A program made the translations under genes and the position numbers. 27,673 bases of DNA, from the IMG/VR virus record IMGVR_UViG_3300042924_002342, positions 1-27,673 of that record; one strand, given 5' to 3'. This DNA is from a virus. Taxonomy: Duplodnaviria > Caudoviricetes. A model generated the notes under the pieces. It did not search any database and was not told where the DNA came from. It worked only from the letters and a program-made list of their open reading frames with translations. This document shows, piece by piece, positions 1 to 27,673 of this stretch. Position 1 is the stretch's first letter; each line of letters opens with the position of its first letter.

Positions 1-217
1 TAGAACTTAAACCTTGCTCTGATAATAATTCTGGAATTACCCTAGAACCAATATCATCAGCCATCGTTTTTAAATTTTTTAATAGTTCTTCTGTTCTTTC
101 AATCTCATCCTCAATGCCTTTTAATCTTTGACACTCAGCTGCGATTGTAGTTATTTCAACATTATCTAAAAGATCTTTAGAATCTTCTAACATCATGTTA
201 CTTACTTCATTACTCAT
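1..217 (-). CDS. Conserved phage replication-region protein, N-terminal part (runs off window)
   Basis: Hand-translated from ATG at 217: MSNEVSNMMLEDSKDLLDNVEITTIAAECQRLKGIEDEIERTEELLKNLKTMADDIGSRVIPELLSEQGLSS..., open to the window edge. SD AGAAAGGA lies just upstream. Coiled-coil followed by an IPELL.E.GL motif typical of phage early proteins. Not in the ORF track. Confidence 0.8.
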   Translation of the reverse strand, partial: MSNEVSNMMLEDSKDLLDNVEITTIAAECQRLKGIEDEIERTEELLKNLKTMADDIGSRVIPELLSEQGLSS

Positions 218-218
218 G

Positions 219-626
219 TTATCCTTTCTGATATAGATCGAAGTTTATAGGATAGTATTTAGCCTCTCGTCGATCCCATTTCAAGAGGTTAAATTGACCA
301 TTTGTTAGGTCGCTCACGATTGCACAAGAAATACCAATTACTGCTGGATCTCCTGTTAACAATAAGTAATCTTGTGGTCTAAAGTCTCTTAAGTTTTTTT
401 GCATTTTAAAAACAAAAGGACTAGAAGAAAAAATAATTTGAGACTCTGGTCCATAATTATTTAAACAAATAACTAAATATCCAAAATCAGATGCACCTAA
501 AATATTTATATTTGCAGGTGGATGTTGTAATACATAAACAAAATTTTCTTTAGGGTTCTCTTTATAAAAAGTTAAGAACTCTGCTAATGACTTAGGTTTA
601 TATAACTCAAAAATTTTATTCTTCAT
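219..626 (-). CDS. Conserved phage protein of unknown function (alpha/beta, DYLLLTGDP motif)
   Basis: ORF track 219..647. The start is more likely ATG 626 (MKNKIFELYK), because ATG 647 lies inside the divergent promoter. Motifs DYLLLTGDP and LLKWDR..YYP recur in phage early regions. Confidence 0.75.
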   Translation of the reverse strand: MKNKIFELYKPKSLAEFLTFYKENPKENFVYVLQHPPANINILGASDFGYLVICLNNYGPESQIIFSSSPFVFKMQKNLRDFRPQDYLLLTGDPAVIGISCAIVSDLTNGQFNLLKWDRREAKYYPINFDLYQKG

Positions 627-640
627 TCTATTATTCTCTG

Positions 641-677
641 TTGACATCTATTTAAATATAATTATATATTATGTCAA
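641..677. promoter_or_regulatory. Overlapping divergent sigma70-type promoters
   Basis: TTGACA at 641-646 (+) and at 677-672 (-) form the inverted repeat TTGACAT-N23-ATGTCAA around an AT-rich core with TATATT/TAAATA-like -10 hexamers. It sits between the two divergent genes. Confidence 0.65.
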
Positions 678-696
678 GTAGAAAGAATAAAAAAAT

Positions 697-2130
697 ATGA
701 AATATAAATTTAAGACTAAGCCATATGCACATCAAATAACTGCATTGGAAAAATCGTGGGATAAAATAACTTATGGTTATTTTATGGAAATGGGTACAGG
801 TAAATCTAAAGTATTAGTTGATAATATTGCTATGCTTTATGATAAAGGTAAAATAAATGCGGCGCTTATTATAGCACCTAAAGGTGTATATAGAAACTGG
901 TATTCTTCTGAAATACCAACACATTTAGCTAGCCATATAAAACCAAAAATGGTACTATGGACGGCTTCAACGTCTAAAGCAAAGGATAAAGAGTATCAAC
1001 AATTATTTAATTCGGACTATGACCTTCACATCCTTGTAATGAATGTTGAAGCATTTAGTACTAAAAAAGGTTTAGACTTTGCAGCTAAATTCCTAAGAAC
1101 ACACAAAACAATAATGGCTGTAGACGAATCTACAACTATTAAAACTCCTTCCGCAAAAAGAACTAAAGCTATTGTAAATTTAGGAAAGCATGCTTCATAT
1201 AGAAGAATACTTACAGGATCTCCTGTAACTAAAAGTCCATTAGATTTATTTACTCAATGTGAATTTTTAAGTGAAGATTTATTAGGACATAGTTCTTTTT
1301 ATTCTTTTAGAAATAGATATGCACAAATGATTGAAAGAAACTTTGGTGGAAGAAGAGTACAAATAGTAGCTAGTTATCAACGATTAGATGAATTAGCACA
1401 GATATTAGATAAATTTTCATACAGGGTATTAAAAGAAGATTGTTTAGATTTGCCTGATAAAATCTATATTAGAAGAGAAATTGAACTAACAGAAGAACAA
1501 GAAGCTGCATATGCTACTATGAAATCCGCGGCCCTCGCTGCGATAAAAGGTAAGCTCGCTACAGCTCCACATGTTCTTACACAAATGATGCGATTACATC
1601 AGATTACTTGTGGTCATTTAAAAACAGATGAAGGAGATATTACAGAATTAAAATCAAATCGTATAAATGAATTGATGGATGTATTAGAAGAAGTAGAAGG
1701 TAAAGCAATCATCTGGGCAAATTATATATACGATATTAAACATATTGTTTCTTGTATTAAGAAAAAATATGGAGATGATTCTGTTGTTCAATACTATGGA
1801 GATATTGATTCAGAACAAAGACAAAAGAATATTGTAAAGTTTCAAGATCCTAAATCTAACTGTAAATTTTTTGTAGGTAATCCTCAGACTGGTGGTTATG
1901 GAATTACTTTAACAGCAGCTAGTACAGTTATATATTATTCTAATGGTTATGATTTAGAGAAACGTTTACAATCAGAAGATAGAGCACACAGAATAGGACA
2001 GAAAAAATCTGTAACGTATATAGATATAATTGCTCGTAAAACTGTAGATGAAAAAATTGTAAAAGCCTTAAGAAATAAAATTAATATAGCTTCTACTGTG
2101 CTGGGTGAAGAGTTGAGGGAGTGGATATAA
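697..2130 (+). CDS. SNF2-family (SF2) DNA helicase/ATPase
   Basis: Q motif PYAHQ, motif I EMGTGKS, motif II DEST, motif III LTGSP, motif V GGYGITLTAA and motif VI QSEDRAHRIGQ. Confidence 0.93.
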   Translation: MKYKFKTKPYAHQITALEKSWDKITYGYFMEMGTGKSKVLVDNIAMLYDKGKINAALIIAPKGVYRNWYSSEIPTHLASHIKPKMVLWTASTSKAKDKEYQQLFNSDYDLHILVMNVEAFSTKKGLDFAAKFLRTHKTIMAVDESTTIKTPSAKRTKAIVNLGKHASYRRILTGSPVTKSPLDLFTQCEFLSEDLLGHSSFYSFRNRYAQMIERNFGGRRVQIVASYQRLDELAQILDKFSYRVLKEDCLDLPDKIYIRREIELTEEQEAAYATMKSAALAAIKGKLATAPHVLTQMMRLHQITCGHLKTDEGDITELKSNRINELMDVLEEVEGKAIIWANYIYDIKHIVSCIKKKYGDDSVVQYYGDIDSEQRQKNIVKFQDPKSNCKFFVGNPQTGGYGITLTAASTVIYYSNGYDLEKRLQSEDRAHRIGQKKSVTYIDIIARKTVDEKIVKALRNKINIASTVLGEELREWI

Positions 2131-2144
2131 ATCTCCACTCCTCA
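2114..2144. terminator. Hairpin at convergence point, probable bidirectional terminator
   Basis: TGAGGGAGTGGA (2114-2125) pairs with TCCACTCCTCA (2134-2144) with one bulge, and the helicase stop lies in the loop. There is no clear U-tract. Confidence 0.45.
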
Positions 2145-2160
2145 TCATTATAAGGTATCA

Positions 2161-2235
2161 TTACTTATAGTTATTATAAATTAGATATAATAAAATAATA
2201 AAACAAACAATAAAGAATACTGTAATTGTAGTCAT
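2161..2235 (-). CDS. Putative small membrane peptide (24 aa, MTTITVFFIVCFIILLYLIYNNYK)
   Basis: The ATG overlaps the hsp20 stop (TAATG coupling). One hydrophobic helix. Not in the ORF track. Confidence 0.45.
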   Translation of the reverse strand: MTTITVFFIVCFIILLYLIYNNYK

Positions 2236-2657
2236 TACTTAATATCTACTTTAATGCCTTCAATTTCTTTTGGTTCTTTATAACCAAGTTTGATTTTTAA
2301 TAAACCATCTTTCATTTCAGCTTCATCAACTAATACATCTTTAGCTAATTCAAACTGTTTGAAAAATTTTCTAAATGCTAGACCTTTTTGTACATAGTCT
2401 ACATTTTTATCTTCTACTTTTCCTTCTATTGTTAAGATACCGTCTTTAACTTCTACAAGTACATTTTCTTTATTGTATCCAGCTAGACCGATTTCTAAAC
2501 CGTATTTACCTTTTGAGTATTTTACTACGTTATAGAATGGAAATGATTGTGCTTTTGACCACGTGTCAAAAATACTTTCAAACGTATCATCAAAAAACTT
2601 TGTTGATCCGTTGAATAATTGTTTGCTTAAATTATTGAAAACTTCAATGTTTGTCAT
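2235..2657 (-). CDS. hsp20: Small heat-shock protein Hsp20 (IbpA-like alpha-crystallin domain)
   Basis: FPFYNVVK, LEIGLAGYNKE, LTIEG, YVQKGLAFRKF.KQF.L and AEMKDGLLKI are IbpA/Hsp20 motifs. Strong SD AAGGAG. Confidence 0.93.
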   Translation of the reverse strand: MTNIEVFNNLSKQLFNGSTKFFDDTFESIFDTWSKAQSFPFYNVVKYSKGKYGLEIGLAGYNKENVLVEVKDGILTIEGKVEDKNVDYVQKGLAFRKFFKQFELAKDVLVDEAEMKDGLLKIKLGYKEPKEIEGIKVDIK

Positions 2658-2663
2658 AATTAT

Positions 2664-2709
2664 CTCCTTTTAAAAAGCAAGTTAATTGGCTCATCCACAT
2701 GATGCAACC
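2664..2709 (-). promoter_or_regulatory. ROSE-like RNA thermometer in hsp20 5' UTR
   Basis: On the - strand, CUUGCUUUUUAAAAGGAG places the UUGCU motif opposite the SD with a bulged G. It is preceded by a second hairpin GGUU-G-CAUC-AUGUG-GAUG-AGCC. Confidence 0.6.
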
Positions 2710-2717
2710 TGCGATGT

Positions 2718-2745
2718 ATATAGATATTATTTATTAATTTTCAAG
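2718..2745 (-). promoter_or_regulatory. Alphaproteobacterial RpoH/RpoD-like promoter of hsp20
   Basis: CTTGAA-N16-CTATAT on the - strand, directly upstream of the hairpin leader. Confidence 0.55.
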
Positions 2746-2934
2746 TACTGATTTTTCTCTTTTAATGTGGCCGAGAACTGTGCCTTTATGAATACCTTCT
2801 TTAATTGTATATCCAGAAGTTCCATTACCATTAATCTCAACTTCTTTTCTACTTTTAAGTAAAGTATTATTTTTCTTTTCTATTTCTTTTTTAGAAAAGT
2901 TCTGAGCTATTAAGTCTTTTAATCTTTCAATCAT
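2734..2934 (-). CDS. Small basic hypothetical phage protein
   Basis: ORF track 2734..2949 (TTG). ATG 2934 (MIERLKDLIAQNF) is the likelier start. Contains EVEINGNGTSGYTIKEG. Confidence 0.65.
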   Translation of the reverse strand: MIERLKDLIAQNFSKKEIEKKNNTLLKSRKEVEINGNGTSGYTIKEGIHKGTVLGHIKREKSVLEN

Positions 2935-2959
2935 AGCTCTAATATACAAAGATTTGATA

Positions 2960-3043
2960 TTATTTACTAGTCTTTTTACACTTACAGTCTTTTAACAATG
3001 CACAAAACCCAGCATAAAGCCAGTAAATGCATTTGTGTCTCAT
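2960..3043 (-). CDS. Putative Cys-rich micropeptide (27 aa, MRHKCIYWLYAGFCALLKDCKCKKTSK)
   Basis: ATGA overlap with the speD stop, preceded by GGTGG. Four Cys. Fills the intergenic gap. Not in the ORF track. Confidence 0.4.
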   Translation of the reverse strand: MRHKCIYWLYAGFCALLKDCKCKKTSK

Positions 3044-3435
3044 TTATAAAAACCACCTTTTAAATCCACGAGCCCCGTTTCGCGATTTAAAAACTTATAT
3101 TCAATTTTAGTTATTTCAAAGTCTTTTCTAATTTTTTTACATATAACTTCAGGGTCAAATTCACCACAAGAGTATACATCAAATTGCATTAGCGCTGGAC
3201 TTGGTTCGTCCCAAACGTGCATAACAATGTGTGATGTTTCTATGATCGCGGCTCCTGTAATTCCTCTGTTTCCAGGTACGTCATGATAAATTACATATGG
3301 CCCCATCAATACTTTCATATTAATAGATGTAATAAAATCTTTTAACCAATCGGTTAAATACTTTTCGTCCATCGGGGGTTTGACCGCCTCTGCGCGAACA
3401 ATAAGATGTTTATGTACTAAGAGGCTATCTTTCAT
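3040..3435 (-). CDS. speD: S-adenosylmethionine decarboxylase-like pyruvoyl proenzyme (SpeD family)
   Basis: HLIVRAE, GITGAAIIETSHIVMHVWDE (autocleavage S-H region) and QFDVYSCGEF match class 1b AdoMetDC motifs. Confidence 0.85.
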   Translation of the reverse strand: MKDSLLVHKHLIVRAEAVKPPMDEKYLTDWLKDFITSINMKVLMGPYVIYHDVPGNRGITGAAIIETSHIVMHVWDEPSPALMQFDVYSCGEFDPEVICKKIRKDFEITKIEYKFLNRETGLVDLKGGFYK

Positions 3436-3439
3436 TACG

Positions 3440-3895
3440 TTAGGCCGGTCGGTAGATTACTTTTTCGTCTTCACGCGTAGCGACTAAAAATTGTTTTCTG
3501 TTCTTATCACCGTTATATGATACATGAACCCATCCACTATTCGGATCACCTTCTTTATAAAATTCTAAAATGAGTTGATCAAACTCTACGTTATCTTTAA
3601 TCCACATTGCTAACTCCTTATTATCTATGTTCATGATTTCTATATCAGCAGCTTTTCCTTCAGAGTGTTGTGAGGTTGGTTTAGAACCAATTGCAATACA
3701 AAGTTCAGGCGACCGATATCCAGAAGAAATTACTACTGGAGAATCAAAGTGTGACCTTATAGGTTGTAATACATTTAAACACAAGTCTTTTAAATTATTT
3801 ATTTGGTCTGTGGATGGATTATTAGATATGCCTTTACGTTCAGCAATCTGAGACTTAATTAATTCATGTAATTCAAAGTTCTCTGATAGTTTCAT
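3440..3895 (-). CDS. Peptidase M15A-family endolysin (Zn D-Ala-D-Ala/L-Ala-D-Glu peptidase fold)
   Basis: LSENF.L.E, ISSGYRS, SQH..GKAAD, FDQLILEF and GWVHVSY; Zn ligands H, D, H. Confidence 0.9.
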   Translation of the reverse strand: MKLSENFELHELIKSQIAERKGISNNPSTDQINNLKDLCLNVLQPIRSHFDSPVVISSGYRSPELCIAIGSKPTSQHSEGKAADIEIMNIDNKELAMWIKDNVEFDQLILEFYKEGDPNSGWVHVSYNGDKNRKQFLVATREDEKVIYRPA

Positions 3896-4116
3896 TACTT
3901 AAAAAAAACTTCTTTCACCAGGAACATCGCAACTGATCCCACCGCTGCTAAGAGAACCCAATAGATCTTGTCTATCTTACCACCCAATTTCTCAATGTCC
4001 TGGTGCATGTGTTTGAGATGATTGTTTTTAATAGTACAAATTTCTTTTTTAAGACCTGTAATGTGTCCATAAACTGAAATAATGTGCTCTCTTGTTGTAT
4101 GCGGATCTATCTTCAT
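3895..4116 (-). CDS. Putative holin / lysis-associated membrane protein (coiled-coil + C-terminal TM helix)
   Basis: IKNNHL.H motif, coiled-coil and a TM segment IYWVLLAAVGSVAMFLV. Coupled (TAATG) to the endolysin. Confidence 0.55.
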   Translation of the reverse strand: MKIDPHTTREHIISVYGHITGLKKEICTIKNNHLKHMHQDIEKLGGKIDKIYWVLLAAVGSVAMFLVKEVFFK

Positions 4117-4118
4117 AA

Positions 4119-7100
4119 TTATCTTCCTCTTATAAAACTATCTAAAGCATTAGATTGTTGTATTAATTGTGTTGTTTGTGGATTTACTCCACCAACTAAA
4201 TTTTGATTTAAACTATTTGCAACACCTACAACATCGGCACCTAACACAACCGGAGGTAATTGTCCAGTAGGATTTACACTAGTTGTTGAACCCAATGTTG
4301 GTATGATAGATTTTCTAAATGGATTTGTTAATTTAGGAAATACACTTTGAGAAATAGGTATTTGAGATAATATGTCACGTAAATTATTTATTGCATCATT
4401 TGCTGCAATAAATGGATTTGGAAGTCCTAGTTGTTCTGCATTAAATTCAAACATTTGTTGAATATCATTTGAAATAGTGTATGGTCTAAAATCTTTATTA
4501 ATTAAAGAATTAAAAGCTTTTCTTTCCCCTCTTCTATCCATAATTTCTTCTATTTTATCTTCAGGCATTCCTAAAATTCTTGCTGCTTCAATATCTTTAT
4601 ACATTTCTCTATTAATATTAAATAAAGCTTCATTTGTATCTATATAAGCATCTACTACTTCCTCAGGACTAACAGGACCACCTTTTAATGTTCTTCTTGC
4701 AAATATTCCTCTACCCGCAGCTATTCCATCTTTGTAATCAGTTATTTTATAATTAATTCCTTTAGCTGGATCTACTTTAACTCTTCTCATTCCAGCAATA
4801 CCAGATAATTCATTTCCTAATTCAAATTCATTTCCTCTTGGATCAAATCTTCCTGCGCTATCTTTTGGTACTAATGATAATCCTATTCTTTTTAATTGAT
4901 TGTAGTTTAAAGGAAACTGTGTTTCAGCTAAATGTGCAACTGATTTATAAAGAGCATCACCAACAGAATCTACTTGTAAATCATAAATTTTTTTCCCTGT
5001 AGCATCTACACCACCTCTTCCTAAAATAGGAGATACATCCTGAAGTGCCTGTGTCCACATAGCTTCACTTATAAAAGGTGATCCAATTTCTTTAGTTGAT
5101 TCTATTAAACCAGATAAAAAATCTTTCATGATACCTTGTTTATCTTGTCTACCTTCATTTACAGCATCAAGAACTGTTTGAATAGGTCTTGCTAAAGTAT
5201 CGTAAGCATTCATATGAGAGAAATCAATGTATTCTAATTTTCCATCTTTATCTCTAAATGGTAATAAAGTAGAATTTTTAGACCAGTTAGCAACATATCT
5301 TCTCATTGCAGATATCTCTTCATTACTTACGTCATAAATTGTTTGAAGTGCAGCAACTGCTCCAGCTGGTAATACAGTAGAAGTAGCAGCCATTCCCATT
5401 AATCTTTGAAGACCTCTTTGTCTTAATGGTGTTACTGTTTTTCCATTAATAATAGTTTTATAAAAAATTTCATCTAATGCTGTAGTAACAATATTTGTTC
5501 CTGTTCTCATAATTTCAGCAGGGAAAGCAACAAAATTACCAATAGGTAATTGTCTTAATCCTTTTACAAATTCTGAAACATAAGCATAATTAGGTACATT
5601 GTTTTTAACTAAATTAGCAGCTTGTTTTTTTAAATATTCATCGTTAAATATTTGTTTAACTCCATTTACATCTACAAATTCTTGTCCTAGTTTTAAACCA
5701 GCTTTTTTATAAGCATCACTTATTCTTGATTTTTCTCCAAAATATGTAAATATTTTCCAAAAATCATCTTCGGCAGTATAAAAATCTTCCGCACCTTTTT
5801 TTAATACATTAAGTTTTTTTATAAGACTATTAACACCATTATAATTAGGACCTATACTATTAAGAACTCCACCAAAATTTACATCCTGTAATAATCTTTG
5901 TAGATCTCCTAATTGAACTTGAGAGTTAACTACACCTAAGTCTAATAATTCTTGATAAAGTTGATTTGATTTTCTCATTCCAGGACCAGCAGCTTGTAAA
6001 GCATTCCATGCTGCTTTTACATCTGATGTATTTCCAAAAGGTACAATACCATTTGCTCCAGCAAAGGCAGCGGCACTTAAAAAGTTTCTTACATGTGTAA
6101 ATGGAGCTAAAATTGTTTTAGCCATTTGAGCTGTTGCTTTAGGGTAAAGAATAAGATTTTGATATATTTGAGCAGGAAAACTTTTTGCTACTTCTTTTGT
6201 TACTCCAAGAACTTCAGCATAATCACTCAATGCAAATTTACCCTCTATTGGATTTATTATTTCAGCTGTTCTTTCAGCTATTTTTTTTCTTTGTTGACTA
6301 GTTAATTGTTTTCCTTTTGAACTTGCTTCTAAAATAGCAGCTTGTTCTGCTTGTTTTATTTTAAAATCTAAACGACTTGCTTCTATATCGTCAACTGGTT
6401 TTAAAGTTGCTTTAGGATCATAGTATCTACCAACAGGAGTTCCTCTTACAGCATTTTCTGCATTTGGTGGAGAAATAGATTTAAAATCAGCTCCCGTTCC
6501 ACCTGTATATTTTCTAGCTTCTCCTGAATTATTAAAAAGAAATGGAACTCTTGGCTCTGGTCCAACTCTACCACCAGCATCCCATGCATCCCAATTTTTT
6601 TTTAATTCATTAGATCTTATAACAAGATTATCTAACCATTGATTGTATCTAACTTGAGAAGATAAATTAGCAGTTCCTTCTACTAATGTTGACATAGGGT
6701 TTTCTGCCTTACCTAATAATTTTTTAACAATATTTTGAGCTACTCCGGTTAACTCAGACAAATTAGCACTATCTCTATTAAGAACATTTTTATTAGTAAT
6801 TGTTAAATTACTTGCTACAGAATTTCTAAAAAAATCAGGAATATCTTTTAAATAAACATCTCCTGGTTTTCCACCCGACAATAATATTCCTTTTGGTAAA
6901 GATGCTCCTCTCCAAAGTTCATCTGTTATTTTAGAAGCATCTTCAGGATTTAATTTAACCTTACCCTTAGAAAGTCTAGCAACTTCTTTTTGTATATCTA
7001 GAGTAGTTTCTTGTAAAACTTTTTTAGTTGGAGGGTAATTTTTAGCTACACCTAACTGACCTTGATTATTTTTAAAAACTTCATATCCCCTATCCATTGC

Positions 7101-8522
7101 ATTTGTTAAAGATGTCTTTATTACATTTTGAAAATCATCAAGAGCAGCAGGTGTTAATCTTTTGCCATATGTAGTAAATAATTCTTGCCATACATTTCTT
7201 ATTGATTTAAAATTATTAACTAAATTATCCAAGTCAACATCATTTGCCTTATAATTTTTCTTTAATTTATCTTTAAAACCTTTTATATTTTTTTCATCAA
7301 AATCAGCGAAATTAAAATTAAATAATTTTTCTCCAGTTTTAAGTTTTTTATTTACATATTTTCCTGTATTTGGATCAAGAGTTTTAAATGTTTCTGGTAA
7401 ACGAGATCCTACTTTTAATTTTTCAAACTCACCAAAACCAGCTTCATATGGTCTTCCAGTTTTTGGATCTATATTTATTTCATCTATAAATTCAAATTTT
7501 GTTTTTACATTTTTTTTACCAATTAAAAATTCATTCATTTCTTTTTGTAAATTTTGTCTAGTAGTATCATCTACTTTATCCCCAAATGCTTTTTTTGCAC
7601 TTTTAACAATTGAGTCTTCAATTTTACTAACGTTAATCATGGCATTTTCAGCTACATTTCTATCTTTTGCAATTCTACCTTCCATTGCCATTCTTTCTTC
7701 AAATCCTTCTTGTACCTCAGGTCCCCTTGCTCTAAATGGTTTTGAAATCCATTTATCTACCCATTTATCAAATGGATTTGTAATTGCTTTTCCAGTTCCA
7801 GTTTGATTTCTTACTTTGGAAATAACTTTCCCAGCTCCACCTAGTAACCCAGTAAACCCGGCACCCTCTAATGAAAATTTTAATCTATTTAATATTTCAG
7901 TTTGAGGATCTTCCGTTCCTCTCTCAAGTTCTGTAGGGCCACCCAATAAATCTCCAAATGTTCCTGCTTCTTCTACATCACCAACAAATACACCTTCAGC
8001 TAATCCACCTAAACCAGCACCTGCTCCAAATGCAGTTAATTTTTCTAGATCCGTTGCTTTTTTAGAAAAAGCATCATCTAATAATCTACTTTCAGGTCTT
8101 GTTAGTTTATCACCTTTTATTTTTTTTGAAAAAGCTTTAGATACGTCTCCACCAAGATCAAAATATTTATCGCTTTGTTTAGCCATCAAAGCACCTTTAG
8201 CTAATCCACTTCCTACTTTAAAAGCAATTCCTCCAGGTACTCCTATATTTGTAATAAGTTCTGTAATTTTTCCAGCAGTAGTAGCTTCCGCCATTTCATC
8301 AAATGGATTTATTTTAGCAAACCATTTTTCTACTTCTGCAGCTTTATTTGTATCGGCTCCTAGATCTATTAGAGTTGCACCAAGTGAAACAAATCCTTCT
8401 GGTATTTTAAATAATCCAGATCCTATTCCAGCAAGAGCTGAAACAAAAGCATTTGGTTTATTGTTTTCTTCTGCGCTAGGAGAAAGATTATTATCTTTTT
8501 CCAAGTCAAGCAATGAAGCCAT
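4119..8522 (-). CDS. Large putative internal virion / DNA-ejection protein (1467 aa)
   Basis: Very long, mostly helical-looking protein with Gly/Ala-rich hydrophobic segments. Last of the post-tail genes, where podoviruses encode the largest core protein. C-terminal half has F..FP.E..R-type motifs seen in such proteins. Confidence 0.65.
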   Translation of the reverse strand: MASLLDLEKDNNLSPSAEENNKPNAFVSALAGIGSGLFKIPEGFVSLGATLIDLGADTNKAAEVEKWFAKINPFDEMAEATTAGKITELITNIGVPGGIAFKVGSGLAKGALMAKQSDKYFDLGGDVSKAFSKKIKGDKLTRPESRLLDDAFSKKATDLEKLTAFGAGAGLGGLAEGVFVGDVEEAGTFGDLLGGPTELERGTEDPQTEILNRLKFSLEGAGFTGLLGGAGKVISKVRNQTGTGKAITNPFDKWVDKWISKPFRARGPEVQEGFEERMAMEGRIAKDRNVAENAMINVSKIEDSIVKSAKKAFGDKVDDTTRQNLQKEMNEFLIGKKNVKTKFEFIDEINIDPKTGRPYEAGFGEFEKLKVGSRLPETFKTLDPNTGKYVNKKLKTGEKLFNFNFADFDEKNIKGFKDKLKKNYKANDVDLDNLVNNFKSIRNVWQELFTTYGKRLTPAALDDFQNVIKTSLTNAMDRGYEVFKNNQGQLGVAKNYPPTKKVLQETTLDIQKEVARLSKGKVKLNPEDASKITDELWRGASLPKGILLSGGKPGDVYLKDIPDFFRNSVASNLTITNKNVLNRDSANLSELTGVAQNIVKKLLGKAENPMSTLVEGTANLSSQVRYNQWLDNLVIRSNELKKNWDAWDAGGRVGPEPRVPFLFNNSGEARKYTGGTGADFKSISPPNAENAVRGTPVGRYYDPKATLKPVDDIEASRLDFKIKQAEQAAILEASSKGKQLTSQQRKKIAERTAEIINPIEGKFALSDYAEVLGVTKEVAKSFPAQIYQNLILYPKATAQMAKTILAPFTHVRNFLSAAAFAGANGIVPFGNTSDVKAAWNALQAAGPGMRKSNQLYQELLDLGVVNSQVQLGDLQRLLQDVNFGGVLNSIGPNYNGVNSLIKKLNVLKKGAEDFYTAEDDFWKIFTYFGEKSRISDAYKKAGLKLGQEFVDVNGVKQIFNDEYLKKQAANLVKNNVPNYAYVSEFVKGLRQLPIGNFVAFPAEIMRTGTNIVTTALDEIFYKTIINGKTVTPLRQRGLQRLMGMAATSTVLPAGAVAALQTIYDVSNEEISAMRRYVANWSKNSTLLPFRDKDGKLEYIDFSHMNAYDTLARPIQTVLDAVNEGRQDKQGIMKDFLSGLIESTKEIGSPFISEAMWTQALQDVSPILGRGGVDATGKKIYDLQVDSVGDALYKSVAHLAETQFPLNYNQLKRIGLSLVPKDSAGRFDPRGNEFELGNELSGIAGMRRVKVDPAKGINYKITDYKDGIAAGRGIFARRTLKGGPVSPEEVVDAYIDTNEALFNINREMYKDIEAARILGMPEDKIEEIMDRRGERKAFNSLINKDFRPYTISNDIQQMFEFNAEQLGLPNPFIAANDAINNLRDILSQIPISQSVFPKLTNPFRKSIIPTLGSTTSVNPTGQLPPVVLGADVVGVANSLNQNLVGGVNPQTTQLIQQSNALDSFIRGR

Positions 8523-8532
8523 ATTTTATTTC

Positions 8533-9819
8533 CTATATATTATTTATATCTACAAGGGCTACATTACCACTAGAATCTTTTTGATAAACTTTTCTTCCTT
8601 CTCCAGAGTTAACAATTGTAATTCCTACTGGTAATTTTTCACCTTTTGGACCAAGGTCTTTTATTTGATTTACAGTAAGTATTTGAGTAGTTGTTCCTAA
8701 TTTAATATCCAACACATCTTTTAATACTTTAGCACTAGATCTACCTTCTTGTCCTCTATATACTTCAGTAGAAACAAAAGTTAATGCATCTTGAGTTGGC
8801 ATACTTTTAATATCTCTAGATCTTTTAGCTAAGTCTTCCTTAGCACCAAGTTCATAATCTATTTTACTTTTCATTAATTGTACTTGTTCTTTTGATCTCT
8901 TCGCTGCAATTTTATCTTGTATATCTAGAGTAGCAGCTGCTTGTTCAATTTTTTCTCTTCTACCCGGTCCTGCTGCTGCTTCCATCGCTGCGAAATCTCC
9001 TAATGCATCTACTATTCCTCTTGTGTCTCCTCTTGCAGGTCGTTTTAAAAATGCTGCACTTGCTCTTCCAAGCATATCACTTAAATCTCTTCTCATTGCT
9101 TGATCACCACCTAACATCTTAATATAATCTTCTACTGTGTATTCTATTGATTCTTCTCTTTCTCTATTAGATGTTCCTCCCGCTCCACCTGTTGTTCCTT
9201 CATTTGGAATATTTTCATTAACTGTTTTAACTTGAGATCCTTTATACCCTGTTATTTCACCTTTATTATTATAAACAGGTTTAACTTTATCCTTTTCTGT
9301 TATTCCGTATTGTTCTTCACTTCCTTGTGTATCTGATTCTGTTATTCTTCTTGTAGTTGATTGTTCAAGAAATTTTCTAAAGTCTTCTGGTTTATCTTTA
9401 CCTATAGGAATTAAATTTCCTTGTTTATCTCTTACAAGGTCTCCCTGTTCATCTGTTACATATCCAGCTTTTTCTGGTTTTAAAAATTCTAAATATTGAT
9501 CTGGAAATTGAGAACTAGGTGACAAAAATCCAAAACCAGAACCAATACTTTGTGTATTACTTGGTAAATAAAGTGATAATGGATTTACTTGTAAATTTGG
9601 ATCTAATTTTAATAAATCTGCTCCTGTAGTTGGTTTATTAATTCCAGCTAATACAGCCTCTAAACCTTTAGCTTGTTGTTTTTGACCAACTGTTCCTGGA
9701 TATGATTGTGCTAATCCAATTCTTCCACCATTAGCATAACCTAGTCCTGAGGTAATCCCCGTTCCGCGAGAATCTACACGTCCTCCTCTGAACATAGGTC
9801 TTCTTAAAATATTACTCAT
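8533..9819 (-). CDS. Putative internal virion protein
   Basis: N-terminal LRRPMFRGG...GTGITSGL and YANGGRIG motifs; position in the ejection-protein block. Confidence 0.6.
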   Translation of the reverse strand: MSNILRRPMFRGGRVDSRGTGITSGLGYANGGRIGLAQSYPGTVGQKQQAKGLEAVLAGINKPTTGADLLKLDPNLQVNPLSLYLPSNTQSIGSGFGFLSPSSQFPDQYLEFLKPEKAGYVTDEQGDLVRDKQGNLIPIGKDKPEDFRKFLEQSTTRRITESDTQGSEEQYGITEKDKVKPVYNNKGEITGYKGSQVKTVNENIPNEGTTGGAGGTSNREREESIEYTVEDYIKMLGGDQAMRRDLSDMLGRASAAFLKRPARGDTRGIVDALGDFAAMEAAAGPGRREKIEQAAATLDIQDKIAAKRSKEQVQLMKSKIDYELGAKEDLAKRSRDIKSMPTQDALTFVSTEVYRGQEGRSSAKVLKDVLDIKLGTTTQILTVNQIKDLGPKGEKLPVGITIVNSGEGRKVYQKDSSGNVALVDINNI

Positions 9820-10574
9820 TATTTTCCAAATAATCCTAATTTAGATCCAATGCTAGCTATACCTGTACCAATCCCTAGTGCAGTTGATAAAGGACTAACT
9901 GGAGCTTGTGGTTGTTGATATCCAACTGTTTGAGTTGGGAATGCACCTGGTTGAATTTGTGCAAGTTGTTGTCCAACTAAACCTAATCTAGTAAATGGTT
10001 CATAAGCAGTTTCTTTCGCTGCAATTTGTGACGCATCTAAAAGTGCTTGTTGTTGAGCTTGTCCTGCTTGACCAATTTGAGTTTGATAACTTCCTAAACC
10101 TTGAGCAGCTGTTAATTGTTGATTAGCTGCAGTTTGTGCATTTTGATATCCTGATTGTAATAACTGAGCTAATGACATTGCTCGCTTAGCAGCTGATCCT
10201 ACATCATATTCTGCAAGTTGAACTCCTTCTCTACCACCACCAAAAGCTCCTGATCTAATAGCTTGTTGTCCTATTCCTTGTCTTTGAATAGCTGCTTGTC
10301 TGTCATACTCTGATAAAGTTGTATCAATAACTTCTTGTTGGTAAGGAGACATATATTGTTTATATGCATCCGGTCCTAATAAACTTCCTAATCCACCGGC
10401 CGCGGTTCTCGCTTGTTGTTGCAATGCTGACTCAGCCGCGATTTGCGGAGCGTAAGCCGCTGTATCAACTTTTTGACCAATTAAAGGTTCTAACGTTTTT
10501 AAAAACGCGGTTAGCGATCCTTCTAATATTGGTGATGTTAATGTTTGTGTTACTGATGTTGGTTGTACTGCCAT
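9819..10574 (-). CDS. Putative internal virion / DNA-transfer protein (Gln/Ala-rich)
   Basis: YMSPYQQEVID, GAFGGGR.GV and a C-terminal amphipathic ALGIGTGIASIGSKLG; typical of podovirus pilot proteins. Confidence 0.7.
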   Translation of the reverse strand: MAVQPTSVTQTLTSPILEGSLTAFLKTLEPLIGQKVDTAAYAPQIAAESALQQQARTAAGGLGSLLGPDAYKQYMSPYQQEVIDTTLSEYDRQAAIQRQGIGQQAIRSGAFGGGREGVQLAEYDVGSAAKRAMSLAQLLQSGYQNAQTAANQQLTAAQGLGSYQTQIGQAGQAQQQALLDASQIAAKETAYEPFTRLGLVGQQLAQIQPGAFPTQTVGYQQPQAPVSPLSTALGIGTGIASIGSKLGLFGK

Positions 10575-11701
10575 TATGCTAAACTTCCTTCAAGTTGGTT
10601 CATTAATTGATACATTTTTTGTGCTCCTTTATTAACACTTCCTCCACCTGCTGCTCTAACTGCATCTGCAGTCATAACAAATTCATTTTTAGATAATCTT
10701 GCTGGAACATCATCTGCTTTTTCTTTTGATCCAACGGGAATAAATCCACCCATTCTATAATCCATTTCCATAGGAACTCCACCTATTTTTAATCCCATTA
10801 AACCACCATCTTTTTTCTTATTATATTCTCTATAAAGATCTGATTCTACTTCTTTAATTTTATCCATATCACCCATAGCTTTAGCTTCTTCTAATAACTG
10901 AAGTAATTGTTTATATCTATTACCTGAATAACCACCTGGGATTTCTACTAAACCTCTTCTTACATCCATAATACCACCATCCATAGCACCAACTCTACCA
11001 CCATTTCTTAAACCTAATTGTGCTAATGTAGAATTAATTTCATCCTCAGCAAATCCTGCTCTAGTCAAAGAACCAAGAATTGAATTTCTTCTACCTAAAT
11101 TAAAATCAGCTAGCTGTTGACCACTGAAATTTTGAAAATTCGCATATTCTCTTTCATAATCTTCTTTTGCTTTTTGAGCTGCTTCAACTGCTTTTGCACC
11201 ATATTCAACAGTGCTTGGATATGTTATAGCTTTAGCTGATTCAAGTAATCCCTGTGGATTTGCTAAACTATTTACAATACCTGAATTAGCAGCTTGAGTT
11301 GCTAGTTGACCTATTTGTTGAGTAAGAGTTTGTTGAGCAGCAGGCACTATATTAGAACCTATCTTAGCTGCTTCAATAGATCCTTTTATACCCTCTGTTG
11401 TTATAGGATTTAAATAGTCTCCCAATGAACCTAATCCAGATTGAATTATATTTGGAGCAGCTGCAAGAACTCCTGTTTTTAAAATATCTTTAAAACCGGC
11501 TTCTGAATCAGTCAATCCTCTAGTTGCACCTGAAATTAACATTTTTTGAAATATAGGATTTGACACTCCATATTTAGCAAGTAAACCACCAGCTCCTTGA
11601 AGACCTGGTATAAATAAAGCTGCGTAAGGTAATATTGGTTTTATTTCATTAGGTATTATTTTACTAATTGCTTTAGTAACTGATCTTATTGCTTTACCCA
11701 T
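10574..11701 (-). CDS. Putative internal virion protein with GG repeats and C-terminal ADDVPARLSKNEFV domain
   Basis: Amphipathic/hydrophobic N-terminus, several xxGG motifs and the conserved tail GGFIP...KADDVPARLSKNEFVMTADAVR..G.G....GA..MY. Confidence 0.7.
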   Translation of the reverse strand: MGKAIRSVTKAISKIIPNEIKPILPYAALFIPGLQGAGGLLAKYGVSNPIFQKMLISGATRGLTDSEAGFKDILKTGVLAAAPNIIQSGLGSLGDYLNPITTEGIKGSIEAAKIGSNIVPAAQQTLTQQIGQLATQAANSGIVNSLANPQGLLESAKAITYPSTVEYGAKAVEAAQKAKEDYEREYANFQNFSGQQLADFNLGRRNSILGSLTRAGFAEDEINSTLAQLGLRNGGRVGAMDGGIMDVRRGLVEIPGGYSGNRYKQLLQLLEEAKAMGDMDKIKEVESDLYREYNKKKDGGLMGLKIGGVPMEMDYRMGGFIPVGSKEKADDVPARLSKNEFVMTADAVRAAGGGSVNKGAQKMYQLMNQLEGSLA

Positions 11702-12137
11702 TTAACCAACTCTCTTTCGTGAATCTTGTTTGTGTTCTTATAATTTTATTATCAACAACTCTTAACCAATTGATTGGTTTGTTGATTCCTAATGTTTTTG
11801 TAAAATATTGTTTAGTCCAACTCATAATTTTATTTAGATTTTTAACACAAATGGTGTCAATATGCCACAGATGATTACCACTATTCCAGTCTTGATCTTC
11901 AAGAATACCTGTGTTTTTAAAGTCTTTTTCAACGTCTTTGTTTAAAAAAGCCCAGTTAGTAAAACCTATCACTGTATCTCCATCTTTGTGTATTTTATAT
12001 TGCTCCAATTTAAAAGAAGGAAGTATGTGATAGTATATATCTTCTCTAGTGTACTTATTATACTTATCAAACTTCTTATAGAGAGATATGATAGTTTGCA
12101 TATCTTCTAAAGTTTTCTTATTAAAAATGAAGTTCAT
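11694..12137 (-). CDS. HlyC/TAAT-like (RTX toxin-activating lysine acyltransferase family) protein
   Basis: ILPSFKLEQY...IGFTNWAFL...E...DWNSGNHLWHID parallels the HlyC pattern LPAI..NQY...AYCSWA.L...E...DW.SGDR.WFID. Alternative start at 12101. Confidence 0.72.
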   Translation of the reverse strand: MNFIFNKKTLEDMQTIISLYKKFDKYNKYTREDIYYHILPSFKLEQYKIHKDGDTVIGFTNWAFLNKDVEKDFKNTGILEDQDWNSGNHLWHIDTICVKNLNKIMSWTKQYFTKTLGINKPINWLRVVDNKIIRTQTRFTKESWLNG

Positions 12138-12175
12138 CGCAAGTTGGCCATTCTTGAATTAAGCCTGAACCCAGT

Positions 12176-12204
12176 AATTTACTAGGTTTTTTACTCCTAG
12201 TCAA
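12176..12204 (-). promoter_or_regulatory. Sigma70-like internal promoter for the acyltransferase/ejection-protein block
   Basis: TTGACT (12204-12199)-N17-TAAATT (12181-12176). The spacer carries the inverted repeat ACTAGG...CCTAGT. Confidence 0.6.
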
Positions 12205-12208
12205 TATA

Positions 12209-12457
12209 TTAACCTAAATTAACGCTTGCTCCTAATGGCAAACTTATGACTTTTACATGCACACTTCTAGAAATATGCTCTGCTTTAGTGCTTGTATTTG
12301 GGTTTTGAACATCAGATAACGCTTCTGAATCCGATGTATATTCTTGACCAGTTTCTAAATTTTTAAGAGTTATTTCTACTCTTGGTTTATAGACAGCTAC
12401 TTGTTTCCCATCTATAATTTCAGTTTTTATTGATTCTTCTTGTTCTACAAACGGCAT
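12209..12457 (-). CDS. Small conserved virion-region protein
   Basis: 82 aa, TAATG-coupled to the upstream gene; motif TGQEY.SD.EA..DV..P.T.T. Confidence 0.75.
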   Translation of the reverse strand: MPFVEQEESIKTEIIDGKQVAVYKPRVEITLKNLETGQEYTSDSEALSDVQNPNTSTKAEHISRSVHVKVISLPLGASVNLG

Positions 12458-12789
12458 TATCTATCCTCTCTGTTCATTTCTAAAATTGATACTATAGCAC
12501 TTATACCAGTTATTGTAGAAGATGCAATCTTTAGAATATCTCCTTCTTCTAATACTATAGGTCCTGAAGCTAAATTACATATTGTAGGTCCTGTAATAGA
12601 AGCATAAGCTATTTGATAATCCGTTGATGCTGATGAATCAGTTACTGATACTATAACTATCTTTGATCCCGATTCATTTGTTAATTGAATATTTTGTACA
12701 ATAGATCTTGAATTAGAAGGAACAGTATATACAGATACTGCTGCAGTTGAAGCCGGATCGTAAAATGAATTTTTATATATATTTGCCAT
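12457..12789 (-). CDS. Small beta-rich tail protein (hub-type paralog 3)
   Basis: VYTVP....SIV..I.LTN and PIVLEEGDILKI...VSILE; same pattern as the 20474 and 24015 proteins. Confidence 0.7.
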   Translation of the reverse strand: MANIYKNSFYDPASTAAVSVYTVPSNSRSIVQNIQLTNESGSKIVIVSVTDSSASTDYQIAYASITGPTICNLASGPIVLEEGDILKIASSTITGISAIVSILEMNREDR

Positions 12790-14018
12790 TATGTTAAATC
12801 AAACCATTTTAATAAACCAGATACATCTCCATTAGCTGTTCCTGGTCTTACGCCTAATGTTAAAGTATCTGACACACCTGCAATAGTTTGTCCAAGTTGA
12901 TTTGCGAATGCTATAAAATCTCCACCTAAAGTAAATGGTGCAGTCTTACCTCCTAAATATCCTCCAGCAACTCTTGTACCTGTTGAAGTTAAATCAACTG
13001 TTGTTAAATCATATTCTACATTATCACTAAAACTTGAATATGAAAAGGCAGAGGATGGTGTTGCATTAATAAATAATCCCCATTCAAAATCTCCATTAGA
13101 TATGTTTAAAACATCTACTCCAGCTGGAACTATAACTGCATAAGGCCTTCCTGTTTTAATTCTAATTGTTGCAATATTATAATAAGTATTTGCTGTAGTT
13201 AAATTCACTCCAGCACTAACAGTTCCTGTTCCAATCATTTGTTCTAATCCTTGTGGAGAATATCCACCTTCAGAAATACAAGAAGAACATATTTGTTGTA
13301 ATGTATAAGTTCCAGCCGTCAATGTTCCAGCTCTTTCAATCTCATAACGAATTGGAAGATTGGCTGTTTGCATATAAACAGTCGTTAAACTATTAGCATT
13401 ATAAAAAGTATGTGCTGTAATTAATTGACCATTAATAACAAATCCAACTCTAACAGATCCTACACCTAACCATTCAATATCTATAAATAGTATATTTGAT
13501 GTAGCTGCATTTAAGGTAAATCCACTTGCTCCCGTTCCATTTAAAGTATCTCCGTTCCAACTAGATTGTGATATTTCAGTATCAACTGGAGCACCTGATG
13601 TATAAGTTCTTCTTACTATTTTAAGTGTTGTTCCATCTGCTGTAAAAAATATTCCGTTATTTGCATCAAATAAACCTACCTTTTGTTTTAAGTTTGCAGT
13701 CAAAGTATTCATTACAAATGTATTAAAAATAAGTAATGACTTACCAGGTTGATAAGACATGACTCTATTAGACTGTCTTACTGTTTTAGAACTTGCTGCT
13801 TCTGTTACATTTAAATTAACTGTAGATTTATTAGCTGTATAAGTAACACTTCCACCACTTGCAGTAGTTGCATTAAATAAACTATTCTGTGACATGATAC
13901 TCTTACTATCAAAGATAGTTAGAGGATTAGAAACTCTTAATCTTCCGAATGCATCAACATTATTACCACCGATTGTAATTAACTGACCATTACCAATATT
14001 TACATTATCACAAGACAT
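12789..14018 (-). CDS. Beta-rich putative virion protein (DAFGRLRVSNP family), 409 aa
   Basis: ORF track 12789..14024. ATG 14018 overlaps the upstream stop. Motifs DAFGRLRVS.P.T.FD, YQPGKS, IDIEWLGVG.VR.GF and TANLPIRYEI. Confidence 0.7.
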   Translation of the reverse strand: MSCDNVNIGNGQLITIGGNNVDAFGRLRVSNPLTIFDSKSIMSQNSLFNATTASGGSVTYTANKSTVNLNVTEAASSKTVRQSNRVMSYQPGKSLLIFNTFVMNTLTANLKQKVGLFDANNGIFFTADGTTLKIVRRTYTSGAPVDTEISQSSWNGDTLNGTGASGFTLNAATSNILFIDIEWLGVGSVRVGFVINGQLITAHTFYNANSLTTVYMQTANLPIRYEIERAGTLTAGTYTLQQICSSCISEGGYSPQGLEQMIGTGTVSAGVNLTTANTYYNIATIRIKTGRPYAVIVPAGVDVLNISNGDFEWGLFINATPSSAFSYSSFSDNVEYDLTTVDLTSTGTRVAGGYLGGKTAPFTLGGDFIAFANQLGQTIAGVSDTLTLGVRPGTANGDVSGLLKWFDLT

Positions 14019-14197
14019 TAACACTTACCTCCACTTGACATAAACCAACTAAATCTTTCTGTATCTTCTTTTAAATCTTTTAAATAAGTAGAATTTAATT
14101 GTTCCACAATAATACGAAGAGCTCTATTAATTTGTCTCTGATTATCTACTTCATATTCTGATTTTGGTTCTGGAACCCTTACATTAATCTTAGCCAT
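14018..14197 (-). CDS. Small tail-associated protein (59 aa, MAKINVRVPEPKSEYEVDNQRQINRALRIIVEQLNSTYLKDLKEDTERFSWFMSSGGKC)
   Basis: TAATG-coupled at both ends and exactly fills the gap after the nozzle-like gene. Not in the ORF track. Confidence 0.8.
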   Translation of the reverse strand: MAKINVRVPEPKSEYEVDNQRQINRALRIIVEQLNSTYLKDLKEDTERFSWFMSSGGKC

Positions 14198-16398
14198 TAT
14201 CTTCTACCATCTGGTTGTATATCAACTTGGAATGTTCCAAATCTCCAATTTTCTCCTGAATTAACATTCTCTATTCTAACATTTGCATATCTTCCTCTTG
14301 CTCTAGTACTTACAAATTCTGTAGAAGAAGTAATTGTAAATGGACTATAAGTAGAACTAGTAGCAGTTTCAGAAGGCCAATCTGTTACAGAAATAGAAAT
14401 TTGATTACTTCCTGTTAATACTTTAAAGTTAGGTAAGAATCTTCTCATAGATAAAAAAGTTTCACTTTGATCTTTTTGTAAAGAAAAATCAAATGATTGA
14501 ATAAATGAAGTTAATGTTGTTATAGAACCATCAGGATTAATTTGATCGGTTCCAGTTTCTTGTTCAAATAAAACAGTTTGTCCTAATCCTGTTTCACCAA
14601 TTATAGTTGGAAACGTTCCTGTTTCAGTACTGTTATGTTTTGTTGCATAAGGTCTAGGATATATTAATGCATCAATCCAACTAGTTCTTGTAGAAGTAGA
14701 ACTTGTATTAGTATACCAAGTACCAAGAGCAAGTTGTCTATTTGCATCTGTGTAATTATAAACTACGGATCTATTAACAAACGAAGATCCTTGTGTTGGA
14801 TACCACCAAGTAACTTCTGTATATAAATTATTTAATCCAGCACTAATTTGTTGTCCTTTAGTAGTATCAATATCATTGAATACATAGTCAATAACAGAAC
14901 ATGGTAATGTTTTAACAGTTCCATCAAATGCAAAGAATCCACTATTGCTCATCCAATAAGCTATACCATCAATTTCTATAGCAGCGTTTTTACCAATTAA
15001 TCCGCAATTTGTTCCTACTTGTTCAAATCCAAATGTAAAAGGAGCTCCTACAAATTTCATTGTATATAAAGCATTGTCTGTCCAAACTAAGATAGTTTCT
15101 TTCGCGTTCACCGCTCCGATAATCTTTGTACCATCTTGAAGTCTAAATGAACCTGCTGTGTTAGTTGCGGTAATATCATATTCGTTAATACCTTCCACAG
15201 TTGAAAAACGAATAAACATATTATCCTGTGTATCTTCATCATTAAGAGTTGTACAAGTTCCAAAGTGAATTAAGTGTCTAGTTGTTGGTGAAATTAAAGT
15301 TAATCTAGATGCAACTGGGTTATTTGTTGTTTCAAATCCAGCAGTTGTTTGCGAAGCGCGGGTTGTTAATCTTGCTGCAATACTAGAATCCCAAGTAAAA
15401 GTTTTACCATTTGCAATAGTTGCAACTAATACATCTCCATAGTTATCTAAAGACCAAAGTGCTGGTTCTAATGTAGTAGAAGAAGCTAATACTGCTGTTC
15501 CCCATCCTGTATAACTAGTTGCGTTGGTAACTGTTATTCCATTTGCATGAACTACATCTGCTGTTCCAAATTGACCTCTACTAATACCTGAAATAGTATT
15601 TGTTCCAGTATTATTAGTTGTATAAGTCATTAATTCATTTTCAATAAGTAAAGTTCCAGATGCTGGAAATGCAGATGTGCTTGTAAGTATAACTGAAGTT
15701 GCTCCAGCTGCAAAAGTTCCACCATTATTAATAGTTGTAACTGATGCTCCAGAAACTGTTCCTCCAAATTGACCTACACCAAATCCATATCCATAAGTTT
15801 GTAATGCTGGGCCCACAGATGCGTAAGGTTTAACAATCATACTTCCACCTGTTGCAACCACTGCTGTTGCTTGATTTAATGAATTAATAGTAAATGTTGT
15901 TGGAGTTGGAACCGATAATACTTGAAATAGTTTATCTTCAAAATCAGAAGCACTTAAACCAGTACCTGCTGGTAAAGTAACAGCATCTAGAACAATCATA
16001 TCTCCAGCAATTAAACCGTGATTACTTGTAGTCGTAATAGTACAAGTTTTATTAGAAGTGCTATTTGTTGCTAAAGTAGATCCTGCAAAAGTAACAATAA
16101 CCCCTGCCGAATCTGTTCTAAATGGAGTTATATCAAAAAGTTGTCCTTCAAAATATATAAGTAAAAATTTATCAGTTCCTAAAGCAACATATCTATTGCC
16201 TGATTGATCTACAAAAGGAAGCATCTTTCTACAAACACCAACAATAGTTTCATTTAATAAAGATGCCCAGCCACCTACTTTTTCAGGAAGCCCATATCTA
16301 AATCTTGTATTATCTGAATCTACCCAACGACCAAATGCACCCACACTTGTGTCTTGTTTATCAATTCCTGGAGCGAATTTAATTTCTGAAAGAGCCAT
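14197..16398 (-). CDS. Tail nozzle / stabilisation protein (P22 gp10 / T7 gp12-like beta-propeller) with inserted domains
   Basis: 733 aa with WVD.DN.RFRYG.PEK.GGW, FIRFS, TNTAGSFRL, GTNCGLIG, EVTWWYP and TRARGR...WRFG....DGRR. Position between the fibres and the core proteins. Confidence 0.75.
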   Translation of the reverse strand: MALSEIKFAPGIDKQDTSVGAFGRWVDSDNTRFRYGLPEKVGGWASLLNETIVGVCRKMLPFVDQSGNRYVALGTDKFLLIYFEGQLFDITPFRTDSAGVIVTFAGSTLATNSTSNKTCTITTTSNHGLIAGDMIVLDAVTLPAGTGLSASDFEDKLFQVLSVPTPTTFTINSLNQATAVVATGGSMIVKPYASVGPALQTYGYGFGVGQFGGTVSGASVTTINNGGTFAAGATSVILTSTSAFPASGTLLIENELMTYTTNNTGTNTISGISRGQFGTADVVHANGITVTNATSYTGWGTAVLASSTTLEPALWSLDNYGDVLVATIANGKTFTWDSSIAARLTTRASQTTAGFETTNNPVASRLTLISPTTRHLIHFGTCTTLNDEDTQDNMFIRFSTVEGINEYDITATNTAGSFRLQDGTKIIGAVNAKETILVWTDNALYTMKFVGAPFTFGFEQVGTNCGLIGKNAAIEIDGIAYWMSNSGFFAFDGTVKTLPCSVIDYVFNDIDTTKGQQISAGLNNLYTEVTWWYPTQGSSFVNRSVVYNYTDANRQLALGTWYTNTSSTSTRTSWIDALIYPRPYATKHNSTETGTFPTIIGETGLGQTVLFEQETGTDQINPDGSITTLTSFIQSFDFSLQKDQSETFLSMRRFLPNFKVLTGSNQISISVTDWPSETATSSTYSPFTITSSTEFVSTRARGRYANVRIENVNSGENWRFGTFQVDIQPDGRR

Positions 16399-16408
16399 GG
16401 ATTAGCTC

Positions 16409-17155
16409 CTATGCTGTATTAGTTTTATAAGTCCAACCTTGAGTAGCATTTACATAAACTAATGTAATGGATTGTCTGTTTGTATTTAAAGTTAAAGCAG
16501 ATGCTGCACCTAAAATATTACTAGAATTATTACCTACTACACAATTGTTTGAAGCAAAGAAATTAAAGCCATCAATAATAACTACTTCATCTCCTACACT
16601 AGGACTAGCAGGTAAAGTTACTGTAACTGGATTTGTTCTTGTATCTACAATTAATTGATCTCCGGCAACTGCTAAATAAGGTGAGTTGCTAGAACTAATA
16701 GAGTTATATCCTTTTTGCATTATACCAATAGAAGTTAAAGTATTTGCTCCATCAGATACTAATAACAAAGTAGAATTCACTGGAACTTTAGTTGCTGTAG
16801 CTTGTCCTGTAGTTAATACACCAATTGTATAATTAGAAGTTGTTCTAGTTGTTGCATCTTGTATAATAAATACTCTATTTGCATTACCACCTGTTGTTGA
16901 TGCTGGCATTGTAACTGTACAGTTACCAGTTAAAGTTCCTGTAAGTTTAATATATAATTTTTTACCATTAGCAGTATCTGATCCATCCGCTAAACTTAAA
17001 TTAGTATTACCTGTTGTAAGTGTTAGAGTTGTATATCCTGATGATGATGCTTGTAAAATTTGTAAGTTAGTATTTGTAATTGTTCCCCATAGACCAGCTT
17101 TTTCTCCGGTTGCTACAAGTTCTAATGATAGGTCTGTAGAATATGTTGATGCCAT
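16409..17155 (-). CDS. Tail fibre/collar-type structural protein
   Basis: N-terminal STYS..L.L.ATGE.AG.WG..TN.NL anchor. C-terminal TVTLPASPSVGD...LVYV.ATQGW fibre domain. Confidence 0.7.
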   Translation of the reverse strand: MASTYSTDLSLELVATGEKAGLWGTITNTNLQILQASSSGYTTLTLTTGNTNLSLADGSDTANGKKLYIKLTGTLTGNCTVTMPASTTGGNANRVFIIQDATTRTTSNYTIGVLTTGQATATKVPVNSTLLLVSDGANTLTSIGIMQKGYNSISSSNSPYLAVAGDQLIVDTRTNPVTVTLPASPSVGDEVVIIDGFNFFASNNCVVGNNSSNILGAASALTLNTNRQSITLVYVNATQGWTYKTNTA

Positions 17156-17158
17156 AAT

Positions 17159-17617
17159 TTAATAAGGTACTATTGGTGTCCATACCATATTTGCTCCTGG
17201 TATGATTTCGTTCCACACAATAACGTTTGTTGTTCCTCCGTTGTTACTGTCTAATGTTAATGGACTTCCATTAACTGATACATTTGATGTTCCGGATATT
17301 GTAACTGTTCCGCTGGTAATAGTCAATTGATTTCCAGTAACTGTAACACCAGCAGTTGCTGAAACAGTAACAGAACCAGTAGCCATTATTAACGGCGATC
17401 CGGTTACATCTGTTTGACCAGTACCTGAAATAGTAATAGTTCCGATACCTAAGAATAGCGGATCGGCGCCAGATGTTTGTACAATAGAAGTAGCTGATAT
17501 ACCAACAGGTCCTATTGTTAGTATTAAGTTATTACCAGATACGGCAATACTTACACTGTTATCATCACCGACAGTGGAAAAGGGAAATCTTGCAAATGTA
17601 TCAAATCCTAAAAGCAT
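17159..17617 (-). CDS. Thr/Gly/Val-rich virion structural protein
   Basis: LGF.TFA..PFS N-terminus, beta-repeats of V.VTG..L and a W..I...W C-terminus. Confidence 0.7.
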   Translation of the reverse strand: MLLGFDTFARFPFSTVGDDNSVSIAVSGNNLILTIGPVGISATSIVQTSGADPLFLGIGTITISGTGQTDVTGSPLIMATGSVTVSATAGVTVTGNQLTITSGTVTISGTSNVSVNGSPLTLDSNNGGTTNVIVWNEIIPGANMVWTPIVPY

Positions 17618-17674
17618 AAATTATAATGGAGAAAGATGGTATGTAGAGGTCTCTCTTCACCATAAATTATAGCA
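17615..17674 (-). promoter_or_regulatory. Extended -10 promoter plus hairpin leader flanked by an 11-bp direct repeat
   Basis: TGCTATAAT at 17674-17666. TATAATTTATG occurs at 17671-17661 and 17625-17615. Hairpin GAAGAGAGA/TCTTTCTCC with loop CCTCTACATACCA. Confidence 0.45.
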
Positions 17675-17774
17675 TATTATATTCTATTTTTAAAGAGATA
17701 ATTGTAGTGTTATTTGATTGTTTTAAAGTATTCTAGACATTCAGCTATATTTTGCTGGCTAATGTATTTAGACG

Positions 17775-18167
17775 TTATTCTCTTGTTTTAATTTCCCAAT
17801 TTATAATAGATTCATTCCAAGAATAATATTGATTATTTTCTAATTCTGTTGTTGGAATAGTAACTGGTGCTACCCAAAGACAAGTTTGTTCATTTAATAT
17901 CCATGAATTAAAAGGTTTAGGTGGAATGAAAGCATCACTAGAAGAATCGTAATCAAACCCAATTCCAGCAAAATTTTTACGTAACGATTTAGATTGATCC
18001 AATGATGGTTCTTTTGTAATTGGATCATAATGAACACCACCAAAAGTGTTGTAAGAAGTTTGTAACCATTGACCATCTGTTGAATCAATAAATGTTTCAA
18101 AAAATTCTGGTTCAGCAACAATTACTTTAATTACTTTGTTATCTTTAACTTTTGCAAAATGTGCCAT
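17775..18167 (-). CDS. Partner of Gly-rich adhesin, copy 3 (MAHFA...QTSYNT family)
   Basis: MAHFA, WLQTSYNT.GG, RKNFAGIG..YD...DAFIPPKPFNSWILNE.TC.W.AP; paralog of the 19118 and 21159 genes. Confidence 0.8.
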   Translation of the reverse strand: MAHFAKVKDNKVIKVIVAEPEFFETFIDSTDGQWLQTSYNTFGGVHYDPITKEPSLDQSKSLRKNFAGIGFDYDSSSDAFIPPKPFNSWILNEQTCLWVAPVTIPTTELENNQYYSWNESIINWEIKTRE

Positions 18168-18180
18168 TTTATATTTTCCT

Positions 18181-19125
18181 TTAACCTATATATGTTCCTG
18201 AAGAAGTAAAGGTATGATATGTAATACCACCTGAACTTGATATAGTACCACCACTTCCTCGTTGAGCACCTGCATAACTAATAATTACAACACCTGAACC
18301 ACCGTTTCCGCCTGAATGAATACTTGAAGGATTAAAGCCACCTCCACCACCACCACCACCGGTATTTGAGGAACCATTTGATCCATTTGCCGCAGAACCA
18401 CCTGCACCACCACCACCAACACCACCACTACCTCCGGGTTGATCTGCTCCGCAAGAGTATGCTGTGTAATTTGTATTTCCTCCACCTCCACCGCCGGCAT
18501 AAGTTGAACCATTTGTCCATGTAGTACCAGCACCACCAACACCTGCAATTTGACCGCTTGCGTTTCCACCAACTGCATTTGCTCCACCACCACCTCCACC
18601 TGTACGAATACAAGATGCAGGAGATACTCCAGAAGTACCACCGGTGTTACCTTGCCCGCTTGTTCCCGAACCGCCGCTTGCAACCCCTGTACCATCACCG
18701 CCTGTACCACCACCACCGCCACCAGAACCTCCGGTTGCACCTACCCTATTAGCTGCGGTATTAGTACTTAAACCGCCTCCACCACCGCCACCGGTTGAAG
18801 TAGTGCTGTCAAAAACTGAATTATTACCGTTACTGCCATTGCCTGTACCACCTGAACCGCCAGCTCCAACTGTTACTGTATAACTTGTACCGGGATTAAC
18901 GGATTGTGAAGATGCCCTATAACCACCACCACCTCCACCTCCGCCGGCATTACCACCACCTGATCCACCACCAGCTACAATTAAAAAATCTACTGAATAA
19001 GGTTGGCCTGGCCAGATATTATTTTTTTTGGCATTAAATTGATCTTGTAATCTCCATACTCCTGTTGCTATAGAAGCTGTTGGAGTATTTACTTTACCAA
19101 TTATACCACCATTACGTTTAGCCAT
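18181..19125 (-). CDS. Glycine-rich tail fibre/adhesin protein, copy 3
   Basis: FLIVAGGG.GG...GGGGGG.Y, NTGGGGGG, G.GGSGVVIISY and HTFTSSGT; polyglycine-rich domain. Confidence 0.8.
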   Translation of the reverse strand: MAKRNGGIIGKVNTPTASIATGVWRLQDQFNAKKNNIWPGQPYSVDFLIVAGGGSGGGNAGGGGGGGGYRASSQSVNPGTSYTVTVGAGGSGGTGNGSNGNNSVFDSTTSTGGGGGGGLSTNTAANRVGATGGSGGGGGGTGGDGTGVASGGSGTSGQGNTGGTSGVSPASCIRTGGGGGGANAVGGNASGQIAGVGGAGTTWTNGSTYAGGGGGGNTNYTAYSCGADQPGGSGGVGGGGAGGSAANGSNGSSNTGGGGGGGGFNPSSIHSGGNGGSGVVIISYAGAQRGSGGTISSSGGITYHTFTSSGTYIG

Positions 19126-19516
19126 TAAATAACTCCCAATTTAAAATTTCTTCATTCCATTTATAAATATTACCATCATTAGGTTTATCAATAGGAGCAT
19201 ACCAAATACAAGTAGTTTCGTTTAATATCCAAGAGTTAAAAGGTTTAGGTGGTATAAAAGCATTTCTTGTTTCATCATAAGTATATCCAATATTAGCATG
19301 GTTTTTTCTAAATGGTTTTCCACCTAATTGATGAACTCCACCATGAGTGTTGTAAGATGTTTGTTTCCAAATAGCATTTGGTTCATTATATAATATTTTT
19401 AAAAAATTAATTCCTAATTGTTCTTGTTCTATTCCATTTGAATCTTTTAATACTTCATTAACAACAGATTCAACTGTTATTACAATATTATTTTCTATTT
19501 TTGCAAAACTAGCCAT
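19118..19516 (-). CDS. Partner of Gly-rich adhesin, copy 2
   Basis: MASFA, WKQTSYNT.GG, RKNHA.IGYTYD and AFIPPKPFNSWILNE.TC.W.AP. Confidence 0.8.
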   Translation of the reverse strand: MASFAKIENNIVITVESVVNEVLKDSNGIEQEQLGINFLKILYNEPNAIWKQTSYNTHGGVHQLGGKPFRKNHANIGYTYDETRNAFIPPKPFNSWILNETTCIWYAPIDKPNDGNIYKWNEEILNWELFNG

Positions 19517-20457
19517 TATGTTGTGTAACTCCCTGTACCATTAAATGTTAAAATTGTTTTTCCTGAAACACCTGTAGCAACAGTTGGAGAACCAGTAATA
19601 ACCCCTGTATAATTTGCATCAGGCATACTTAATATAACAACTCCTTTTCCTCCTGAACCAGCACCTGCTGTACCTCCACCACCTCCTCCTCCAGTATTAG
19701 CTGTTCCATTAACACCAGAACCTCCTGAACCGCTTCCGCCTGCTCCACCTCCTCCATTACCTCCTGCTCCTCCAGTAGTACCATTAGCTCCTCCTCCACC
19801 TGCTCTTGTTATTGATGAACCTGTTATTGAAGATGCTGTTCCTGCTCCTCCTGCACCACCAGTAGAACCACCTGAATTACTACCTATTGCACCTGCACCT
19901 CCACCTCCTCCTCCACAATTAAGAACACCTGAGCTTCCACCATTATTACCTTGTGATGGAGATGTGCTAGGAGTATTTCCTGCCGCACCTGATAAACCAT
20001 TAGTAGAACCACCACCACTTCCACCAGCAACTGCTGCAAGCTGAGAAGTGGCATTATGTCCACCTCCACCACCACCCCCAGCAGAAGTTATTGTTGTTAA
20101 ACCTGTTCCTGATATTGAAGAATTTGAACCAGAAAAACCGACACCATTTGGGTTAACACCACCTCCAGCACCACCATCACCTACTGTTACTGTAATTGTT
20201 ACTTCACTATTTGCTGTTTGAGTTGAAGTTCTATATCCTCCAGCACCTCCACCACCTGCACCCCTACCATTAAAATTATCTTTTCCACCTCCAGCACCTC
20301 CAGCTATAACTAAAAAATCTATTGAATAAGGTGGTCGTGAGGGCCAAATATTTGAAACTCTTGCGTTGAATTGATCTTCAAGAGCCCAGACTCCTGATGC
20401 GACTGTTGTTGTTGGGGTGTTGACTACTCCGATTATTCCACCGTTCTCTTTTGCCAT
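19516..20457 (-). CDS. Glycine-rich tail fibre/adhesin protein, copy 2
   Basis: Same N-terminus as the 18181 protein (MAK.NGGIIG.VNTPT...A.GVW.L.DQFNA...NIWP) followed by the Gly-rich domain. Confidence 0.8.
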   Translation of the reverse strand: MAKENGGIIGVVNTPTTTVASGVWALEDQFNARVSNIWPSRPPYSIDFLVIAGGAGGGKDNFNGRGAGGGGAGGYRTSTQTANSEVTITVTVGDGGAGGGVNPNGVGFSGSNSSISGTGLTTITSAGGGGGGGHNATSQLAAVAGGSGGGSTNGLSGAAGNTPSTSPSQGNNGGSSGVLNCGGGGGGAGAIGSNSGGSTGGAGGAGTASSITGSSITRAGGGGANGTTGGAGGNGGGGAGGSGSGGSGVNGTANTGGGGGGGTAGAGSGGKGVVILSMPDANYTGVITGSPTVATGVSGKTILTFNGTGSYTT

Positions 20458-20473
20458 AGCAAAAATCTCCCGG

Positions 20474-20848
20474 TTAATTTATTTCTTCGTATGAAATAAC
20501 AATTTCTAGATCGCCAGCTGCACTTGCACCACCTAGGATAGATTTATCTTCTTCTAAGTAAAAAGAATTTGTTTTATCTACTACAGATAAAGTTGCATCT
20601 GCTGGTACAGTAATTGTAGAAGCTAAAGCATAAGATGTTCCACTACCTGCTGCTGCAGTATTAATGTCTATTGTTACATCTGCAGCATTAGTTCCATCTA
20701 CGTTTGAAACCATGATTGAATTAATTTTAAAAACTTTTCCTGAAGCTGCTGAATTTGCAAGCAAAACTGTTGTAAGACTCGTTGTAAGAGCCGCATAGGT
20801 TGTCTTACCTATTATCGTAGTTACGTTTACTATATTTGGATTTGCCAT
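20474..20848 (-). CDS. Small beta-rich tail protein (hub-type paralog 2)
   Basis: MANPNIVNV, KINSIMVSNVDG, TITVPADATL and YLEEDKSI...ISYEEI. Confidence 0.75.
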   Translation of the reverse strand: MANPNIVNVTTIIGKTTYAALTTSLTTVLLANSAASGKVFKINSIMVSNVDGTNAADVTIDINTAAAGSGTSYALASTITVPADATLSVVDKTNSFYLEEDKSILGGASAAGDLEIVISYEEIN

Positions 20849-20869
20849 AATTTAATCTCCTGTTATATA

Positions 20870-21166
20870 TTATGCGAAAACAATTGAAATTGCAATTGAT
20901 TTCCCTATTGTTGTGGCTGTACCAGAGCCAATTGTTAAAGTAGCACCACTAGGAATAGCAATAGTATCCCCACTATCTCCTAATGTAAGTGTAGTTCCAG
21001 ATGCTGGTTCTATTGTATTTACTTCTATAGTAGTAGGTAATGTTAATGTTGCTCCGCTGGCATTTATGGTAGCTCCACTAGCAATAGTAATAGTATCGCC
21101 ACTATCGCCTAGCGTTACGTCGGTGCCGGATCGCGGGGTTATCTTATTTACTTTTAGTTCACTCAT
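20870..21166 (-). CDS. Short tail-fibre adaptor with duplicated anchor motif
   Basis: Two copies of (L/I).VN.I.P.SGT..TLGDSGDTI.I.SGAT and a C-terminal GKSIAISIVFA. Confidence 0.7.
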   Translation of the reverse strand: MSELKVNKITPRSGTDVTLGDSGDTITIASGATINASGATLTLPTTIEVNTIEPASGTTLTLGDSGDTIAIPSGATLTIGSGTATTIGKSIAISIVFA

Positions 21167-21566
21167 TATTTTTTAATTCCCAATTTATAATTTGCTCGTT
21201 CCAAGTATAATAATTCTTATTATCTATTTGTTCTTGTGTCAATTCTGGCATAGCAACTGGTGCATTCCATAGACAAGTATCTTCATTTAATATCCAAGAG
21301 TTAAATGGTTTAGGTGCAATAAAAGCATCTCTTTGCTGGTCGTATTGAAATCCTATTCCTGCATAGTTTTTTCTTAGAGGTGTTCCACCGAATTGATGTG
21401 TACCACCATAAGTATTATATGATGTTTGAACTACTGGTAAATGTTGATTATTAAAAAGATGTCTTAAAAAATTTATTCCTGCCTGTTCCGTTATTGCATC
21501 ATTATTAGATACTACAACTACTTGTTCTACTATATTTCCTGATTTTAAAATTGCAAAATGTGCCAT
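21159..21566 (-). CDS. Partner of Gly-rich adhesin, copy 1
   Basis: MAHFA, QTSYNT.GG, RKNYAGIG and DAFIAPKPFNSWILNE.TC.W.AP. Confidence 0.8.
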   Translation of the reverse strand: MAHFAILKSGNIVEQVVVVSNNDAITEQAGINFLRHLFNNQHLPVVQTSYNTYGGTHQFGGTPLRKNYAGIGFQYDQQRDAFIAPKPFNSWILNEDTCLWNAPVAMPELTQEQIDNKNYYTWNEQIINWELKNNE

Positions 21567-21567
21567 A

Positions 21568-22842
21568 TTAACCTGTGTAACTTCCTGATGTTGTAAATGT
21601 TAAAACTGTATTTGCTCCTGATGTTGTAATTGTTGGTCCACCAGTTACTACTCCTGAGTAACTTCCTGTTGGAACTGAAAGTATTACAATTCCTGAACCT
21701 CCATTACCACCATTTAAATCTGGGTTAGCCCCACCTCCACCACCACTACCTGTATTTGCAGTTGCACTTGTAGCTGCTGTACTACCACCTCCACCATTTC
21801 CTCCACCTGCTGATCCTGATGAAGTATTTGTTCCGCTACCTCCTCCACCACCACCTGCATAAGTTACTGAAGAACCAGTTATTGAAGATGCTGTTCCAGC
21901 ACCTCCAGCACCACCAGTACTACTACTAGGTGCAGTTATACCATTAGAACCAACAGCACCTGAACCTCCTCCTCCACCTCCTGCTGTTCTTGTTTCAACA
22001 CTAGTTCCGGGTCCCGCACCATCTCCACCAGCATTACCTTGTCCAGATGTTCCTGATCCTCCAGTTGGATTAGATGCCGCACCATATCTACCTCCTCCTC
22101 CTCCTCCTGAACCTCCTGATATTCCGTTATTATCAAAACCTATACCTCTACCACCACCAATAGCTGTTGTTAAACCTGTAAAAGATGAATTTGAACCATT
22201 AGTATTTCTTAATCCACCTGCACCTACTACAATTGTATAAAGTGTTTCTGATACAAGAGTTGTAGTACCAGCAATTAAACCACCTGCCCCACCTCCTCCT
22301 GCCATATTATCACCTCCACCACCACCTCCAGCTATTATTAAATAAGAAGCTGTGTAAGGTGTTGGTGCTAAAGAAACTATACCTTCATTAACACCAGAAG
22401 TAGCAACCCAGCCTTGTGTAGAATCTATATAAGTTATAATTACACCTTCTCTGTTTTTGTTTAAAATTTTATTATCTGTTCCACCATTAATTTTATTTCC
22501 ATTAGCACCTAATGTAATATTGTTTGTTGCAAAAGTTCCTGCATAATCAACTATTGCTAATTGATCTCCAACTGAAGCTGAAGCTGGAAGAGTTACTGTA
22601 AAAGCTGCAGATGTAGTATTGCAAGGATATAAATTTCCTTTAACTGCCGTGAATCCTGTTGTTTGAACTGATTGTGTAGTAAGACCGAATCCCGTCGCCG
22701 TTCCGCTATTAACTAATGTCGCACCTGCAGGAATACTGATCGTGTCTCCCGAAGCGCCTATTGTGATCGTATTAGCATTTTCATTGATAATGTTATTGCC
22801 GTTTTGATCTTGGATCGTGTCTACTTTTAAAATACTGCTCAT
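21568..22842 (-). CDS. Glycine-rich tail fibre/adhesin protein, copy 1 (anchor + TLPAS.SVGD domain + Gly-rich domain)
   Basis: MSSILKVDTI...GASGDTISIP anchor, a middle domain shared with the 16409 protein, and a Gly-rich C-terminal domain. Confidence 0.8.
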   Translation of the reverse strand: MSSILKVDTIQDQNGNNIINENANTITIGASGDTISIPAGATLVNSGTATGFGLTTQSVQTTGFTAVKGNLYPCNTTSAAFTVTLPASASVGDQLAIVDYAGTFATNNITLGANGNKINGGTDNKILNKNREGVIITYIDSTQGWVATSGVNEGIVSLAPTPYTASYLIIAGGGGGGDNMAGGGGAGGLIAGTTTLVSETLYTIVVGAGGLRNTNGSNSSFTGLTTAIGGGRGIGFDNNGISGGSGGGGGGRYGAASNPTGGSGTSGQGNAGGDGAGPGTSVETRTAGGGGGGSGAVGSNGITAPSSSTGGAGGAGTASSITGSSVTYAGGGGGGSGTNTSSGSAGGGNGGGGSTAATSATANTGSGGGGGANPDLNGGNGGSGIVILSVPTGSYSGVVTGGPTITTSGANTVLTFTTSGSYTG

Positions 22843-22848
22843 AATTTA

Positions 22849-23148
22849 TTATTTTGGATATTTCTGTTTAACTGCGTTAATTGCTTCTTCCCAATTATTA
22901 GTATTATTAATTTTATCCCAATATTGTAAATCTAATTGTTCTTGAATAGATGGATATGCTTTAGCTCTATCTCTTTGGTATTTTTTAGAATTATATTCTG
23001 CAATTAGTTCTTGTTGCTTAGCAAGTATTTCATTTGCAGGAATTGGTGTAGTTCCATTGTGCCAAACTATTGTATTAATATCATCTCCACTTACACTAAC
23101 TTGTGCTGTTGGATTGATTGCTAAAATTGAATTAACTATTGTTGTCAT
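22849..23148 (-). CDS. Putative tail-fibre assembly chaperone
   Basis: YQRDRA.AYPSI.EQLD..Y.D.....W...I.AVK.KYPK motif; lies directly after a fibre gene. Confidence 0.65.
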   Translation of the reverse strand: MTTIVNSILAINPTAQVSVSGDDINTIVWHNGTTPIPANEILAKQQELIAEYNSKKYQRDRAKAYPSIQEQLDLQYWDKINNTNNWEEAINAVKQKYPK

Positions 23149-23149
23149 A

Positions 23150-23833
23150 TTAACCTGCTATTTCCATTAAAATAAAACTGCCTCTACTATTACCAAAAGA
23201 AGTTATTAAACTTGGTCCCGCATTAGCTGCTCCAGCAGGTGTATAAGTAATTGCAGAAGTTGTATTTGGAGAATCTAAATGTACTATTGAAAATGATGTA
23301 AGAACACCATCACCTGATGAATCAAGATTACCAAATCCCCAGTTAGAATCTCCAAGATTTGTTCCTGTTGCTATAGAACCTCTATATATAGTAAATCTAC
23401 AACCATTAGAACCATTGGTATTTTGAGCTCCTGTTGAAAATAACATTAAAATTTTATTAGAAGCAGAAGAAGGAGTTATTGTAGCTGCTAAATTTAAAGT
23501 AACAAAACTAGATGATGTAGTTGTAAGTGAAGATGCTGAAGTTGTTTGAACAACTTGCAACACCGCACCCGCTCCTAATTTAGTTGTAGCAATAGCTGCT
23601 GTAGTACTAATATCTGCATTAACAATTGAAGTAGCTAAATTTAATTTAGAATATGCTATTGCAGCAGAAGCATTTACTTTTGCATTTGTTACGGTACCAT
23701 TAGGTAAAGTTAAAGTTCCACTAGAAGCATCTAAGGTTGCACCACTTGGTACAGTAATTGTATCTCCCGATTCGCCGAGAGTGAGTGTAGTTCCAGATTG
23801 TGGTAGGACTTTATTAACTTCTAATTGACTCAT
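23150..23833 (-). CDS. Tail fibre protein with beta-sandwich tip
   Basis: Anchor MSQLEVNKV.PQSGTTLTLGESGDT, stalk repeats (V/I).NA.(V/I)...AAIA.(S/T)KL, and tip GAVLQVVQ...ITPSSASNKIL...DSPNTTSAITY...LMEIAG. Confidence 0.75.
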   Translation of the reverse strand: MSQLEVNKVLPQSGTTLTLGESGDTITVPSGATLDASSGTLTLPNGTVTNAKVNASAAIAYSKLNLATSIVNADISTTAAIATTKLGAGAVLQVVQTTSASSLTTTSSSFVTLNLAATITPSSASNKILMLFSTGAQNTNGSNGCRFTIYRGSIATGTNLGDSNWGFGNLDSSGDGVLTSFSIVHLDSPNTTSAITYTPAGAANAGPSLITSFGNSRGSFILMEIAG

Positions 23834-24006
23834 TATAATATTACCAACGTTCCTGTTACTGTAAATGCATTTACAATTGTTACTGGTCCTGCAAGAACTG
23901 CAGATTCAATAACCACGTTTTGATTTTCTAAAACTTGAGCATGAGTATAGATATCCTGTGCTCCCGGTTTATTACCGATATAAGTTGTAGTATATAAACT
24001 ATCCAT
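23833..24006 (-). CDS. Small tail adaptor (57 aa, MDSLYTTTYIGNKPGAQDIYTHAQVLENQNVVIESAVLAGPVTIVNAFTVTGTLVIL)
   Basis: Hand-translated. The stop overlaps the next ATG (TAATG) and the ORF fills the gap. Not in the ORF track. Confidence 0.75.
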   Translation of the reverse strand: MDSLYTTTYIGNKPGAQDIYTHAQVLENQNVVIESAVLAGPVTIVNAFTVTGTLVIL

Positions 24007-24014
24007 ATTTTTAC

Positions 24015-24341
24015 CTATGCACTAATTGAATCTACCACGCTTACATAAACATCAGCAGAAGTTGCAGTATTTGATTGTACTCTAAGTAAATCAGTATTCT
24101 GCATCACAAATTTAGCACCACCTGTAACAAGTTCAACTGAACTTGATGGTGGAATGCTTAAATCTTTTGCAATGTATCTAACGGTACTTCCTGTTACAGA
24201 AACCCATACATCAACGGTGATTGCTGAAGATAATATGTTTGCGATCCTAATTCCAATAACTGCGTCATTTGAATTTGCTGTAAAAATAGTGCTAGCACTG
24301 TTAGTTGCTTGTGCGCTATATCTTACGAAATCTTGTGCCAT
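24015..24341 (-). CDS. Small beta-rich tail protein (hub-type paralog 1)
   Basis: VIGIRIAN, IAKDLSIP..SSVELV.GGAK.VMQ..D.L.V.S....S.DV.VS; SD AAGGAG. Confidence 0.75.
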   Translation of the reverse strand: MAQDFVRYSAQATNSASTIFTANSNDAVIGIRIANILSSAITVDVWVSVTGSTVRYIAKDLSIPPSSSVELVTGGAKFVMQNTDLLRVQSNTATSADVYVSVVDSISA

Positions 24342-24356
24342 ATGTTCTCCTTATTA

Positions 24357-24740
24357 TTATAATGCGATTGCCATGGCAACAGCAAATCCATTACTTGCTG
24401 CACCTACTGGCGCTCCGATTGAATCTAAATACACTGCTTTACTTGCTGGTAATGTACAAAATACATCTTTTGTACCACTTGTAAAAGTTACAATGCTATC
24501 AGAGTTAGAACTTGTTAAAATTGTTGTTCTAGTTAAAGTAGTTGCACCTGCATCAAGTGTTCCTAATCCAACTTCCCATTCATTAGTACCTTGATTAAAA
24601 ATAGCATAGTAAGTTGTATTATTGCCACCGATGCCTGCAGCAAAAGTATCAAAACCAGTTTGTGCTCCGGCCAAAGCAAATGGACCTGTACCAGTTGAGG
24701 TACTAGTTTCTTTTACTCTGTCGTTTATTACTAACGCCAT
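24357..24740 (-). CDS. Tail structural protein with C-terminal GFAVAMAIAL motif
   Basis: DRVKETS...GTG, WEVG.GT, L.RTTI..SSN and GTKDVFCTLPASKAV; SD AGGAG. Confidence 0.75.
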   Translation of the reverse strand: MALVINDRVKETSTSTGTGPFALAGAQTGFDTFAAGIGGNNTTYYAIFNQGTNEWEVGLGTLDAGATTLTRTTILTSSNSDSIVTFTSGTKDVFCTLPASKAVYLDSIGAPVGAASNGFAVAMAIAL

Positions 24741-24758
24741 TTATTTTTAATCTCCTAA

Positions 24759-25211
24759 TTAAGAAGTAATACTAATAATTGCATCAGAACCAGAAGGTGA
24801 ACCGCCTGTTGGGCTTGGGAATGTAACTGTAAAAGTTCCATTAGTGCACGTTTTGCTTCCGCCAAAATCTAGTACGACTACCAGTTTATTTGAACTACTT
24901 GAATTATATATTGCTCCAAATGCTGCAGTGAAAGTTGCAGGTGTTGGTGATCCCCATACAGAATCAGCAAAGTCAACTGTTGCAACGTTGTTCACGTTTG
25001 AAACTGCCTGACTTGTAAGTAAATTTCCACCAGCAGTATATTGACTACCACCTGCAGAACTTACTTCACTAGTAGAAGTATAAACTGTGCTTGCTGTTGT
25101 ATATGGATTAGCAGTATATAAAGACAAATAGAAATTATTACCACCTGATTGAAATTGATGTGCTCCAGATAGTAATTGTACTGGGAATGAATAAGGTACT
25201 ATGTTTGCCAT
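24759..25211 (-). CDS. Conserved virion (tail) structural protein
   Basis: F...LL.G.H.F, YTAGG..L, VDFAD..W, AIYN and VLDFGG.KT...GTFT..FP motifs. Confidence 0.7.
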   Translation of the reverse strand: MANIVPYSFPVQLLSGAHQFQSGGNNFYLSLYTANPYTTASTVYTSTSEVSSAGGSQYTAGGNLLTSQAVSNVNNVATVDFADSVWGSPTPATFTAAFGAIYNSSSSNKLVVVLDFGGSKTCTNGTFTVTFPSPTGGSPSGSDAIISITS

Positions 25212-25226
25212 TTATTTTTCTCCTTG

Positions 25227-25913
25227 TTATTTATAACTTGACGGTGATTTAGAAATTAATTGAGCACGAACTACACCATCTTTGTATTCGTCTCTGCGTC
25301 TTTCGCCGATTTGCTCGACTGCGTACGATTCAAGAGCTTTATCATATTCTTGAGAGTAGTATTGTAACATATCTACAGGACCTTTCAAGTATCCATATGC
25401 ATTAACTAAAGTAGCATATAGAAGTAGATCTTGGTATTTATTTGATAAATAAGTGCCATTAGTGCTATATGGACTGATAGTAATGCTTTCTGGTTCTTTA
25501 TTATAGGCTAAAGTAATAGAATAAGTCTTATCAGGCGTAGGTGCTACAACCCAAAAATTCTCATCCCAATTAGCATAATATTTAGGAATATCCACATTAG
25601 CTGTTCCTGGAGTAGAATAAAATTCAGCTATAAAACTAGTATCTCTTTGTTCTAAGTAATATTGATTACCATTAGAATCAGTTAATTGAACATATCTAAT
25701 AACTCTTAAATCATCTGGTATAGTTACATATCTATTTCCAATTACTAAACTAGAAGTAGCATAAAAAGCACTTTGATCTGTATCAATAGATCTATAAATT
25801 TTGTTTTCAGCATTAACAATAAATCCATTTAGAATTGAATCTGTAAATACATTACTATTTACTTCTGTATAATTTCTAATATCTGTTTGTAAATTTGCTA
25901 AAGTATATGACAT
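25227..25913 (-). CDS. Head-tail adaptor / tail tubular protein A-like
   Basis: L...I..YTE, FI..AE..I.R, PKYYA, APTPD..Y...L.Y and DLLLYA.L..AY.YLK; typical podovirus adaptor pattern. Confidence 0.65.
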   Translation of the reverse strand: MSYTLANLQTDIRNYTEVNSNVFTDSILNGFIVNAENKIYRSIDTDQSAFYATSSLVIGNRYVTIPDDLRVIRYVQLTDSNGNQYYLEQRDTSFIAEFYSTPGTANVDIPKYYANWDENFWVVAPTPDKTYSITLAYNKEPESITISPYSTNGTYLSNKYQDLLLYATLVNAYGYLKGPVDMLQYYSQEYDKALESYAVEQIGERRRDEYKDGVVRAQLISKSPSSYK

Positions 25914-25914
25914 A

Positions 25915-26532
25915 TTAAACTGCTCCTAGTGTTACTGGACCTGCAGAGCAACTTGCTCCACCGCCATTTATATTTCCTGTAATAGCATTATTAGTACTTG
26001 TAAAAAAGAAATAATTTTCAGGAGTAGTTAAACCACCACCTGTAGTTTCTATACTACCATTAGATCTAATTTTTCCAACAGTAATTATAAATCCATTTGC
26101 ATTATCAATATCACTTACACCATCAAAAGCTGGTATAGGTGCAAATTGTTTTAAGTTAGGTGCAAAAGCTCCACCTGTTCCAGCATTTATAACTTGTGCT
26201 GGTCCTCTTAATCTTACTCTACTTCCTGTAGTTCTTTGATGATCTTGAGAATAAACATTTATATAAGTTACTCCATTATAAATTACAGTTTCAAATGGAT
26301 TAGAAGTTAATAAAATTAATTGTGGTGTGTCAGCTCCTTGTACTCTTGGATTACGTAAAGCTTGTGGATCATTACCAACTGGTTTTGGATCTAACTGTGG
26401 TTGCTTTTCCTCATACTCAGAGTAATGAACTAAAAATCCATTCCATTCTCTTACCATTTCTCTATAAAGAAATCTCATTCCAGATCTATCTGAAATTGCG
26501 TAAGCTTGTTTTCCTTTTGCAAAAGTACCCAT
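25915..26532 (-). CDS. Conserved virion protein (ISDRSG...EWNG...PQL family)
   Basis: A.GK.A.AISDRSG..F.Y.EM..EWNG..VH.SEYE.K.PQL and DPQAL..PR; coupled between the adaptor genes. Confidence 0.7.
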   Translation of the reverse strand: MGTFAKGKQAYAISDRSGMRFLYREMVREWNGFLVHYSEYEEKQPQLDPKPVGNDPQALRNPRVQGADTPQLILLTSNPFETVIYNGVTYINVYSQDHQRTTGSRVRLRGPAQVINAGTGGAFAPNLKQFAPIPAFDGVSDIDNANGFIITVGKIRSNGSIETTGGGLTTPENYFFFTSTNNAITGNINGGGASCSAGPVTLGAV

Positions 26533-27635
26533 TAAGATAATACTCCATCTCCGTAGAATGTATTAGGTGAAATGAAAGTAGATACACCTTGATTATCAGC
26601 ATCAAGAGCTCTTAACATTTCACTTTCATATATACGTTCTAATTCTTGAGTTCTTGCTGGAGCAAATTTCATACTTAAATAATAAGCAAGTCCAGACATC
26701 ATACATGGGTAAAATCTATTTACTACATCTGATGTATTTGTATATGCACCTACATCTTGAATTCTAGCAACATAGTAAAAACAAAATTGAAAGCTAGATG
26801 GTGTTGAAGTACTAGAAACACTTGCACTTGCTGTAGCATATAAATAAATATTAGGATTCTTTTTTCTATCAACATAATATTGAGAAGGTGTTCCTTGTGT
26901 TAATTTATTTGGAGTTGCATTATAAGCTGATCTATCAATTTTAGTTAAAGCAATATCTTGTGGATTAGATGTATCTGAATTGTTTCTATAAAAAGCTTCT
27001 AAAACTTCTGAAATATCATTTGGAAAATTAATAGTATCACTTGCATAATTATATTCAGCTTGACCTTGTATTAAAGGAATTTTTGCAAGTTTTACTTTCC
27101 ATAAATGAATTCCTCTATTACCCCATTCTTGAAACATAATATTTAAAGAACGTCTTGCACTTCTTAATTGATACCCTGTTCGCGTTCCGCCAAGACCTGT
27201 TCTTTCATAGGCTTCTTCTATAATATCATCTATTGATGGATCAAATTCAGTAGTTCCAGAAGTTGGGGAAATAGTTTGTGCTTGATTACCCATGCCTGCT
27301 GTTGAGGCATTGTAGTAAAATAATACCGGAGCGCCGATACTTGCCACCGGAGCGACTACGATTTGAGTATATGCTCCTGAAGTACCTGGAGTGCCTACAG
27401 TTGTTACACCATTTGTATAAGCAACACCACCTGATGTATTAGTACCATCTTTAGTAGATGAAAATGCAAATGTAAAACCAGCATTAGATGCGGCTGATTG
27501 ATCAAATATGTAAGTATCTCCTTCATATAAATAAAGAACAGGACTTACAGTACCATTAATAAAAAATTTATTAGTACCCGCACCAAATGCGTTTTGACCC
27601 GTTGCGACGGTTACTGTGTAAGTTGTAGTCGCCAT
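26532..27635 (-). CDS. Head-tail connector protein with N-terminal cupredoxin-like accessory domain
   Basis: C-terminal ~240 aa has SGT..F...IDDIIEEAYER, LRSARRSLN.MF.EW.NRG..LW, G.PSQYY and RFYPCM.SGLAYYLS.K. N-terminal ~120 aa has YTVTV...KF.ING...P.L.L.EG.TY.FDQS...GTPG.SGAYT...L.YY....GMG. Confidence 0.7.
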   Translation of the reverse strand: MATTTYTVTVATGQNAFGAGTNKFFINGTVSPVLYLYEGDTYIFDQSAASNAGFTFAFSSTKDGTNTSGGVAYTNGVTTVGTPGTSGAYTQIVVAPVASIGAPVLFYYNASTAGMGNQAQTISPTSGTTEFDPSIDDIIEEAYERTGLGGTRTGYQLRSARRSLNIMFQEWGNRGIHLWKVKLAKIPLIQGQAEYNYASDTINFPNDISEVLEAFYRNNSDTSNPQDIALTKIDRSAYNATPNKLTQGTPSQYYVDRKKNPNIYLYATASASVSSTSTPSSFQFCFYYVARIQDVGAYTNTSDVVNRFYPCMMSGLAYYLSMKFAPARTQELERIYESEMLRALDADNQGVSTFISPNTFYGDGVLS

Positions 27636-27641
27636 GCGATA

Positions 27642-27673
27642 TTAATTTGCTGTTAAACCTGGTGCAGAATATC
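27642..27673 (-). CDS. C-terminal end of upstream gene (...YSAPGLTAN*)
   Basis: Open frame from the window edge to TAA at 27642-27644, 6 nt before the next ATG. Confidence 0.45.
   Translation of the reverse strand, partial: YSAPGLTAN

Follow-up and report, generated by a model that had tools for sequence, protein, structure and literature searches.

The locus analysed here raises the question of how a phage could bear several receptor-binding tips at once, and whether the short conserved ends of its fibre-like genes are the joints that hold such tips together. The window, that is, the whole stretch of 27,673 nucleotides analysed, comes from an HTVC023P-type podovirus, its nozzle matching that of 023Pt_psg01 at 66% and those of HTVC027P/023P at 42-44%. 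According to the cited text of bioRxiv 2019.12.14.876532, no known marine phage group is more abundant than the HTVC023P-type phages, and their structural genes are largely unassigned. The genes in question, which all lie on the minus strand, form a cassette with an SU10-type adaptor gene on one side and the nozzle gene on the other; 023Pt_psg01 has it in identical order, and the structural module and its synteny are common to the HTVC023P-type pelagiphage group. The features, in the order of transcription, with a third hub gene from outside the cassette, are as follows.

24357-24740 (-): root protein, 127 aa, 'DRVKET' family, with the C-terminal end SNGFAVAMAIAL
24360-24389 (-): plug 1, GFAVAMAIAL, the last 10 codons of the root protein
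24015-24341 (-): hub 1, 108 aa, predicted all-beta jelly roll
23833-24006 (-): 57-aa adaptor with an N-terminal YIG anchor (YIGNKP, residues 9-14) and C-terminal 6-residue beta repeats preceding anchors A/B/C; C-terminal end AGPVTIVNAFTVTGTLVIL
23150-23833 (-): fibre with class A anchor (MSxLEV..Q) and LQVVQ..MEIAG beta tip; matches phrog_6942 (tail fibre), E 5e-8
22849-23148 (-): MEIAG-tip partner, probably a chaperone of tail-fibre assembly; phrog_9114
21568-22842 (-): class B anchor (MSSILKVDTIQ), XD1-like domain and Gly-rich head; PF21722
22381-22650 (-): XD1-like domain of the class B protein (residues 65-154), matching residues 92-181 of CBA120 TSP4 (7REJ, E 2.8e-11)
21159-21566 (-): MAHFA-type partner of the Gly-rich head, a type that comes after Gly-rich tips; phrog_7759
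20870-21166 (-): class C anchor (MSELKVNK..R) protein, tipless, with C-terminal plug 2, GKSIAISIVFA
20474-20848 (-): hub 2, 124 aa, paralog of hub 1
19516-20457 (-): GGIIG-anchored Gly-rich adhesin 1; PF21722 Gly_rich_2, E 1.6e-18
19118-19516 (-): partner of adhesin 1; phrog_7759
18181-19125 (-): GGIIG-anchored Gly-rich adhesin 2; PF21722 Gly_rich_2, E 1.2e-13
17775-18167 (-): partner of adhesin 2; phrog_7759
12457-12789 (-): third paralog of the hub, behind the nozzle gene and not part of the cassette; Prob 98, E 5.7e-14 against the hub 1 profile

Checked against the ORFs of the window, all motifs reported by the first-pass annotation, whose gene numbers are low coordinates, lay where it had placed them, including the GKSIAISIVFA ending of 20870 ahead of hub 2 and the GGIIG.VNTP start of two adhesins, each with its partner (PF21722; phrog_7759). 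Its count of at least four tips agrees with the four tip genes present. The single N-terminal anchor that it assigned to three proteins was correct as to the MS...SGDTI motifs (23150, MSQLEVNKV..TLGESGDTI; 21568, MSSILKVDTI..TIGASGDTI; 20870, MSELKVNKI..TLGDSGDTI) but resolved into three distinct classes, A, B and C. A beta-tip fibre with its chaperone was retained as a phrog_6942/phrog_9114 pair, but 22849 itself gave no match to PF16778, the family matched by its counterparts in HMO-2011 and HTVC203P. The third hub paralog and the CBA120 XD1-like domain had been missed. In the class C protein (20870-21166) the N-terminal SGDTI-type repeat is present in two copies.

We propose, at a probability of about 0.7, that the cassette encodes a branched receptor-binding complex assembled via short docking peptides and carrying swappable tips. 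The C-terminal plug of one protein would fit into its cognate jelly-roll hub, probably a trimer, which would itself grip the YIG/GGIIG peptide at the N-terminus of the proteins that come next. From the virion, the path would run through the 127-aa root, plug 1 and hub 1 to the 57-aa adaptor, whose three non-equivalent slots would receive the proteins of classes A, B and C; class C would then lead through plug 2 and hub 2 to the two Gly-rich adhesins, each with its partner protein. The family labels of the four tips suggest receptor binding. Peptide docking onto jelly-roll domains has precedent in the cited passages of PMC13352976 and PMC8825819.

At loci picked by one member of each pair, plug 1 (FA[IV]AMA[IV]AL-stop) was followed by hub 1 in 63/66 informative cases and plug 2 by hub 2 in 71/73. 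The 252 distinct hubs gave 105 and 125 cognate pairs and no crossed pair, with both plug-hub pairs occurring in five carrier families; thinning to <72% similarity left 76/76 cognate, whereas none of 10,000 shuffles within carrier family gave more than 62. The anchor, plug and carrier classes are regexes of our own, fixed after data inspection, and class rules replaced a first anchor regex that also matched hub 2 and 8% of other ORFs. Among all ORFs of the fetched loci, after deduplication, the cognate hub followed 240 of 254 plug-ending ORFs and the other hub none, whereas a hub came next after 31/2809 non-plug ORFs; these are not genome-wide rates, because each locus was chosen for its plug, hub or adaptor. 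The loci also share descent. Motif adjacency in these loci is above chance, a check that the first-pass annotation had proposed. The gene after hub 1 had a YIG-like start in 102/105 cases; after hub 2 the start was GGIIG-like in 90/128 and YIG-like in 10/128, and 28/128 had no recognised anchor. In some relatives the root ('DRVKET') domain terminates instead in plug 2 or in the C-terminus of the adaptor. At least four further plug types were also seen.

These results strongly support a connector grammar in which plug-hub pairing is independent of the carrier protein and, judged from gene sequences, the grammar is general beyond this phage: it was found in podo-, sipho- and myovirus isolates, and cassette order is conserved in HTVC203P, HMO-2011, HTVC033P, DSL-LC04, Bellamy, S-TIM5, PhiW-14, Melnitz and HTVC026P. 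Because the end peptides are paired with matching connector genes across unrelated phages, the parts likely assemble into a tree with branches and many tips. The first-pass claim that terminal peptides and hubs are reusable connectors therefore holds for the genomic grammar; the physical tree, with all contacts, oligomer states, stoichiometry, tail location and virion presence of the cassette proteins, is what we infer from it. The support comes from genomes and from fold comparison. GenBank entries called 'virion structural protein' bear that label by annotation, and the cited passages of PMC12014285, on virion proteomics, yielded no match to HTVC or CRP-9. Complex prediction with three copies each of hub 1 and of the last 30 residues of the root gave 0.21, 0.38 and 0.28, a median below the 0.32 mark, with controls not folded, and so weighs neither for nor against docking. 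Two apparent database fusions, hub-adaptor (169 aa) and root-hub (243 aa), were rejected as evidence because in each a Q stands in place of the stop and the translated spacer comes after it, as expected of gene-calling read-through.

One A, one B and one C anchor were present in 47/50 loci, in the gene orders ABC, CBA, ACB and CAB, with three exceptions (ABBC; AB plus two C-like; a truncated ABB). Because of these four orders, the earlier statement that gene order mirrors assembly order holds for plug, hub and first anchor, but not for A/B/C. Each anchor class bears several tip types, and the partner goes with the tip. The three classes might form one heterotrimer, a model that we lowered because the XD1 domain occurs in only some of the three chains in 5/31 A/B/C triples, this window included; the all-or-none pattern in the other 26/31 still fits it. 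Three separate, probably homotrimeric, chains on three slots are somewhat favoured. The adaptor as a self-folding single-chain solenoid was unsupported when folded alone from 30 sequences (pLDDT 55, pTM 0.28), though the shallow alignment may explain this. PDB sequence searches with the class A fibre, the root and a 150-aa neighbour gave nothing credible; among solved structures no relative reveals where the root protein attaches to the virion.

The strongest rival to the branched tree is a set of linear joints, in which a split fibre is joined end to end and the tips are alternatives on different fibres or particles. In 27 relatives the root domain is fused directly to the adaptor C-terminus, standing in for plug 1, hub 1 and YIG, all of which are absent there; a single YIG gene lies within 4 kb of hub 1 in 27/31 loci; and plugs often prolong a coiled-coil-like stretch. 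Because of the fusions and the single YIG genes, hub 1 in this lineage may act as a coupler or a multiplier, and not as a branch point for different tips. Mere alternatives, however, would not retain exactly one member each of A, B and C across four orders (22% of loci expected for three free draws, ignoring descent), nor would they account for the two or three anchored genes that follow hub 2 within 4 kb in 25/49 loci, or for the two YIG genes per hub in HMO-2011 and HTVC203P. We consider linear joints unlikely.

The fold of the hub bears on where the complex sits. The contig has just three hub genes; the third is possibly a needle or nozzle knob. That hubs 24015 and 20474 are paralogs, as first proposed, was confirmed by profile comparison (Prob 95, E 3.5e-8), despite no alignment in BLASTP. 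Hub 1 was predicted as a small all-beta jelly roll (pLDDT 95.8), whose top fold among the matches listed was the trimeric KHP40 cement protein (7dou, Z 10.1, rmsd 2.8, 103 aligned), with the HFTV1 turret chain (Z 9.2) and an archaeal turret protein also among the top ones; identity to the turret and cement folds was 11-12%, and 7eel, in the KHP40/Pam1-type cement comparison, reached Z 7.5. The hub is probably a trimer in our model, in line with its likeness to virion jelly rolls that form trimers or rings; the fold does not fix this, because matches at Z 9-10 include pentameric nucleoplasmin cores and pilins. TNF/C1q chains (Z 6.9-7.5) and the HS1 needle knob (Foldseek E 2.3e-3) ranked below the cement, pilin and nucleoplasmin rows, and TSP4/gp10 XD2-3 and the crAss001 hubs were absent among the 50 fold matches listed. 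Hub 1 had no Pfam match, its profile found nothing credible among PDB sequences, and the ESM Atlas returned only viral clusters without names.

The same docking code might thus operate on the head, the hub being a capsid protein of cement or turret type and the tree an array of head fibres for first, reversible contact. Beyond the cement and turret folds, this would fit the HFTV1 turret base, which carries a glycan-binding head in the cited text of bioRxiv 2024.12.09.627619. Against it, the cassette lies between the SU10-type adaptor and nozzle genes, and the plug terminates an annotated tail fibre or baseplate-linked gene in isolates. A head location is therefore quite improbable, and we retain the branched tail complex. 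Unlike genes of KHP40/Pam1-type cement, which adjoin the major capsid gene, hub genes in the window and in isolates sit among fibre genes behind adaptor or nozzle genes.

DNA identity to near relatives stops 26-57 codons into A; in locus L004 it resumes only over the B anchor, and in L087/L092 the shared DNA is plug 2, hub 2 and the anchor alone. Hub 2 travels together with plug 2 and the anchor that follows it (83-84% identity in DNA), and breakpoints lie at the plug and just behind anchors. The cassette is gained and lost as a unit; tips would be exchanged by recombination just behind anchors, and tree depth altered by replacing a tip with a plug-hub unit. That the conserved ends make no protein contact and have been kept by descent as recombination arms, signals for translational coupling or degradation tags would suit these breakpoints and the short plug-hub gap with a ribosome site inside, but is very improbable, since residues are kept while third codon positions and stop codons vary freely (99 DNA spellings of plug 1, 94 of plug 2), plug class tracks hub class and not carrier, hub loss is accompanied by loss of plug and anchor, and endonuclease-like genes sometimes inserted between plug and hub leave both intact.

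A wider extension is tentative, and we rather doubt it: a connector alphabet common to aquatic phages of all three tail types, with several orthogonal plug-hub pairs and a 57-residue adaptor templating an A/B/C heterotrimer, could expand one root into a dozen or more tips per vertex, its depth changed by a single tip-to-plug-hub recombination. The code itself would assign roles to many 'hypothetical' genes in the variable region of HTVC023P-type genomes, and to such genes in HMO-2011-type, HTVC010P-type and cyanomyophage genomes, making the wiring of a receptor-binding complex readable from gene ends. It suggests how phages of dilute, microdiverse hosts bear several tips simultaneously. The orthogonal pairs of 10-15-residue peptide and hub lend themselves to direct tests on small soluble proteins, and cultured carriers are available for proteomics and cryo-EM.

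Gly-rich heads of T2/S16 gp38-type adhesins are thought to form polyglycine sandwiches; the cassette adhesins resemble them by description, and differ in their PF21722 heads, YIG/GGIIG or A/B/C anchors and phrog_7759 partner. G7C gp66/gp63.1 is reportedly a branched receptor-binding system akin to that of CBA120. With CBA120, G7C and KP32 the cassette shares at least two receptor-binding-type genes in one cluster and tip-independent N-terminal peptides, whereas its tips comprise Gly-rich heads of PF21722 and one short beta tip resembling phrog_6942, unlike their beta-helical depolymerase tailspikes. The CBA120 TSP1-4 complex, which has T4 gp10-like XD domains (PMC8825819, cited passages), resembles the cassette, here read from genes alone, in its several receptor-binding proteins, its hierarchical docking via beta-jelly-roll modules and its exchangeable tips. 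In that complex the spikes themselves contain the docking domains XD2/XD3 (about 60 aligned residues), and XD1, matched here (TSP4 residues 92-181) by the class B adhesin 21568 and the 248-aa fibre 16409, is described there as a spacer, not a docking site; the cassette instead has a separate 108-124-aa hub gene and a C-terminal plug, paralogous plug-hub classes and a 57-aa three-slot adaptor. In Klebsiella phages KP32/K11/KP34 a short conserved, deletion-tested N-terminal peptide docks a second RBP on a branching domain within RBP1, a one-level system of two RBPs described in the cited passages without C-terminal plug, free hub or slot classes (PMC13352976). The crAss001 tail hubs gp38/gp39, A2B trimers gripping the gp22 N-terminus (PMC10172136, cited passages), are likewise small separate hubs that take a fibre's N-terminal peptide, the fibre bearing further fibre proteins, but they form a collar fixed to the tail barrel; hub 1 had no sequence match among PDB chains, these hubs included. 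The HFTV1 turret base and KHP40 cement, like hub 1 small virion jelly rolls and its nearest solved folds among the matches listed, are a capsid-bound hexamer or trimer on the shell, with no peptide code reported in the cited text. The literature searched gave no description of stand-alone hubs with C-terminal plugs. The cassette would work like the CBA120/KP32 branched systems, from which its stand-alone hubs and C-terminal plugs set it apart.

The window, a complete contig of 27.7 kb, comes from a short-tailed phage. Its nozzle-like protein (733 aa) shares 66% identity with that of phage 023Pt_psg01 and 42-44% with those of HTVC027P and HTVC023P. The variable cassette is the region between the nozzle gene and an upstream SU10-type adaptor gene. 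The first-pass annotation had proposed a two-level branched fibre tree built from reusable connectors, and all motifs it named were found in the window: C-terminal plugs (plug 1, GFAVAMAIAL; plug 2, GKSIAISIVFA), the small hub proteins encoded next, and N-terminal anchors. Three of the tips are Gly-rich PF21722 proteins, each followed by a phrog_7759 gene, and the fourth, similar to a phrog_6942 tail fibre, precedes a phrog_9114 gene. Further features of the window were:

2235-3895, minus strand: small ORFs, presumably like Hsp20, AdoMet decarboxylase and peptidase M15
11694-12137, minus strand: HlyC-type acyltransferase (PF02794, E 8e-17), between tail and putative ejection genes
12457-12789, minus strand: third hub paralog
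14018-14197, minus strand: 59-aa coiled-coil-like ORF, directly behind the nozzle gene
16409-17155, minus strand: 248-aa fibre with an XD1-like domain at its end

An HlyC-type acyltransferase in this phage group appears in a figure legend of the HTVC023P preprint. Many relatives (such as loci L004, L005, L049 and L058) carry clusters of 2OG-Fe(II) oxygenase-like genes, labelled after the annotation of 023Pt_psg01, behind the last fibre partner; such clusters are absent from the window.

Viral contigs were scanned for plug 1 with the pattern FA[IV]AMA[IV]AL-stop alone, which matched at least 120 stretches (estimated total ~1800). After one earlier locus and 53 matches with <400 bases downstream were left out, hub 1 lay directly next to the plug in 63 of 66 informative matches and behind an inserted ORF in 1, and did not follow in 2. 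The plug 2 pattern carried no stop, yet all 73 informative matches (47 of 120 lay too near a contig end) ended within two codons of one; hub 2 followed in 71 and hub 1 in none. We pooled 252 distinct hub sequences with an adjacent upstream ORF from all loci, dropping 23 without one: hub 1 was paired with plug 1 in 105 and hub 2 with plug 2 in 125, with no crossed pair, 13 other pairings and 9 further hub types. By eye, the 13 comprised 8 inserted endonuclease-like genes, 4 divergent plugs and 1 spurious ORF. HNH/endonuclease VII-like ORFs, also judged by eye, lie directly 5' of the hub gene in L012, L033, L047, L116, L152, L197, L420 and L430, and in L197 the ORF sits between plug and hub. Both pairs occur in each of five carrier families, named here DRVKET (the root family), MASTY.L.LEL, MAGY.RQS, KDYST and T7-gp17-like. 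When plugs were shuffled 10,000 times within carrier families, for 76 hubs thinned from 230 cognate rows, no more than 62 of the hubs matched their plug in any shuffle; thus plug class tracks the hub rather than the carrier protein, with relatedness remaining in the sample. At the DNA level plug 1 was spelled in 99 ways and plug 2 in 94, third positions varying freely, and therefore the constraint acts on the peptide.

The gene next to hub 1 started YIG-like in 102 of 105 cases, while that next to hub 2 (n = 128) started GGIIG-like in 90, YIG-like in 10 and otherwise in 28. These counts back the suggested kinship of the two anchors and show that the anchor side of the code is looser than the plug side. 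YIG-anchored fibres at L081:13179-15825 and L488:7224-10029 are each followed by a gene with its own tip, starting MA[IL][TS]K[IV] or MPLIK, hinting at a further anchor class.

Three proteins behind the 57-aa adaptor had been assigned a single anchor. Their homology held, but the anchor resolved into three classes, set after the data were seen: A (E5, Q12), B (ILKV..IQ, with one extra residue) and C (K5, R12). One each of A, B and C occurred in 47 of 50 loci with at least three anchors (~40 distinct triples), in the orders ABC (28, of which 2 had a C-like anchor without R12), CBA (11), ACB (5) and CAB (3); the exceptions were ABBC, AB plus two C-like anchors, and a truncated ABB. Each class bears several tip types, the partner gene goes with the tip type, and class C conservation stops after ~15 residues in many relatives. 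Three anchors also follow an adaptor end in other lineages (L193, HMO-2011 twice, L212, L219, L224). A fusion of the root domain to the C-terminus of the adaptor was seen in 27 loci, which lack plug 1 and YIG; hub 1 was not found in the available DNA, several of these contigs being short. At L113:2551-3246 and L115:7295-7990 the root domain is fused to a different adaptor end (IGPITISS..W.VF), and next comes a 71-aa tipless protein with anchor MSN[IF]KIQGNASG, ending in plug 2.

We favour a branched docking complex (probability about 0.7), drawing on the observed motifs, pairing, one-of-each rule, cassette loss and breakpoints, and on a predicted hub fold. The plug would seat in the hub, the hub would hold anchors, the adaptor would offer three slots, and the complex would sit on the tail. 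Weighing against it are the hub 1 bypass and fold matches without a fixed oligomer. Linear joints in place of a branched tree are unlikely; against them stand the one-of-each rule and the anchored genes within 4 kb of hub 2, numbering 0/1/2/3 in 5/19/20/5 loci. For hub 1 the numbers were 0/1/2 in 1/27/3 loci, and the single gene found in most of these would suit linear joints.

Hubs 1 and 2 are paralogs detectable by profile comparison only. The hub 1 AlphaFold model is a nine-strand sandwich (pLDDT 95.8). Among solved structures it came closest to the trimeric cement of KHP40 (Z 10.1; 103 residues aligned at rmsd 2.8), then to an endospore pilin (Z 9.7), a domain of nucleoplasmin type (9.5) and two turret structures, a chain from HFTV1 (9.2) and an archaeal protein (9.0). 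TNF/C1q chains gave Z 6.9-7.5, and many uncharacterised phage proteins in BFVD matched at TM 0.8-0.9. The modelled fold is of the jelly-roll kind common in virions; a hub trimer is plausible, the matches leaving the oligomer state unfixed. A head location, which the cement and turret folds would favour and the position of the cassette between adaptor and nozzle genes speaks against, seems improbable. That the parts make no contact is very unlikely, and the plugs' tracking of their hubs speaks against it. The 59-aa ORF has a 54-aa counterpart in L019, L040, L083 and L436 with the third hub paralog directly next, whereas a 411-aa phrog_1645 gene separates the two in the window; the pair may make up a tail needle and its separately encoded knob.

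A domain like XD1 of CBA120 TSP4, described as a trimeric spacer in PMC8825819, occurs in the class B adhesin and in the fibre of 248 aa. In many relatives, members of this fibre's N-terminal family (MASTYS.DL.LEL) bear one plug or the other. Of 31 A/B/C triples, 17 had XD1 in every chain, 9 had it in no chain and 5 had it in only some of the chains; it was found in 0 of 50 GGIIG adhesins. On this basis the A/B/C chains are probably of trimer type and the GGIIG adhesins of monomer type.

L004 matched the window at 97% identity to codon 57 of A, then diverged, with matches resuming only over the B anchor; in other relatives the match broke off within A, 26-53 codons from its start. L087 and L092, whose gene context differs, had nothing in common with the window beyond the final 13 codons of C, hub 2 and the beginning of the adhesin gene after it (83-84%). 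The plug-hub-anchor order was present in isolates HTVC203P, HMO-2011, 023Pt_psg01, DSL-LC04, HTVC033P, Bellamy, S-TIM5, PhiW-14, Melnitz (twice) and HTVC026P; additional plug types (ALG, IVMG) occur in some of them. The system is real and widespread. Synechococcus phage Bellamy (L086:284-18416) has five or more short genes of hub-like type. Each lies between an adhesin-like gene, which follows it, and a hydrophobic C-terminal end that differs from one hub-like gene to the next (SLGLVIALGA, DITASLFT, ELDAALFN, GKAIALSMVFG, DTWLYGGG); the one that was matched to hub 2 is the 126-aa gene.

No published account of the plug code was found in the main texts of papers mostly from outside subscription journals. 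Nothing like it is described in the accessible portions of accounts of crAss001 hubs (PMC10172136), Pa223 (bioRxiv 2025.06.11.659172), Milano (PMC10811340) and HFTV1 (bioRxiv 2024.12.09.627619), or of a jumbo-phage survey (PMC7824862). The branched systems of CBA120 (PMC8825819) and KP32/K11/KP34 (PMC13352976) resemble the cassette in way of working, but the cassette has no depolymerase tips and devotes a gene of its own to the docking domain, and for these reasons we do not class it as a member of the CBA120/KP32-type systems. The window cassette is a variation on branched receptor-binding systems.
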